Source: an uncultured Phycisphaerales bacterium
Lineage (GTDB): Bacteria > Planctomycetota > Phycisphaerae > Tepidisphaerales > Tepidisphaeraceae
Assembly: GCA_963755915.1 (NCBI GenBank)
Contig: CAVWLP010000003.1
Location: forward strand, 832,001 to 896,000
Direction: 5' to 3'
DNA length: 64,000 nucleotides
Part shown: positions 1-64,000 of the stretch, one piece after another
How the letters are laid out: the number at the start of each line of letters is the position of its first letter
Numbering within the stretch: position 1 is the first letter of the stretch
Translations under genes and position numbers: made by a program
The notes under the pieces: model-generated
What the model saw: the letters and a program-made list of their open reading frames with translations, nothing else
Database searches by the model: none
What the model was told of the DNA's origin: nothing

Positions 1-838
1 TCGTCCGGGAGAGTTCGACATCACCGTCGCGTGTTCCTATCCGTACTGCAACTGGGTGATGCGCCGGGGCCGCGGACACAATGGATTAAAGCATTCCCTT
101 CGGCACGTCTTCGTCACGCAAAACGGCGACTGGATGGTGCAGGCGCGGAGGGCGGAATACCGATTCTTTGATTGCGACGGATTGGTCTGCACCAACCCGC
201 AATTTCTTGAGCGGCACCAGGACCGGTTCCGCTGTGCGCTGATTCCCAACGGGGTTGAGCCGCGGAAATTTTCGCCGGGGCCGGGGAATCGCGCGGAATT
301 TGGAATTGAAAGCGAAGGGCCGGTGGCGCTGATGGTCAGCGCGCTGATCCCTTCGAAGCGGGTTGTGGAAGGGATTCGCGCGGCTTCGAAAGTGCCGGGC
401 CTGTATCTGGTAATTGCCGGCGACGGCGAATGCCGCGACGATGTGGACAGCGCCGGAAACCGGCTCATGAACGGCCGCTACCGGCGGCTCCAGCTTCCGC
501 GGGAAAAAATGCCGGAGCTTTACCGGTGCGCGGATGTTGTTTTGCACATGAGCCTGGACGAGCCATCGGCGAACGTCTATCTGGAAGCGCTGGCCAGCGG
601 TTTGCCCGTGGTGGCGCACGACTGGGAAGTGACACGATGGACACTTGACGGCACCGGTGTGCTGGTCGACGCCAATGACCTCGGCGCCGTCGCCAACGGC
701 ATCTGGCGGGCCATCCCCCGGCGCAAGGAGGAGGACGTTCGGGCCAGGCGCTCGCTCGTCGAGCAGCGCTTCGACTGGAGCGTTCTGGCGCCCAGGTATG
801 CCGAGTTCTTCTTTGAACTGCTCAACGGTCGAGCCTAG
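1..838 (+). CDS. GT4-family glycosyltransferase (5' end outside the window)
   Basis: ORF 56-838 probably extends to the window edge; GT-B motifs LIPNGV, SKRV and EPSANVYLEALASGLPVV. Confidence 0.85.
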   Translation, partial: RPGEFDITVACSYPYCNWVMRRGRGHNGLKHSLRHVFVTQNGDWMVQARRAEYRFFDCDGLVCTNPQFLERHQDRFRCALIPNGVEPRKFSPGPGNRAEFGIESEGPVALMVSALIPSKRVVEGIRAASKVPGLYLVIAGDGECRDDVDSAGNRLMNGRYRRLQLPREKMPELYRCADVVLHMSLDEPSANVYLEALASGLPVVAHDWEVTRWTLDGTGVLVDANDLGAVANGIWRAIPRRKEEDVRARRSLVEQRFDWSVLAPRYAEFFFELLNGRA

Positions 839-853
839 ATTTCTATAAGGCAT

Positions 854-3813
854 ATGCAGATTTTGGAATCGCAATGGCTGGGAGCGCGGCTGGCGGAGAT
901 CGCCGACGGGGATCTGTTTCCGCTGCTGAACGTGGGCTCTTCCACGGCGGAGTTTCGCACGAAGGTACAGCCACATATCGACGCCAATATCTTCGCGCCC
1001 TGCGGCGCGCGGCGGGAAGGTTTTGAACCTGGACATCAAGGAAGCGGAGGGGGTCGACATCGTCGGCGATCTGCTCGATCCATCTTTCCTCGACCAGGTT
1101 GGGCAATTGCAGGTCAAATCGGTCATGGTGTCGAACCTGCTGGAGCACGTCTTTCAGCGGCAGGAAATCTGCGACGTGGTGATGAAGATGGTTCCGGATG
1201 GGGGATTTATTTTTGTTTCCGGTCCCCACCATTACCCCTATCACGCCGACCCGATCGATACGATGTTCCGGCCTTCCATTTCGGAGATGCACGCCTATTT
1301 TCCGGGGACAAAGATCGTGCACAGCGAGATCACGGATTCGGGTAACTGGCGGCAATGGAATCAATCGGAGCGCGGCGGCCGGACGCTGGGGCGCGCGGCG
1401 GCGCGACTGCTGCTGCCCATGTATCGACCCGGGAAATGGCTGGAGTTGGCGCGGCAATCGTCCTATTTCTTCCGGCACGTGCGCGCGTTTGCGATGGTGC
1501 TGCGGAAGGAGCCGGCGATTACTACAGCACATGGCGCGACGAAAGTCGCGGCGGTGGCCATCGGACGCAATGAAGGCGAGCGATTACGGTCCTGCCTGGA
1601 ATCGCTGCGCGGGCGGGTGCGGGATGTCGTCTACGTGGATTCGGGCTCAAGCGATGGCAGCGTGGCGCTGGCGAAATCGCTGGGGGCGGATGTGGTCGAG
1701 CTCGACCGCTCGATGCCCTTCACCGCGGCGCACGGTCGGGATGCGGGGATGGAGCGGGTGCTCAAAAAATATTCCGATGTCTCCTACGTGCAGTTCGTGG
1801 ACGGCGACTGCACCGTGGCCCAGGGATGGATCGAACGGGCGTGTGCTCACCTCGACTCCTCGCCTGCGATCGCGGTGGTCAGCGGCCGGCGCCGCGAGCG
1901 GTATCCCGAGCGGTCGATTTACAACCGCATGCTCGACCTGGAATGGGATTCGCCCGTCGGAATCGCACGCTGGTGCGGCGGTGATTCGATGATCCGCATG
2001 GAAGTGCTTCGCCAGGAGGGATTCAATCCGCAGCTTATCGCGCGAGAGGAGCCTGAGCTTTGCCTGCGCCTCGGCCGGCGGGGCTGGAAAATCGAGCGCA
2101 TCGACGCGGAAATGACCTGGCACGATGCGGCGCTCACGCATTTCAGCGCCTGGTGGCGGAGAACGAAACGCAACGCGATCGGCTACGCACAGAACGTCGA
2201 GCTGCATGGGGATGAGCCTGAGAGATTTTGCGTGCGCGAAGTGCGGAGCTTCGTGTTTTGGGGAGAAGTGTTGCCGGCCTTCATCGCCATTTGTGCGGTG
2301 GCCGGAATATTCAGCCACAGGATGTGGCTGGGGCTTGCGCTCGCGGGCGCATACGGGGTGCTGGGTTGGCGCGTGTTTCAATATCAACGCCGGCGCGGCG
2401 TGGAGGCCGGGCAGGCGCGGGTTTATTCCCTGCTGACCATCCTCGGCAAATTCGCCAGCGCGGTAGGCGTAATCAAATACTGGATGGATCGACGCAGCGG
2501 CCGGCAGAACGTGATGGTGGAATACAAGATGCCGCCGCTGGATTCGCCGGGAGTCAGGAAGAAGGAAACATCCGGGCCGATCGAGAAATTTCCCATCGCC
2601 TATATCGCCGGAGAATTCCCGCGGCTCAGCGAGACGTTTGTTTACCGCGAAGTGCGCGGGCTGAGAAACCGGGGATGGAACGTCACCGCCGTAACCCTCA
2701 ATCCGGTGGAAAAAAGCGGCGCTGAACTGGACGACCTGTTCGCGGACCGGATCACTCTATACGGCGTAAGGATGCGCGACACGCTTCAATCCGCGGCACG
2801 CGAAGCAGCGCGGCATCCGATTCAATTCGCAACAACCCTGTGTACGGCAATTCGTGATGCCATTGATCCCAAGGAGCGTTTTGCCGCTAAAGCGCGGGTG
2901 AAGCTCCCGATGCAGGCCCTGGCGGCCATCGGCCTCGCCGGACAACTCCGCGAGCGGAAGATCCGCCACATCCACTGCCATTTCGCTCACGCGCCAACGA
3001 CGATCGGCATGTACGCCGCGATGCAGCTTAAAATCCCCTTCAGCTTCACCGGCCATGCGAACGACATTTTCCAGCGGCGGGCGATCTTGAAACTCAAACT
3101 TCGCCGCAGCGCGTTCGTCTCGTGCATCAGCAAATGGCATCAGAGCTTTTTTAACTCCAAATACCCGGACCGCACTGGGAAATATGAGGTCATCCGCTGC
3201 GGCGTGGAGCCCGGGGAAGCGCGAATTTTCGCGCAACGGCGAGGCGCTGCGAATCCTCACGGTCTGCCGGCTGGTGGAGAAGAAGGGGATCGACACGCTG
3301 ATCACCGCCGCCGCGGAGCTCAAGGGCCGCGGCGTGCCGATCCGGCTCACCATCGCCGGCGACGGCGAAGACCGCGAGCGGCTCAAAAAAGCCGCCGGCG
3401 AACTGCACTGCGGCGACTGGCTCGTCTGGCTGGGAGAAGTCAGCAACAGCCGGGTTCCGGCGCTCATGAAGCAGGCTGATGTCTTCGCGCTTCCCTGCCG
3501 GCAGGATTCCAACGGGGACCGCGATGGAATTCCCGTGGCCCTCATGGAAGCAATGGCCGCCGGAACCCCAGTGGTCGCGGGCGATCTGCCCGCCATCGGT
3601 GAGCTCGTCAGCGACGGCGTCAGCGGAATGCTTGTCGAAAGCGGCAACGCCCAGCAATTGGCCCTTACTCTGGCGACCCTCAAAGAAAACACTGCGCTTC
3701 GCCGAAAGCTCGCTGCCGGCGGGCGAAAGAAAATCGAAACCGAGTTTTCGCTTGAGACGACGCTCGATCGACTTGAGCGGCGATTTGCCGATTCAGCGGG
3801 TAGACGACGATGA
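854..3813 (+). CDS. SAM-methyltransferase-like + GT2 + GT4 multidomain protein (two apparent frameshifts, ~1010 and ~3215)
   Basis: 854 frame gives LLNVGSS; ORF 1023-3479 continues with NLDIK..SNLLEH (MTase-like), IGRNEG..YVDSGSSD..FVDGD (GT2) and HIHCHFAH (GT4); ORF 3184-3813 supplies the GT4 C-terminus (RLVEKKG, DGIPVALMEAMAAG). Confidence 0.7.
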
Positions 3814-4769
3814 GCGCCGGCCAGCGATATTGCCTGATAACCCCCTGCCGCGACGAAGCGAAATTCGCCCGCCGCACGCTCGACAGCGTAGCGGCGCAAT
3901 CTGTTCCGCCGGCGCTCTGGATCATCGTCGATGACGGCTCGACCGATCAGACGCCCGCGATTCTGGCGGAATATGCGGCGAAATATCCGTTCATCCGCAT
4001 CCTGCGCCGCGACGACCGCGGATTCCGCAAGCTCGGCGGCGGCGTCATCGACGCGTTTTATCACGGCTATGAAACGATCGACCCCGGCGATTTCGATTAC
4101 GTGTGCAAGCTCGATCTCGATCTCGATCTGCCTGCGAAATATTTCGAAACGCTGATGAAGCGCATGGATCAGGAGCTGCGCATCGGCACCGCCAGCGGCA
4201 AACCCTTTTTCATCGACCCCAAATCCGCTCAGCAAGTCATGGAAACGTGCGGCGATGAAAACTCAGTCGGCATGGTGAAATTTTATCGGACCCAGTGTTT
4301 CACGCAGATCGGCGGGTTCGTTCGCGAGTTGATGTGGGACGGCATCGATTGCCACCGCTGCCGGATGCTGGGATGGATCGCGGTATCCTGGAACGACCCG
4401 GCATTGAACTTCGAGCATCTGCGTCCGATGGGGACAAGCCACAAGAACTGGTGGACCGGCCGGGTTCGCCACGGGGTCGGGCAATATTTCATGGGCACCG
4501 GAGTTTGTTACATCGTCGCCAGCGCCGCGTTTCGAATATTGCATCCGCCGGTTTTGATTGGATCGATTGCCATGCTTTGGGGCTATTTCAAAAGCATGTT
4601 TGCCGGTCGTCCGAGGTATGGAGACGCCGCATTCCGGCAATTTTTGCGCGATTATCAATGGGCATGTCTCTTTAAGGGGAAAACGGTAGCGACAGCAGCG
4701 CTGAACGCCCGGCAGGCCGCAGCGTGGCACGCGAGGGCGACTGCCGTGACTGATATTTCAGCACAATAA
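3810..4769 (+). CDS. GT2-family glycosyltransferase
   Basis: LITPCRDE, IVDDGSTD, KLDLD motifs; ATGA overlap with the upstream stop. Confidence 0.9.
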   Translation: MSAGQRYCLITPCRDEAKFARRTLDSVAAQSVPPALWIIVDDGSTDQTPAILAEYAAKYPFIRILRRDDRGFRKLGGGVIDAFYHGYETIDPGDFDYVCKLDLDLDLPAKYFETLMKRMDQELRIGTASGKPFFIDPKSAQQVMETCGDENSVGMVKFYRTQCFTQIGGFVRELMWDGIDCHRCRMLGWIAVSWNDPALNFEHLRPMGTSHKNWWTGRVRHGVGQYFMGTGVCYIVASAAFRILHPPVLIGSIAMLWGYFKSMFAGRPRYGDAAFRQFLRDYQWACLFKGKTVATAALNARQAAAWHARATAVTDISAQ

Positions 4770-5045
4770 GCCGCTCGAAGGTCAAAGATTGCGCGGCAAA
4801 TAGGGTTTGATGACCGGGAAGGGTTGTGTCGATAAAGGAAATGCCCGGCGTAAGTTAACGGACGCGCACCCGAAAAAAGTTAACCGGGAGCTAAAAAAGC
4901 ACCGGTAGTTCTGTCGCGGTCTTATAATTCCCGTTGCATTTGACCACGGGGATCGCGATATTTAAGCGACCAACCGTGGGTACGGACCGTTAATTGAATA
5001 TTGCTTAGTCGTTAGCGGCAAAGAAGTTCTGTTGCTCGCATAGCC

Positions 5046-7055
5046 ATGCAGGTCAAAGAGGGAGAATTTCGCTGGAGCGATTCGGCCGTTGGGGCGGCCG
5101 CATTGGTTCCACCAGCCCCATCCCGTCTGATTCCGGCAACCAAGCCCAGGGGGATGCCGACCATCTCCCTTGAAGGCGTAAGAATCCATCAAATCGACGA
5201 GCGAACCTGCATCGAGCACATCCTCAAGGAACTGGCCGCCGGTCGCGGCGGATTCGTGGTGACCCCCAACCTCGATCATCTGCGCCGCTGCCGCCGAAAC
5301 GTCAGCTTTTCTGTCCTCGTTGCCGAGGCAAGCCTGGTGGTTGCCGACGGCATGCCCCTGGTCTGGGCCAGCCGCCTCCAGGGAACGCCGCTTCCGCAAC
5401 GGGTTGCCGGTTCCGACCTGATTTCAACCCTCAGCGCCGCCGCCGCCGGACAGGGGCGATCGATATTTCTGCTCGGAGGCGCCGACGGCACCGCCGTCCA
5501 GGCGGCCAAGATTTTGCAGAGTCAATATCCGCAATTAAAGGTGATGGGAACCTTATGTCCACGGGTCGGTTTCGAGAACGACGAAAAATCGATGCGGGAG
5601 CTCATCACCACCCTCCAGGCGGCCCGCCCCGACATTGTCTATGTTGCGCTCGGATCGCCCAAGCAGGAGCAGGTGATCGACCGCATCCGCCGGGCGATGC
5701 CGCAGACGTGGTGGCTCGGCGTCGGCGTCAGCTTCAGCTTTTTGTGCGGCGACGTAAAACGCGCCCCCAACTGGATGCGCCGCTGGGGACTCGAGTGGAT
5801 TCACCGCCTGGCCCAGGAGCCGCGCCGGTTGTTTAAACGCTATGTGGTCGTGGGGATTCCTTTCGGTATCAAAATGCTCGGGATGTCCAGCCTTCGAGGG
5901 GTTCGAAATCGGCTCCTGCCGAGATATTCCGAAGAATCGGGGAGTTACGACGACGTGCAGGCGATTCTTTCGCAAAGCACGACCTATCCAGAGTCGCCCG
6001 CGCCTCAAGCGCCGTCCGTCAGCGAAATCACGTCGCGCTTATCCTCCGCCGGCCCCGGAGATTCAACGGCGGAGCTTGGGCCCATCCAACTGAAAGAAAA
6101 CGCCCACATCGGCTCATCAGGCGGTGGCCAGCTTCGCGGTCTGGTGCTGCTTGGCGGAACCGTCCGCCCAACCCCGCTGGGGATGTCGCTGGGCCGAAGC
6201 CTGCTCGATATGCCCGTTGGCAACGGCAACACGGTTCTGACCCGCTGGCTCGACGAAGCCGCTGCGGTCGCCCAGATGCTCGAGACCGATTTTCTTCCCG
6301 TCCGGCTGCTGCTCGATCGCAACGCCCTTGAGCCCTTGAGCGCCGCCCAGCGCAGCGCCGAGCAGGGGCATGGCAACGCGGATTACTACCGAATGGAGCG
6401 GGATACATCCGAATTTCGGGGCACCGGCGGCCTGCTGGCCAATATCGCGGTCGATTATGACGACGACGACACGATCCTGGTCGGAAACGCAGCCCAGGTG
6501 CTGCTGGACCCCCTTCCAGCTCTTCTGACTTCTCTGAAGAAGACCCGGGGGATGGTCGGCCTGATCGGCCACCGCGACGGCGAGCCCAGCGGCCTGATGC
6601 TGATAACTTGCCGCGCCCTGCGGCTCATTCCCAGCGTGGGATTCGTCGATATGAAGGAACAGGCGCTGCCCATCATCGCGTCGACGTACGACGTGCGCGT
6701 GGTTCAGTGCCGAAGGCCCACGGGTCTTTCGATCCGCACGTTATCGGACTTTATCGCCGCCTTGCGCACGATTCACCAGCCGATCCGTGCGACCGCGACC
6801 GATCCCTGGGCGGAAGACTGGAAATCAACGTTCGCCATCGTGGAGAGCGGCGCGGTGGTGGCGCCGAGTGCGCGCATTCACGATTCGGTGGTGCTCTCCG
6901 GCGGTATGGTTGAAGCCGGCGCTGCCGTGGTCCGCTCGGTGGTTGCCGGCGCGGTTCGCCGCGACCACAACGCCGTCGACGTCTGCGTCGAGCCCTCCCG
7001 CAAACGCGGGTTTGAGGTTGGCCCAGTTGGCCCCGTTGCTAGGAAGCAGGCATGA
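5046..7055 (+). CDS. WecB/TagA/CpsF glycosyltransferase fused to a degenerate nucleotidyltransferase-like/left-handed beta-helix domain
   Basis: N-half: VTPNLDH, VADGMPLVW, RVAGSDL, ALGSPKQE, GLEWIHRL. C-half: LVLLGG..RP.PL, RGTGG and hexapeptide-like repeats. Confidence 0.8.
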   Translation: MQVKEGEFRWSDSAVGAAALVPPAPSRLIPATKPRGMPTISLEGVRIHQIDERTCIEHILKELAAGRGGFVVTPNLDHLRRCRRNVSFSVLVAEASLVVADGMPLVWASRLQGTPLPQRVAGSDLISTLSAAAAGQGRSIFLLGGADGTAVQAAKILQSQYPQLKVMGTLCPRVGFENDEKSMRELITTLQAARPDIVYVALGSPKQEQVIDRIRRAMPQTWWLGVGVSFSFLCGDVKRAPNWMRRWGLEWIHRLAQEPRRLFKRYVVVGIPFGIKMLGMSSLRGVRNRLLPRYSEESGSYDDVQAILSQSTTYPESPAPQAPSVSEITSRLSSAGPGDSTAELGPIQLKENAHIGSSGGGQLRGLVLLGGTVRPTPLGMSLGRSLLDMPVGNGNTVLTRWLDEAAAVAQMLETDFLPVRLLLDRNALEPLSAAQRSAEQGHGNADYYRMERDTSEFRGTGGLLANIAVDYDDDDTILVGNAAQVLLDPLPALLTSLKKTRGMVGLIGHRDGEPSGLMLITCRALRLIPSVGFVDMKEQALPIIASTYDVRVVQCRRPTGLSIRTLSDFIAALRTIHQPIRATATDPWAEDWKSTFAIVESGAVVAPSARIHDSVVLSGGMVEAGAAVVRSVVAGAVRRDHNAVDVCVEPSRKRGFEVGPVGPVARKQA

Positions 7056-7930
7056 AGCTGCCGGTGCTCAGAGACGACCGCCTGACAATGGCCCACGTGG
7101 CGCTCGCCGCCGCGATGGGAACGCTGGGGGTGCTGGCAACGCTGCCCGCATGGAAGGATATCTATCTGATCGCCTGGATGGACGAGGAATACAGCCATAT
7201 CTTCGTCGTCCCCTTCGTGGCAATTTTTTTGGTTTGGGTGCGGAGAATGCGGTTGCGGCATTGCAAACCATCCGGAAGAATCATTGGTCCGGTCGTCGTC
7301 GCCCTGGGATGGATTTTGAATTCCTGGGGTTTTTACAGCGGCATTCAGAGCTTCTGGCATGGAGGAGCGGTTCTGGTCGTCGTCGGATGCATTCTCTCGG
7401 TGCTGGGCAAGGGCGTGATCTTCCGCTTCTTCCCGGCGTTTCTGCTTTTAGTCTTCCTAGTCCCAGCGCCGGGACGTTTGCGCCTCGCCATTGCCGGGCC
7501 GCTGCAGAATTGGACGGCTTCCATCACCCAACGCCTTCTCGAGGCCGGCGGCGTCATTAACACGGAGGTCAACGGCAACGCCCTGACCATCAACGGTCAC
7601 GCCGTTCTCGTCGCCGAAGCATGCAACGGACTTCGCATGGTCTTCTCCCTGATTATGGTGGGCTTCGCATTCTGCTTCGCGATGCCGCTGCGGAATTACA
7701 TCCGGGCGCTGATCCTGTTGATCAGCCCCCTGGCGGCGATTTTCTGCAACGTGGTGCGCATCATCCCCACGATCTGGATGTACGGCTTTATGCCCGATTA
7801 CGCACCCAAATTTCACGAATTCGCCGGGTGGGCAATGCTGCCCCTGGCCTTCCTAATGTTGTACGGACTGATTCGGACGCTTCAGTGGGCCGTGATTCCG
7901 GTGAACGAATATACGCTGGCGTCGCAGTAG
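7052..7930 (+). CDS. Exosortase/archaeosortase-family transpeptidase
   Basis: Polytopic membrane protein with EYSH near the N-terminus and the catalytic Cys (VAEACNGLR), Arg (NVVRI) and His (KFHEFAG). Confidence 0.9.
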   Translation: MKLPVLRDDRLTMAHVALAAAMGTLGVLATLPAWKDIYLIAWMDEEYSHIFVVPFVAIFLVWVRRMRLRHCKPSGRIIGPVVVALGWILNSWGFYSGIQSFWHGGAVLVVVGCILSVLGKGVIFRFFPAFLLLVFLVPAPGRLRLAIAGPLQNWTASITQRLLEAGGVINTEVNGNALTINGHAVLVAEACNGLRMVFSLIMVGFAFCFAMPLRNYIRALILLISPLAAIFCNVVRIIPTIWMYGFMPDYAPKFHEFAGWAMLPLAFLMLYGLIRTLQWAVIPVNEYTLASQ

Positions 7931-7940
7931 ATTTGAAGGA

Positions 7941-8702
7941 GTGTCGCTGTTGAAAGCAGGCGGTCGTAACTTGCGCCGGGGCATTTGGCTCTGGCCGGTG
8001 GTTTCAGTCCTGATGCTTATCGGGATGCTGGCCGAAGCGCGCACCCACGTTCAGCCGACCGAAGCCGCGCCGCATCTTCAGCGCTGTGCCAACGCCGTGG
8101 CGGCCTTCCCCTACGTGATCGACACCAACAACGGCTCCTGGACCGGCAAGGATACGGAAATGCCCACGCCGGCGATCCAGCTTCTGCATCCTAACGCGAT
8201 CCTCAGCCGCGAATACAGGAATGACCGGCGCAATGAAGTTGTCGAATTCCTGATCGTCGATTGCAAAGACGCCCGCGATTTGCAGGGGCACTATCCCCCC
8301 AATTGCTATCCGGCGCTGGGCGAAAGCGAATTTATGGACCAACGCAAGACGCGAATCTGGCATTTGCCTCACATGGACGTAACGGGAATGGAGTATCACT
8401 TCGCCCCCAAGAGCCTGACTGAGGGCGAACAGGTTGTCTATAACTTTTTCGTGATGCCGCTCGTTCCGGCTTTGACCGTTTCCCACAAGGAACTGGATGG
8501 GAAGATCTGCCCGGACATCAGCAGCGTTTACACAAGCGGCGAGGATTACCAGAGGCGATATTACGGCGCGGCCGAGTTTCAGCTCGTGACCGGCCCCCAG
8601 ATGAAGCCGCAGGACAGGGACGAGGCTTTGATCGACTTATTGAGTTCCGATGAGAGTTTGCTGAGGACGCTGGAAAACCGGCCAGATGCCGGAGGTAAGT
8701 AG
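7941..8702 (+). CDS. EpsI-like exosortase-associated periplasmic protein
   Basis: GTG start after GAAGGA; N-terminal TM helix, REY and GHYPPNCYP (H-x-P-x-x-C) motif; directly follows the exosortase. Confidence 0.75.
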   Translation: MSLLKAGGRNLRRGIWLWPVVSVLMLIGMLAEARTHVQPTEAAPHLQRCANAVAAFPYVIDTNNGSWTGKDTEMPTPAIQLLHPNAILSREYRNDRRNEVVEFLIVDCKDARDLQGHYPPNCYPALGESEFMDQRKTRIWHLPHMDVTGMEYHFAPKSLTEGEQVVYNFFVMPLVPALTVSHKELDGKICPDISSVYTSGEDYQRRYYGAAEFQLVTGPQMKPQDRDEALIDLLSSDESLLRTLENRPDAGGK

Positions 8703-8709
8703 GTAGGCT

Positions 8710-10968
8710 ATGACAAACGAAATGCAATTAGCGCAGGCCGCGGGTCTGCCGGTTGTGAGCCAGGACGCAATGAACGGTCAGGGCCAGAACCAGCACGGCA
8801 AGCCCATGGGGCTCAAGAAGGTTCACCGTCTGTTGCGCGGACGGTATCCCCTGGTTATTACCCTGGGGCTCCTCTTCGGTGTCGCCGGCGCTTTGATGGG
8901 GTTCCTCAGCCAGAAACCTATTTACACCAGCAGCTTCACTGTCGAACTGGTCCCCAAGATTCAAAGCCTTAACAGCGTCGACGGCGAAATGATGCAGGGC
9001 TATTCGATGTGGCTCCAGTCACAGGTGGCAATCATCAAGAGCTACGAGCTGGTGCAGCTTGCCCTCGACCAGGATGAATGGAAAGCCACGGGCGCTGCTC
9101 GCGGCGATGAAGCCGCCATCAGCGCTTTTGCCTCAGGCGTCGAAGCGGAAAATTATCCGCCTGACAGCTCGATGCTGAAAATCAGCTTTTCCGACCCCGA
9201 CAAGGAACTCGCCCTTGCGGGATCGCAGTCGGTTCTCAAGGCTTACGAAAAGTTCTTCGATGAATCCGACCCCATGATGTACACCGAGCGAATGCAGGTG
9301 CTCCAGAAGCTCCAGACGAAATATTCCAACGATCTGGCCTCCTATCAGCAGTCGCTGAACGAATTGCAGTCCCAGTACAACACCGACGACCTTGCCTCTT
9401 ACCTCGCACAGCAGATGCAGGAGCTTGGCTGGCTGGCCAACCAACTCGACAACGCGAATACCGCGCTGGATATCGACAAGCAGATGATTGGCAGCATCGC
9501 CCCCGGCGCTGACGCGCAGGGCAATCCCTCGACGCAGCCGTCGGCATTGACGGAAGATCAGATCGCTGCGTTCGACAATGGCCGGCTCAACAGCATGCGC
9601 GACCGGCGCGAGCAGATCGCCGCGGAAATTCAGTTGATGAAGGCCAACGGCTACGGCGACAACAACCCCCGCGTCCAAAACCTTGCGGCCGCCCTGCAGG
9701 TCGAAGACCAGGAAATCCAGGCCTACGTGCAGAGCTTTAACCAGGGCTACCGCATCGATTCAGAGAACGGCCGATCGGGAATCACCAGCATCCGGGCGGA
9801 TATCGTCGCCAAGCAGGTGACGATCAAGGATCTCACCGCCCAGTATGACCATCAAAAAGCCGTCTGCGCCGACGTTGGGAAATACTCGCAGTTCATCCGC
9901 GACGTGAAGGCGAACATCGCCCACGCCCAATCGGGCCTGGACGGCGCGAACGCGGATTATGAGCGGCTTCAGTCGATGCGTGACCTGAATGGCAACAACC
10001 AGATGCTCGTGATGAGCAAGCCGCTGCCGCCCGGCGAGCCTTCCACCGACCGCCGGCGGGTGATGGGCGCACTCGGCTTCATCGGAGGCGCGCTGCTTCC
10101 GATGTGCGTCGTCATGCTCATCGGGGTCCTCGACGGCCGCTTCCGATACAGCGATGAGGCCAACACCGATCTCGGCGGCATCCCGCTCCTGGGAATCCTC
10201 CCGAACCTGCCCGACCTCCTCACCGACCCCACGCAGGCCGCCACCGCGGCGCACTGCGTCCACCAGATCCGAACCATCCTTCAGATCACCGGCCACAGCT
10301 CCGAGCGCCGCGTCTTCACCGTCACCAGCGCCTCGCCCGGCGACGGCAAAACCAGCCTGACGCTTGCCCTGGGCCTTAGCTTTGCCGCCAGCGGCTCCCG
10401 AACCCTGCTCGTCGACGGCGACCTGATCGGCGGGGGCCTCACCGCCCGCCTCAACGTCAACGCCGAGCACGGCGTCCTTGAAGCCATGGCCGCCCGCGAT
10501 ATCAGCACCTTCATTCGCACCACCGACGTCGCCGACCTCTCCTTCCTCCCCGTCGGCAAGGCGATGGGCGGATACACCGGAACGATCTCCCCCGCGGCGG
10601 TTCGCCGCCTCGTGGACGAAGCACGAAAGCAATTCGACGTGATCCTGATCGACACCGGCCCCATCCTCGGCAGCATCGAGGCCTCTCCGGTGGCGGTCGC
10701 CTGTGACGGCGTCGTCCTGTGCGTCTCCCGCGGGCAGCAGCGCACGCTCGTCGACCGCGCCTTGGCCCACCTGCATGCCATCGGCGCTACCCTGGCCGGC
10801 GTGGTCTTCAACCGCGCTCAGGCTCACGACTTCGAGCGATCGACGAATCGGCTGGGCCTCGGCTCAGCTCCCGCCGGCACGGACGGCCGGCGCAGTGAGG
10901 CGATCGGACCCGTGGCCCGCGCTGTGGCCTCGTCGGTTCGCTCCGCGGCTTCGGGGCATGACCGTTAA
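8710..10968 (+). CDS. wzc: Wzc-like polysaccharide co-polymerase / BY-kinase
   Basis: Two TM helices flanking a coiled-coil periplasmic region; Walker A SPGDGKT, A' LLVDGD, Walker B ILIDTGP, GVVFN. Confidence 0.85.
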   Translation: MTNEMQLAQAAGLPVVSQDAMNGQGQNQHGKPMGLKKVHRLLRGRYPLVITLGLLFGVAGALMGFLSQKPIYTSSFTVELVPKIQSLNSVDGEMMQGYSMWLQSQVAIIKSYELVQLALDQDEWKATGAARGDEAAISAFASGVEAENYPPDSSMLKISFSDPDKELALAGSQSVLKAYEKFFDESDPMMYTERMQVLQKLQTKYSNDLASYQQSLNELQSQYNTDDLASYLAQQMQELGWLANQLDNANTALDIDKQMIGSIAPGADAQGNPSTQPSALTEDQIAAFDNGRLNSMRDRREQIAAEIQLMKANGYGDNNPRVQNLAAALQVEDQEIQAYVQSFNQGYRIDSENGRSGITSIRADIVAKQVTIKDLTAQYDHQKAVCADVGKYSQFIRDVKANIAHAQSGLDGANADYERLQSMRDLNGNNQMLVMSKPLPPGEPSTDRRRVMGALGFIGGALLPMCVVMLIGVLDGRFRYSDEANTDLGGIPLLGILPNLPDLLTDPTQAATAAHCVHQIRTILQITGHSSERRVFTVTSASPGDGKTSLTLALGLSFAASGSRTLLVDGDLIGGGLTARLNVNAEHGVLEAMAARDISTFIRTTDVADLSFLPVGKAMGGYTGTISPAAVRRLVDEARKQFDVILIDTGPILGSIEASPVAVACDGVVLCVSRGQQRTLVDRALAHLHAIGATLAGVVFNRAQAHDFERSTNRLGLGSAPAGTDGRRSEAIGPVARAVASSVRSAASGHDR

Positions 10969-10980
10969 TGGTCGGCTGTT

Positions 10981-12438
10981 ATGACGGTATTGGATACGAT
11001 CGCCGACCCGCACACGGCGGCCCAAGAAAGGCCGTCCTTCGGCGGACCCCGTACCATCTGGGGGCTCGACCCCGTCGCTCTGCATCACCGCTTCTGGGCC
11101 GCTCATGGCGTCCAGGTCGTCCGCCAGGGCGAACCTTCCGAAATCGTCGAACACGCCGAGCTTTATCTACTCACCGATCCGCGCTCCCTCATGCTCTTCC
11201 GTATGAGTAGCGTCATCGACACGCTTAACTGGCTCAAGCCGCAGGTGCTGTTTCTTCGCCTGCACGACCACCGCGAACGGGGCTACCGCGAAAAAGTAAT
11301 CACTGACGGCCAGAGCCGGTTCCTCGGTTTCCAGCGCCTCTACGACGGCTCGGAAGATTTGCGCCTCGCCCGCGCCGTCCTCACGCCCGAGCGCGAAATC
11401 GCCCGCCTCTGGCAAGGTTCGCCCGACCCGCTCACCGGCTGGCGGCGATTGCGTCGCTACACCCCCCAGCGCGACCGCTGCACGCGATCCATCGAGGGAA
11501 GCGTCTTCGACCGCAGCGTCGACCGCGAAGTCACCTCATTCCTGCGAAACCTCACCGCCGAGTGGCTTCATCCTGATTCCACGATCGGCCGCGCCAAACC
11601 CTTCGGACCCCAGGTCTGGAAAGACCCGCAGAGCGAAATCGACCGCGAAGCGCGGTTCATCGGCCCCGTCTGGGTCGGCGCCGGCCGGCGAATTGACGGT
11701 GGAAACACGATCGTCGGCCCGGCGATCATCTGGGACGACCCCCAGAGCCGCCCCCCCACCGAGGAAATCCAGTGGCTCACCATCGAGCCGCGCGACATCA
11801 CCCCCGAAGCCAGGGTCAAAGACCTCACCGCCGTCAGCCGCGCCCTCAAACGCACATTCGACGTCGCCTTCAGCCTTGCCGTGCTCTTCTGCACCATCTG
11901 GATGTATCCGATCATCATGCTCGCCATCTGGCTCGAGGACGGCCGCCCGTTTTACTTCACCCACAAGCGCGAGAAGTTCGGCGGCGAGGAATTCCCCTGC
12001 ATCAAGTTCCGCTCCATGCAGAAAAACGCCGAGCAGCAGAAGACGCAGCTCAAATTGCAAAACCAGGCCGACGGACCGCAGTTCTACATGGAAAAAGATC
12101 CCCGCCTCACGCGGGTGGGCCGATTCCTCCGCAAATACAACCTCGACGAGCTCCCGCAGTTCATCAACGTCCTGCTCGGACACATGTCTGTTGTCGGGCC
12201 TCGGCCCAGCCCCAGGGGAGAAAACCAGTATTGCCCGCCATGGCGCAACGCGCGCCTCAGCGTGCGGCCCGGTATTACCGGGTTGTGGCAGATTCACCGC
12301 ACCCGAAGATCCGGATCAGACTTCCAGGAGTGGATTAAGTACGACATCGAATACGTCGAAAATCGTTCCTGGGGTCTTGATCTCTGGATCATTTGGAAGA
12401 CCGTTACTCAGGTCTTCCGCAAGGTATCTCGCTCATGA
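10981..12438 (+). CDS. Priming sugar-phosphate transferase (bacterial sugar transferase domain) with long N-terminal extension
   Basis: [46 protein letters not shown] motifs. Confidence 0.9.
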
Positions 12439-15400
12439 TTATCCGACCAAAAACCAAGCGTCGCGTGCTGATTCTCATAATCGGCGTTGGCATCTTTTCT
12501 CTTGCCGCCGCGTGGCTCTACAGCTATCGCATGGACATCGCCGAGCAGCGCCTCCAGCATGACAAGGACCTGGGGCTCCAGGCCTACAAAAGCGGTGACT
12601 ACCAGACCGCCCTTTCCAAGCTGGCCGAATACATCAACCACGAGGAAAAACGCGATCCCACCAAGATCGACCCCCAGGCCCTGCTGGCATTCTCAGTCTC
12701 GCGGGCGCAGATCCCGTCGGCCAACGAAGACTACCTGATCGAGGCGATTAAAACCCTTCAGTGGTATTGCACCCTGGTTCCCACTGACGCCGACGCCAAG
12801 GAACGTCTCATCGAACTGGAACTGCCGCACGCAACCTACGCGCCCGATGTCCTGGCCCGCTCCAACGACGCCCTCCAGAGCAATCCCGACGACCTCGCCG
12901 CCCTTAAGGCCATTGCCATCCTGAACTACCGCCAGCGCGACTTCAGGGACGCCGCCCCGGCCTCCCAGCATTACGTTTCCCTCGCCCCCACCGACCTGGA
13001 AATGCAATGGCTGAATTTCCAGGTCATGGCCCAACTGAACGATCCGCCCTCGGCCATGCAGCAGCAGGCCGATGCGCTGATCGCCAAATACCCAACCGAC
13101 CCGCGCTTCAAGATCGTCAAGGCGTACGTCTATCGTGCAAATCGCAACCGGCTGACGCCCGTCCTTCAGACGCAGGCGGACTTCGACCAGTATCACGCGC
13201 TGGTTCTCGCCGCCGCCAAGGCCGATCCCCCCAGCCCCCAGTTCGTCAACACGGCCATCGGTTTGCTCGACGAGATGGGCGAATTCGGCGCTGCCGAAGA
13301 TCTGCTCAATCGCGCCGCGCCGAAGTTCGGCGACCCGGCGCTCAGCCGGCAACTCATCGAGCGTCTCTGGGCGTTTCGTCAGTTCTCGGAAATAGTCGAT
13401 CGGCTCAAGGACCTGGACCCCAATTCATCGGCAGTCGACGCCAATCTCGTCGCCTACAAGGCTCTCTCGCTCTATAAGCTTGGCAAGGCCGCCGACGCCG
13501 CGGCGCTTGTGGAGATTCTCGACGGCCGCGATCCCGCCGACACCCAGGCGCACGCCTGGGCGATCGCCCTCAAAGCCCGCTATGGAAATGCCCAGGAAGA
13601 TTTGAAAACGCGCGTCGCCGATTACAAGAACGCCGAATCCCAGGCCCCCGACAACGGATACGTCGCCTTCCTGCTGGGTCAGGCCTATGCCCAGATGGGC
13701 GAAAACGATTTGGCATTGGAAGCCTTCCGCCAGGCCTGCCATTGGATGCCGAGCTGGTCCGAACCCCATTCGCAGCTGGCGTTGATGCTCGTTCGCCTCG
13801 GCCGCGGAACCAGCGACGAAGCCGTCAGCGCCTCGCAGGACGCCCGCATGGCTGGCACCGACTCCGCGGGACGCACCGACCTCCAGGCGGCCATCGCCAA
13901 CATCCGCGTCAGCTACGCGCGCCTGCTCGCCTCGCCCAACCAGGCCGATGCCGCCTCCCTCCTTGCCGCCGTCAAGCAGATTCAGACGCAACTTCCCAAT
14001 GAACCCGAAACGCTTCCCATGTATGTCGCCCTGCTTGCCCAGACCGGCCAGCGCGACGACGCCATCAATGCGATCAAGGCCGCCTGTGCCAACCCCGGCG
14101 ACGACGGCCAGGACCTCCTCTCAGACCTTGTCGAAACCAGCCGTGCCGCGCACCTCGGCATGGAAGACACCATCTACGCCGCCATCTTCCAGAAATACGG
14201 CCAGACGCCCCGGCTCGCATACTCCCGGGCCATGGGCCTTCTCGAAGCAGGTCGTCCCGATGACGGCCTGAAGCTCCTTCTCGACGCCAAACCAAAAACC
14301 CAGACGGCCGATGCCGCCTTCTGGGACCGTGCCATCTGCGAATATCGCGAAAATGCCCATGATCCCTCCGCCGCCGACGAGTGGGAAAAGCTCGGCAACG
14401 CTTATCCCAACGACATCGAGGTGCAGTCAACCATCCTCAGCGCCGCCACTTCCGCCTGGAACGCAAAGCACGATTTCATGCGCCAGACCATCGACCGCGT
14501 GAAGACGCTGACCGGCAGCGACGCCAACGCCTGGAAAACCGCCTACGCACGCTGGATGCTCACCGGACCTGATGCCACCGCCAACGCTCCCGAAGCCGTC
14601 ACGCTTCTTACAAGCGTCACCAATGCGGATGCGGATGAATACATGCCGCACGTTCTGCTCGCGATGGCGTACGACGATGTGAACAACTCTGCCGCCGGCC
14701 TCGACGAATGGCGCAAGGCCGCCGCCATCGAGCCCCAGTCTCCTGAAGCCCAGTTCTCGCTCCTCCAGGCACTACACAATCTGGGCAAAAAGGAAGAGAC
14801 CGACGTCGTCTTCCAGAAGCTCGCTGCCCTTCCGAACATCCCGCCCGACCTTGCCCTTGCCGCCGCGACCATTGTCGCCGCCGAGGGGGACATGCCCCAC
14901 GCCGAGGCCATGCTCCTGGCCTATCCCAAATGTTCCAACCAGGTGCTGCACGACGCCACGCTGGCCAAGGTTTACCGCGTCGAAAATCGCCCCAATGACG
15001 CCGCCCAGGTTTATTTCGGACTCGCCAGCGTAAAAGGCCTCGACGCCAACACCATCCACGAAGCCGCCGATTTCTTTGGTTCACAGGGCCAGAAGGACGA
15101 GGCCCAGAAATTTCTCGATCGCCTTTCCGATCCGGGCATTCCCGTCTGGCAAAGCCGCCTCGTTCAGGCCGAATATGAGGAAGAGCACGGCAGCCCGGGC
15201 GCCGCCGCCACTCTTTACGACCAGGCCGTCCAGGCCGCCGGAAACAATCCGGACCTGGCGATCCAGCAGATCGGCTTCCTGATCCGCCAGCACGATTGGA
15301 TCCGGGCCGAGCACGCCATCAGCGACGCCTCCACGCGCTGGCCTTCCAATACTTCGATCGCCAACCTCGGCAAAGCCGAATCGGCCCTGGCCGCTTATCC

Positions 15401-16730
15401 GCATCTCGATGAAGTGTCGACGCTGATCGAAGCCCTCACTGCCGATCCCAATAACGCCGCCGCCAACGACGTCATCGCCGTCGCTACCAATCCCGCCACC
15501 ACCGCCGCGCAGGTCAGGGCAATGCTCGACAAATATCCCGGCTTCGAGCCCCTCTACGAGCTGGCCAGCCGCCGGCTGATGAACGCCGGCGACCGCGCCC
15601 AGGCCGTCACCATCGCCAGCCAGGCCATGACGCGCTTCCCCCACTCCGTCGACGCCGCCCGCACCACCGCGGAAGTGAACGCCGCCGGTGGCAATTGGAA
15701 CGACGCCCTTATCGCCGCCCACGAGTGGCGACGGCGCCTCACCGACAACCCCCAGCCCGCCGACGAATTCACCGCCATCGCCGACCTCGCCGTCGGTCAG
15801 CCGCAGGACGCCACTGATTGCCTCTCCCCCTACATCGCCCAGGCCTCCGCCCATCCGGACGACAACCAATCCCTGCTAACCACCTATTGCCAGGCCCTGA
15901 TCCGCGCCGGCCGCCAGTCCGACGCCCAGGCCCTCCTCCTCCCTCTGGCAAAAAATGAGGTCCAGTGGCGGCTCGCCTGGCTCAACCTCGCCCCCGTTTC
16001 CTTCACCGACGGACAAAGCTCCGCCCAGTGGATCCAAATCATCAAGCCCCTGCTCACCCCCGATTCCATCGAAGAGCAGGAAGCTCTCGCCGAGGCCTAC
16101 GTCGCCTGCGCCGACCGCGCGGGATATCCCCCCGATTACGCACTCGCTCGCGACGTTCTGAAACCCTTCATCGGCACAAGCAAAATGGGCGCGCGCCAGT
16201 GGCTCACCTACGCGGGCGCCGCCGCCGGCGCCGACGACAACAGCGGCGCCGCCCAGGCCTATCGCGAGGTCCTCAAGCTCGACCCCGACAACGCCATCGC
16301 CGAAAACAACCTTGCTGATCTCCTCCGTCAAACCGGCGGCCCCAATTCGCTCAATGAAGCCGAGGGGCTCATCGAACACGCCATCGCCAATCACGCCACC
16401 GAGCCCGATGCCTTTAACTTCTACGACACCCAGGCGCGCATCCTCATGAAGCAAGGCCGCAACGACGACGCCATCGCGGCCTTCGAAAAAGGTTACGCCA
16501 TCAATCCCACCAGCCTCGATATCCTTATCGGACTCGCCACCGTCTACGCCGGCACCAACCGCACCGGCGAAGCCTCACACTATCTCTCGCAAGTCGACGA
16601 TCTCATGGCCTCCGGACCGCAGCTCAGCCCCGAACTCAAGTCCGAACTCGACGCCACCCGCAAGACCGTCCTCAATGCCAACATGCACAACTCCGTGAGT
16701 GGAACCGACTACACGCCCGGCGGCAAATAA
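12435..16730 (+). CDS. Large membrane-anchored TPR protein (~1430 aa)
   Basis: ATG 12435 overlaps the upstream stop (ATGA); basic N-terminus plus TM helix, then many TPR-like helices (e.g. AYREVLKLDPDNAIAENNLA). Confidence 0.85.
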   Translation: MIIRPKTKRRVLILIIGVGIFSLAAAWLYSYRMDIAEQRLQHDKDLGLQAYKSGDYQTALSKLAEYINHEEKRDPTKIDPQALLAFSVSRAQIPSANEDYLIEAIKTLQWYCTLVPTDADAKERLIELELPHATYAPDVLARSNDALQSNPDDLAALKAIAILNYRQRDFRDAAPASQHYVSLAPTDLEMQWLNFQVMAQLNDPPSAMQQQADALIAKYPTDPRFKIVKAYVYRANRNRLTPVLQTQADFDQYHALVLAAAKADPPSPQFVNTAIGLLDEMGEFGAAEDLLNRAAPKFGDPALSRQLIERLWAFRQFSEIVDRLKDLDPNSSAVDANLVAYKALSLYKLGKAADAAALVEILDGRDPADTQAHAWAIALKARYGNAQEDLKTRVADYKNAESQAPDNGYVAFLLGQAYAQMGENDLALEAFRQACHWMPSWSEPHSQLALMLVRLGRGTSDEAVSASQDARMAGTDSAGRTDLQAAIANIRVSYARLLASPNQADAASLLAAVKQIQTQLPNEPETLPMYVALLAQTGQRDDAINAIKAACANPGDDGQDLLSDLVETSRAAHLGMEDTIYAAIFQKYGQTPRLAYSRAMGLLEAGRPDDGLKLLLDAKPKTQTADAAFWDRAICEYRENAHDPSAADEWEKLGNAYPNDIEVQSTILSAATSAWNAKHDFMRQTIDRVKTLTGSDANAWKTAYARWMLTGPDATANAPEAVTLLTSVTNADADEYMPHVLLAMAYDDVNNSAAGLDEWRKAAAIEPQSPEAQFSLLQALHNLGKKEETDVVFQKLAALPNIPPDLALAAATIVAAEGDMPHAEAMLLAYPKCSNQVLHDATLAKVYRVENRPNDAAQVYFGLASVKGLDANTIHEAADFFGSQGQKDEAQKFLDRLSDPGIPVWQSRLVQAEYEEEHGSPGAAATLYDQAVQAAGNNPDLAIQQIGFLIRQHDWIRAEHAISDASTRWPSNTSIANLGKAESALAAYPHLDEVSTLIEALTADPNNAAANDVIAVATNPATTAAQVRAMLDKYPGFEPLYELASRRLMNAGDRAQAVTIASQAMTRFPHSVDAARTTAEVNAAGGNWNDALIAAHEWRRRLTDNPQPADEFTAIADLAVGQPQDATDCLSPYIAQASAHPDDNQSLLTTYCQALIRAGRQSDAQALLLPLAKNEVQWRLAWLNLAPVSFTDGQSSAQWIQIIKPLLTPDSIEEQEALAEAYVACADRAGYPPDYALARDVLKPFIGTSKMGARQWLTYAGAAAGADDNSGAAQAYREVLKLDPDNAIAENNLADLLRQTGGPNSLNEAEGLIEHAIANHATEPDAFNFYDTQARILMKQGRNDDAIAAFEKGYAINPTSLDILIGLATVYAGTNRTGEASHYLSQVDDLMASGPQLSPELKSELDATRKTVLNANMHNSVSGTDYTPGGK

Positions 16731-17038
16731 CCCCCCACTCAAACGCATCGTTTCCAATCCTTGCGTCCGGATATTCCGTTTATCTGGGATATTCCGGTAA
16801 ACCGGGAAACGACTGCGGTATGCGGGCAATTTAATCGTTGTACTGAAAACTCCAGCGGTATATATTGCGACCACTCGGCCCTTACCAGGGGTCGGCTGTT
16901 GTTAGGCATGTTAAATGTCACAAGCTGGGTGGCTTGCGGCCAATGCGAGCGGTAAGAGACATCCCCGACGCGAATGCCACATCGTAACGCCTGACGTTTC
17001 TGAATGTTTGGTGTCCTGGTAGTTATAGGAGTTGAACG

Positions 17039-17532
17039 ATGAACGGCTTGTTCAAGGCGTGGGTGGCGGCTGCGCTGCCACTTATCTTGAACGCGGAAAT
17101 TGCGCCTGCCCCGCGGCCGCGATTCAGGTGATCGCCCAGGATAGTCCGACTGTTGATGGAGCGACCGCCAGGGAATCGAATCCGCGCGAGCCGCTGCTGA
17201 CGAAGTTTAAATCCGATTGGGATTACCTGAACGTCCTCGACTCCACTCCGCGCTCTCTCGCTGCGCCGGACTCTCGAAGCGCCCGTTCCCTTCACTCGAA
17301 TGCCGACCCCGCCGGCGCTAATTGGAGCACCGTGGCCATAGAAAATGCCGCCGATCCCGCGGCGGCATCCAACGATTCAACGGTAAGCACTAACTCAAAT
17401 CCTCAATCTGCGCCAAACGTCGTCCCCGCTATCGTTCGCGCACCCAGCGACGGCTGGCAAACCCTCGTCGCCCTGACGCTGGTCATCGCCTTCACAGCAA
17501 TCAAACGCAGAAGTTCCGCAAAATCGCTTTGA
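17039..17532 (+). CDS. Small secreted protein with C-terminal PEP-CTERM-like sorting signal (apparent frameshift near 17110)
   Basis: AGGAG RBS 17027-17031 and ATG 17039 give signal-peptide-like MNGLFKAWVAAALPLIL; the 17032 frame continues to a Ser/Asn/Ala linker, VVPAIVRAPSDGW, a TM helix and KRR. Confidence 0.55.
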
Positions 17533-17557
17533 GCAGTATTAAACGAAATTCCATCAA

Positions 17558-17959
17558 TCAGTTTTGCCGGTTCATCTCTTCCTCTGTCATGCCTTGCTGT
17601 CGCGTTTGCTCGCCTTCCCCTGAGTCGTATTGACGGACTCCCCCTGCTGAGTCCGGTTCACTCTGAACCTGCGGTGCTTCGACTTCGGCATCCACTACCA
17701 CCGGATTGACCGCGTTCGCGGCTCGATGCCGCCGCCTTTCTGCAGACCGTTTTCCTCCCAGCCGCCCAATCTCAATCATGTGATTCCGATTGGTGGCGAC
17801 ACGCTGACCCCCTTTGCGGCCCGCAAAGCGCGCCTCCTCGGCCGTAAATTCATGTGCCGTACCTTTTCGATGCGCGGCACGACCCCCTTTACGCGCTATT
17901 TCACGCTGTTTTTCCTGGTCCATCGACGCAAATCCACCGACTCTTGTTTTCTGTTCCAT
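17558..17959 (-). CDS. KGG-repeat general stress protein (YciG/GsiB-like)
   Basis: GFASMDQEKQREIARKGG, AHEFTAEEARFAGRKGG, EIGRLGG repeats. Confidence 0.85.
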   Translation of the reverse strand: MEQKTRVGGFASMDQEKQREIARKGGRAAHRKGTAHEFTAEEARFAGRKGGQRVATNRNHMIEIGRLGGKRSAERRRHRAANAVNPVVVDAEVEAPQVQSEPDSAGGVRQYDSGEGEQTRQQGMTEEEMNRQN

Positions 17960-18085
17960 GGCAAACGACCTTTCGATGTTACGTCCAACCAACTGCAAGC
18001 GACGTACCACCGGCCCCACCGGCCGGAACCACCATTTTCCCCTAAAACCGTGCATTTTATCTTAGGCCCCGTCCCACCGCTGAGG

Positions 18086-19766
18086 CTACTTCAAAGTCAA
18101 TTTTCTATAGGTAATCCTGTGCGGCCGATGGGCGTCAATCCCCAACCGCTTTTTCCGATCCGCTTCGTATTCGCTGTAATTCCCGTCGAAAAATCGCACC
18201 TGGCTCTCCCCCTCAAACGCCAGGATGTGCGTCGCGATTCGATCGAGGAACCAGCGGTCGTGGCTGATAATCACCGCGCACCCCGCGAAATTTTCCAGCG
18301 CCTCTTCCAGCGCGCGCATGGTGTTCACGTCCAGATCGTTCGTCGGCTCATCGAGTAGCAAAACATTCGCCCCCTGCTTGAGCATCCGCGCTAGGTGAAC
18401 GCGATTGCGCTCGCCGCCGGAGAGCGTGCCGACGATGCGCTGCTGATCCGTCCCGCCGAAGCCGAAACGCGAGACATACGCCCGCGAATTCACCGACGCC
18501 GATCCCAGGCGGATGTTGTCCTGCTTTTCAGAGATTGCCTCCCACACGTTCACGCCGGCGTCGAGCGACTCGCGGCTCTGCTCGACGTATGCCAGCTTCA
18601 CGCTTTCGCCAAGCTGGATCTTTCCCGCGTCCGGCTTCTCCGCGCCGGTAATCAAACGGAACAGCGTCGTCTTGCCGGCGCCGTTGGGGCCGATCACGCC
18701 GATGATGGCGTTTGGCGGAAGCACGAAGCTCATCTCCTGGAAAAGCACATTGTCGCCGTAGGCTTTGGTAACGCCGATTGATTCGATCACCTTTGCGCCG
18801 AGGCGCGGACCGGGCGGAATAAAGATTTCGATCTCGGTCGCGCGCTTCTGCGTGTCTTCGTTGAGCATCGCCTCGTAAGCGGCCAGGCGGGCCTTTGATT
18901 TCGCCCGGCGGGCGCTGGGGGATTTGCGCACCCATTCCAGCTCGTGCGCCAGCGCGCTGGCGGCTGCTCTCGGACTTTTCTTCCTGCTCCAGCCGGGCTT
19001 TTTTCTGCTCCAGCCATGAGGAATAATTGCCTTTCCACGGGATCCCCTGGCCGCGATCGAGCTCGAGGATCCAGCCGGCGACGTTATCGAGGAAATAGCG
19101 GTCGTGGGTGACGGCGATCACGGTGCCTTCGTAGCGGGCGAGGTGCTGCTCGAGCCAGCCGACGGATTCGGCGTCGAGATGGTTGGTCGGCTCGTCGAAC
19201 AGGAGAATGTCCGGCTTCTTCAGAAGTAATCGACACAGCGCCACGCGCCGGCGCTCGCCGCCGGAGAGGACTTTTATCTGCGCATTGCGCGGCGGACAGC
19301 GCAGGGCGTCCATCGCCATCTCGATCTGCGAATCCAAATCCCACGCGTTGGCGGCATCGAGCTTCTCCTGAAGGTCGCCCTGCTTTTCAAGGAGCTTGGT
19401 CATCTCCTCATCGCTGAGGGGCTCGGCGAGGCGGTTGTTGATCCGATCGAACTCGGCCAGCAGGTCGATGGTCGATTGCAATCCCTGCTCCACGACCTGC
19501 CCGGCCGTCAGCGACTCATCAAGCTGCGGCTCCTGCTCGAGAAACCCGATGGAGTAATTCCCCTGAAGCGAGATCTGCCCCTCATATTTTTTGTCGACAC
19601 CACCCAGGATGCGCAGCAGGGAGCTTTTGCCAGAACCGTTGAGTCCGAGGACGCCGATCTTGGCGCCGTAGAAATAGGAGAGGTAGATGTCCTTGAGAAT
19701 GACTTTTTTCTCGTGCGACTTACTGACGCCGATCATGGAATAGATGATTTTGTTGGCTTCGGCCAC
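18086..19766 (-). CDS. ettA: Energy-dependent translational throttle protein EttA (ABC-F), apparent frameshift ~18950
   Basis: GTG start with [38 protein letters not shown], second ABC domain GPNGAGKT / [12 protein letters not shown] and C-terminal HRITYRKL, split over two ORFs. Confidence 0.92.
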
Positions 19767-20136
19767 GTATTTCTCCAAAGAAGATTGGGGACGGTATGGG
19801 CATCCTGCTTTTGCTTCAAGAGGAAGCGATTAATACCTTGCCGCCGGCGATTGAATTCGTGCGATCGGAATTGTTTTGTGGCGCCGGGACTACGGTACAA
19901 AAGGTAACAGTCCGCAACAAACTGGGCAAGATGGGCAATTTGGATAAGGCAATCTCGCGATTTTTGGCATTGTTCGTATACCGTTGCGCCTTTTAGTGGC
20001 TCCAAGGCCTGATTGTGGGCAGCGCCCACTACGGCCGGTAAATTGAGTGGCGCATGCAGGATCAATCGCGCCGATCTGGCCGAGGCCTGCGTGCGTAAGC
20101 CGCGGAGGCGAAAGGAATCCCTTTAGTGGAGCGCCC

Positions 20137-20619
20137 ATGCAGTACCTCATCGAAGGTGCGGACAAATCGACCGGAGAGGATCGCTCGGTCATCGTAAGTG
20201 CCGACAATCCGAGGGATGCGCAAAAACAGGCGGAGGAAATGAATGTGCTGATTAGTAGTGTGGTCCCCCACGCCGCGGGCATTCCGAACGCCAAACCGGT
20301 TGATTATGCGTCTTCGCGGACGGTTGCACCGCATCCGACTTCAGCCCTGGCGAACGGGCCGCCGCGATACCTCGGGCTGCAAATTGCCTCTGTTGTGTTG
20401 GGAATCTCCTGCGTCATCTTTTACGGTTTGGCAGGATTATTCGCGATCATGGCCTTTGCCGCGGGGGCCGTGGCGACCCGTCCGCAGACGCCATTTGGAC
20501 CACCGTCTGCCTTTGTCTTTATAAGCAGTTTCACGACGGCCTTGGGGCTTTTCGCCGCTGGGGCGGTTCAACACGCATTGTCGGCGGCTTGCAGCGCGCT
20601 TTGCGACATTGCGCAATAG
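20137..20619 (+). CDS. Hypothetical membrane protein
   Basis: ATG after GGAG; small soluble N-domain followed by two hydrophobic helices. Confidence 0.6.
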   Translation: MQYLIEGADKSTGEDRSVIVSADNPRDAQKQAEEMNVLISSVVPHAAGIPNAKPVDYASSRTVAPHPTSALANGPPRYLGLQIASVVLGISCVIFYGLAGLFAIMAFAAGAVATRPQTPFGPPSAFVFISSFTTALGLFAAGAVQHALSAACSALCDIAQ

Positions 20620-20806
20620 CTTTGCCGGTTAGGCGCAAGGCAGGTGGAAGCGGCGAGACGCCGCTTCTACTTGGAGAAGAAAGGGTGACAGGAATTATTT
20701 TGGAAAGGGATCCTGCCACTTTTCCGAGTGTCAACGAAAGCCGCTCCCGTCCCGGTTTCGGCTCCCTGTGTTAAACTATTGCAGTGGCGGTAAAGATCGG
20801 AAGGTC

Positions 20807-21097
20807 ATGGGAAAGAACATATTGAATTACGGTCGCGCCGAGCCGAAGCCTCGGTTGTCGGCAGTAATTGCGGGGTGGATTTCGTTGGCAATGGCTGCGT
20901 GCGTGCCGTTTATGGATTCATTAGTCGATACTAATTTCGGTCGGTATATAGAATTTGTCGGGTGCTGGTGGCCGATTGTGGCGTTTGCGTTGAGTCTGTA
21001 TGCAACGATAAGAACCGATGGACGGACGGTTCCGGGGTGGGGCGCCCTGGCGATATTAATCGCCTGCTTCATAAGAAACGCGCTTATGATGCCGTAG
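20807..21097 (+). CDS. Small hypothetical membrane protein
   Basis: ATG after GGAAGG; three hydrophobic segments. Confidence 0.5.
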   Translation: MGKNILNYGRAEPKPRLSAVIAGWISLAMAACVPFMDSLVDTNFGRYIEFVGCWWPIVAFALSLYATIRTDGRTVPGWGALAILIACFIRNALMMP

Positions 21098-21161
21098 GGG
21101 AGAAGCGGGAGAGTTATCGGTCCCGAATAAACTGCAAAACATTGGCCGCTCGGCAGAACGT

Positions 21162-21200
21162 CCCCCTCCCCTGCCCTCCGCCGGGGTCCCGGGGGCGGGG
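21162..21200. repeat. REP-like GC-rich palindrome (CCCTCCC..CCCTC family), copy 1
   Basis: CCCCCTCCCCTGCCCTCCGCCGGGGTCCCGGGGGCGGGG between convergent genes; similar to 22237-22276 and, inverted, 53976-54014. Confidence 0.55.
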
Positions 21201-21246
21201 AAAACTGGGCTGTCGATTGCAAAGCTATGGGTTGCGAGACAGGAAA

Positions 21247-21894
21247 CTACCCCCGCTTGCGCAGGAAGACGTGCATGGCGCGTTCGCCGGGGACGTGGTT
21301 TGTCGGCTCGTAGCCGAGGGCATTCAGGTCGAGGCCGGCAAAGAGATTTTCGCCGGAGCCGAGAAGGATGGGTCGGACGGCCAGGTGAATTTCGTCGATG
21401 AGACGGGCCTGCAGGAACTGGCGGATGGTGGCGACGCCGCCGCCGATGCGGATGTCGCGGCCATTGGCGGCGTCCTTGGCGCGCTGGAGGGCGGCGTGGA
21501 TGCCTTCGGCGACGAAATGAAATTCCGTGCCGCCCTTCATCGGCAGCGAGGGACGGCCATGATGCGTGAGAACGAAGACCGGCGTGTGATAAGGCGGCTC
21601 TTCGCCCCACCAGCCTTTCCAACTCTGGTCCGGCCATGGGCCGCGGATGGGGCCGAACATGTTGCGGCCTAAAATCCAGGCGCCGAGGTTCTGGAAGCCC
21701 TGCTCGGCGATTTTGTTGTCGGTTCCGGTTTCGCCGCCGGGCTGGCCGTGCATCGCTCGAAACGTTCGCGTGTGGAAAAACCAGTCCATCAGCTCGGGGC
21801 CTCTGACGCCCAGAGGGTTGCTCTGATCCTGGTTTGGGGCGGCGCTATAGCCGTCGATGGAAACCGCGAATGTTTGCACGCGAACTTTAGACAT
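21247..21894 (-). CDS. Dihydrofolate reductase / RibD C-terminal family protein
   Basis: SIDGY, ILGRNMF, PVFVLTH, IGGGVATIRQFL, LIDE, PILLGSG. Confidence 0.9.
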   Translation of the reverse strand: MSKVRVQTFAVSIDGYSAAPNQDQSNPLGVRGPELMDWFFHTRTFRAMHGQPGGETGTDNKIAEQGFQNLGAWILGRNMFGPIRGPWPDQSWKGWWGEEPPYHTPVFVLTHHGRPSLPMKGGTEFHFVAEGIHAALQRAKDAANGRDIRIGGGVATIRQFLQARLIDEIHLAVRPILLGSGENLFAGLDLNALGYEPTNHVPGERAMHVFLRKRG

Positions 21895-22151
21895 AGGAGG
21901 CTTAGGATGGCTTACGGAAAGCCTTCGAGCAAGTTGATCCACCTCCGGGCGGGTTTTTTATGCGCCGAGGACAGGATGTCGCGATGAATTCGCAGCCTGG
22001 CTTGTGGAGATTGGTTGTGCCGTTGCTCCCCTGGGCAGCGATTGTTTTGCTCATCGCGCTAATCATCTGGATTGTTCGACGATTTGTGGGGCACTAGAAA
22101 CGTCAAATCGGGACATTGCCGTCAGCGTCGCAAAAAACGTGTCAAGAAAAG

Positions 22152-22276
22152 CGGGACAGCTCTGACTTTCCGTGGACGGCAATAATTCAGAGCTGTCCCG
22201 GTTTTTGTGTCTGTCCCGGTTTTTGTGTCCCGTCCGCCCCCCTCCCTAACCCTCCCCCGGAGTACCGGGGGCGGGG
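22152..22276. repeat. Composite repeat: 14-bp inverted repeat, 18-bp tandem duplication and REP-like palindrome copy 2
   Basis: CGGGACAGCTCTGA (22152-22165) / TCAGAGCTGTCCCG (22187-22200); CTGTCCCGGTTTTTGTGT x2 (22193-22228); CCCTCCCTAACCCTCCCCCGG-AGTA-CCGGGGGCGGGG (within 22237-22276). Confidence 0.75.
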
Positions 22277-22380
22277 AAAAAAGGGCGCAGGGCCCCGCCG
22301 TAAGATCGGCGGGCACCCTGCTTTTTCCGGCACATCGCGGGGCATGGTAAAGTGCGTAACGCACTCCAATGGAAACACGC

Positions 22381-23761
22381 ATGGCATCGACTTCCCGGTT
22401 TGACTTGCGCTTGCCGCTGTGGTTCTGCGTTGTCGCAATCCTCGCAGGCAGCGGGTTTGTGTTTGTCAATCCGCCGTTCAAAACTCCCGATGAGTTGGCG
22501 CACTTCGCGCGGGCGTGGTGCGTTTCCCGGGGACAACTCGAAGCACAGTCGCGCGGGGGCACTCTTGGGGGCGATGTCCCTCGCGCATTAGGCCGGCTGG
22601 CGAGCGATTTTCACATGATCTCGTTCGATGGCGCGTCTGCGCATCGGCTCCTGGCCGCCCGCGCCATCCCGCTCGAGCCGCAAAAGACGGAGTTTCACGA
22701 CTTCGCCAACGTCGCGCCTTATCCTTTTTTTCCTTACGTTTCGCAGGCGCTGGGAATTGCCGTGGCGAGATCGTTTTCGGACTCGGTGCTGGTGGTCATG
22801 TACTGGGGGCGCGAATTCAATCTTCTCGCCTACGTTTTACTGGTGTATTTGGCTTTGAGACTTGTGGGCGATGCGCGGGCTCGCCTGGTTCTGGCTCTGA
22901 TCGCGCTGCTGCCGATGTCGCTTTATGAGGCCGCGTCCTTCTCGGCCGACGGATTTACCATCGCGGCCGCGATTCTGACGGCCGCGACCTTTTATCGGAT
23001 CACTTTCCGGCAGGGCGCTGCTACCAGATTCGACGAATGGCTGGTGATTGTGTGCAGCGGGGCGCTGTCGTTGTCGAAACTGGTTTATTGCCCGTTTGTT
23101 CTGCTGGCGATGATGATTCCCGCGGCCCGGTTCGGCGGCAGACGCCGTTATGCGCGGTTCTTCGCGGCAGCCCTGTGCGCAAACGCCGCGGCTCTGGGAA
23201 TTTGGATGTGGCAATTCCACGGCCTCCCGCGGATCAATCCGAATCCCGACATCAACGCGCATCTCCAGATGCAATTTATTCTGGAGCATCCAGCCCGTTG
23301 GATTCCCATACTCATTTCCAGCGCGCACCTTTCGGGCTACGGAATCTTTCAGGGCATTGTGGGCATCTTCGGCTGGTATGAATATCCGCTGCCGCTGCCA
23401 GTGATCGTCGTCAGCTATGTACTGTTGCTCGCGGCGATCGGAATCGAAATGCCAAGGCTGCGACGCGCCGTTGGCGTGTCAATGCTTGTTGTGGTTCTGG
23501 GCGTGCTGGCAATCGCGGCGGGCGACTATCTTGAGTGGACGGCTGTTGGAGAAGGCTCCATCTGGGGGCTGGAAGGACGGTATTTCATTCCGCTGCTGCC
23601 GCTGCTGATTTTCCTTTGCGCCGGCAAATCCGCCGAAACGCGGCCGGGCGATTTTTCTAGTTTCCGCGCTGATCGCGGCGTTCTCGGTGGTCTTTTTTGC
23701 ACAGACGATTTATCCCGGGTTTCCCGGCGGGCGATACAACTATCGTTTTTCGGGACGGTAG
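22381..23761 (+). CDS. DUF2142-like membrane protein (putative GT-C fold), paralogue 1; apparent frameshift ~23630
   Basis: PPFKTPDELAHFARA, YP..PY, SADG, GRYFIP; true C-terminus inferred by alignment with paralogue 2 (TAG 23759-23761). Confidence 0.75.
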
Positions 23762-23901
23762 GCGGGCATTTGTGGATGCGGTGAGGCAAAATGAAGAGGA
23801 CGCGATCTGTTTTGGATTTCCCGTGGAATTGAATTGCGTACGACTTTAAACTCGCCCCAAGCAAATTTATTCGTACACCCTAACCTTAACGCGCAGCAAC
23901 A

Positions 23902-24270
23902 TCAGGAGCCCAGCGGCAGGCGGCGTACACGATGGCGCGCATCCTCGACGACGACAATTGCTCCGTCATTCAGCGCATCAATGGCATCCGTCAATACTGT
24001 TTCAAGTCGCGCGATGACAAACGGTGTGGTCGTATTGTTCAAACGAAAGAGAATCACGCTCACTTTGCTTTCTCCCGACAGGGCTACGATCTCGCCGAAA
24101 TCGAGGTCAAAAGTGAGAATGGTTCGATTTTCGGCGGCGGCCTTGACGAAAATTTTGCCGTTGGGAAGTCTCTGGAGACCTTCATCGCGTAAATGAAGGG
24201 CGTCATGGCCTCGGCTTCTGAGCCATGACACGACGCCGCCGGCGATGCCCATATCAGCAAGAAATTTCAT
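23902..24270 (-). CDS. DUF5615 PIN-like toxin
   Basis: MKFLADM, GHDA, ILTFDLDFGE, RVRRLP. Confidence 0.85.
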   Translation of the reverse strand: MKFLADMGIAGGVVSWLRSRGHDALHLRDEGLQRLPNGKIFVKAAAENRTILTFDLDFGEIVALSGESKVSVILFRLNNTTTPFVIARLETVLTDAIDALNDGAIVVVEDARHRVRRLPLGS

Positions 24271-24273
24271 CGT

Positions 24274-24504
24274 TCAGGCTGAGCGCACTTCCTCGCTAGT
24301 CAGCCACGCGGCGTACTCCAGGGCCTGCTGAATATCCGGCAATTCGAGGTCCGGATAGTCCGCCAGGACCTGGGGGATCGTAGCCCCATGGGCGATCTGC
24401 TTGACGATCACCGAGACGGGGATTCGCATGCCGCGGATGCAAGCCCGGCCGCCAAGGATGGCCGGATCAAAAGTGATTCGATCGAACGTGCTGGCCGCTT
24501 CCAT
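24274..24504 (-). CDS. DUF433 antitoxin
   Basis: RITFDPAILGGRACIRGMRIPV..DYPDL..DIQQALEYAA; directly upstream of the PIN gene. Confidence 0.9.
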   Translation of the reverse strand: MEAASTFDRITFDPAILGGRACIRGMRIPVSVIVKQIAHGATIPQVLADYPDLELPDIQQALEYAAWLTSEEVRSA

Positions 24505-24654
24505 GTTGGTTGATCATTGTACCTGTTGCCTGGGACCACAGTCCATCTGGTCACGATCACAATAGGTCCTAAGGAAGAGGGTTGGGTTGGGAAAACCGGC
24601 GCCATCCCGTTAAAGTAATATTTTCGTTGTGTTAAACACAAACCTTCTAGAGAA

Positions 24655-26594
24655 ATGTGCGATGCCAAAAAGCCGGCGGACAGAAGGACCTTTCTGAAAC
24701 CGGCCCATAAAAAACTTCGTTTCAGTTCCGCTCTGTGGCCGGGTCTCGGGCTGTGTCTGGTGCTGGTCCTCTACAAGGCGATGCTTCTGCGTGACATCGG
24801 CGGGGTGGGATTCGGGTTTTTACTCACCCATCCGGCTCAACTGCAAATTCCGACGTATCAGGACACCGCGTTTGCATTTGCCGTGACGGTGCTGGGCGCG
24901 CTGGCGGTGCTGGCGACAGCACATTGGCCGCGGGTTCAGCGCGGGGTGTGGATTTGCTTCGTGGCGTTTTGCGTGCTGTGCGTTTTTTTTTCGGTTTGCA
25001 GCTATCCGGTTTTTGAATATTTGCGCACGCCGCTGTCGATCAGCCTGATTCGCGCGGGCGGGGATTTGAGCGGAATCAGGACTTCCGTTTCGGGATACGT
25101 TTCGAATTGGGAAATCGCGATGCTCGTATTGGTGCCGGCGGTGTATCTCGTCGGCGTCATCCTGTTCAATCGTTATCTGCCGGTTCGCTCGCCGGTGGTT
25201 TTTTCGATCGTTTTGCTGGCGCTTGGCGGAGCGCTGACGGCGCAGTGGCTCCTGTCGGCGCGGCGAATAGCCAGCGACAAGTGGACGCTCAACGACAGCC
25301 AGACGATCGTGATGAATCCGCAGTGGATCATGCTGTCGTCGAGCTATGACGACGCGACCAACCGGCGATCGGTGAGCCTCTCCAGCGATTTTCCGCCCGA
25401 TTTCATGGGGGATTTCCGGCCGGGGCCGCACCAGGCGCATCATGCGTTTTCCGCGAAGCCGCGAAATGTGATCCTCATCGTGCTGGAATCGACCAGCACG
25501 CGATATCTGGGAATTTATGGAAGTCCCTATGACACGACGCCGGTGCTCGATTCGGAGCGCGGGCATTGCCTGGTCTTCGATAATTTCTACGCGCACGTGG
25601 GACAGACGGCGCTATCGCTGGTGGCGCTGACGACGTCGCGGTATCCGAACTTCCGGTACGCACACTCGCCGATGGCCGATCGCGCGGCGACGGACGACAA
25701 CGACATCGGCCGGATGCTGAAGGGCAACAGCTACCGGACCGGATTTTTCAGCTCCTCCAGCCTGGCATTTCAGTTGCAACGGCAGTTTCTGACGACGCAG
25801 GGGTTTGACCAGGTGGGAGACCCGGACAACTTCGGTGCGCCCAAGCTATTTTCATGGGGCGTGTCGGATTCTTGCATGATGGATCATCTGATTGACTGGA
25901 TTCGGCAGGAGCCGGGCAAACCATTTTACGCGGTGGCGTGGACGATTCAGACGCATGCCCCCTACGCGCTCACGCCGAACAAACCGGTGATTGATTTTCT
26001 GGATCCGCAGGGATCGCAGGAGCGGGCGTCGCTGAACCGGTATCTCAACGCCGAGCGCGAGGCGGACTTTCAGATCGGCCGGCTGTTTGCGGCGCTGCGC
26101 AAAGCGCATCTCGACCGCAGCACGGTGGTGATGATCACCGGCGATCATGGCGAAGCGTTCGGCGATCTGCACGACAGCCATTTCCACGGGCTGAATCTTT
26201 TCGAGGAGGACATCCATGTGCCGCTGATCATGTGGAGCCCGGCGTTGTTCAGCGGGGAATCGCACAGCAAGACGGTCGGGGGGCATATCGACATCGGGCC
26301 GACGGCTCTGGACCTGATGGGGCTGAATATTCCCGCGGCGGTGCAGGGGCGGAGTTTGTTTGATCCAACGCGCGAGCCGCGGGTTTATTTTTTCCAGAAC
26401 AAGTCGTACCTGCTGTTTGGGCTGAGGTCGGAGAATTGGAAATACATCTACAACAGCGTGACGGGGAAAGAGCAGATGTTTGATTTGGAGCACGACCCGC
26501 ACGAGCAGGCGAACGTGGCGGGGCAAAATCCGAATCTGCGCATGAGTTCCGGCAGAGGATCGCGGCGTGGGTGCAGACGCAGACGCGAAGGTGA
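24655..26594 (+). CDS. Membrane-anchored sulfatase / LTA-synthase-like protein (apparent frameshift ~26540)
   Basis: About five N-terminal TM helices; NVILIVLES, QT nucleophile region, THAPY, GDHGE, FDLEHDPHE; shifted frame ends ..RIAAWVQTQTRR-stop. Confidence 0.8.
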
Positions 26595-26671
26595 GCGGTT
26601 TGAGTTTTTGATTGGAGACGAGGGCGCACTTGCTTGCACGAATCGAGCCCATCGAAGTTAATGGGATTCGC

Positions 26672-28052
26672 ATGGCATCGACTCCCCGTTTTGACCGGCG
26701 ACTGCCAATGTGGTTCTGTATCGTCGCGACTTTCGCCGGCGGTGGGTTTGCGTTTGTGAATCCGCCCTTCAATACCCCCGATGAGTTGTCGCACTTCGCG
26801 CGGGCATGGTGCGTTTCTGTCGGTCAGCTCGGAGCTGAGCCGCGCGGGGCAAGTCTTGGCGGCGATATTCCTCGCTCGATCGTGCGGCTTGAGCGCGATT
26901 TTCGGATGATTTCCTTTGACGGCGCGTCGATTCGCCGTCTCGCGGCGGCGCACAATTCCGCTTGAGCCTCAGAAGACGGAGTTTCACGCCTTCGCCAATG
27001 TTGCGCCCTATCCTTTTTTTCCGTACGTTCCGCAGGCATTGGGAATCGGCCTGGCGAGGTTATTCTCTGACTCCGTGCTGGTCGTCATGTTCTGCGGGCG
27101 CGAATGCAATCTTCTCGCGTACGTTTTGATCGTGTGGGTGGCGCTGAAGGTTGTGGTCGAGGCGCGAGCGCGGCTGGTTTTGGCTCTGGTCGCGCTTTTG
27201 CCAATGTCGCTCTATGAGGCGGCCTCTTTGTCCGCCGACGGATTTACCATCGCGACTGCGATTCTCACCGCTGCCGCGTTTTACCGGATTACTTTCCGCC
27301 AAGGCGTTGGGTCCCGGCTGGAACAATGTCTGGTGATTTTTTCCAGTCTGCTCTTGTCGCTATCAAAGCTGGTGTATTGTCCGTTTGTTTTGCTGACATT
27401 GATGATTCCCCCCTCACGCTTCGGCACCGTCCGGCGTTATGCAGGCTTTTTCGCGGCCGCTCTCGGCGCAAACGGCGTGGCTCTGGTTCTTTGGATGTGG
27501 CAATTCCATGGCCTTCCGCGGATTAATTCCGATCCGGCCGTCAACGGGGGTTTGCAGATACGATTTATCCTCCAGCATCCAGGACATTTGGTTCCACTGC
27601 TCATTACTTCGGCGCATGCCTGGTGGTACGGAATCTTTCGAGGGATGGTGGGGATATTTGGGTGGAATGAATATCCGCTGCCGCTGGCGATTATCGTCGT
27701 CAGCTATTTATTGCTGCTGGCAGCCATCGGAATCGAACGACCCCGGTTGCGACGTGCGGTTGGTGTATCCCTGGCTGTGGCCGCCCTCGGTGTGCTGGCG
27801 ATCGGGGCGGGCGACTATATTGAATGGACTCCCGTTGGCGACAGCCGCATCTGGGGAATACAGGGAAGGTATTTCATTCCACTGCTGCCATTGCTTATTT
27901 TCCTTTGTGCGCCTGACAACCGGCCGAAACACGGCCGGGCCATTTTTCTCGTTTCTGCGCTGATCGCGACGTTCTCTGTGATCTTTCTGGCTCAAACGAT
28001 TTATCCCGGTTTTCCTGGCGGGCGGTATTATTATCGATATTCAGGACGGTAA
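26672..28052 (+). CDS. DUF2142-like membrane protein, paralogue 2; apparent frameshift ~26950
   Basis: ORFs 26612-26965 and 26916-28052 together align end to end with 22381-23761. Confidence 0.75.
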
Positions 28053-28057
28053 AACGT

Positions 28058-29116
28058 ATGGACCTGGGCGCAAGTGCATTTCGCCGAATCTTCGCAGTGA
28101 TGGCCGTCACGCTCGGCCTCGTTGTTGCCGCGCTTGCGCAGACGACGACGCGGCCGGCGCACATGCCGCTCACGACGCAGACGGCCGGGGATGTTTCGTT
28201 TGTCGTTCACGATCCTTCCACCATCATTCGCTGCAACAATCAATATTGGATTTATTACACCGCTGATGGCGTTGGGTTTGCGCATTCACCGGATTTGATT
28301 CACTGGGAGCGCGGGACGCCCGATGGGCTGTTTAAGACGCCGGCATGGGTGAAGACGACGGTGCCGAGGAATCGGTGGGGTAATTTCTGGGCGCCGGAGG
28401 TGGCGCGGGTGGGCGAGCGCTACCTGGTTTATTATTCGGTTTCGACATTCGCGAGCAATGTTTCGGCGATTGGGCTGCAGAGCAGTCCCACGCTCGACCC
28501 AAGCCAGGCGAATTACAAATGGACCGACCAGGGAATCGTGGTGCACTCGAAGCGCGGGGACAATTTCAACGCGATTGACCCGGCGGTTTGCTCCGACGCC
28601 GATGGAGGAATGTGGCTCAGCTTCGGGTCGTTCTGGAGCGGGATCAAGTTGGTGCAGCTCGACCCGGCCACGGGGCTGCGCATCTCGCCCGATTCGAAAA
28701 TCTATTCGCTGGCGTGGCATTCGACGATCGAGGCGTCGTACCTTTATCGCCATGGGGGATTTTATTATCTGTTCGTGAACTGGGGACTCTGCTGCAGGGG
28801 GATTTACAGCACGTACAACGTGCGCGTGGGGAGAAGCGAGAAGATCACTGGGCCGTATTTGGACAAGAGCGGAAAAGATATGCTGCACGATGCAGGGTCG
28901 CCGGTGCTTCAGAGTGAGGACAAATTCATCGGGCCGGGGCAGGTGGGGATTTTCACCACGGGGGGACGGGAGTGGATCAGCTTTCATTATGAGTCCGATC
29001 CGATGCGGCGGCCGACGCTGGCGATTCGGCCGCTGGATTGGGATGGGGAGGGTTGGCCGGTGGTGGGGCGGAAGCCGGAGATATCGCAGCTTGCGGCAAG
29101 CACGCGGCCGGGGTAA
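28058..29116 (+). CDS. Secreted GH43 endo-1,5-alpha-L-arabinanase-like glycosidase
   Basis: Signal peptide; VHDPS, WAPEV, NAIDP, SFGSFWSGIK, IEASY, CC motif. Confidence 0.9.
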   Translation: MDLGASAFRRIFAVMAVTLGLVVAALAQTTTRPAHMPLTTQTAGDVSFVVHDPSTIIRCNNQYWIYYTADGVGFAHSPDLIHWERGTPDGLFKTPAWVKTTVPRNRWGNFWAPEVARVGERYLVYYSVSTFASNVSAIGLQSSPTLDPSQANYKWTDQGIVVHSKRGDNFNAIDPAVCSDADGGMWLSFGSFWSGIKLVQLDPATGLRISPDSKIYSLAWHSTIEASYLYRHGGFYYLFVNWGLCCRGIYSTYNVRVGRSEKITGPYLDKSGKDMLHDAGSPVLQSEDKFIGPGQVGIFTTGGREWISFHYESDPMRRPTLAIRPLDWDGEGWPVVGRKPEISQLAASTRPG

Positions 29117-29233
29117 CGGGGGCTCGTTTTAGCGGTGGAATAAGCCACCGCAAACAGGCCATACATTCACCGGCATTTTTCTTCCCGGCGTGCTTGACGA
29201 GCAGGAATCAAAGCGTTCTCTTTCCCGCTTGGC

Positions 29234-29563
29234 ATGCGTATTCCTGGGGACGCCATCATCGCGCCTGAGAAACTGACGCGCTATCTCCTGGCGCCGCGGT
29301 CGAAGAACGATAAGAGCCGGTATCTTGCCCGTGCGAGCTTCTCGCTCAAGAATCCAGAGGAACTTGAGGCGGCGATCCGTGGCCTTGCGGCATCAGTCGA
29401 TGCGGTCGAGGAGGATACCCATCGGTGGGGAACAGATTATACTGTAACGGGTAGTTTGCTCGGACCGGGCGGATCGGCGCTTGCGGTTAAGGTGGTCTGG
29501 ATTCGCCGGGTTGATGGGCAGTTCCACCTGGTAACGCTCACGCCGAGCAAGGAGAAGCGATGA
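29234..29563 (+). CDS. DUF6883-like putative nuclease toxin
   Basis: EKLTRYLL..KSRYL..F, C-terminal VWI..LVTL; ATGA-coupled to a DUF4926-like gene. Confidence 0.65.
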   Translation: MRIPGDAIIAPEKLTRYLLAPRSKNDKSRYLARASFSLKNPEELEAAIRGLAASVDAVEEDTHRWGTDYTVTGSLLGPGGSALAVKVVWIRRVDGQFHLVTLTPSKEKR

Positions 29564-29811
29564 CGAATATCGAGTTGTACAAAGAGATGGCGCTGAAGCG
29601 TGACATTCCGCAGCATCGACTGCGGGCGGGGGATGTGGGGACAGTGGTCGAGCTACTTCCGCACGCGTCTGGCGGTCCGCGGGGCGTGATGCTCGAGATT
29701 TTTAACGCGGTGGGTGAGAGCATCAATGTGGTCACGGTGCCGGAAACGGACGTCGAGCCGCTGCGAGCGGATGAGATTTTTCATGTCCGATCGCTTTCGA
29801 AAGCGGGTTGA
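29560..29811 (+). CDS. DUF4926-like putative antitoxin
   Basis: LKRDIP..LRAGDVGTVVE..LEIFNAVGE. Confidence 0.75.
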   Translation: MTNIELYKEMALKRDIPQHRLRAGDVGTVVELLPHASGGPRGVMLEIFNAVGESINVVTVPETDVEPLRADEIFHVRSLSKAG

Positions 29812-29850
29812 ACCGCGACCAAAATCTCATTTTGGCGTATAACCTTCGGC

Positions 29851-30934
29851 ATGGAAGCGCGAAAGCGAATACTCACCGGCGACACGCCAACCGGGCGGCT
29901 GCATCTTGGCCATTACGTGGGAAGCATCGAAACCCGGCTGGCGCTGCAAAACGAATATGAGTGCTATTTCATCATCGCCAACAAGCATGCGTTCACCACG
30001 CGCGGATAAGCCGGAGGATATTCGGCAATCGGTGATCGATATCGCCACCGATTACCTGGCGGTGGGGATCGATCCGAACAAGAGCACGCTGTTTATTCAG
30101 AGCGAGATACCGGCGATTGATGAGCTGACATTTTTCTTTGCGATGCTGCTGCCGTTTAACCGGGTGATGCGGAACCCGACGCTGAAGGACGAGATTCGGG
30201 ACAAGGGGCTGGGGGATGAATATTCGTTCGGGTTTCCGCTGTATGCAGTGGGGCAGTGTGCGGACATTCTGGCGTTTCGGCCGGCGCTGGTGCCGGTGGG
30301 CGAAGACCAGCTTCCGCACCTGGAGCTTTCGCGCGAGGTGGCGCGGAGGTTTGACCAGATTTACTGCGGCGTGGACCCGCATACGGAAGACAAGGATTAT
30401 GTGGCCCGCGGGGGGATTTTTCCGATTATCGAGCCGAAGCTGGGGAGGGTTAAGCGGCTCGTCGGGACGGGCGGGCCGGGGCCGAGCGGAGAATTGCTGA
30501 AGATGAGCAAATCGCTGAACAATGCGATTTTTCTTTCGGATGATGCGGATACCGTGCAGAAAAAAGTGATGGGGATGTATACCGATCCGAAACGGATTCG
30601 GGCGACCGATCCGGGCACGGTGGAGAACAATCCGCTGTGGATTTTTCATGAGACGTTTAATCCGGATCAGGCGTGGATCGCCGAGCAGCAGGAGGCGTAT
30701 CGCGCGGGGAAGGTGGGGGATGTGGTGATCAAGCGCAAGCTGGTGGAGGTGCTGAATACGCTGATCGAGCCGATACGGACCCGGCGGAAGCAACATGAAT
30801 CGCGGCCGAGCGACGTGATGGACGCGCTGCGATTGGGCGTCCGGCGGGCAAATCAAGTGGCGGAAGAGACGCTGGCGCTGGCGAAGCGTGCGATGAAGCA
30901 GGATTACTTTTCGCGCTCGCTCAAGATTGATTGA
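29851..30934 (+). CDS. trpS: Tryptophanyl-tRNA synthetase (apparent frameshift ~30000)
   Basis: ATG 29851 gives [17 protein letters not shown] (HIGH motif); ORF 29906-30934 has VPVGEDQ and KMSKS. Confidence 0.93.
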
Positions 30935-31425
30935 CTGGCGGGCATGAGAATGTCGAAGCCCCGGCGGCGAGCGCCGGTGGAGTTGGGGTCGAGCATGGCG
31001 CGGCGGGCGCGATAGGCCAGATAGGCGAGGATGGCCTGGCCGGCGACGATGGCGAGGGCGAGGAGGTAATACCACTGATAGACGCTGAAATCGGCCTGGC
31101 GATCGAGAAGGGGCGCCGCCAGCGTGGGGATGATGAAGACGAGGGCGACGGCGGCGATCCAATTGCAGAGGATGCCGCGCAGCCTGGTGAGGAAAAATGA
31201 CAGAATCAGATAAACCGGCGCGGGGGCGGCCCAGATGACGGCAACATAGAGTTGGACGGGAAACGGCGACACATTCCAGTCGGCGGGGAGAAGAATGGCG
31301 CCGCCGGCGAAAATGCTGAGCACGCCCAGGGCCTTGGCCCAGAAAGCAGCCTGGGCAATCCATTGATCGCCGCGCGGGAGGGCGGGGATAGGGCGCAGCC
31401 ACTGAGATTGCTGCGAAGCCGGCAT
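30904..31425 (-). CDS. Hypothetical membrane protein
   Basis: Four hydrophobic helices; overlaps the trpS 3' end by about 30 nt. Confidence 0.6.
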   Translation of the reverse strand: MPASQQSQWLRPIPALPRGDQWIAQAAFWAKALGVLSIFAGGAILLPADWNVSPFPVQLYVAVIWAAPAPVYLILSFFLTRLRGILCNWIAAVALVFIIPTLAAPLLDRQADFSVYQWYYLLALAIVAGQAILAYLAYRARRAMLDPNSTGARRRGFDILMPASQSILSEREK

Positions 31426-31436
31426 AACGATGGGGA

Positions 31437-32192
31437 TTATACTTCACCCTCCGGGCTGGAAGGAGGGGGAATTTGCGGAGGGGGCGGGGCTTGTTGCGGT
31501 TGCGGAGGGGGCGGTGGTGGAGGCGCTTGAGGGGTGGGATTCTGGCCGTAGCCATAGCCATATCCGTAGCCATAGCCTGCCGGGCCCTGGCCGTATCCGG
31601 CGCCGGCCTGTTGTTGCTGCTGCATCCAGTAGTAGGCCTGCTGCATGGCCTGTGCCTGGGCGCTGCCGCTGGATCGCATGGCTTTTACCAAGTTGAGAAT
31701 CGTGATGACGTTGAGGGCGAGGATCGCCAGGAACATGAGGACCGGCAGGAATGTCATGGGATTGGAAAGATTCGAGACAGCGGAGAGGAAATTGGTGAGC
31801 ATGAAGGACCCGAAGAGGCCGGCGATGACAATCGAAGCGATGATCGCGCCGCGGCTCTCGCGGCGGACGAAAATCGCCAGGACAAGCAGAAGCACTCCGA
31901 CGGAAAAGAAGACGACGGAGCTGGCCATGAACATCAGGCGGATGGCGTGCAGCGAGGTATTTCCGATTTCAGGAAGGCTCGACTGCTGCTGGTGCATCAC
32001 CTGTTCCCAGATATCTTCGGGCATGAGGGCGAACGCCCCGACGCAGGTGCCGATGAGCAGGAGGATCGATCCGAGGATGATCTGCCAGATGGCGGCGGCG
32101 CGCCCGGCGGCGTTTGGGCGGGGCATCGACCAGGCGCGGGGATCGAACGCCGGAGGGGAATAAGGTGGAGGTGGAAATGGGTATTGGGTCAA
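31437..32192 (-). CDS. Hypothetical membrane protein with Pro/Gln/Gly-Tyr-rich tails
   Basis: Four TM helices; C-terminal QQQQQ-GYGYGYG-PPPPPP. Confidence 0.7.
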   Translation of the reverse strand: MTQYPFPPPPYSPPAFDPRAWSMPRPNAAGRAAAIWQIILGSILLLIGTCVGAFALMPEDIWEQVMHQQQSSLPEIGNTSLHAIRLMFMASSVVFFSVGVLLLVLAIFVRRESRGAIIASIVIAGLFGSFMLTNFLSAVSNLSNPMTFLPVLMFLAILALNVITILNLVKAMRSSGSAQAQAMQQAYYWMQQQQQAGAGYGQGPAGYGYGYGYGYGQNPTPQAPPPPPPPQPQQAPPPPQIPPPSSPEGEV

Positions 32193-32209
32193 GAAAAGTT
32201 CCTGAGTAT

Positions 32210-32950
32210 TTAATCCAGAATCGTCGCGGGGAAGGGGACCAGCGTCAAGGCGGATTGAATGATGGCGGCGGCCGCCACGGCGGCCGTTTCCACGCGCAGG
32301 ATTGTCGAAGTAAGACGTAGCGGAGCGATGCCCGCTTCACGAAACATGGAGATTTCGGCGGGGGACCAGCCCCCTTCGGGGCCGATGAGGAGCATCAGCG
32401 CGGGCGGCAATCGCTGAACGAGCCGCAAAATCGGATCGGCGTCGTCGGAGGGAGCCAGATACCAGGCGGGAACCTGGGCGGCGGCGACGTGCTGGATGAG
32501 TTTTGGCAAGTCGCAAAGCGGGTCGATCTGCATGACGCCGGTGCGGGCGGATTGTTCGGCGGCCTCTTCGGCGAGGCGCTGCCAGCGATCGGATTTTGAA
32601 TTGCCGCGCGGGAGAACGACGCTGCGCTCGGTGGCGAGGGGAATGAAGATATCGACGCCGAGCTCGCTGAGTTTTTCGATCATCCAGTCGGCACGCGAGC
32701 CTTTGGGGATCGCCGAGGCAATGGTCAATGAGAGGCGTTGCGGAGGCGCGGGGGAGACCCGGTCGATTTCGAGCGTGACGGATGCGGGAGAGGTTGAAGC
32801 AATCGTGCCTGAGCCGCGGGCGCCGGTGCGGTCGAAAACTTCGATCTTTTCACCGGCGGCCAGGCGCAAGACATCGCGCAGGTGGTGGGCCTGGGGGCCG
32901 GCGAGTTCGATCCGCCCCACCGCTGCGTTTGCCACCAGGATTCGGCGCAT
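32210..32950 (-). CDS. rsmE: 16S rRNA m3U1498 methyltransferase RsmE
   Basis: HHLRDVLRL, EKLSELGV, AAEQS, IGPEGGWS, ILRVETA. Confidence 0.92.
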   Translation of the reverse strand: MRRILVANAAVGRIELAGPQAHHLRDVLRLAAGEKIEVFDRTGARGSGTIASTSPASVTLEIDRVSPAPPQRLSLTIASAIPKGSRADWMIEKLSELGVDIFIPLATERSVVLPRGNSKSDRWQRLAEEAAEQSARTGVMQIDPLCDLPKLIQHVAAAQVPAWYLAPSDDADPILRLVQRLPPALMLLIGPEGGWSPAEISMFREAGIAPLRLTSTILRVETAAVAAAAIIQSALTLVPFPATILD

Positions 32951-33110
32951 GCGTGGATTATGGGACGGCGTGCTTGTCCCGGCAACGCCGTTGCGTTGCG
33001 ATTTCACGCAGGTTATGCTGACGCTTGACCTGTCCGAAGTATGCGCAGGGAAGCGCAAATAAAAGCCAGCAATACAAGCTAGCGGGCTTTTGCTTCGAGG
33101 AAGGATTCCT

Positions 33111-33650
33111 ATGTCGCAGGCACCTGCCAGTACGGATGAACTTCTCTCCCAGTTAGCGTCATCGGAAATAGATCGCCTGCTCGCGGAGGCCGAGAGCGGG
33201 GCTGCCGCTAAAGAGGCACCGCCGCCTGTGGCGGAAGCGCCGATCGAAGCACCCGCGCCGGTGGCTGAGCCCCCTGCTGCTGCGCCTCCAGTGGCGGCGG
33301 CGGAAGGATCTGAACGAAGTGCGCTTCTGGAGGCTGCTGGGTTTGAGGCGAATAAGCCCCAAGCCGCTCCCCCACCGCCAGAAGCGCAAAGCGAGCGGTC
33401 GGCGATTCTGGAAGCCGCGGGTTTTGAATCGGTCGAGGAGAGCGTGGCGGCGAGCCCAGCCGCCGCGGAGGTTACGGACGGTGAGGATTCGGATCATGTG
33501 CCGTTCTATCTCAAGCCGCTGGTTTGGATCAATTCGCCGCTGGAATCGTATCCGTCGGTGTTGCGAAAGATGCTGGGAAGCGCGGGGATCGTGACGCTGC
33601 TGAACGCCTTGGCGGTGCTCACGTATGTGTTCTTTTTCCGGAAGCACTGA
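33111..33650 (+). CDS. Hypothetical protein with C-terminal TM anchor and internal repeat
   Basis: DELLSQLA..EIDRLL N-terminus; SERSA(L/I)LEAAGFE twice; C-terminal TM helix. Confidence 0.65.
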   Translation: MSQAPASTDELLSQLASSEIDRLLAEAESGAAAKEAPPPVAEAPIEAPAPVAEPPAAAPPVAAAEGSERSALLEAAGFEANKPQAAPPPPEAQSERSAILEAAGFESVEESVAASPAAAEVTDGEDSDHVPFYLKPLVWINSPLESYPSVLRKMLGSAGIVTLLNALAVLTYVFFFRKH

Positions 33651-33865
33651 AACCGACCGCGCCCGTGAGAAATTCGACCGGGAGCATTTCTCCGGATCGT
33701 TTTTTTTGCCGGAGACGTTCAGCATCACGTTCAATACGTCCCTGGTGTCGGCGGAGCAGATGGTCGATGCCGTCGTGGCGGCGCTGGGCGTGAAGCAGCC
33801 GGTCAGCGCGTAAGCGGTACGCGCACATACGCTGAATTCTGATCCGGGCGCCGCTGATTTGCTGG

Positions 33866-35425
33866 TCATTTTGAACCAGGCGGTAAACTGATGGTCCCTT
33901 TCGCTTGAAAGACCGCCCCATCGGAATAGGTCTTCTCCAAGGCAGGCAGGCGCGTCTCCAATTCGCTTCTGGTAGGCAAGTATTCGCGAAACGCCCGTGC
34001 GTCGAAGAAGACAATGACGGCGCCGCCGCTCTCTACGCGACGGCACAGCTCGTTAAGTGACGCGGCATACCCAGGCAGGGGGAGCCAGCTAATCGAGCTG
34101 ATTTTGTAGGGCAGATCGCGCGTCCTTCTACCCGTCAGAAACCATACGCCATCTTGCGCGTTCGTATAAACGTCCACCTTTTGCGGCAGGGAAGAAAGCG
34201 CCGCCAACGTTTGAGAGTGTGCGCCGTGTTTGAGAACCCAGCCGAAGTCCAGAACCTGGAACCAACGGTAGGATTTCACAGCGCCGCCAATGATTGTGAA
34301 GCTCAGAAGAGCGCAAGCTATGACCTTCCGATATCGAAAAAGCCCTGGGTGACGCAGAAGAGCGGTTGTGGAGATCGTCAGTATCCCCACCATAAACACC
34401 GCCAACGGTGCAATGATCCGGTCCTCAAGCGAAATCGCCGCATCGAACAAGCTCATTGAAATCAAGACCATCAGCAGATAGTTCAATGTTGTCAGCAAAA
34501 GGACGGTGACGACCGGACAGCGCTGTACAAAGCCGATTGGTGAGGAGCCTTGCTTGCGATAGAGAAGACTACATCCTGCCACGACGACGGCTGCGAGAAG
34601 AATCAAGCCCCCGCCGGCAAGGTCGGCCGGCAGCGGCAAGACTCGTTCCGCGACACGGGCCGCTAAAACCCATTGGTCCCGGGGAATGGGGTGCCATGCG
34701 AAAGTCCGGTCGGTCGCGGCTCCGACAGCCAGATGGTTACGTATAGACCAGATTCCGGGACCCGCCGCCGCGAAAACCACGAAAATAGTGGCGGCGAACG
34801 TGCGCCCGGTCAAAGGTCGGCCGAATCGAAGAAGACAGACCAGCGCCCCCACAGGTATCAGGCAAAGGCCAACATAGCGCGACAAGAATGCCAGTGACGC
34901 CAATGCGCCGGCCAGGGGCAAAATCCATAACTTTCCCCTGGATAAATAATTCACCAGGAAATATACGCACAGCAGGGTATTGAGCAGGAACAGCGGCTCG
35001 CTCCAGACATAGCTGTGGATAAGAGCGATCATTCCGGTGGCGCCGGCCAGGGCGACCGCTGCGGAAGAAGCGGCGAACGATTGTGTTTCCCGATAAACCA
35101 AAAGCATGAGCAGTAGAAGACTGGCAGCGTAGAAAACGGCATTTACGATTTTTGCAAAGGCGAGAGGGTCGATGCCAACTTTTGTTCCCAGTGCCAGGAC
35201 ACAAGGCAGGAGCGGGGGGAAATGAGTCAAAGGCATGTCCCCACCATCAGAGTTCATTGCCAGCGCCCCCTTGCCATTTGCCAGAGTCCGGGCAGCATAG
35301 AGATAGCTGATTGAGTCGGGACTTACGCCGATTTTGCCGCGGGTCAGGAACTCGAGAAATCCGACGGCAGCCGCGATGAGGCATGCCGTCAAAGCTACTC
35401 GGCCGATGCTTGTACATTTTGTCAT
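33866..35425 (-). CDS. GT-C (ArnT/PMT-like) integral membrane glycosyltransferase
   Basis: SPDSISY, HFPPLLP, WSEPLF, LSRYVG and many TM helices. Confidence 0.7.
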   Translation of the reverse strand: MTKCTSIGRVALTACLIAAAVGFLEFLTRGKIGVSPDSISYLYAARTLANGKGALAMNSDGGDMPLTHFPPLLPCVLALGTKVGIDPLAFAKIVNAVFYAASLLLLMLLVYRETQSFAASSAAVALAGATGMIALIHSYVWSEPLFLLNTLLCVYFLVNYLSRGKLWILPLAGALASLAFLSRYVGLCLIPVGALVCLLRFGRPLTGRTFAATIFVVFAAAGPGIWSIRNHLAVGAATDRTFAWHPIPRDQWVLAARVAERVLPLPADLAGGGLILLAAVVVAGCSLLYRKQGSSPIGFVQRCPVVTVLLLTTLNYLLMVLISMSLFDAAISLEDRIIAPLAVFMVGILTISTTALLRHPGLFRYRKVIACALLSFTIIGGAVKSYRWFQVLDFGWVLKHGAHSQTLAALSSLPQKVDVYTNAQDGVWFLTGRRTRDLPYKISSISWLPLPGYAASLNELCRRVESGGAVIVFFDARAFREYLPTRSELETRLPALEKTYSDGAVFQAKGTISLPPGSK

Positions 35426-35472
35426 GCTGCACCCCCTGTGCAGAATTTCTTGGGGAAGCCTCGTCGGACGAT

Positions 35473-36723
35473 TTATTCGGCGGCTCCCGTCCGAGGAGTC
35501 TCGAGTGTTCTCGGATCATTAAACGGCTGGTTCTCGCACTCGCGCGCTGGAGGCGTCCGTGCTGAACCCAGGCGCCGCAACCAGCGGCGAGCGGGCGTTT
35601 CGATCCCAATGAAACACACTATGGAGAGACCGACGCAGGCTGCGATAACCAGGGCCATCGGCCAGCGGTGATGGTAAAAGGGCCCATGAACTGTCTCGAC
35701 GATCTCAAAGATCGCCAGGTGAATGAGGTAAAGAGAGTAGCTGGCTTCGCCAAGAAGCAGCGCCGCTCGATTGGCCAGAATGGGAGTAAAAAATGTGGGG
35801 CCCGCGGCAAGGCACAGAATCATGAGCCCGAATATTGGCGTGAACAGGACATGCCAGGCGAATGCATGCGCGATTGGAACGAACACCGGCAAAACGATCA
35901 CGCCGGCCGAGGCAGCCAGGCTTGCCGCTAAAAGGCTGTTTCGCCTGCCGGGCCGCATGAAGATTGCGGGAGCGCCCAGTAAATAAATCCGCCCCAGGCA
36001 ACAGCCGATGAAGAACTCCCAGATGCGAAAATAGGGCGCGACAAACGCCATGTCGGTAAGTGCATCAAAATCAACCCGCCCGAAACGGAACTTGAGCCAG
36101 GCGATTGCGCCTGTGAAGAGCGTTGCCTCGACCCCATAGCAAATCGCGGCGATGATTAACAAATCCTTCCGCCGCCCGGCGCGCGCCAGCACGAAACTGA
36201 CGAACAGAGGAAATAGCAGGTAGAAAAAAGCCTCCGCCGAAATGCTCCACGCTACCCCGTTCCATTCGGTCCAGAGCCGCGGGACGAACGCCTGAACCAG
36301 CAGGAGCTGTAAAATCCAGGAATAGAGGGTCTGGCCGCTGCGTCCATGCCAGAAAATCATCGCCGTCATAAATAGCAGTGCCGCGACGTGCATCGGATAG
36401 ATGCGTGCAAATCTGGCCATTAAGTAGGTTTTGAAATCCAGGCGGGATATGCCGAATTTGAATTTGTCCCAGTAGTTGTAAGTTAGAATGAATCCGCTGA
36501 GGACAAAGAAAAAGCTCACGCCGGCCACGCCGCGGCGCATGTACGTCCAGGTCCAGTGGGGGGGGGCAAATAAGGGCCAGGCGTGCAAAACCAGGACGGC
36601 CATGGCGGCCACGAACCGCGCCCCGGTCAGTTCCGGAAGAACGGAAGCTCGGCGATTAAAAGCTCGCGGGTCGGAGTACAACGATATTTCTTTCTGCAGC
36701 GGCGGTAATGCAAGCAAAGCCAC
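35473..36723 (-). CDS. Acyltransferase-3 (OafA-like)
   Basis: LTGARFVAA, GVSFFFVLSGF, RFARIYP, WSISAEAFFY, GEASYSLYLIH; exact start uncertain. Confidence 0.88.
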   Translation of the reverse strand: MALLALPPLQKEISLYSDPRAFNRRASVLPELTGARFVAAMAVLVLHAWPLFAPPHWTWTYMRRGVAGVSFFFVLSGFILTYNYWDKFKFGISRLDFKTYLMARFARIYPMHVAALLFMTAMIFWHGRSGQTLYSWILQLLLVQAFVPRLWTEWNGVAWSISAEAFFYLLFPLFVSFVLARAGRRKDLLIIAAICYGVEATLFTGAIAWLKFRFGRVDFDALTDMAFVAPYFRIWEFFIGCCLGRIYLLGAPAIFMRPGRRNSLLAASLAASAGVIVLPVFVPIAHAFAWHVLFTPIFGLMILCLAAGPTFFTPILANRAALLLGEASYSLYLIHLAIFEIVETVHGPFYHHRWPMALVIAACVGLSIVCFIGIETPARRWLRRLGSARTPPARECENQPFNDPRTLETPRTGAAE

Positions 36724-36908
36724 TGAACCCCAAATGAGGGTGGAATGGCAACACGGGCTTTGCGCGAGCCTTCCTGCGATAGAAAATATTCGCTCTGGAC
36801 GCTCTGCTTATTTTCCCCCCTTCGGAGAGTTATCAGCCGAGGCTGTCCGAACTTATTGCGGCGCCTTTGGCAATAGTTCCACCGACTCTAAAGGTGCCGA
36901 ACCGTACT

Positions 36909-38349
36909 CTAATGGCCTTGCGGCTCATACCCGTCGGTAAGGGTCTTAATGAAAGCGACGATGTCGTCCTCCTGTTTGTCGGTCAGGCCAAGGTTGCCGA
37001 CCTGCGCGCTGGAGCTTCCCGGCGCCGGTGGGATTTTGCAGAGTCACCGGCGAGGGATATTCCGGCTCGGGAAAGAGAGGCGTCCCAACCAGATTTGCAT
37101 AGGGATTGGGCTGGGTGAAGTCGATCACCTCGCCGGGCTCGGTGGTGAGATTGCGGGTGTTGTAGAAATGCACCACCGTTTTCAGATCCTTGAAGACGCC
37201 GTTGTGGAAATAGGCTTTGACGAAACTCGGGTAGGGCCGCTTGTCGGCATTGCGGAGGGTGGGGGCTTTGAAGGCGCCGTTGATGGCCAGGAAATCTCCC
37301 TGCCCGTTGTTGCCGGCGCCCATGTTGCCGGAGGGGAGTCCCATGTGTGGGTAGAGATAATCGCCGAGGCCGAGGTCGACATATTTTTCGCCCAGCGGGT
37401 TGTAGCCAATGGGATCGGTGTTTGGATTCGTCTGCTTGTAATAAGGGTTGTTCGGATTGCGGGGAACGCCGACGTTGGCGTAGCAGGTGTTGGTCCAGAG
37501 ATCTGGCCCCTGGCTCGGATCGCTGGGGATGCCGTGACAGAGGACGCACTGGGCCTGCGTGGGATAGGCCGGCCCGCCGGGACGGCCGCTGTAGCTTCCG
37601 GTCACCAAGCGCAGGCCGTCGAGCTCTTCGGGCGTGAGCTGGGCGCGGCCCGCAAGCCAGGCGTCATATTTCGAGGAGAAGGGGGAGACTTCGCTGCTCT
37701 GCTCAAATTGCGCGACCGCTTCGGAGAAATCGGTGAAGACGATCGAGGGCGATTCCTGGTAAATGCCCCAGCCGAAGACCTGGGCGAAAAGTTTGCCCTC
37801 CGGGCTGTTCTGGATCTTGGCGACCAGCAGCGGCAGGCTGAAGACGTTGTGAATCAGGTCGTTCATCTCGTTGGGGTTCTGTTCCGGAAACGTCGCCTGA
37901 TTGGCCAGGTCGGTGGCGCGGCCGTCCCAGAACAGGCCGCCGACGTAGGCGGTCAGATTCGCGTCATACTGAGGAGGCCCCGGCGCGATGAAGGCGCCGT
38001 AGGCGACCGTCGGAACGGCGCGGTTTCCAAAGCGGGTGGGGATCGCCCCGGTGGCCACGCCATAGCGCTGGTTGATATCGGAATTGGGGAAGGTGAATCC
38101 TTCATCGGGCGAGTGGCAGCTTCCGCAGGATTGCCCCACGGGGTTGGACAATGTCGTATCGAAGAAGAGAAGCTTGCCCAGCGCGGCTTTGACGGAATTA
38201 ATGGGCGGCGGGCGGTAGGACATCATCGGCGCCTGATCGGCCCGCGCAGCCCGATTGGGCACCGACCAGAGCGCGACAGCTCCAATAAGCAGGCCCAGCG
38301 AGAACAGAATCGTAGCCTTGGTACGAAGCGACCTCGTGCCGACTTTCAT
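36909..38349 (-). CDS. Di-haem cytochrome c peroxidase family protein (apparent frameshift ~37020)
   Basis: Signal peptide, CGSCH and CVLCH haem motifs, FWDGRA, FKAPTLRN; shifted frame gives GNLGLT..VAFIKTLTDG. Confidence 0.88.
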
Positions 38350-38585
38350 ATTTCTTCCGTCCTGAGATGCATCCAACCTGATCAGCCCAGATTCATGAAC
38401 ACTTCATGAAGTGACATATCATTCTACCACGTCGGCCCGGAGCAGTGCAAGAAATGTTCGTCGCGTTTATAAACAAAATAAATATAGATGTTTAAATGTT
38501 ATACTGGCAGAACGAATGACGGCAATCCTCCACAATTTAATCGTAGCAATATTACGACTTTATTACCGAATTCGCCCACTTATTT

Positions 38586-39944
38586 TCATGAACGGGCGTG
38601 GAGAATGACCTTCACTCCATGTTTGGGCCGCAGGGTAAATGTCGGATCGGGAACCACCGGATGGTGGGGCACAATTTCAAGACGATAGTGCTGAAGGATC
38701 GTCGCGAGGACCAGCGGCCCCTCCATAAGCGTCATCTGCATCCCAATGCAGATTCGCGGCCCACCGCCGAAGGGAAAATAGGCGAAGCGATGTTTGAGCG
38801 GCCCGGACAAAAACCGGTCCGGGTCGAACTTTTCCGGCTCCGTCCAGAAATCCGGATGGCGATGCGTCACCCACTGGCACAAAATGATGATCGTCTTGCG
38901 CGGGATCGGATATCCCGCGATTTCATCGGCCTCGAGATTTTGCCGCAGCTCTCCCCAGCCGGGCGGATAAAGGCGCATCGACTCCTGAAAGATGGCGGTG
39001 AGCAGCGGAAGATGCTCGAGGTCTTCGACCGTGGGATTGGATCCCCGCAACCAACCGTGGATTTCCTCGTACGCCTGCTCCTGAATCTCCGGGTGGAGAG
39101 CGAGCAGATACCAGGTCCAGGTGATGGCGGCCCCGACGTTTTCGTGCCCGCCGGTGAGGAACGTAAGGGCTTCGTCCATGATGCGGCGGTCTGACATCCC
39201 TCGTCCCGTCATCTCGTCGCGCGCGTCGATGAGCATCGTCAGCAGGTCGTTGGGTCTTTCGTTGGTTTTTCGGCGCCCGCTGATCAGCCCCGCCACGAAA
39301 TCATCGAGAAATTTCTTTACCTTCGCGAACTCGCGGTTGGTTTTCGTGGGCACCCACGGCGGAACGATCTGCGTGGAATTGAGGCGCACACTGATGTAGC
39401 GGAACGCCACGCGAAATGCCGCCCCTACGGCGTCGGCGTCGCCGGAAATGTCGGCGCTGAAGAGCGTCGTCCCCGCGATACGGAGGGTGACGCGCATCAT
39501 CGCTTCGAGAATATCGATGGGCTGGGCCGTGCGGGAGCGAAAGTCGCGAACGAAGATGTCGGCGCTTTCGACCATCAGCGGCGCCAGAACGGAAAGAAAC
39601 TGGGAATGAAACGCCGGCTGAACCAGACGCCGCTGGGTCCGCCAGGTTTCGCCGAAACTGGTGAAAAGCCCGTCGCCGACGAGTTGGCCGATGCTCGTGT
39701 AAAAGAGTTTGGGCTTGACGTAGTTGGCGTGATTTTTGTGCAGGATCTGTTCGACGGCGTCGGGATGCGTGAGGAGCAGGCCGAAATAATGCGGGACCAT
39801 GCGCAGGCGAACATAATCGCCGTGCTCGCGGCGGAGCTGACTGTAAAAACCCAGTGGGTCAGACCGCATCCGCGGCAGGCAACCGGCAAATCGGTGGCCG
39901 GCGATCGTGGGGAATTCTCGCGAAGCGGTCGTGGACGCCGTCAT
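38586..39944 (-). CDS. Cytochrome P450
   Basis: GGHEN I-helix, ESMR (ExxR), FDPDRF, FGGGPRICIG. Confidence 0.95.
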   Translation of the reverse strand: MTASTTASREFPTIAGHRFAGCLPRMRSDPLGFYSQLRREHGDYVRLRMVPHYFGLLLTHPDAVEQILHKNHANYVKPKLFYTSIGQLVGDGLFTSFGETWRTQRRLVQPAFHSQFLSVLAPLMVESADIFVRDFRSRTAQPIDILEAMMRVTLRIAGTTLFSADISGDADAVGAAFRVAFRYISVRLNSTQIVPPWVPTKTNREFAKVKKFLDDFVAGLISGRRKTNERPNDLLTMLIDARDEMTGRGMSDRRIMDEALTFLTGGHENVGAAITWTWYLLALHPEIQEQAYEEIHGWLRGSNPTVEDLEHLPLLTAIFQESMRLYPPGWGELRQNLEADEIAGYPIPRKTIIILCQWVTHRHPDFWTEPEKFDPDRFLSGPLKHRFAYFPFGGGPRICIGMQMTLMEGPLVLATILQHYRLEIVPHHPVVPDPTFTLRPKHGVKVILHARS

Positions 39945-40465
39945 TTATTTCTGATGATGGTAGAAGTCATCATGATGCTGTTGGGGACGATGATCCACCG
40001 CCCGTCCTCGGTCTCAAGCTTGGTGTAGCCCAGCGTGAATTCCTTGACGACGCCGGTCTCTTTTCCGGTCGGGGCGTTGAGTGTCAGCACGTCGCCGATG
40101 CCATAGGGGCGATAGAGAAGCAGGGAGATCCCGGCGATGATCTGCCCCAGCGTGTTCTGAGCCGCGAGTCCGATCACCAGGGACGCCACGCCCGCGCTGG
40201 CCAGCATCGCCGTCCCAACCTGGTGCAGGAAGGGCACAAGATGGGCGTAAAAAATCGCCGCCAGCACAAAGCAGAATAGCTGCATGAGCTGGATGACAAA
40301 TCGCAAGGCCGTCTGATCGATCCCCAGGTCGGAGTGGGAGGCGATCCGATTTCCCCAGGCGCGAAGGATTCGCGCCAGGATGACGGCGATAACCAGAAAT
40401 ATGACGCCAAATGCGAGAGCGCCCCAAAGGGTGGCGGGATTAAGAAGATCGTGCAGGACGGACAT
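39941..40465 (-). CDS. Short MscS-family mechanosensitive channel
   Basis: Three TM helices, IGLAAQNTL, PYGIGD, IIVPNS; stop overlaps the P450 ATG; start uncertain (40465 or 40483). Confidence 0.8.
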   Translation of the reverse strand: MSVLHDLLNPATLWGALAFGVIFLVIAVILARILRAWGNRIASHSDLGIDQTALRFVIQLMQLFCFVLAAIFYAHLVPFLHQVGTAMLASAGVASLVIGLAAQNTLGQIIAGISLLLYRPYGIGDVLTLNAPTGKETGVVKEFTLGYTKLETEDGRWIIVPNSIMMTSTIIRNK

Positions 40466-40616
40466 ATCGGAATCAACCGGCAACTTCTACCTGTAGGAAC
40501 GCGAGTTTGCCAGAGGGGGTTTCTCTGAACCTGCGTTTAGGTTGCCGGAAATTGGAGGCTACACAAAGCCGCGGGGTTGAAGTAATTTGATCGCGGGCCC
40601 GCTCGGCGGCTTTATT

Positions 40617-41612
40617 ATGGCGACTTCCGCACCGATTTCCGCACCCATTTCCGTTGCCCTCTGCACCTTTAACGGCGCGGCATTCCTGACCGAGCAATTG
40701 CGAAGCATCGCCTCGCAGACGATCAAACCCACGGAACTGGTGGTCTTCGACGATGGTTCCACCGATCGAACCATGGAAATTCTCGACCAGTTCGCCAAAA
40801 GCGGGCGCGGATTTGAAGTGCGCATCGCGTCCAACCGGCAGCGCATGGGCCCAACCGCGAATTTCGGCCAGGCGATTGCCGCCTGCCGGGGGCAAATTAT
40901 CGCGCTTTGCGACCAGGACGATCTCTGGATGCCCGACAAGCTGGAAACGATATACTGCGAATTCCAGCGCTGCCCCGATCTGCTGATGGCCTTCAGCGAC
41001 GCGGAAATCTGCGATGAAGCCGGCGAAAAGCTGGGCTATCGCCTGTGGGAAAGCGTTGGGCTGGCCGGACGCTTGCGCCGAAAGCTGGAGAGCGGCCGGG
41101 CGTTTGAGGTGATTCTGCGTCAGAACGTGGTGACCGGCGCGACGATGGCCTTTGCCGCGAAGCTGCGCGAGCTGGTTCTGCCGATCGATCCGCTGTGGGT
41201 GCATGATGGATGGATCGGATTGCTGGCCGCGGCCGCGGGGAGGGTGTCGGCGATTCCCAGGCCGCTCGTGCGCTATCGTCAGCACGCCACGCAGGCGATC
41301 GGAGCCTTGAGGCGCTCGTTTTATCAGCAATACCTCAACGCGAAAAAGATGGATGGCCCCTGGTTCGGACGGCAGGCCGACATGTACCAGGCCGCCGCCA
41401 CGCGATTGGAAAGCCCGCCGGCGGGTTCATTTACGCCTTCCGCGCAAAACAAGAAGCTGTTGAATGAGAAGGTCCGCCATTTCCGGCGCCGATCCGAGTT
41501 TCACGGCCGGGGCCTGTCGCGATTTTTGCCCAGCGTGGGTGAATTCGTTACCTTTCGGTATCGTCGGTATTCCCTGGGGTGGAAAAGTTTCGCCCAGGAC
41601 CTGTTTCTTTAA
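40617..41612 (+). CDS. GT2 glycosyltransferase (rhamnosyltransferase-like)
   Basis: SVALCTFNG, DDGSTD, LCDQDDLW, VTGAT, HDGW, YRQH. Confidence 0.88.
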   Translation: MATSAPISAPISVALCTFNGAAFLTEQLRSIASQTIKPTELVVFDDGSTDRTMEILDQFAKSGRGFEVRIASNRQRMGPTANFGQAIAACRGQIIALCDQDDLWMPDKLETIYCEFQRCPDLLMAFSDAEICDEAGEKLGYRLWESVGLAGRLRRKLESGRAFEVILRQNVVTGATMAFAAKLRELVLPIDPLWVHDGWIGLLAAAAGRVSAIPRPLVRYRQHATQAIGALRRSFYQQYLNAKKMDGPWFGRQADMYQAAATRLESPPAGSFTPSAQNKKLLNEKVRHFRRRSEFHGRGLSRFLPSVGEFVTFRYRRYSLGWKSFAQDLFL

Positions 41613-41623
41613 TCGCATTTCCG

Positions 41624-42484
41624 ATGAGCGTATCAACCAACGTCGTTATTTACAGTGCCGAAACGCACGACGCCGTCCCCCTCAGCCCGATCAAAATCTG
41701 CGCCCGCATGTGGGCCCAGCGGCAGCTCCTTCGGCAACTGACCAACCGCGCGGTGCAGATGCGCTTCCGTGGCTCGGTGCTCGGGCTCCTGTGGGCCATC
41801 CTCAATCCTATCTTCATGCTTCTGGTCTATACCTTCGTCTTCAGCGTCATTATGAAAATCCGCTGGAACGGCCAGGGCAGCACATTCTTTTTCGCGATGA
41901 ACCTCTATTGCGGATTGATTGTGTACGGGATTTTTGCCGAGAGCGTCGGCTCGGCTTCGATCCAGATTCTCTCGAATCCCAGCTACGTTAAAAAAATCGT
42001 CTTTCCCCTGGAAATTTTGCCCGTGGCCGGGCTGGCGGCATCGGTATTCTTCAACCTTTTCGGCCTGGTGATTCTGCTCTTTTGCGTGCAGTTCTTCGTG
42101 CAGCCGCTCTCGATCCACATCGTCGCCCTGCCGATCATCTGGCTGCCGCTGCTTCTGCTGACCTGCGGACTTTCCTGGGTCGTCGCGGCGCTGGGCGTGC
42201 TGGTGCGCGACGTTGGGCAGCTCATCGTCATCCTTCTTCAGGTGCTTTTTTATCTCTGCCCCATCGTCTATCCGCTGGCGCGCGTTCCCGTGTCGATGCA
42301 GAGGATTTATATGCTTCTGAACCCGATGGCTATCTATGTCGAGCAAACCCGCGCGGTGGTCCTCGACAGGAGCTGGCCGCAGTGGAACTGGATGCCGCAG
42401 AGCTATCTGATCTCGCTGGTGGCGTTCATTTTCGGATACTATGTTTTCATGAGAGCCAAGCGAGGTTTCGCGGATGTCATCTAA
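41624..42484 (+). CDS. wzm: Polysaccharide ABC transporter permease
   Basis: RFRGSVLGLLWAILNP, YVKKIVFP, PIVYP, LNPM, FADVI. Confidence 0.92.
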   Translation: MSVSTNVVIYSAETHDAVPLSPIKICARMWAQRQLLRQLTNRAVQMRFRGSVLGLLWAILNPIFMLLVYTFVFSVIMKIRWNGQGSTFFFAMNLYCGLIVYGIFAESVGSASIQILSNPSYVKKIVFPLEILPVAGLAASVFFNLFGLVILLFCVQFFVQPLSIHIVALPIIWLPLLLLTCGLSWVVAALGVLVRDVGQLIVILLQVLFYLCPIVYPLARVPVSMQRIYMLLNPMAIYVEQTRAVVLDRSWPQWNWMPQSYLISLVAFIFGYYVFMRAKRGFADVI

Positions 42485-43847
42485 CGGCTCGCCCGCGCTC
42501 GACGAGGGGCTGGTGCTTTCGGCCCGGGGCGTCGGAAAGCGGTACAATGTTTACGCCCATCCGCGCCAGCGGATCCTCCAATCCATCCTGGGCGATCGCA
42601 AAAAGTTCTACCACGAGTTCTGGGCCCTGCGCGACGTCTCCTTCGACGTGGCACGCGGCCAGTGCGTCGGAATCGTCGGCCAGAACGGCGCGGGAAAGAG
42701 CACGCTGCTCCAGATCGCCACGGGAATTCTGGCCCCCACCACCGGCACGGTCCTCACCCGCGGGCGGGTCGTCTCCATGCTGGAGCTGGGCAGCGGTTTC
42801 AACCCCGAATTCACTGGCCGGGAAAACGTCTATCTCAACGCCTCGCTGCTGGGCCTGAGCCAGAAGCAGATCGACGGGAAATTCGAGCAGATTGCCGACT
42901 TCGCCGACATCGGCGAGTTCATGGATTCGCCGGTCAAGCAATATTCCAGCGGCATGAACGCGCGGCTGGCGTTTGCCGTTTACAGCTCGCTGGATCCGCA
43001 GCTCCTGGTGGTCGATGAAATCCTCTCCGTCGGCGACGCCCGCTTCCAGGCCAAATGTTTCCGCAGAATCCGCGAACTGCGCGAGGGCGGGACGTCGATT
43101 CTGCTCGTCAGCCATTCTTCCGAGCAGATTCTCCAGCACTGCGAGAGCGCGATTCTGCTGCATCACGGGAAGTGCATGGCGCAAGGTGAGCCGCGCGGCG
43201 TGATCAATCAATACATCGAGCTTCTTTTTGGCCCGGAGAAAACCAAAGAGAAGCCCACCATTAAGCGGCCGGTCGCCGTGAAAACCGAAGTCGCCCCCCC
43301 GCCACCGGGGGATTTGCCGGATCATTCCTTCTTTCGCGAGCATCCTGCCGAGGAATTGTTCGCCACGCGAAACACCTACAACAAATACGAACACCGCTGG
43401 GGCAACGAGGAAGTGCACATTCTCGACTATTTTCTGATGACCGAGGACGGCGAAGCCTATCCGCCTACGGTGGCAATGGATTCAACGGTGAGTCTTTACG
43501 TGAAACTCGTCGCCCACCGCGATGTCGACCTGCCGATTTTTGGACTGAATATCAAAACGAAGGAGGGTGTTTTGCTCTACGGCAGCAATTCCCTCCTGGC
43601 CGCATCCGCAGAACAGCGCCGGCCGCTGAATGCCGGGCAAATCGAAATCGTGCAGTTCAAATGGACGGTCAGATACAACGGCGGCGATTATCTGCTGAGC
43701 GTTGGTCTGGCCAGCGGCGCATCCCTCGACGACGCCATCGCGCTGGATCGAAGGTATGACTCGATCCTGCTACCGGTGCTTCCCAGCAAGAGATTTGTGG
43801 GGCTGGCGGATATGGAACTGGGGATTCAGCGGTTTTCCGCTGGTTGA
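42474..43847 (+). CDS. wzt: Polysaccharide ABC transporter ATPase with C-terminal (Wzt_C) carbohydrate-binding domain
   Basis: FWALRDVSF, GQNGAGKST, YSSGM, VDEILSVGD, plus a C-terminal beta-sandwich-like extension. Confidence 0.92.
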   Translation: MSSNGSPALDEGLVLSARGVGKRYNVYAHPRQRILQSILGDRKKFYHEFWALRDVSFDVARGQCVGIVGQNGAGKSTLLQIATGILAPTTGTVLTRGRVVSMLELGSGFNPEFTGRENVYLNASLLGLSQKQIDGKFEQIADFADIGEFMDSPVKQYSSGMNARLAFAVYSSLDPQLLVVDEILSVGDARFQAKCFRRIRELREGGTSILLVSHSSEQILQHCESAILLHHGKCMAQGEPRGVINQYIELLFGPEKTKEKPTIKRPVAVKTEVAPPPPGDLPDHSFFREHPAEELFATRNTYNKYEHRWGNEEVHILDYFLMTEDGEAYPPTVAMDSTVSLYVKLVAHRDVDLPIFGLNIKTKEGVLLYGSNSLLAASAEQRRPLNAGQIEIVQFKWTVRYNGGDYLLSVGLASGASLDDAIALDRRYDSILLPVLPSKRFVGLADMELGIQRFSAG

Positions 43848-43888
43848 AGCGGCTATGCCGGATTCCAGCGGTCCATTAGGATATTGGC

Positions 43889-44827
43889 ATGACCGCCGTC
43901 AATCCGTGGAATGCCGACGTTCCGAAATCATTCGACTCGATCTGGCTGAACTCCCAGGACGTCATCCGCTGGATTCAGCAGAAAACTTCCCACGACCCAT
44001 CCCTTCACTGGCTGAGGTACGCGATAAAAACCTATTTCGGCCCGGCGCTCAGTTCCCCCGGCCACCCAATCGATCGCCCGGCGCATCGCTGCCTAATCCT
44101 CGGCGCCAACGAGGGTTGGATGGAACGGCTGCTGTGCGAGAGCGGTTTCACCGGCGAGATCATCGCCTCGGACATCGCCGATAAAGCACTGGCCCGGGCC
44201 GAATCGCGGGCAAAGGAACGCGGGTACAACAATATCAAATACGTGGTCGCGGATTTGAACGAGTACAAATTTCAGGGGCCGTTTGATTTCATCATTGCCG
44301 AGGGAGTCCTACATCACATCGTCGAAGTTGAGCGCTGCTTGCAGATGTTGTCCGATTCGCTGGCGCCGGGTGGATTGCTTTTCGCCGCCGAATATGAGGG
44401 CCCGGTGCGGTTTCAGTTGCCGGAGATTCAGGTGCGGTGGATCAATGCGGCCCTGAATCTCCTGCCAAGGGGGCTGCGGCCGCTTCATGCGCAATCCGAT
44501 GAAATATTACCCGCATCGGCGGAGGAAAACAGCAAGTGCTTTTATATCGCGCCGACTGAGCAAAGCATCGCGGATTCAGATCCGTCTGAAGCGATTAGCG
44601 GGCCGATCTTAAAGCAACTGATTCCACAAATCTTCGACGTGGTCGAGCGGAACCCGTTTGGTGGAACCCTCCTGGCCTACATGACGCAGCATTTTGATTT
44701 TGCCAGGGCCAATACCGACGAATTCACCCGTCAATGGCTGAAAGTGCTCATGCACATTGAAGACACCGTGATTCAGACCGGAATACTCCAGGACGACTAC
44801 GTGTTTTACGTGCTTCGAAAGAAATAA
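43889..44827 (+). CDS. Class I SAM-dependent methyltransferase
   Basis: LILGANEG, SDIA, ADLN, FDFIIAEGVLHH, LAPGG. Confidence 0.85.
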   Translation: MTAVNPWNADVPKSFDSIWLNSQDVIRWIQQKTSHDPSLHWLRYAIKTYFGPALSSPGHPIDRPAHRCLILGANEGWMERLLCESGFTGEIIASDIADKALARAESRAKERGYNNIKYVVADLNEYKFQGPFDFIIAEGVLHHIVEVERCLQMLSDSLAPGGLLFAAEYEGPVRFQLPEIQVRWINAALNLLPRGLRPLHAQSDEILPASAEENSKCFYIAPTEQSIADSDPSEAISGPILKQLIPQIFDVVERNPFGGTLLAYMTQHFDFARANTDEFTRQWLKVLMHIEDTVIQTGILQDDYVFYVLRKK

Positions 44828-44828
44828 A

Positions 44829-46787
44829 TCAGCCTCGCTTGCGGGCCACAAACTGAATCGATATGCACTTGCGGAAGGGAAACTGTTCGTAGGGCATCGC
44901 TCCGCGCCACAGGTTGTGCCCCTGCGGCCCGAGATAAAAGGTTTCCAGTTCGGCCTTCGCTGAAGCAATCAGGTCCTTTATGGCTCCGAGGCAGGCGTCC
45001 CACCCATCGTCAAGCCCCGCCAGGCGATTTTGCAGCGCGTAAATGCGGGCCATCTGCTCGACATGAAACTCGGTCCCGTTCCCATCGATCACGGCGTCGG
45101 CGCAGTGCAGCGAAAGCCCGCCGGGCTTGAGCGCGGCGTCGATCGCCTGATACGCGGCCTCGAGATCCGGCGCTTTGACGTGCTCCAGCACGGAAATGGA
45201 ATAGACGGCGTCAAGCTGCCCCTTCAGCGGCTCGGCCACCGATTGATCGAAGATCGAGCGGATGATCCTCACCCTCGGATAGGCCTTGAGATACCGCGAA
45301 TATTCCGTGGGCCCATGCCCCGATCCGTCATAGGGATCGCAAACTATCACCTTCCACCCCAGCGTCTGCATCAGCGAAGCCGCCAGCGGCTCCCCCGCTC
45401 CGATCTCCAGGATCGTCCCTCCGGGCTTCAGTGCGCCGATCAGCGCTTTCACCGCCCAGGGCCGCTGCACGTCTTTCAGGTCGTTCACGGTGCAGAGAAA
45501 CTTGAGGTTGTCCGCGCTGTCGCAATAGTCGCGCACCGTGGCGACCGACAGGGCCGGAAACTGGGCATCGGAATATCGTTTCAGAAGATTCATAATGTCC
45601 CCTTTTTCGGGAGGGTTGATAGCCAAAGTGGTTCGGCGATTCAATACGTGGCGATAAAGGGCCAGGACTTTCGCCGCCGTCGAGGCCCAGCCGAGGTTGT
45701 TGTCGAAAAACCGCCGGGCGCCGGTGGCAAGCGTCTGGCGGAGCTTCTGGTCGGTCACGATCGCCTTGACCGCGTCCGCGATCGCCGGCCCGTTCGCTTC
45801 GTCCAGAACATACGCATCTTCCCCATGCACGGTCACCAGGCCGATGTTGGTCCTGGGCAGAACCACCGGCCTGCCCAGGGCAAAGAAATCCGGCACCTTT
45901 GACGGAAATCTGAATTCGTTGAACACATCGCAAGACCCGGGCTGAACGAACACATCCGCCTGCGAAAGAATTTCCGCCAGCCGCCCGCGGTCCGGAATGA
46001 ACCCCACCGTCTGCGTAAACTCGGCCGACCAGCGCCGAAACAGAGGATCGACCTCAATGTGATCTTTCCCCATCCGCAGCAGCGTCGCCGGATATCCCTC
46101 GCGGTTCAGCAGCGCCACCGCGAGATAGAGACTGCGCACTTCCCGGAAATTCGCCTGGTGAACATTCCCGTGATAGGCCAGCACGATATGGTCCGGCTTC
46201 ACGCCCAGTTCCGCCCGCAGCGACGGATTCACGTGCCGGGGGTAAAAGTTCCGCTCATCGGTCGAAGGCCAGATCAGATCCGACGGCTTATCGCGCGGGA
46301 TCACGTTCCGCAGCGCGTCGATGATGACGGTGATCCCATCCGCCTCCTCAAGAAACTCCCCCCAATGCTGGGGATGCGAGAGATGCGCCGGAAACCCCTC
46401 CGTCTTCAGTCCCGTCGCAAACTCATCATAAACCCCCTTAAGCTGCGACCGCGCGATGAGCTCCTCGTTGTCCTCCATGTGGACGACGGTGGCAAAGCTC
46501 CGCCCATCCTGGAGGCGCTTGAAGAATTGCCGATTCACCTCCCGCGGCGTCCAGAAGTGGGCAACCTCCGGCCCCCGCCCATCATCAAACGCCACCTGCC
46601 CCGAAATCACCTGGTCAAACGTGCCTGTCTTATACGGCGTGTGCCCCATCAGCTCGCGCTCGGTCGGCTCCGCCGGAACGGCCACGATGCAATCGCACCC
46701 CAGCGCGCAAAGCTCGCGGGCGATGCCGTCCACATGATTGGCGCTGTTGGCCGCGAAACTCTGGTAGAGGCAGAAGAGGACGTTCAC
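44829..46787 (-). CDS. GT4 glycosyltransferase fused to C-terminal methyltransferase
   Basis: GTG overlapping the upstream stop; ADVFVQPG..FRFPSKVPDFFALGRPV then ILEIGAG, SISVLEH, LKPGG. Confidence 0.8.
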   Translation of the reverse strand: MNVLFCLYQSFAANSANHVDGIARELCALGCDCIVAVPAEPTERELMGHTPYKTGTFDQVISGQVAFDDGRGPEVAHFWTPREVNRQFFKRLQDGRSFATVVHMEDNEELIARSQLKGVYDEFATGLKTEGFPAHLSHPQHWGEFLEEADGITVIIDALRNVIPRDKPSDLIWPSTDERNFYPRHVNPSLRAELGVKPDHIVLAYHGNVHQANFREVRSLYLAVALLNREGYPATLLRMGKDHIEVDPLFRRWSAEFTQTVGFIPDRGRLAEILSQADVFVQPGSCDVFNEFRFPSKVPDFFALGRPVVLPRTNIGLVTVHGEDAYVLDEANGPAIADAVKAIVTDQKLRQTLATGARRFFDNNLGWASTAAKVLALYRHVLNRRTTLAINPPEKGDIMNLLKRYSDAQFPALSVATVRDYCDSADNLKFLCTVNDLKDVQRPWAVKALIGALKPGGTILEIGAGEPLAASLMQTLGWKVIVCDPYDGSGHGPTEYSRYLKAYPRVRIIRSIFDQSVAEPLKGQLDAVYSISVLEHVKAPDLEAAYQAIDAALKPGGLSLHCADAVIDGNGTEFHVEQMARIYALQNRLAGLDDGWDACLGAIKDLIASAKAELETFYLGPQGHNLWRGAMPYEQFPFRKCISIQFVARKRG

Positions 46788-49700
46788 CGGCCGGCTCCTG
46801 CGACGTCGAGGCGATAATTCGTCGAATCGCGATGAAAATTCGGATTGTAAAACGGATCGCCGTGGTCGATGGTCTTTTCCCACCGGTCGAGCAGAAGAAT
46901 CCGATCGGTAAAATCGTATTTCAGCCCGCGGCTGCGCGATTCATAATGCACCAGCCGCGCCGACGCCACGCAGATATTCCGCCACCCCATTGCCCGCAGG
47001 CGCAGGCAAAAATCGAGATCGTCGTAATGTCTTCGAAACCGCTCGGAAAAGCCTCCCGCGAGCATGAATTTCCTTCGGCTGATCATCGCCGCCGCCGCGG
47101 TCACCGCCGTCACCTCCCGCGAACAGGGCATCGACCCGAAGTAACCGTCGCAATCGGACGGGAAACCGCGCATCACATGATCGGCCGTCCCTCGCGGCCC
47201 CAGGATGATCCCGGCGTGCTGCGTCGTCCCGTCGGCATACGTGAGCGTCGCCCCGGCCATCCCCACATCTTCCGCCTGCGCGTGCAGCAGCAAATGCTGA
47301 AGCCAATCCGTCTGGATGATTTCCGTATCGTTGTTCAGCAGCATGAGGTATTCCCCCGTCGCCTGTGCCGCCAATACGTTCATGAACTGCGCGAAATGAA
47401 ATCCCCCCGGCAGGGCCACTTTTCGAATCGGATAGGATTCAAAAATTTTCAGCGCCCGCGGATCGCTCGTCTCGTTATCCCCGATCAAGACCTCGAAATC
47501 CGGATAATTCGTCAGGCGATAGAGCGTCTTCAAGCATCGCCCGATCAGCTCCGGATGATCGCGCGTGGGGATAAGGATGGAGATCTTCGGATAGCTCGCC
47601 CGCGGCCGGGGCAGCAGGTTGACGCGATGGGCGCGTCCGTTTCGCCGCGCCGTCGCGGGAATCGCCATGCGATCCAGGTGGGCCTGCACCGCCTGCTCCT
47701 GAAGGGCTTCGATGCCGTCTTTCGCCTCCGGATCGGCCGCCACGCTGCCGGCGATCGCCCGCCAGTGATAGAGCACGCGGGCGATATGCTCGATCTTCTG
47801 CGTCTTTTCGGAGATTCGCAGCGCCAGCTCATAATCCTGCACCCCGTCGTAAATGCTGTTACACCCTCCGACCTGATGCATCACCTCCCGCCGGACGGCC
47901 AGGAAATGCCCGAGATACATTACGCCGCGGAAATAAACCGGCGACCAGTCCGGCTTGAAAAACGGCTCCGAGCGGCGCTGCGAGCGATCGATCTTGTCCT
48001 GGTCTGTGTAAATGACATCGCAATCCGGCTTGTCGTTGATCCGCGCGACGACGTGATAAAGCGCATCGGTGCCAACTCGTCATCATGGTCCAGGAAGCCG
48101 ATCCACTGCCCGGTCGCCATGTAAATCGCTTCGTTGGTGGCGATCGAAATGTTTCCGTTGCTTTCCCGCGCATGAATTTTGATGCGCTTGTCATCCGCCA
48201 GCTCGTCCAAAATCGCGTGAGCTCCGGCCGATGCGACCCGTCGTCCACGATGCACAGTTCCCACGTCGAATAAATCTGCCGCCGCACCGATTCGACCGCC
48301 CTGGAAAGCAAATCCACGTCGCTTTTATAGACCGGCATCACGATGGAAATCAGCGGCTGATTGGCAAAGGCGCTGCACTGCCGCGCATACTGACCGGCAC
48401 ATCGGTTAAGCCGCCGCTGCTCGGTCTCGACATACTGCTGGTAGTTCGGATGCGCCTGCCGCTGCAGACCGGGGAAATAGGCGGTCCGCCAGACCGACCG
48501 GGCGACAGGCACCCACCGCTTGCCGCATTCCGCCTCGATGACGACGTGATTAAACCCCCTCTGCACGCTGCACTGCACGGCAAACCCGATGTTGGGCGTA
48601 TCCAGCTTCCCATCCAGCGCCGCCTTCACGTCGCGCCGTTCCCCGCCGTAATACCCGATGTGAACCTGCCCGTTGATCCGCGCCCGCACGGCGCTGATCG
48701 CCGTACCGGGGCAATAGCACCATCCGCTGACCAGCGTGCTTTCTTCCGGCATCGTCCATTCACCGGGCACGTCGATCCAGTATTTGATGGGACTGTTCGC
48801 GGCCGCAGTCCAGTTGAAGCTTCGCCGCGGGCGTCCGTGCAGAAGATCATCCCCGATCGATCCAAAACCCGCCCGCAGCGCAAAAACCCTGGAAGCGCTC
48901 ACTTCAAGGTGATGCTTCGCGGCCCAGAACGATTTCGTGACCGAATCCGCGATCCGATACAACCGCGATGCCCGCGACCCCCGCCGGGGCGTCTTTTGCG
49001 CCTGCGGTTTCCCCGTCACGAGCGCCGACGGTACTGAGAAGAATTTTCCACCCCGCCTCGTCGCCCCGCCGAATACCCGATTCACCAATTGCTGAATCTG
49101 CGGCTCGTAAAGATCGATCCAGTACCGGTAATGCGCCCCCGCCGCCACGGTTTGCTGAAGATGCTCCTCCATCAGCATGAACAGCAGGTGCGTCCGCGGG
49201 TCGTCGCGCTTGGCCCCCTTGTCGGGCCAGAACGGAATACTCCAGCCGGTGTAAAACTCGATCCGCAAAACGTCCATCCCCAGCAGCCCCGTCTTGCACG
49301 CCAGGTCAAAATCGACCAGGTACGGCTGCCCCTCGCTGAGCAGAATATTTCGCGGCAGAAAATCGCGAGAGGTCCAGACTGGCGCGTGCCACAGTGGTGG
49401 ATCGGCGCCGAAAATCTGTTTCCGAAAATCATCCTTCTGGGTGCTGGTCAACCGTGATGCGTCGATGGCTGAAACGATCCTGTTTTCGTCGACGCTTCGA
49501 TCCGGCTCGCCCAGCGTATTGGAATAAATCTCGGCTAAAATCCGCGCCACCAGCTTCTCGGCGCTCGATCGCGAAAGCATCTGCCTTCGCACGGCGTCGT
49601 CCAGCCGGGTCCCATCCTGGACGAACTGCTCGATAATGAACCAGTTCCGCTGGTCCTGCGCCGAGTTGAGAACTTCCGGAACCTTCACCGTGCTCAGCGC

Positions 49701-49922
49701 GTGATAGGCCTTCTGCGTCGCGAGAATCGCCTGCGGATCGTACGGCCCATCCAGCGGCAACCGCTTCACGCAGCACAGCGGCTTGCTCGAGCGCTTCACG
49801 ATAAACCGCATCCCCCGCGCCTGCGCGTTTCGATCCCCCGCGTGCACCGAGACCGTCAGGTCCCGGCCATCCGGAAGGTCCCACGCCCCGCGCAACACGT
49901 CGATAATTCCCAGGCGATTCAC
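46784..49922 (-). CDS. Kinase-like + GT2 + GT2 multidomain glycosyltransferase (several apparent frameshifts, 47950-48220)
   Basis: GTG 49922 overlaps the upstream TGA; RDFLPRNILL..LVDFD (APH/kinase); ISIVMPVY..VDDGS, FLDHDDEL, YLGHF; second GT2 SILIPTRD..LLNNDTE; pieced together from ORFs 47859-50069, 47920-48264 and 46784-47920. Confidence 0.75.
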
Positions 49923-50976
49923 GGCTTCACCAGCATGATTGCATAGGAGGGACAAAACCACTGCGCGATCCCCGAATCCGCAAGCTGTCGATACGCCGAG
50001 CGAACCGCATCCTGGTCCGGCAGCGGCTCGCCGCGGTCGCCATGATGCTCCGTCCAGTCGATCTCCCATTGAAGCAGAAATTCATTCACGTCCTCCAGCG
50101 GAACCAAATGGCGGGGAATCTTATAATCCGGGAAGCACCCATACACCGATTGCACGCCCAGCCCCGCCTCCGCCGCCAGCAGCCGAAGTTGCCCCAGCCC
50201 CCACGTCTTGGTCGGGGTGCGGTCGCCCCCCACCGCGCGCATCATCGCATCCGCCTCCTCCTCGCTGCGATAGCTGAAAAACGGCAAGCTGGTGTGATCG
50301 TCCCGCGCACCCATCAGGTATTTCAGTCCAATGCTGTTTTCGATGCCGATATACAGAATACCACCGGTTTTAAGCGCCGCGCCGCCCGCCGCAGCGCCAA
50401 AACCTGGCACTGCCGAATCGTCTGCGCCGGTCCGCGCCCCGTCCCCACCCATTCCAGCGCCCCGTTGAACAAGGCGATGTCGAACGCCCCCTCCTGAAAC
50501 GGAAACGTGAGGATATTCCCCTTGGCAAACGACAGTTCGACCTCTTCCTGCCCGGCAATAAACCGCAGCGCCCGAAGGCGTTCCAGCGTCAGGTCCAGAG
50601 CCACGACCCTGCACCCCGCCTGCGAGAGGGGGATCGCCAACTGGCCCCAGCCGGAGCCCACGTCCAGACAGGTGCAATCGGGATGAAGATCAAAGAGCTC
50701 CATGGGCGTCGCCCGGCTTGGGTCGGTCACGATCCGGTACAGCCAGGGGTTCTGGTTTTCGTAAAGGTCTTTGATCACCTGTCGCCAGGGGTGTATCGCA
50801 AGCCTCGACAATAGCGTCTTGGTTTGCTCCGCGGGAATGTCCGAATATGTTCCTGCGCTTTGCCCGTCGGTCACGATGCCGTCGGCCGTCGCTGAAACCG
50901 AGTCAATATGGGCGGGATCGACGAACCAGAGTCCGGTTGATTCCAGGGCAGGTTTTTGCGGTTTTTTGACTATCAT
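49919..50976 (-). CDS. SAM-dependent methyltransferase (apparent frameshift ~50380)
   Basis: LDVGSGWG, FDIALFNGALEWVG, then LKTGGILYIGIENSIGLKY in the next frame. Confidence 0.82.
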
Positions 50977-51151
50977 TCACTTGCCCGCAGCCGCGCCGGG
51001 CATGCGACGATGATTGCTACGAATCCACGGCTCGTTTCATAGTAGTAGAGGGCCATATCGCGGGCAAGATGGCGGGGCGAAGGGGAGTCCCCTGGCCAAT
51101 TTTCGCCCCACAGCTTTACTTATTTCTAATAATCCCGCACATAATCCCCCC

Positions 51152-53938
51152 ATGCGCTTCAACACCATGAGATTCCACAAATTGGGATGGCTCGCTCTTC
51201 TCCTTCTCACTCAGTGCGGCCACACCGCGCCGCAGCCACTGAACACCGGCAAATTCATCACCCCCAGGATGGACACCAACTGGCCAGTCGGCACCATGCC
51301 CATGAGCCTGGCGCTCAGCTCTGACGGCAAATATCTCCTCTGCAGCGACATGGGCTACCACGACGCTCTCTGGTCGATCCGCACGACGGACGGCATCGGG
51401 GTCTCCCACCTTGATTTCGACTACTCCGCCCTGGGCAAAACCCACGCCCCCGCCTCCCAACCCGCCGGTGAAGCCGGCGAAGCGCCGACGCAAGAAGGCT
51501 CAAAGAAAACCATCGGCCTCTATTACGGTCTCACCGTCGCCAGGTCGGGCCTCGTCTATGCGTCGCAGGGAGCCCACGCATCCATTGGAATTTTCTCCGT
51601 CGACCCGGCCGGCCAGCTTACGAAAGTCGGCAGCATCAAAACCGGCCTGGATGATTTCCCCGCCGGGCTGGCAACCGACGGCCGCGGGCTGCTCTACGTC
51701 GCCGACAACGGGTCCGGCTATGCCGACCCATTCAAAATGTCCGGCGGCCTGACGATCTACGACCCTGACGCCAGGCTCCAGCTCGGTCACGTCAGCTTCA
51801 CCCAAAGCCACGGCGGAACCTCGAATTTCCCCTTTGGCATTGCCGTCCTCTCGGACGGCTCAGCCGCCTACCTCGCCTCCGAGCGCGATGACGCCGTCTA
51901 CGCCGTCGATACGAAAGACCCGCAGAATCCGTCCGTGCTTTCGGTGATTCCCGTCGGCGCTCATCCCACGGCCGTTCTGCTCTCCCACGACGAATCGCGC
52001 CTCTTCGTCGCCAATTCTCTTAGCGATACGATCACTGTGATCGACACCGCCCAAAACCGCGCCGTCGACACCATCCTTCTCCGCCCCGACATGGTTCGCG
52101 ATATCCCAGGGGCCACGCCCACCGCCATGGCCCTCTCTCCCGACGGCGGAACCCTTTACGTCGCCCTCGGCGATATGGACGCCGTCGGCGTCGTGGATCT
52201 CGACTCGATGCAGCTTAAAGGGTACGTCCCCGCCGGCTGGTATCCCAGCGCCCTCGCCGTGAGGCCCGACGGCCGGCTCTTCGTCGCCAACGCCAAGGGC
52301 ACGAGCGTTCGAAACCCCAACAACATGCCCGACAAGTTCGACCCCAAACGCGCCAACGCCTACATCCTCAACATCATCAACGGAAACGTCTGCACGGTTC
52401 GGATTCCTCAGGGGGACGAGTTGGACAAGGCGACCGAAACCGTCATGGAAAACAACCGCCTGAACACCCTCTCGGAGGAGGAGCTCAATCCCCTGGCTGA
52501 TATAGACATGAACGCCGGGAAAATCACCCACGTCATCTACATCATCAAGGAAAACCGCACCTACGATCAGGTCCTTGGGGATATGCCCCAGGGCAACGGC
52601 GACAAATCCCTCGTGATTTTCGGCAAAGACGTCACGCCCAACGCGCACGCCCTCGCCGATCGCTTCGTCCTTCTCGACAATCTCTACGCCTGCGGCGAAG
52701 TCAGCGGCGACGGCTGGAACTGGAGCACCCAGGGAATGGCCGACGCCTACGTCGAGCGAAACGTCCCCTACCACTATTCCAGCCGCGGCCGGCATTTCGA
52801 TTTTGAAGGCCAGAACAACGGCTACATCACCGGTGGATTCCCCGCCAAGGACGAAGATGGCAAACCCCTGACCACCCTGCCCTCATTCGCCAAGGGCGCC
52901 CCGCCCATCCCGGATGTCGCCAACACCGGCAGAAATCTCTGGGACATCGCCCGCGACATGCGGGTTTCCATCCGCAATTACGGCTTCTACCTCAGCTTTA
53001 ACGATCGCATTACTGGCCTCGCCGGTGGGCCCGACAATTATCCCACCTCCCCCGGCCTTCAGCCCCCCGGCCACGACCTGGACGGCATCAGCGACATCGA
53101 CTACCGGCGATTCGATCTCGATTTCCCCGACAGCGACGCCCCCGCCCAACTCGCCGCCGCCGGCAATAGCGACGCACTCTATCCCATCACTAAGTACGGC
53201 AAATACGAGGCCCCCTGCCGATTTGCCGAGTGGAACCGTGAGTTCCAGATGATGCTTAACAAATCTCCCGATGGATCGGCGGTCCCGGCATTGATGCTCG
53301 TCCGCATGGGCGAAGACCACACCCGCGGCGCCCAGGCGGGCAGCCACACGCCAAGCTCTTATGTCGCCGACAACGACTACGGCATCGCCGAGCTCGTTCA
53401 GGCTGTCAGCCACAGTTCGATCTGGAACAGCACGGCCATCTTCATCATCGAAGACGACGCCCAGAGCGGCGCCGACCACGTCGACGCCCACCGCACCATC
53501 GGCTTCGTCATCAGCCCCTGGATCAAGGCTCACAGCGTCGACCACCATTTCTACAACACCGACAGCATGCTCAAGACCATGGAGCTGATTCTCGACCTGA
53601 ATCCGATGACCCAATACGACGCCGTCGCCGACCCGATCATGGATTGGGACACGACGCCGTCGAATTCCGCCCCGTACGATGCAATCGCCCCCTCCCCCAA
53701 ACTGATTGCCCAGCGGAATCCCAGGCTCGAAGACCTGACCCAATCCGACCCCCGCCGGGCGATGGAACTTGCCAGCGCCCGGATGGATTTCACCCACGCC
53801 GACGCCGCCCCGGCGCTGGAGCTGGATGAAATTGTCTGGAAAACCGTCAAAGGACCTGATTCCCGGATGCCGGTGCTGCATACGACGCTGTCGAAGCCGG
53901 ATGATAAGGACGGGGATAAGGATGATGATGGCGATTAG
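51152..53938 (+). CDS. Lipoprotein with YVTN-type beta-propeller and phosphoesterase/alkaline-phosphatase-like domain
   Basis: Lipobox-like LLTQC; propeller repeats (VGAHP, PAGWYP); IIKENRTYDQVLGD, EDDAQSGADHVDAHR. Confidence 0.88.
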   Translation: MRFNTMRFHKLGWLALLLLTQCGHTAPQPLNTGKFITPRMDTNWPVGTMPMSLALSSDGKYLLCSDMGYHDALWSIRTTDGIGVSHLDFDYSALGKTHAPASQPAGEAGEAPTQEGSKKTIGLYYGLTVARSGLVYASQGAHASIGIFSVDPAGQLTKVGSIKTGLDDFPAGLATDGRGLLYVADNGSGYADPFKMSGGLTIYDPDARLQLGHVSFTQSHGGTSNFPFGIAVLSDGSAAYLASERDDAVYAVDTKDPQNPSVLSVIPVGAHPTAVLLSHDESRLFVANSLSDTITVIDTAQNRAVDTILLRPDMVRDIPGATPTAMALSPDGGTLYVALGDMDAVGVVDLDSMQLKGYVPAGWYPSALAVRPDGRLFVANAKGTSVRNPNNMPDKFDPKRANAYILNIINGNVCTVRIPQGDELDKATETVMENNRLNTLSEEELNPLADIDMNAGKITHVIYIIKENRTYDQVLGDMPQGNGDKSLVIFGKDVTPNAHALADRFVLLDNLYACGEVSGDGWNWSTQGMADAYVERNVPYHYSSRGRHFDFEGQNNGYITGGFPAKDEDGKPLTTLPSFAKGAPPIPDVANTGRNLWDIARDMRVSIRNYGFYLSFNDRITGLAGGPDNYPTSPGLQPPGHDLDGISDIDYRRFDLDFPDSDAPAQLAAAGNSDALYPITKYGKYEAPCRFAEWNREFQMMLNKSPDGSAVPALMLVRMGEDHTRGAQAGSHTPSSYVADNDYGIAELVQAVSHSSIWNSTAIFIIEDDAQSGADHVDAHRTIGFVISPWIKAHSVDHHFYNTDSMLKTMELILDLNPMTQYDAVADPIMDWDTTPSNSAPYDAIAPSPKLIAQRNPRLEDLTQSDPRRAMELASARMDFTHADAAPALELDEIVWKTVKGPDSRMPVLHTTLSKPDDKDGDKDDDGD

Positions 53939-53975
53939 CGCGTCATGGCCCCGACGGCGACAACTTCGCATTTAT

Positions 53976-54014
53976 CCCCTCTCCCAGTAATCTGGGAGAG
54001 GGTTAGGGTGAGGG
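53976..54014. repeat. REP-like palindrome copy 3 / possible terminator
   Basis: CCCTCTCCCAG-TAAT-CTGGGAGAGGG followed by TTAGGGTGAGGG. Confidence 0.65.
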
Positions 54015-54069
54015 CCAACGGCGCCTTCACGCGCACCAACAAATATAATTTGGAACAAGTTGACCCGTT

Positions 54070-54483
54070 ATGACCGCCGCCATATCCAGTATCTATACCC
54101 CGCGCTATAAGCAGCTCATGCGGCAATTCCCCCTTCGGCCCATCCGCACGAAAAAGGAATCTCAGACCGCAACCGATATCCTCGATAATCTCTTTGGCAT
54201 CGACCACACCGACGAAGGTGAGGCCGCATACGTCTATGTGCTCGCGTGCCTGCTGGAGGATTATGAAAATCAGCACGAGTCGACGCGATCCGAAGCATCG
54301 GGGCTCGACGTTCTTAAGCACCTGATCGAGGAAACCGGTGTCAAACAGGCTGTGATCGCCAAATTGCTCGGTATTCGCCAAAGCGCCGTCTCCATGATCC
54401 TCAGCGGGAACCGACCCATCACCGCCGAACACGCCCGCCGCCTCGGTGAATATTTCTCAGTTAATCCCGGCTTGTTTTTATAG
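54070..54483 (+). CDS. HigA-like HTH antitoxin/regulator (no adjacent toxin)
   Basis: FPLRPIR..LLEDYE..LKHLIEE..QSAVSMILSGNRPIT..RLGEYF. Confidence 0.8.
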   Translation: MTAAISSIYTPRYKQLMRQFPLRPIRTKKESQTATDILDNLFGIDHTDEGEAAYVYVLACLLEDYENQHESTRSEASGLDVLKHLIEETGVKQAVIAKLLGIRQSAVSMILSGNRPITAEHARRLGEYFSVNPGLFL

Positions 54484-54540
54484 TAAAGTCCAAGCAATTA
54501 TCTCGACAGCGGGCGACAATTTGACGCCAATGCATTTCAG

Positions 54541-55406
54541 ATGACTGCCGCGACGCCAACTCTCCCACCCCCCCTCGGCCTGATCGCCGGCGAGGGGATT
54601 TTCCCTCTCCTGGTTGCACGCGGCGCTCGCGCCGCGGGTGCGGCGTGGTCGCCGCCGCCTTCGGGGGGAGCGCCTGGCCGGAACTGCGCAACGAGGTCGA
54701 CATCTTCAAATGGGTCGGCGTTGTGCGCATGGGGCAGTGGATTCGCGTGCTCAAAGCCGCAGGGTGCTCCGAGGCCATTCTCGTCGGGCGGGTCGCCAAG
54801 GAAAAAATGTACAGCCGGTGGCGATATTTGCGGTATATTCCCGACGTCCGGACTATCCTCATGTGGTCCAAAAATCTCCATCGCGACAAGCGCGATTCCT
54901 CCGTCCTTGGCGCGATCGACCGGGAGCTGGCTTCCGTAGGAATTCATTTGATCGACCAGACCAAATACTGCTCCGAGCACCTAGCCACCCCCGGCGTCAT
55001 GACCCGCATCGCCCCGACAGAACCGCAGTGGGCGGACATCCGCTACGGCTGGGAAATCTGCCAGACCGTCAGCCGGCTGGACATCGGGCAATCGATTGCT
55101 GTCGTCGATAAAAATGTCATCGCCGTCGAAGCTGTCGAAGGAACCAACGGCATGATCGAACGCGCCGGCAAGCTCTGCAAAGTCGGGGGGTGGTCGCTCA
55201 TTAAAGTTTCCAACATCCACCAGGACATGCGCCTCGACGTACCGACGGTGGGCACGACCACCATCGAAAAGCTCCACGCCAACCGGGCCTCGGCCCTGGT
55301 GCTGGAGCCGGGAAAGACCATCATGCTCGAAAAATCCAAAGTCCTGGAACTGGCGGAGCGATACCGGATTGCAATCGTCGGCTACACGCCGGAGATGGGA
55401 CGGTAA
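54541..55406 (+). CDS. lpxI: UDP-2,3-diacylglucosamine diphosphatase LpxI (apparent frameshift ~54640)
   Basis: LGLIAGEGIFP N-terminus; LDIGQS, AVEAVEGT, QDMRLDVPTVG in ORF 54645-55406. Confidence 0.85.
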
Positions 55407-55530
55407 ACCCGAATGACGAAATTCGAATTCCGAATCCAGCCCGAAACCCGAATGACGAAACATCCTGTCCGAATCATTCGTCATTTGGTCATTCGGATTT
55501 GATTCGTCATTCTGGTTTCTGGTTTCGGAT
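55405..55530. repeat. AATGACGAA/TTCGTCATT repeat array filling the lpxI-hslU convergent gap
   Basis: AAACCCGAATGACGAAA at 55405-55421 and 55444-55460; complementary TTCGTCATT at 55477-55485 and 55503-55511; TCTGGTT tandem. Confidence 0.75.
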
Positions 55531-56859
55531 TTACAGTATGAACTGGCTAAGGTCCTCGTCCTTCACCACCTCCGCCAGCCTCTCCCTCACATACGCCGCA
55601 TCAATCCTGATCTTTTTCTCCGGCAAATCCGGCGCATCAAAGCTGATCCCTTCCACCACCCGCTCGATGATCGTATAGAGCCTCCGCGCGCCGATATTCT
55701 GCGCCTTGCGGTTGAGATCAAACGCCATCTGCGCCATCTGCGCGATCGCATCCTCCGTGAATTCGACGCTCAATCCCTCCGTCCCCAGCAATTCCACCTG
55801 CTGCGTCGTCAGGGAATGCTTCGGCTCATGCAAAATCCTCACGAAATCGTCCTTCGTCAAATCCGAAAGCTCCACCCGAATCGGAAACCGCCCCTGAAGC
55901 TCCGGCATCAGATCGCTCGGCTTGCTGCTGTGAAACGCCCCCGCCGCGATGAACAAAATATGATCCGTCTTCACCGGCCCATACTTGGTAATCACCGTCG
56001 ACCCTTCCACGATCGGCAGCAGATCCCTCTGCACCCCCTGTCGCGAAACATCCGGACCATGGGCAGATTCCGTGCCGCAAATCTTGTCGATCTCATCGAG
56101 AAACACGATCCCATTCTGCTCGACGCGCGTTATTGCCGCGGAGTGAATCTTTTCCCGATCGACCAGCTTTTCCGCCTCCTGCGAAAAGAGCACTTTCCGC
56201 GCCTCCCTGACGGTGAGCCGGCGTGATTCCCGCCGGGTCGGCATCATTTTTTCGAGCATCGACTGAAACTCGACATCCATTTCCATCCCCGCCGGCCCCA
56301 GCACGCCAATCCCGCTGCGCTGCTCGATCTGAATCTCGATCTGCCGATCCTCCAGCTCTCCGGCCTTGAGCTGCTCGCGCAGTTTCTCCCGCACCCGAGT
56401 TCGCTTGGCCTTGGCGTCCTCGTCTTCAAAGCCGGTGGTTCTCTCGCCCGGCAGGAGCATATCCAGAATGCGCTCCTCGACCCGCTCAGTCGCCGGCTCT
56501 TTCACGGCCTGGGTCATCTCGTCCCGCACCAGCGATATCGAGGAGTCCAGCAGATCGCGGATCATCGAATCGACATCGCGCCCGTGATACCCCACTTCGG
56601 TAAACTTCGTGGCCTCGACTTTGATAAACGGCGCATTGGTAAGCGACGCGAGCCTGCGGGCGATCTCCGTCTTCCCCACGCCGGTCGGTCCGATCATGAT
56701 GATGTTCTTCGGCGACACATCCTGCCGCAGCCCCTCCGCCAACTGCTGCCGCCGCCACCGATTGCGTATAGCCACGGCGACCGCGCGTTTCGCGTCTCCC
56801 TGGCCGATGATGTACTTGTCCAATTCCGCGACGATCTGACGAGGGGTGAGCGTTTGCAT
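55531..56859 (-). CDS. hslU: ATP-dependent protease ATPase subunit HslU
   Basis: LTPRQIVAELDKYIIGQ, GPTGVGKTEIARR, FLDEIDK, GVQRDLLP, NIGARRL, DLSQFIL. Confidence 0.97.
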   Translation of the reverse strand: MQTLTPRQIVAELDKYIIGQGDAKRAVAVAIRNRWRRQQLAEGLRQDVSPKNIIMIGPTGVGKTEIARRLASLTNAPFIKVEATKFTEVGYHGRDVDSMIRDLLDSSISLVRDEMTQAVKEPATERVEERILDMLLPGERTTGFEDEDAKAKRTRVREKLREQLKAGELEDRQIEIQIEQRSGIGVLGPAGMEMDVEFQSMLEKMMPTRRESRRLTVREARKVLFSQEAEKLVDREKIHSAAITRVEQNGIVFLDEIDKICGTESAHGPDVSRQGVQRDLLPIVEGSTVITKYGPVKTDHILFIAAGAFHSSKPSDLMPELQGRFPIRVELSDLTKDDFVRILHEPKHSLTTQQVELLGTEGLSVEFTEDAIAQMAQMAFDLNRKAQNIGARRLYTIIERVVEGISFDAPDLPEKKIRIDAAYVRERLAEVVKDEDLSQFIL

Positions 56860-56957
56860 AAAGACCCAGATTGTAGCCTCGGCACTTGCAACTGTTTACT
56901 ATCCACAAACCGATTCACCGCCCGCTTCGCTGGAGAGCGCTGAGATAACATCCTTTT

Positions 56958-57040
56958 TTTTCTTGGCGCTCTTGGCGTCTTGAGCGAAGCGGGCGGTTAT
57001 AAGATTTTTAACCGCCAAGACGCCAAGAGCGCCAAGAAAA
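56958..57040. repeat. ~80-bp palindromic repeat, empty copy 1 (IS target family)
   Basis: TTCTTGGCGCTCTTGGCGTCTTG-AGCGAAGCGG-GCGGTTA..TAACCGC-CAAGACGCCAAGAGCGCCAAGAA. Confidence 0.95.
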
Positions 57041-57113
57041 ACTAGAATTTCATCTCCGCGTTCTCTCCGGTGAAACGATCCCATTCTGGTGCAGAAGCAG
57101 TTATAATTAGCTT

Positions 57114-57356
57114 ATGCCCGCAACTGAAGAAGAACTCCGCAAAGTGCTGAAAGCATTCAAAAAGCGTCTGAAGCTTACCCGGCTCGACGACGACTCCCGC
57201 ATCGGGCACGGCCCCCTCAGCGGCACCGGAAAAGTCCAGACTGTCTCCATCCAACCCCCCGTAGGCTTCGGAAAGGAAATCTGGGAGGAACTAGCCGAGA
57301 AGGGGTATCTCAAACGCGACACAACCGGCTTCTACGAACTCGGCGAAAGACAATGA
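57114..57356 (+). CDS. Small hypothetical protein (possible winged-helix C-terminus)
   Basis: 80 aa; TATAAT 6 nt before ATG; WEELAEKGYLKR..GFYEL. Confidence 0.7.
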   Translation: MPATEEELRKVLKAFKKRLKLTRLDDDSRIGHGPLSGTGKVQTVSIQPPVGFGKEIWEELAEKGYLKRDTTGFYELGERQ

Positions 57357-57466
57357 TCACTGGGCCTCCGGCCCGACGGCCTCCAGCCGATGCGGAGTAC
57401 CGCTCCTCGCCTCCGGCTGCGGTTTGGCATTCTGCATTTCTCCCCTCTTCACACTAATATATCCCC

Positions 57467-58669
57467 ATGGGGCTGACCCACACTGTCCACCAATCCTTTT
57501 CCTCCATCCCCGCCGCCCAATGGCAATCCCTTACCGCGGGCAACAGCGAGCTCGCCTTCGACCCCCGTCTTCTCGGCGCGATGGAATCCAATCTCCGCGA
57601 CTATCCCTTTTTCTCCATCGTCATTCACGACGACGCCGCTTCGGCTTCTGCCGCTGCCGTCGCCTTCACCTGGCTCTTCCCTATTGATCTCAAGCAATTC
57701 GCCTGGATGCGCTGGCTGACCAGGCTGCCTCTTGGCCCCTTGCACAACTTGCTTCGCTTCAACATTCTCTTTTGCGGCCTGCCTCTGCCCGCGGGGAAAA
57801 ATCAGCTCCTCATCGCCTCCGATGCCGACCATCCCGCCGTCATTGCCGAGGTGAATCGCGCCCTGCGCCTCCTGGCCAAACGGCAAAAGGCGAGCGTTAT
57901 CGTCATCAAGGAATTCACCGGCCCCCAGTGCGAGCAATTGAAAGACTTTTCCGACGCTGGCTTCCTCAAATGCCAGATCCCGCCGCTCCACTCGCTTTCC
58001 AGGCCATTCACCAGCTTCCAGGATTACCTGGGCTCCCTGCGTTCGCGGTATCGGGCTGAGATTAACCGCTCGATCAAGAAATTCACTGCCGCGGGATTCC
58101 GGGTTGAGCAGGTCTACGGCCCGGATCGCCTTTGCGAAGTCCTGACGGATGACGCCCATAAGCTTTACTGCGCGGTTCGGGACCGCTCGAAATACAAGCT
58201 CGAATTTTTGTCGGCGGATTTCCTGCGGGATCTCGGCCGGCGATTCGGCGCGGATGCGTCGCTCACCTGCATCTATCTTGGCGAGCGGCTCGCCGGCTTC
58301 ACCCTTGGGATCATGCACAACGGCGGCTACTACAACATGAATTCCGGACTCGATTACGAGCTGAATCCGCTCGGCGACGTTTATTTCAACCTCTTCTACA
58401 ACGATTTGGATTTCGCCTGGAAGCGCGGGGCAAAACAGATCGACCTGGGCCTGACCTCCGACGATTTCAAATCGCGGCTGGGGACGGAAATCGAGCCGCT
58501 GTATCTGTTTATCGACGCCCGGCACTGGCTGATCAGCCGGGGGCTGAAAATCTCCTCTGCCTGGTCTTTGCCGCCGCTGGAGGCGGTCGAGCCGCATGAT
58601 GTGTTCAAAAACGTGCAGCCGGAGAAGCCGGGGCGGAAAAAATCGGGGGTTTCGGAGAAGATTTCCTGA
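57467..58669 (+). CDS. GNAT/FemAB-like acetyltransferase-fold protein
   Basis: IKEF, SFQDYLGSLRSRYR, GLDY, YFNL, IDLG..FKSRLG. Confidence 0.75.
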   Translation: MGLTHTVHQSFSSIPAAQWQSLTAGNSELAFDPRLLGAMESNLRDYPFFSIVIHDDAASASAAAVAFTWLFPIDLKQFAWMRWLTRLPLGPLHNLLRFNILFCGLPLPAGKNQLLIASDADHPAVIAEVNRALRLLAKRQKASVIVIKEFTGPQCEQLKDFSDAGFLKCQIPPLHSLSRPFTSFQDYLGSLRSRYRAEINRSIKKFTAAGFRVEQVYGPDRLCEVLTDDAHKLYCAVRDRSKYKLEFLSADFLRDLGRRFGADASLTCIYLGERLAGFTLGIMHNGGYYNMNSGLDYELNPLGDVYFNLFYNDLDFAWKRGAKQIDLGLTSDDFKSRLGTEIEPLYLFIDARHWLISRGLKISSAWSLPPLEAVEPHDVFKNVQPEKPGRKKSGVSEKIS

Positions 58670-59080
58670 GGCGATACTGCCGGCTGGATTTCGCCGATTG
58701 CGACGATAGATGGAGCGCGGTGGAATTCACGGGAAGTTAGTGGGTGTGAACACATTGTTTGGGCGTTGTGGCGGGGGGTTTCGTTACCGTTGACACGTTC
58801 GAAGAATTTGAAAAAAGGGTGGGAGGGGTGTACGCGTTTTTTCGCGGATTGCGACAGGGGGTGGAGGGGGAGTCTGGGCGCCGGGGGAGCGTAGAATGAG
58901 ATGGTGGGAGGAGGTTTCATATTGGATGACTGGAAAGATTGAGAGAGGGCCAGCGTCCTTAAAAGCGATGCCTCTATATACAGGTCCAAAAGGTGTACGT
59001 TTTGTACCTATTTTTTGGTGAGGTCGAAAAAAAAATTTGAAATTGGCGTGGGCGAGGCGATCGAGTTGACGAGGTGAGCC

Positions 59081-59368
59081 ATGAATCCGAATGAAACGGC
59101 CAGGCGTGGTTTTCTTTTTGGGGACATCCGCAGCCATTTCTGGATGTACTTCAAGGCGTTTTTGATGCTGGTGGCCGGGGTGATGGCGTCTATTCTGATC
59201 CTCATTGATCATCCTGCCATTCGCACTGCCGTGTTGCTCGCGGTGGCGATCTGGGGGTTTTGCCGGGCTTATTATTTTGCGTTTTATGTGGTGGAGCGTT
59301 ACGTCGACCCTACGTTTCGATTTAGCGGGCTGATGGCGTTTTTGTGGTATGTTGCTAAGAAAACTTAA
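59081..59368 (+). CDS. Small hypothetical membrane protein
   Basis: GAGG RBS; two TM helices, FCRAYYFAFYVVERYVDP. Confidence 0.65.
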   Translation: MNPNETARRGFLFGDIRSHFWMYFKAFLMLVAGVMASILILIDHPAIRTAVLLAVAIWGFCRAYYFAFYVVERYVDPTFRFSGLMAFLWYVAKKT

Positions 59369-59379
59369 ATCCGTTGACT

Positions 59380-59459
59380 TTCTTGGCGCTCTTGGCGTCT
59401 TGAGCGAAGCGGGCGGTTATAAGATTTTTAAACCGCCAAGATGCCAAGAGCGCCAAGAA
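59380..59459. repeat. ~80-bp palindromic repeat, empty copy 2
   Basis: Nearly identical to 56958-57040 (C>T at 59442, one extra A in the loop). Confidence 0.95.
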
Positions 59460-59503
59460 TTCAGAGGCGAAATTTATTTGGTGACTCGGATCCGCAAGTT
59501 CCC

Positions 59504-60683
59504 TCAGACAATAATCAGCGGCACCAGCATTTCTCCGGCTGTCAGTCCCGCATGCGTCCCGAGAAACGGCGCACGCTTCGGCGTTTGGTAGGCATAACGC
59601 AGAAATGTTGGTTCCGATGCAATCCCTAGAAACTGCCCTAAACGCCGGCGCAAAAGCGCTCATCGGCTCGGGGCCGAAGAGGCGCAGATCGTCCGCCTCA
59701 TCCGGCGTAATCAGCGCGAACCATCTGCCGAATTGCTCGCGGAACATCGACGCAAATTCCGGCTCACGGCCGGCGCGGACGTGAAACATTGGTACTGTGG
59801 GCTCGCCGCAGGGGCGCACTTGAGGAGTGACATGATCGGCTCGTCGTGCCGCAGCACGATCCGCTGGTGTGGCGGCAAGGCGACGTGGCCATGGTCGGCG
59901 CTTACGATGATCCGCACACGATCGCCGACTTGGCACGCAAATTTTTCGAGGCCGCGGTCGATTTGTTTGAGCAGATCTGCGATCCACTGGTCTGCCACGC
60001 CGAGCTCGTGGCAAAGGTTGTCGAGCTGAGGCAGATAGACTTGGGTAAACGTCTCTTGCTTTGCCGCCTGCACGCGATCCAGGACCCGATCGAACGCCTC
60101 ATCGACAGTTGAATATCCGATTCGCGGGCGTCCGCCGCTGGAATAGTTCGAATAGGCGGAATCGATGAACGGCGTTACGATTGCCACGTCGCACGGGATC
60201 GCGGTGAGAATCGGGGGCGTCGTGCCGAACATCGATGCGGGGGGAACCCCCAGGGAGGCCAGATCCTTTTCCGAAAACCGTTCGACAAACATGAGGCTTA
60301 CGCCGACCAGGTCGTGCTCTTCGAGATAAATCCACCAGCCGAGAACGCCATGCTCGGCGGGATAGCGGCCGGTGGCGTAGGAGGTCATGGCCGCGCCGGT
60401 GGTTGAAAGAAAGACCGCCTCCAATTCGCCGACGGTGTGCTTGGCGAGAAATCCACTTGGGCACTGACTGCGGAGCAATTCGGATCCCAGGCCATCGACG
60501 ATGACAAAAACGTAATGCTCGGTGGGTTGAATGGAATATCGGAGCCGCTCGGGACGCGCCGGCTTTCCGCCGGACAGAGCGACGAGCGTGTTGATGAGAT
60601 CGACCGTGGTGTTCATCCCCCCGGCGCGGCTTGATCAGTTTCCCTTCCTTAAACCAGCCGCGGATATGTTCGACATCGGACAT
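59504..60683 (-). CDS. Alkaline-phosphatase/nucleotide-pyrophosphatase family protein (about three apparent frameshifts)
   Basis: VFVIVDGLG, FLSTT, DNLCHELG, SADHGH, C-terminal GTHAGLTAGEMLVPL. Confidence 0.75.
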
Positions 60684-60789
60684 TCGACATGCTTTTACCC
60701 GCTTGGGTCCTGTCGTCGCAATCGCCGTGGAAAGCCAAGGGTGCAGGACCGCCCTGTCCCTATCATTTCACCGCATTGCTTGATAGGCG

Positions 60790-60817
60790 TTGACCTATAA
60801 AGGTTAAAGCCTATAAT
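60790..60817 (+). promoter_or_regulatory. sigma70-type promoter of the TA operon
   Basis: TTGACC (60790-60795), 16 nt, TATAAT (60812-60817); CCTATAA direct repeat at 60794 and 60810 as possible operator. Confidence 0.65.
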
Positions 60818-60826
60818 CTTTTATGA

Positions 60827-61184
60827 ATGTGGGAGGTGGAATATACGGACGAATTCGGCCAGTGGTGGGATGCACTGACTGACGCCCAACGAGTCGCGGT
60901 CGCGCGGAGCGTCGAGTTGCTTAAGAAGTTGGGCCCGGCATTGCCCAGGCCGCACGCCGATACGGTGAAGGGCTCGCGGCACCCTAATATGAAGGAACTT
61001 CGCTGCCAATGCGGCGGCAAACCCCTTCGAACATTCTTTGCCTTCGATCCTCGCCGATCTGCAATATTGCTCATCGGCGGCGACAAGACGGGCGATCGCC
61101 GCTTCTACAAGCGAATGATCCCCATTGCCGATGACCTTTATGACACTCATCTGTCCGAACTTCGAAAAGGAAGGGTTGATGTGA
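60827..61184 (+). CDS. RelE/HigB-like (Gp49-type) toxin
   Basis: WEVEYTDEF, GPALPRPHADTVKGS, MKELR, FAFDPRR, GGDK; likely true stop TGA 61182-61184 if one A of the 61165-61168 run is spurious. Confidence 0.8.
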
Positions 61185-61522
61185 TGGCCGGCCACCACAA
61201 ATTCAGCGAACTTCGGGCGCGGATGTCCGCCAAGTCCCGTGCCCGCGCCGGCACGGCGCAAGAGGATATGTCCAAAATGCTCCTGGCCGAAATCCGTAAG
61301 CTTGCCGGGCTGACACAGGAGCAGCTCGCGGCCCAGCTTGGTGTGAAGCAGCCGAGCCTTTCACAACTCGAATCGCAGCAGGACATGCAGATCAGCACCC
61401 TCAAGCGGATTGTCGAGGCGCTCGGCGGTGGATTGGAAATCGTCGTCACCCTCCCCGGCAGGCGTATCTCCCTGAGCCAATTCAAGGATGGCCGGGGACG
61501 CAGACGCAGCAGCGCGGCTTAG
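61184..61522 (+). CDS. XRE-HTH antitoxin (HigA-like)
   Basis: LAEIRK..LTQEQLAAQLGVKQPSLSQLE..DMQISTL; ATG 61184 in a TGATG overlap. Confidence 0.8.
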   Translation: MAGHHKFSELRARMSAKSRARAGTAQEDMSKMLLAEIRKLAGLTQEQLAAQLGVKQPSLSQLESQQDMQISTLKRIVEALGGGLEIVVTLPGRRISLSQFKDGRGRRRSSAA

Positions 61523-61578
61523 TTGTGTCGGGGAAACTGAGGACAGAACCCTCCATTTGACTCATGCGTCTTTTGCAT

Positions 61579-61640
61579 TTCTTGGCACTCTTGGCGTCTT
61601 GAGCGAAGCGGGCGGTTATAAGATTTTTTAACCGCCAAGA
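61579..61640. repeat. Left part of palindromic repeat copy 3, interrupted by the IS
   Basis: Matches the empty copies up to ACCGCCAAGA (61631-61640), then IS sequence begins. Confidence 0.93.
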
Positions 61641-61751
61641 AACTATGAAGCCGAGCCTTTCTCGGGACGTGAACGGGGTCAAAATGCCCCAAGTATGAAC
61701 GAGCGTACCGCGTAGGTCGCTCAAACGTCTTTTTTGAGAAAGGACTCGGCA

Positions 61752-62795
61752 ATGCGAATTCTCGCTTTGGACCTGGGAAAGAACAAGAGCGTTTTTGTGG
61801 ATTATGTCACCGGCGGTGGAGAAAGAACGTTCGGCAAGATCGGCACCAATGCCCACGAGGTGCAAAAACTACTCGAGCGGGTGCGTCCGGATCGACTGGT
61901 CATCGAGGCCGGTCCGGCGGCAGGATGGGTTTGTGATCTGGCGGAGCGGAACAATGTTCCCGTCCAGGTGGCCAATGGCAACGATGAACGCTGGCGCTGG
62001 AAGACGGTGAAGGAGAAGAGTGATCGTAAAGACGCGCTGAAGATGGCGGCGATGTCGGAGATGGATTCGCTGCCGACGGTGCACGTGCCCAAGGCATCGG
62101 TTCGGCAGTGGCGTTCATTGATTGAATACAGACACGGCCTGGTGGATCGCCGCACGGCGCTCAAGAACTCGATCCGATCAATCTACGAGCGGCAGGGTTT
62201 GTATTTGCCCTCGGCGACCAAGGCGTGGACGAAAGCGCGACTGGAGGAAATGAGGAAGGAAGCAGCGGCCGCATCGGCGGAAGATCTGTGGCTGTTTCAG
62301 ATCGGTTGTGAGGTGGCGCAACTGGAGCACCTGGAGAAGCAGATCGAAACTGTCGAAAGCAAGCTTCAGGAGTTGGGCCAGGCCAACAAAGCGGTGAAAC
62401 GATTGCAGGAGGTGCCCGGCGTTGGTCCGCGGCTGAGCGAGGCGGTGGCGGTGATCATTGATGATCCCAGGCGATTCAAGAATGCACGTCAGGTGGGATG
62501 TTACGTGGGTCTGACGCCGCGGCGCTGGCAGAGCGGCGACAGCGATCGCCAGGGGCGGATCAGCAAGGCAGGCAACGCGCTGCTGCGGGAGTTGCTGGTG
62601 GAGGTGGCGTGGCTGGGGGTTCATCGCAATACGTGGATGAAGGACGTGTACGAGAGGGTTCTACGTGACAGCGAGAAGCGCAAGAAGATCGCGATTGTTG
62701 CGGTAGCCAGGAGATTACTGGTGAAGCTGTGGGCGATGCTGCGGGACGGAACCCGATGGAGAGAACCCCAGCGATCGCTGACGGCGGCCACTTGA
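61752..62795 (+). CDS. IS110-family DEDD transposase/recombinase
   Basis: GAAAGGA RBS; ALDLGK (D), VIEAG (E), KSDRKDA (DD), VPGVG, GLTP..QSG (Ser), GRISKAGN, AVARRL; frame intact. Confidence 0.95.
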   Translation: MRILALDLGKNKSVFVDYVTGGGERTFGKIGTNAHEVQKLLERVRPDRLVIEAGPAAGWVCDLAERNNVPVQVANGNDERWRWKTVKEKSDRKDALKMAAMSEMDSLPTVHVPKASVRQWRSLIEYRHGLVDRRTALKNSIRSIYERQGLYLPSATKAWTKARLEEMRKEAAAASAEDLWLFQIGCEVAQLEHLEKQIETVESKLQELGQANKAVKRLQEVPGVGPRLSEAVAVIIDDPRRFKNARQVGCYVGLTPRRWQSGDSDRQGRISKAGNALLRELLVEVAWLGVHRNTWMKDVYERVLRDSEKRKKIAIVAVARRLLVKLWAMLRDGTRWREPQRSLTAAT

Positions 62796-62942
62796 AAATC
62801 GAAAAGGCGATGACTGTCCCGACAAGTCGGTACAGGCGATGGAGTATCTCCCCTCCGGAAGACACCGTGTCAGAAAGCCGTTGTCTTCTGTGCAGGGGAT
62901 TGAGTAGAGTTGAAGTGAAGTGGAATTGACGCGTTCGTGCAG

Positions 62943-63095
62943 GTTGAATGAGCAAGGCCAGACCCCGGTTGGCGTCTTAAGCTTCAAAGCTTGCCGCTAA
63001 GAATAGGGCTGGCCATTTGTACAGTTGAATAGGCCCGCCGCCAGGCGAGAGCACTGAATAGAAGGCTCACCCAATCGACCGCATGAGCGATCAAC
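62943..63095 (+). ncRNA. Predicted bridge RNA / seekRNA (ends approximate)
   Basis: Stem GGCCAG-A-CCC (62956-62965) / GGG-CTGGCC (63006-63014) encloses an internal loop with TTGGCGTCTT (62969-62978) and CCGCTAAGA (62994-63002), matching the two halves of the target; ATAGAAG (63058-63064) matches the IS right end plus core. Confidence 0.8.
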
Positions 63096-63121
63096 GCCCC
63101 TTGACAAGGCTCGGCTCATAG

Positions 63122-63143
63122 AAGACGCCAAGAGCGCCAAGAA
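63122..63143. repeat. Right part of palindromic repeat copy 3
   Basis: AAGACGCCAAGAGCGCCAAGAA followed by TTCAGA, as in copy 2. Confidence 0.93.
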
Positions 63144-63211
63144 TTCAGAAGCCATTCAACTCATTGGTTTTAAATCTCTGCGCTCTTTGCGGTGTCCAGC
63201 GCAGCGGGCGG

Positions 63212-63766
63212 TTAAACTTCGCCGGCGGCGGACTCCTGCTCTTTGCCTTTGGGGACAAAATCAAATTGGTATTTTTCTCCGAGGTGCTCGCGGGTCATGT
63301 GGATGATTTCCTGGGTGTGGCCGCGGAAGTGGGAGATGGTGTTGGTGATGGCGGCGAGGACGGTGGTGTCAAAGCCCTGGATTCTTCGGGCGGAAATAAG
63401 GTCTGTGGCGGTGAGGCGGGAGAGGATTTGGTCGGCTTCGATTACGGTTGATTGGAGGAGGGCGAGGATCTCGGTTTTGGGGCGGTTGGAACGGTCGGAA
63501 AATTCCTGGGGGCGATTGCGGATGTCCTTTTGGTTGCCGACGCCGGCGATGAGCCATTGGCGGAGGTTGCCGGAAAGGTGGAGGCAGAGGTTGGCGATGC
63601 TGTTCATCTCGGGGCGGGGGCGGTGCCAGAATTGCTCTTCATTGAGTTGGGAGGCGCAGTGGTCGATTTTCTGCAAGCCTTCGGAAAGGGTTTCGCGCAT
63701 GGCCGCTTTAAACGAGCGGCAGAGTTCATTGACTGCTATAGAATCTGGGGTTTTTGCATCACTCAT
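63212..63766 (-). CDS. DinB/DUF1572-family protein
   Basis: NSIANLCLHLSGNLRQW, RNRPQEF, SHFRGHTQEI. Confidence 0.85.
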   Translation of the reverse strand: MSDAKTPDSIAVNELCRSFKAAMRETLSEGLQKIDHCASQLNEEQFWHRPRPEMNSIANLCLHLSGNLRQWLIAGVGNQKDIRNRPQEFSDRSNRPKTEILALLQSTVIEADQILSRLTATDLISARRIQGFDTTVLAAITNTISHFRGHTQEIIHMTREHLGEKYQFDFVPKGKEQESAAGEV

Positions 63767-64000
63767 GATGATTTCTGTCTCAGGTCGGGCCTCAGCGGGA
63801 TAGCCTCACGGCGCTAGACGTTTGTTTTCGGGCGCAAATCGGCGCATGTTTTAAAGCAAAGGGAAGGGCAAATGCAATGCAGAGCAGTGACGCCGACCTG
63901 CTTTTTTAGATAGTGCCGAAAGATTCACGGTTGCGGCACGAATACTATGGCGATAGCGTGGATTCACGGATCGCCGGCCGAATTTTTGATTGGCTCAAGG

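Follow-up and report, generated by a model that had tools for sequence, protein, structure and literature searches.

Judged from its sequence, the element at positions 61641-63125 of the window (the whole stretch of 64,000 nt of DNA that was analysed) is an insertion sequence of the IS110 family and IS1111 type, and the reading that we prefer is that its DEDD recombinase is guided to the target by a seekRNA or bridge RNA that the element encodes in its 3' non-coding region. We put the probability of this reading at roughly 0.88. In the mechanism that we propose, one internal loop of the RNA would carry two short guides; guide T would pair with the top strand of the core and right flank and guide B with the bottom strand of the left flank and core, and together they would fix the site CCGCCA[AG]ACGCCAA in a single orientation. 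Recombination would then occur at the AG/CT core that is common to the target and the ends of the element when joined (CTCATAGA-AG-AAACTATG), and because this core is shared, no real target duplication would be produced. A second loop of the RNA would probably hold the element's own ends. As the target lies in an arm of a small palindromic intergenic repeat family, several harmless landing sites would be available per genome. The initial annotation, made from the letters of the window, was essentially right in its reading of the locus; it missed the guide RNA, which would explain the specificity. The comparison set comprised the element of the genome under study (G000) and its relatives G001, G011, G154 and L101, that is, five elements with five targets. 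The features are listed in Table 1.

Table 1. Mapped and predicted features of the element and its target repeats (window coordinates)
Feature	Position	Strand	Remarks
Uninterrupted repeat, empty target	56960-57038	+	core AG 57018-57019
Second uninterrupted repeat copy	59384-59459	+	AAGA at 59438-59441
Left part of interrupted palindromic repeat	61579-61639	+	layout as empty repeat 56960-57038
Outer arm; inner hairpin of left part	61579-61600; 61611-61636	+
Left target flank CCGCCA; left copy of core AG	61632-61637; 61638-61639	+
Left sub-terminal inverted repeat CTATGAAGCCGAGCCTT	61643-61659	+	conserved in G001, G011, G154, L101
Transposase/recombinase gene	61752-62795	+	347 aa from ATG; open frame
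58-nt module	62835-62892	+	CUCCCCUCC plus hairpin 62858-62867 / 62879-62888
Proposed target-binding loop of seekRNA/bridge RNA	62956-63014	+	from folds and comparison with relatives
Closing stem of target loop	62956-62961 / 63009-63014	+	GGCCAG / CUGGCC, plus CCC/GGG
Predicted guide T UUGGCGUCUU	62969-62978	+	complementary to A[AG]ACGCCAA, top strand 63122-63131
Apical hairpin of target loop	62979-62992	+
Predicted guide B CCGCUAAGA	62994-63002	+	equals top strand CCGCCA[AG]A (left flank and core)
Candidate donor-binding loop	63015-63070	+	conserved where element ends are conserved
Donor-loop apical stem	63035-63047	+
TTGACA, outward-facing -35-like hexamer	63101-63106	+	18 nt from left end once ends are joined
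Right sub-terminal inverted repeat AAGGCTCGGCTCATAG	63106-63121	+
Right core AG and right part of repeat (ACGCCAAGAGCGCCAAGAA)	63123-63143	+	core 63123-63124

Insertion site and boundaries of the element

The element measures 1485 bp and lies on the + strand. The boundaries 61640-63124 are equivalent, as the AAGA found at both junctions (61637-61640 and 63122-63125) makes the limits ambiguous in G000; written with its core, the element is AAACTATG...CTCATAGA plus one AG. Excision in silico joined 61631-61640 (ACCGCCAAGA) to 63126-63143 (CGCCAAGAGCGCCAAGAA) and restored the empty repeat at 57011-57038 in 28 of 28 bases, which bears out the precise insertion into a palindromic repeat claimed by the initial annotation. 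Its claim of empty targets within the same window also held, for 57011-57038 and for a variant site in the second repeat copy, which reads ...AAACCGCCAAGA-TGCCAAGAG and has the right flank TGCCAA instead of CGCCAA, so that its pairing with guide T would include a G-T pair. The sub-terminal inverted repeats share a perfect core of 11 nt (61649-61659 / 63106-63116), which by eye extends to CTATGAAGCCGAGCC / GGCTCGGCTCATAG with 14 of 15 positions matching, and they are set inside the core-adjacent ends by 3 nt on the left and 1 nt on the right. Non-coding sequence makes up about 112 nt at the left end and about 329 nt at the right. The sub-terminal repeats, the 3' non-coding region and the open transposase frame described earlier were all confirmed, and the anatomy of the element is established.

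The arms of the interrupted palindrome form a 22-nt, 95% complementary inverted repeat (61579-61600 / 63122-63143) that brackets the element, and one could suppose that these arms are its terminal inverted repeats, the mobile unit being 61579-63143 and the empty sites being scars or miniature derivatives. We give this supposition practically no chance, since it is contradicted by three observations. First, three of the nine copies in the genome have no left arm and share just TAACCGCCAAGA on the left. Second, the same element ends are found in unrelated flanks in G011, G154 and L101. Third, the G001 copies are located at another position in the same arm. We thus retain a 1485-bp element placed inside an arm of the repeat. 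It had been argued that only the right arm could be used; this stands for the asymmetric repeat copy at this locus and fails as a general rule, as in three of the five occupied repeats having the exact hairpin core the other arm is a perfect, unoccupied target, and the sister element in G001 uses the other arm type.

Family assignment of the transposase

For the transposase, an upstream TTG at 61734 would give a protein of 353 aa. The N-terminal domain of the protein is of the DEDD RuvC-like kind and its C-terminal domain is PF02371; matches were obtained to Pfam PF01548 (E 2.9e-10, 40.6 bits, cutoff 29), Pfam PF02371 (E 2e-24, 86.2 bits, cutoff 21.3) and the NCBIfam model NF033542, 'IS110 family RNA-guided transposase' (216.6 bits, cutoff 140). 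According to the published descriptions, elements of the IS1111 type have sub-terminal inverted repeats, a long 3' non-coding region, a GL-P----SG motif and a transposase of 330-350 aa (PMC11187229), and the sub-terminal repeats are 7-17 bp long (PMC11208160; PMC11187229). In our element, the GL-P----S(t)G motif, read by eye in the translation, is present in the C-terminal domain as GLTPRRWQSG, and the length of the protein falls within this range; together with the domain matches, the sub-terminal repeats and the 329-nt 3' region, these features agree with the IS1111-type identity assigned earlier.

Alignments to the PDB relatives IS621 and ISCro4 (8wt6, 9t56) covered the C-terminal domain only, with E values of 1e-16 and 3e-18. 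The best match among 72,556 plasmid records showed 40% amino acid identity, the plasmid matches were annotated just as 'IS110 family transposase', and the closest named records were metagenome-assembled Planctomycetota genomes. A literature search found no paper on such elements in Planctomycetota. The element is a new member of IS110/IS1111 without a close named relative, and its mechanism is not new.

Copies in the genome and the crossover core

The genome carries nine copies of the element, of which seven are identical and two contain one substitution each (99.9-100% identity), both substitutions falling inside the transposase gene. All nine are inserted in one orientation between TAACCGCCAAGA and CGCCAAGA. 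Comparison of the copies had been set by the initial annotation as a refutation test, and the same ends and flanks were found in 9/9, with common flanks of 12 nt on the left and, on the right, of 8 nt (CGCCAAGA) after AAGA. Outside this 12/8-nt target the flanks are unrelated, indicating that the nine copies are separate insertions. Insertion is sequence- and orientation-specific and proceeds without a true target duplication in all nine copies, AG alone being common to the ends and the target. The uninterrupted 20-mer AACCGCCAAGACGCCAAGAG is present in the genome 14 times exactly, 27 times at no more than one mismatch and 34 times at no more than two. IS110-family elements that target palindromic extragenic repeats were reportedly described by Tobes and Pareja in 2006.

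The shared core had been given as AAGA, and the empty sites of the 73%-identical G011 relative narrow it to AG (CT on the opposite strand). In G011, the repeats without an insertion read AGGCC-AG-CCA, with 54 of the 75 pattern matches (counted from the listing) against one control match; thus, only AG is common to the target and the element ends. An alternative form of the G011 empty site, AGGCCAGA...AGCCA, gave two matches, neither of which was in a repeat, and AGGCC-AG-CCA was preferred.

A predicted guide RNA in the 3' non-coding region

Within the proposed target-binding loop, guide T is complementary to the core and right flank over all of its 10 nt (100%), and guide B matches the left flank and core over 9 nt, with one U opposite G, and would pair with the bottom strand. 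When the non-coding region was shuffled 1000 times, both exact matches were reached in none of the shuffles for G000, none for G001, 6 for G011 and 7 for G154. In IS1111-type seekRNAs, as described in PMC11187229, the top-strand match lies 5' of the bottom-strand match and the two overlap in the target; our element corresponds to this layout in having guide T 5' of guide B and in the overlap of their matches. The 3' non-coding region folds into a loop closed by a stem. In unconstrained folds the two guides pair with each other, as expected of stretches that both cover the core, and this pairing adds no independent support. The guides of the relatives were assigned from the homologous positions of the loop. 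A longest-match matrix of the whole region that allowed G-U pairs was too noisy for this purpose, the GGCCAGA stem of G000 matching the G011 flank by chance, and was rejected. Overall, this loop is supported as a predicted IS1111-type seekRNA or bridge RNA that would explain the target specificity, and we infer that the RNA is made and bound by the recombinase.

Co-variation of guides and targets among relatives

The element of the sister genome, G001, shows 90% DNA identity to ours, and the proteins differ at about 10% of residues. In 4/4 copies it is inserted 8 bp further along the same repeat, at ...ACGCCA[AG]AGCGCCAA. The sole differences between the two elements within both guides are at 62975-62977, where TCT is replaced by CTC, and this replacement makes the G001 guide T the exact complement of AGAGCGCCAA. 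One of the four G001 loci retains an intact G000-type site 8 bp upstream, while a G001-type site is intact adjoining six of the nine G000 copies, including the locus in the window, where its core would be 63131-63132. By these sequences, the pair would be a natural reprogramming event of unusual clarity: three neighbouring bases of one guide are altered, the other guide is unchanged and the site is shifted by 8 bp. One oddity is that the CU that would pair with the core is closer to the apical hairpin in G001, by one position, than in G000, G011, G154 and L101; the pair suggests that the crossover may shift by a single base with respect to the RNA scaffold.

The more distant members of the set carry their own flanks in the loop. 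In G011 (73% aa identity), 13 of the 14 copies have CAGGCCAGA / element / AAGCC..., only the 14th being without a recognisable left end, and the loop contains GUUGGCUU (complement AAGCCAAC) and AGGCCAGA. The two copies in G154 (68% aa) have the flanks GCTACAGA / AAGGG, with GCUACAGA and ACCCUU in the loop; guide T is weak here, being just 5-6 nt long and sharing positions with the conserved scaffold CCC. The single copy of L101 (51% aa) has the flanks GATAAAAAG / AGTTCAATT, with AAAAAGA and AAUUGAAC in the loop. In these three elements, the position homologous to guide B carries the left flank of each. In addition, the closing stems vary yet stay complementary (GGCCAG/CUGGCC, GCGGCA/UGCCGC, GACGAC/GUCGUC). 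L106 (71% aa) lies at a contig end without its non-coding region and was left out, and in the distant relatives G059, G060, G073 and G085 (39-48% aa) the copies are rearranged and their ends are not fixable.

These data bear on the alternative that the transposase protein alone chooses the target and that the complementary stretches are coincidental or are remnants of targets. The RNA and its binding are predictions from sequence, and a change within the roughly 10% protein difference between G000 and G001 could in principle shift the site. However, all five elements carry their own flanks at homologous positions of a structurally conserved loop, the guide change from G000 to G001 is the exact complement of the target change, and in experiments reported for other IS1111-type elements the RNA was essential and reprogrammable (PMC11187229). 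We consider choice by the protein alone very improbable, and guidance by the RNA remains our reading of the co-variation, which, like the complementarity and the site specificity, is observed directly.

Candidate donor loop, junction promoter and mobility

A second, donor-binding loop holding the element's own ends is probable from the comparison of the five elements, though less well supported than the target loop. At its 3' side, 63058-63064 (AUAGAAG) equals the right end ATAGA plus the core AG, and this agreement with the right end and core extends to 5/5 elements with one co-varying base: AUAGAAG is found in the four elements with the right end CATAGA+AG, and AUAGGAG in L101, whose right end is CATAGG+AG. 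At the 5' side, ACAGUU (63021-63026) is nearly complementary to the left end AACTAT; this side matches the left end over 4-6 nt only and could just as well pair with CUG in a stem. The conserved donor-loop motif was absent from all 15 loci searched among the rearranged relatives of 39-48% aa identity, which do not bear on the donor loop. The hexamer TTGACA, which is conserved in G001, G011 and G154 and replaced by TTGCCA in L101, is a candidate half of a promoter that would be formed at the junction of a circular intermediate.

The initial annotation considered the element probably active, and the near-identity of the nine copies and the many unoccupied targets agree with this; one metagenome contig, which appears to join the unique left flank of the locus to an uninterrupted repeat without the element, adds weak support, with caveats. 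The opposite possibility is that this is a true IS1111-type element that is no longer mobile, its copies dating from an earlier burst or having spread through recombination of one repeat with another. A search of the integrated element for sigma-70-like promoters returned none. The 17-mer of the circle junction had no match in the assembly, and no junction occurred among the listed joints and loose ends of Logan contigs from four runs, a listing that covered all but four of the loose ends, contigs being prone to drop rare forms. The single contig from an RNA library covered part of the element (62755-62959, depth 2.2, possibly from DNA carry-over); it ends just inside the 5' closing stem, short of both guides, and speaks neither for nor against transcription. 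An Rfam scan of 61400-63400 at E <=1 returned just a chance C/D snoRNA match (18.7 bits against a cutoff of 39). Nevertheless, all nine transposase frames are open with no more than one substitution per 1485 bp, the unrelated outer flanks point to separate insertions, the element-free contig argues in the same direction, and silence in the integrated state is expected if expression depends on a junction promoter. Loss of mobility is improbable in our view, and the element is probably active.

A 58-nt module shared with other mobile elements

A 58-nt module, placed after the transposase stop codon and before the predicted guide RNA, duplicates the 3' half of a conserved sRNA-like gene of the host. 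It consists of a C-rich, anti-Shine-Dalgarno-like single strand and the terminator hairpin of the host gene without its U tract. The module is identical in the G000 and G001 elements (58/58 bases), and it is also present in two IS21-family elements of the genome, which have 31 and 9 copies. An Rfam scan of the host sRNA-like locus gave no match. The idea that 62835-62892 is a portable RNA module, acquired by three unrelated mobile elements from a conserved small-RNA gene of the host, is tentative, and we regard it as rather unlikely. If the module were functional, the elements might borrow a protein-binding, stability or processing signal of the host RNA, or act as a decoy for the partners of the sRNA; if the idea were true, the module would link host RNA regulation to transposon RNA.

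Comparison with known systems

The element provides a well-delimited, multi-copy IS1111-type system from Planctomycetota in which all parts have been mapped, together with a graded natural series of five elements and five targets. One 8-bp unit of a tandem motif separates the landing sites of the G000/G001 pair, which may help in studying the way in which the length and register of a guide determine the specificity of bridge and seek recombinases.

The named seekRNA elements of the IS1111 type are ISEc11, ISXne4, ISPa11 and ISKpn4 (Siddiquee et al. 2024, PMC11187229). As portrayed in that paper, they share with our element the sub-terminal inverted repeats, the long downstream non-coding region and a transposase of about 340 aa with GL-P----S/TG, as well as the guide order, the overlap in the target, the orientation-specific insertion and a natural re-direction among relatives. 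The re-direction between G000 and G001 is minimal (3 bases, 8 bp), whereas ISEc11 and ISXne4 share just 3 of 13 target bases (PMC11187229). Similar to the IS621/IS110 bridge recombinases, our element combines a DEDD enzyme with its own RNA, loops predicted to pair with both strands of target and donor, and a CT core (Durrant et al. 2024, PMC11208160); in the same source, such an RNA was predicted for 93% of the IS1111 group, located in the right end. Whereas IS621 has its RNA in the left end, that of our element would lie in the right one, with the guides in reversed order (PMC11208160). In addition, our donor loop, unlike that of IS621, is deduced from one co-varying position.

The use of multi-copy palindromic intergenic repeats as targets is a likeness to ISPpu9 (PMC12288879) and ISPpu10 (bioRxiv 10.64898/2026.03.19.712850), and a GC-rich stem-loop immediately 5' of the insertion point, here GGCGGTT...AACCGCC, is another feature common to the accounts of these elements (PMC12288879; bioRxiv 10.64898/2026.03.19.712850). 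In contrast to ISPpu9 and ISPpu10, three of the nine occupied sites here are without the partner half of the stem-loop, and thus the stem-loop is either dispensable or was lost afterwards. Finally, in the description of ISPpu9, tnp is followed by a separable module, an sRNA gene (PMC12288879), and in our element this place is taken by the 58-nt partial copy of a host sRNA-like gene.

Insertion of the element into a palindromic repeat

The initial annotation had described an IS1111-type element inserted precisely into a palindromic repeat, and its account of the insertion was borne out. Excision of 61641-63125 regenerates an empty site identical to 57011-57038 at 28 of 28 bases, AAGA occurs at both junctions (61637-61640 and 63122-63125), and the 1485-bp insert has an open transposase frame of 347 aa (61752-62795), sub-terminal inverted repeats with an 11-nt perfect core (61649-61659 and 63106-63116) and a 3' non-coding region (~329 nt at the right end vs. 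~112 nt at the left). The transposase matched PF01548 and PF02371 in Pfam and, in NCBIfam, NF033542 ('IS110 family RNA-guided transposase'; 216.6 bits, cutoff 140), and ISCro4 and IS621, whose structures have been solved, could be aligned to it over the C-terminal domain only. Its nearest named relatives are found in metagenome-assembled Planctomycetota genomes. Since no sequence in 72,556 plasmid records matched it at more than 40% identity, the insertion is a new element.

In the assembly of the window's own genome, G000 (6.6 Mb in 3 contigs; estimated completeness 81%, estimated contamination 8%), we found nine full-length copies, seven identical and two with one substitution each, both within the transposase gene. 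The repeat targeting proposed in the initial annotation recurs in all nine: each copy has TAACCGCCAAGA directly on its left and CGCCAAGA right after AAGA, in constant orientation relative to the flanks (9/9), and the sequences outside these are unrelated between copies. The left palindrome arm is absent altogether in 3 of the 9 copies, so these arms cannot be terminal repeats belonging to the element itself. In G000, the uninterrupted 20-mer AACCGCCAAGACGCCAAGAG has 14 exact occurrences, rising to 27 when one mismatch is allowed, and 23 hairpin cores of the repeat were found. The suggestion that only the right arm is used holds for asymmetric repeat copies such as that in the window, but not elsewhere, since the opposite arm carries a perfect unoccupied target in three of the five occupied repeats having an exact core.

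Compared with the consensus copy at 56960, the repeat interrupted by the element has an A in place of G at 61587 and one extra T in its loop (six against five; 61620-61625); the consensus form is present in metagenome contigs spanning the locus. Just upstream of the repeat, a 231-aa frame (60827-61522, +) resembles, by eye from its translation, a RelE/ParE-type toxin in its N-terminal half and a helix-turn-helix antitoxin in its C-terminal half.

Positions of the features in and around the element and of the related host locus
Feature	Position	Location	Remark
Palindromic repeat split by element	61579-61640 and 63126-63143	window	two parts
Uninterrupted copy of the repeat	56960-57038	window
Closing stem of target loop	GGCCAG 62956-62961 / CUGGCC 63009-63014	3' non-coding region	lengthened by CCC/GGG
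Guide T, UUGGCGUCUU	62969-62978	5' side of loop	perfect complement of A[AG]ACGCCAA (core + right flank)
Small hairpin	62979-62992	between guides T and B
Guide B, CCGCUAAGA	62994-63002	3' side of loop	equals left flank + core, CCGCCA[AG]A, one U opposite G
Second stem-loop (candidate donor loop)	63015-63070	directly after target loop
TTGACA hexamer	63101-63106	outward-facing	18 nt from left end once ends are joined
sRNA-like locus	~786190-786290	G000, contig C3 (L062 ~490-590); also L038-L048	single-copy

Core sequence

The relative in genome G011 targets a different, much larger repeat family of ~150 nt (...CAGGCC-AG-CCARC...TTCGCAGCGCC...ATTCGAGCC...AACGATAAAA; loci L067-L096 and the flanks of L053-L061), with ~75 loose-pattern matches against 1 in the control. 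Uninterrupted repeats read AGGCC-AG-CCA in 54 of 75 pattern matches (counted from the listing) against one control match, and an alternative empty-site form had no occurrence in the repeat. Because occupied copies read AGGCC-AG-AAACTATG ... CTCATAGA-AG-CCA, the sequence common to target and element ends is AG only (CT on the other strand). Of the shared core AAGA proposed initially, the presence at both junctions stands, while the part truly held in common is reduced to AG; the two additional A's in the window are a chance match. The joined element ends would be CTCATAGA-AG-AAACTATG.

Co-variation of guides and targets

The 3' non-coding region is predicted to form a loop with two guides, of which guide T is complementary to the top strand (core and right flank) and guide B equals the left flank and core. 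Read 5' to 3', the loop has its top-strand match before its bottom-strand match, and the two overlap in the target. When the region was shuffled 1000 times, the two exact guide matches were never reached together, for G000 and likewise for the sister genome G001. Among 41 genomes searched at the DNA level, only G001 and G011 had full-length relatives; at the protein level, 12 of the 141 genomes searched from the order had relatives with E up to 1e-60.

Flanks and predicted guides of the element and its relatives (core in square brackets)
Element	Identity to G000 element	Copies	Flanks	Guide T (complement)	Guide B
G000	100%	9/9	CCGCCA[AG] ... [AG]ACGCCAA	UUGGCGUCUU (AAGACGCCAA)	CCGCUAAGA
G001	90% DNA	4/4, identical	ACGCCA[AG] ... 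[AG]AGCGCCAA	UUGGCGCUCU (AGAGCGCCAA)	CGCUAAGA
G011	73% aa	13/14, 14th without recognisable left end	CAGGCCAGA ... AAGCC	GUUGGCUU (AAGCCAAC)	AGGCCAGA
G154	68% aa	2	GCTACAGA ... AAGGG	ACCCUU, weak	GCUACAGA
L101 (single locus)	51% aa	1	GATAAAAAG ... AGTTCAATT	AAUUGAAC	AAAAAGA

The co-variation of guides with flanks among these relatives is the main evidence that the insertion site is set by RNA and not by the protein alone. The four G001 insertions lie in the same repeat family as those of G000, 8 bp further along the arm, and the sole differences between the guides are TCT to CTC at 62975-62977, so that guide T of G001 is exactly complementary to AGAGCGCCAA. Guide B is the same in both elements and continues to fit its target because the unit CGCCAAGA recurs in the arm. 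A G001-type site is intact and unused beside 6 of the 9 G000 copies, and a G000-type site is intact 8 bp upstream in one of the four G001 loci. The G011 element shares its ends with that of G000, but its non-coding region has diverged in the middle, and the G154 and L101 elements carry their own flank sequences at the homologous loop positions. The closing stems vary in sequence between elements with complementarity kept, and the core-pairing CU of G001 is shifted one position towards the apical hairpin relative to the other four.

In genome G060, a relative with 46% identity is present in three copies (L110, L118, L126), ~95% identical to one another, that differ in a ~35-nt block inside a CTGTGG...CCACAG hairpin at the left end; this block may be a left-end guide varying between copies of one genome.

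Candidate donor loop, junction promoter and activity

The second stem-loop, conserved in all four elements with common ends, is a candidate donor loop. Its 3' side, AUAGAAG, equals the right end plus core, and in L101, where the right end is CATAGG+AG, this side reads AUAGGAG, so that one base co-varies. The 5' side fits the left end over 4-6 nt only and could instead be part of a stem. A promoter scan of the integrated element found no sigma-70-like promoter, and the TTGACA hexamer (TTGCCA in L101) is a candidate part of a circle-junction promoter, which would fit the junction-promoter idea put forward in the discussion section of PMC11187229. In the abstract of PMC12288879, such a promoter is reported for ISPpu10, not for ISPpu9.

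The circle junction had no match in the G000 assembly and was not seen among the contig joints and loose ends listed for four metagenome runs. At least part of the stretch is contained in 20 public runs, all stored as contigs, and in four soil-metagenome runs, all from a single study, 89-93% of its sampled words are present. A 593-nt contig of run X4 spans the unique left flank of the locus (61400-61640) and continues into CGCCAAGAGCGCCAAGA, with one base and one T different from the window within the repeat. This contig is only a hint of the locus without the element, as contigs assembled across repeats may be chimeric.

A module shared with a host locus

A 58-nt module (62835-62892) is ~85% identical to the istB 3' end of two IS21-family elements in G000 and is identical in the G000 and G001 elements, although these differ by 10% overall. 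A single-copy locus that is conserved throughout the host's family matches it with 93% identity over 43 of the 58 nt and is shared by 12 of 16 aligned hits (14 loci; one row is the unpublished genome G014). This locus looks like a small RNA gene and had no Rfam match: a promoter-like box lies upstream, then come a first hairpin (GCGCCUAYGGCGC), the C-rich single strand AUUUUCUCCCCUCC and a terminator hairpin that shows compensatory changes and precedes a U tract. The copies in the IS1111-type and both IS21-family elements correspond to its 3' half and lack the U tract.

Both IS21-family elements (istA/istB, TGTCA...TGACA ends; e.g. the C3:146115-149052-side copies) lie outside the window, with the module at the 3' tail of istB. 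The first is present in 31 copies of ~2880 bp and has a variable 24-bp tandem repeat within its first gene; the second is present in 9 copies, which share 1826 bp and appear to lack most of istA.

Comparison with known systems

For the IS110 family, it has already been published that target choice is RNA-guided, can be programmed and has been re-directed in nature (PMC11187229 and PMC11208160), and that palindromic extragenic repeats serve as targets (PMC12288879). A narrow full-text search, a thin basis for 'not in print', found no paper on an RNA-guided IS110-type element in Planctomycetota. The value of the element described here lies in its minimal re-direction by three guide bases. Among the IS1111-type features listed in PMC11187229 are sub-terminal repeats, a long downstream non-coding region, a GL-P----SG-type motif and the transposase length, and the element agrees in its repeats, non-coding region, GLTPRRWQSG and 347 aa. 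Its predicted loop also shows the same order and overlap of the two guide matches as the seekRNAs described there, and its right-end position is that predicted for bridge RNAs of the IS1111 group in PMC11208160.

Follow-up and report, generated by a model that had tools for sequence, protein, structure and literature searches.

The window analysed here, a 64,000-nt stretch of DNA from an uncultured Phycisphaerales genome, carries in its last 2.4 kb an intact insertion sequence (IS) of the IS1111 type (61640-63124; 1485 bp, including one copy of the core; the features of the element are all given on the + strand). Its ends were set by comparing occupied with empty sites, and a 4-nt overlap at these junctions leaves the exact crossover ambiguous within this genome. 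The left subterminal inverted repeat (61645-61659) begins 5 nt inside the left end; the right-hand block (63106-63124) consists of the matching repeat (63106-63119), a right-end tail of 3 nt (63120-63122) and the core AG (63123-63124). Fourteen positions match between the two repeats, the left one having an additional base.

Between the ends lies a gene for a DEDD recombinase of 347 aa (61752-62795), with an alternative TTG start at 61734 and Pfam matches to PF01548 (E 2.9e-10) and PF02371 (E 2e-24). The closest solved chains are those of ISCro4 (9t56) and IS621 (8wt6), and the serine motif aligns with both. With residue numbers counted by hand from the translation and the alignment to the solved chains, the acidic positions come out as D7, E52, D91 and D94, and the serine as S261 (motif coordinates throughout were likewise read by hand off the numbered sequence). 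The protein has the combination that marks the IS110 family: an N-terminal DEDD/RuvC-like domain and a C-terminal PF02371 domain with a serine/threonine-glycine motif. Three further marks are those of the IS1111 group: inverted repeats in the 7-17 bp range with short terminal extensions beyond them (5 nt on the left, 3 nt on the right); a longer non-coding side downstream of the gene (329 nt at the right end, 62796-63124, vs 112 nt at the left, 61640-61751); and a single specific target with no duplication past the core, as seen at 9/9 copies and at the empty sites. Since these marks agree with the descriptions in PMC11187229 and PMC11208160, the element is assigned to the IS1111 group of the IS110 family, all of whose sequence-level hallmarks are present.

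A BLAST search of the element against the genome finds nine copies, all at 100% identity, and nothing besides these full copies and a shared hairpin (discussed below); no orphan copies of the RNA were found in it. Left and right junctions are identical in 9/9 copies, all of which stand in one 15-bp site. In the window, the left target half (6 nt) and the core dinucleotide AG (61638-61639) occupy 61632-61639, in the right arm of a REP-like palindrome, and the right target half follows the element at 63125-63131. The target thus lies in one arm of a palindrome made of 8-9-nt units, which recurs in the window: the exact 15-bp target stands uninterrupted at 57012-57026, and again with one mismatch (59442) at 59433-59447. 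Genome-wide there are 22 empty exact 15-mers, where composition predicts 0.02. The palindromes of this family, with tandem 8-9-nt units in their arms, are at 56960-57038, 59380-59459 and 61579-61639 with 63123-63143; a related family is present in a Phycisphaerales relative.

In one related element (L054), a flanking tandem repeat keeps the uninterrupted site, and there the overlap is exactly AG. Because this empty site leaves exactly AG, a core of AG on the top strand and CT on the bottom strand is supported, in keeping with the bottom-strand CT of the target as it had originally been read; IS621 also has a CT core, which here is on the strand opposite the top-strand AG. Two other candidate joints were set aside: an empty site with both copies of the 4-nt overlap has no match in the window, the true empty site having one copy, and an extra string resembling the right junction, with one mismatch, is a chance match inside a gene. 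In public sequencing runs no clean empty-site or circle-junction joint was seen. A joint in run X1 that skips 1503 bases is a different repeat copy, carrying 75 other letters; the DNA runs with full cover may derive from the source sample.

Downstream of the recombinase gene, 62926-63094 is predicted to fold as a single structured RNA domain of 169 nt (MFE -68.9 kcal/mol, z -4.18, with 0/200 shuffles as good), a length that fits the 148-172 nt given for "long" seekRNAs in Table 1 of PMC13604230. In the predicted fold, the long helix that closes the domain (62926-62953 with 63065-63094) surrounds a three-way junction whose arms are a target stem-loop-stem and a hairpin, the donor-side module, at 63032-63054.

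The fold is conserved among relatives. RNAalifold, applied to a structure-blind MAFFT alignment of ten relatives (46-100% recombinase identity), recovered just 11 pairs, so the structure was written by hand and then scored by pair counts: 81.0% of cells are paired, vs 26-45% with slid partners, both-side changes are found in 13/20 pairs, and 0/500 shuffles reach any of these measures. A covariance model built from this alignment gives 26 matches in 44 sources, with 18 of the 44 lacking a match; ten of the matches are the training sequences, and the other 16, beside recombinases, come from nine further distinct sequences outside the training set. This search was made over the window and related loci, with one match in the window. 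An alignment of 19 distinct sequences was fitted to the model and hence leans towards it; in it 87.1% of cells are paired and 18/20 pairs show compensatory change, including 4/4 in the donor-side hairpin. The model leaves out a possible fourth helix (62949-62953 with 63065-69), which is predicted for the clade of the window element but was not lined up by MAFFT. In a permissive-threshold Rfam search of 61400-63400, the best matches are at chance level and far under gathering scores; an IS1111-type model may be absent from Rfam 15. Two contigs from RNA libraries overlap the region, one identical over 62755-62959 (X9) and one from a ~90% relative over 62927-63125 (X20). They are short, show neither ends nor strand and could reflect DNA carry-over, and we take them as a weak sign of transcription.

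The arm at 62956-63014 is where the target would be read. Its outer stem (62956-62961, a bulged A at 62962, and 62963-62965, paired with 63006-63014) and its inner hairpin (62979-62983 with 62988-62992) both show compensatory changes, and between them lie two candidate guide strands. The 5' guide (62969-62978) is the exact reverse complement, 10/10, of 63122-63131, a stretch that runs from the final base of the right end through the core into 7 nt of right flank. On the other side of the loop, the 3' guide (62994-63003) equals left flank plus core in the same sense: 62994-63002 matches 61632-61640 at 8/9, the odd position (62998) having U for the C of the target top strand, which would place rU opposite dG of the bottom strand as a U·G wobble. 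Guides of 9 and 10 nt, overlapping by 4, give the target its 15 bp. In all of this the original prediction proves accurate, from the placing of stems and loop strands to the exact and near-exact matches and the target of about 15 bp. As expected of a seekRNA, the loop strands of the predicted structured RNA would pair with opposite target strands and overlap on the core. The two A residues that come after the 3' guide proper (63002-63003) are also the first two bases of the left end, a handshake-like position; both the AA and the start of the left end are nearly invariant, so that their agreement is consistent with a handshake and no more.

For the free RNA, the prediction is that the two loop strands pair together, since the target directly repeats a 6-nt unit; the "internal loop" would then be mostly closed until opened by something. 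Taken from the window alone, the guide match is suggestive rather than decisive: a reverse-complement match of at least 10 nt to the reconstructed site arises in 10/2000 mononucleotide shuffles of the 310-nt non-coding stretch, and elsewhere in the element (1266 nt) site matches reach no more than 8 nt in the same sense and 7 nt in reverse complement. The case for the guides is therefore carried by comparative data.

If the loop strands are guides, they should co-vary with the targets, a check that had been proposed with the original prediction. They do so in about a dozen related elements, some of them outside the covariance model, and there are exceptions. For seven elements with both flanks known, a permutation test gives the highest score to the true assignment of guides to sites; 2/5040 permutations reach it, namely the true assignment and one that swaps two sister elements, each of whose flank strings contains both sites. 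For elements outside the model, the expected flanks were read from the guide columns first and the junctions inspected afterwards: the guides match both flanks in G300, in G043 and in both subtypes of G344, and in L028 the match holds over the four flank bases present on the contig. The exceptions are of several kinds. The left guides of L055 and L059 match the flank partially, the 5' guide of L053 matches with an offset of 1 nt, and the target arm of L024 was not resolved. In L061-L063 (43-44% identical, model E 0.003) one guide is found in three copies with three different right flanks, and no match of these flanks to the guide was found.

The most informative comparison is with an element present in four copies (L016-L019) in an uncultured Phycisphaerales genome, whose recombinase is 91% identical to that of the window. 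Its RNA differs at 8/129 aligned positions, three of which (62975-62977) are in the 5' guide; all of its copies (4/4) stand one repeat unit further along the same type of palindrome arm, and their right flank matches the changed guide 10/10. Another relative, with a 90% identical recombinase (L052), has both the window's guide and the window's site. Each site type stands unused beside the other element's insertions: in the window's genome the type used by L016-L019 has 19 exact copies, 0 of them occupied, and all nine insertions have the other junction. Relative to the window's guide, the altered guide of L016 pairs one base farther out from the scaffold, a register shift of 1 nt that could reflect either a flexible register or a shifted crossover point. 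With guides three letters apart and sites one repeat unit apart, the window element and its 91% relative form a natural pair on which a specificity swap could be tried for IS1111-type systems, a type that has received less study than that of IS621. A second natural retargeting pair is found within genome G344, where two subtypes (L027 vs L041 and L048) are 96.7% identical, have different 3' guides and have correspondingly different left flanks.

On the donor side, the strand 63058-63064 (ATAGAAG) equals 63118-63124, that is, 5 nt of the right end and the 2 nt of the core; being of top-strand sense, it is predicted to pair with the bottom strand. A 7-mer equal to right end plus core recurs at the right junction in all relatives whose contig includes the right end, running through six states of a variable base and the core (AG, GG or TG), so that the candidate right-end guide picked out in the original prediction covaries with the sequence it would read. 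The base after the 7-mer, read by eye, is the first right-flank base in 9/12 distinct elements and resembles the handshake positions described for IS621 in PMC11208158; the exceptions (the window, L016 and L053) make up one clade.

A guide for the left end is harder to make out, and the doubt that the original prediction expressed about a second donor guide was justified. The junction strand 63015-63031 contains a weak candidate with mixed support: 63021-63026 is complementary to left-end bases 61641-61646 at 5/6, with a mismatch at 63022 in the window, leaving 4 nt (63023-63026) that stop short of the core. The complementarity extends to 6 nt in L016, L024 has two compensatory changes in the candidate guide, and L057 has one compensatory and one disruptive change; in G300, G043 and G344 there is no left-end complementarity at this position. 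Of the bispecific RNA originally proposed, the part that reads right end and core is supported and the part that reads the left end is weak or absent; the bispecific interpretation is thus only half shown for the window element.

One possibility raised by this asymmetry is that the RNA is a target seeker alone, with the protein recognizing both ends by way of the subterminal inverted repeats and 63058-63064 a conserved end-like motif that pairs with nothing. The lack of support for a left-end guide favors this, and the left end, being nearly invariant among relatives, offers no covariation by which such a guide could be recognized. There is also a precedent in ISEc11, for which PMC11187229 describes an 82-nt short seekRNA with target matches as sufficient for transposition, and re-targeting as needing donor-flank changes. 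Against it are the six states through which the 7-mer tracks right end and core, and the IS621-like handshake pattern of the base that follows (PMC11208158). We consider this possibility unlikely, if still a serious one.

A second possibility is that the loop strands derive from a piece of the REP target, captured for example by an old imprecise excision or a nested insertion, and that the fold is an ordinary structured 3' UTR or terminator. The target is a palindrome of short units and related strings are common (443 occurrences of its 8-nt unit vs 255 expected), and a 10-nt match is found in 0.5% of shuffles of this sequence. However, in relatives whose targets are unrelated, the two corresponding loop positions match those elements' own flanks; the stems change in a compensatory way and the loop keeps its length; and there is no T-run terminator. 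Capture is contradicted by the guide-flank covariation, as far as the sequences compared here can tell, and we give it very little credence. Hardly more credible is direct binding by the recombinase of single-stranded or cruciform DNA at the right end, in place of RNA: the stems would form in DNA too, but G·U cells occur often in the helices (at one pair, 16/17 sequences have U·G), and the opposite strand would show these as A·C; folding is better for the + strand than for the - strand (z -1.92, 11/200 shuffles as good); and the experimentally studied relatives use RNA (PMC11208160, PMC11187229). Because of the many G·U cells and the better z-score of the + strand, the data point to an RNA read from that strand.

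The interpretation that we hold with high confidence is that the window contains an active IS1111-type IS encoding a bridge/seek RNA of ~170 nt (62926-63094) 3' of its DEDD recombinase, with two target guides and a donor strand. Family hallmarks, fold and guide-flank covariation all support the original proposal of an RNA-programmable IS110-family orthologue with a re-codable loop. In the mechanism we envisage, the arm at 62956-63014 would present the two guide strands, overlapping on the core, and the strand 63058-63064, in the three-way-junction module, would pair with the element's right end and core. By analogy with IS621, ISEc11 and others, the RNA is presumably made and bound by the recombinase, the intermediate is presumably circular, and the chemistry at the core is presumably shared. 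The recombinase-RNA complex would then bring the circularized element up to the chromosomal site, where strands would be exchanged at the core; insertion would be into one arm of a REP-like palindrome, with the core as the sole duplication.

A more elaborate version of this model can be suggested tentatively, and we would not rate it as probable. In it, the RNA specifies one donor side (right end and core, with a handshake base for the first right-flank position of the target), the protein reads the left end via the long subterminal repeat, and the target loop slips along the REP units, its guides inhibiting themselves. The three-letter change in the L016-L019 guide, with its one-base shift of register and its insertion site one repeat unit away, would be an instance of slipping, and the closing of the window element's two guides on each other would be the self-inhibited state. 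If true, this would amount to donor recognition that is half RNA and half protein, together with a simple evolutionary route to retargeting, neither of which we found described for IS1111 elements.

Under the favored interpretation, the window element belongs to a kind of system already known since 2024, of which it is a clear natural example. Publications of that year (PMC11208160, PMC11187229) already cover the mechanism, the RNA's location downstream of the gene in IS1111 members, retargeting in nature and reprogramming by experiment, and the first of them predicts bridge RNAs in 93% of catalogued IS1111 elements. The nearest counterparts are the seekRNAs of ISEc11, ISPa11, ISKpn4 and ISPst6 (Siddiquee et al., 2024; PMC11187229), with which the element shares the size class of the recombinase (330-350 aa), subterminal repeats and a long downstream non-coding region. 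Their seekRNAs have two short matches overlapping in the target, the top-strand match 5' of the bottom-strand match, and the order is the same here; the structured domain of the window RNA is sized like their "long" form. The window element differs from them in host phylum and in target, and is known from sequence alone; its closest named relative is an uncultured Phycisphaerales MAG. ISEc11 and ISXne4 show natural retargeting between close relatives, as do the window element and L016, but in the latter pair it consists of a three-letter change and a one-unit move in the same palindrome, and not of replacement of the whole guide region.

With IS621 (Durrant et al., 2024, PMC11208160; Hiraizumi et al., 2024, PMC11208158), the element shares a DEDD and serine recombinase with an alignable serine motif, guides on both sides of a loop that address opposite strands and both cover the core, CT on the strand bound by the 3' guide, and guide-adjacent bases that match the other DNA partner (the handshake positions). 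In contrast to IS621, the RNA is in the right end and not the left, and its strand order is mirrored relative to the gene, as reported for IS1111; considered on the other strand, the window RNA has the IS621 layout, with a 5' guide of about nine bases including the core and a 3' guide of core followed by handshake bases. Two further differences from IS621 are on the donor side: the donor-side bases are in a three-way junction and not a simple internal loop, much as the donor-binding bases of many IS1111 members are in a multi-loop (Durrant et al., PMC11208160), and a single donor guide is clear. The subterminal repeats are also long. ISPpu9 (PMC12288879) and ISPpu10 (bioRxiv 10.64898/2026.03.19.712850) of Pseudomonas putida are likewise multi-copy in REPs with a small RNA adjoining the recombinase gene; the window element belongs to a different subgroup and a different host.

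The known mechanism of these systems is not altered by the window element. What it offers is an intact and apparently recently active RNA-guided recombinase in a little-studied phylum, with nine identical copies and with guides, core, ends and empty sites that can all be read directly from the sequence.

Several other features of the element and its surroundings may be mentioned. A perfect sigma-70 -35 consensus hexamer is found at 63101-63106, and in the same place in most relatives; the first eight left-end bases (61640-61647) are nearly invariant, and in a circularized element the two would stand ~19 nt apart. The hexamer is a candidate half of a promoter created at the circle junction, and the spacing would fit the junction promoter described for the family. 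In simple scans of 61560-63200, no sigma-70-like promoter and no intrinsic terminator were found.

Between the recombinase gene and the guide RNA there is a hairpin (62850-62898) that is common to unrelated IS21-family elements and may be terminator-like or a processing site. It recurs at about 43 other places in the genome, with 81-86% identity: 40 copies are at the 3' end of the ATPase gene in two IS21-family elements (9 and 31 copies), one more is inside a variant of those elements, and two are solo, one of these at the end of a host gene and followed by a T-run resembling an intrinsic terminator. Among relatives of the window element its placing differs: in L053 it directly follows the stop codon, and in L059 it lies close to the right end.

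Upstream of the element, 60827-61522 is a single open frame of 231 aa with a Gp49/HigB-like toxin domain and a helix-turn-helix antitoxin-like domain, suggestive of a toxin-antitoxin pair that has been fused or is read through. At six places (G000 C2 and C3) there is a second IS110-family recombinase, with 35% identity across the C-terminal domain.
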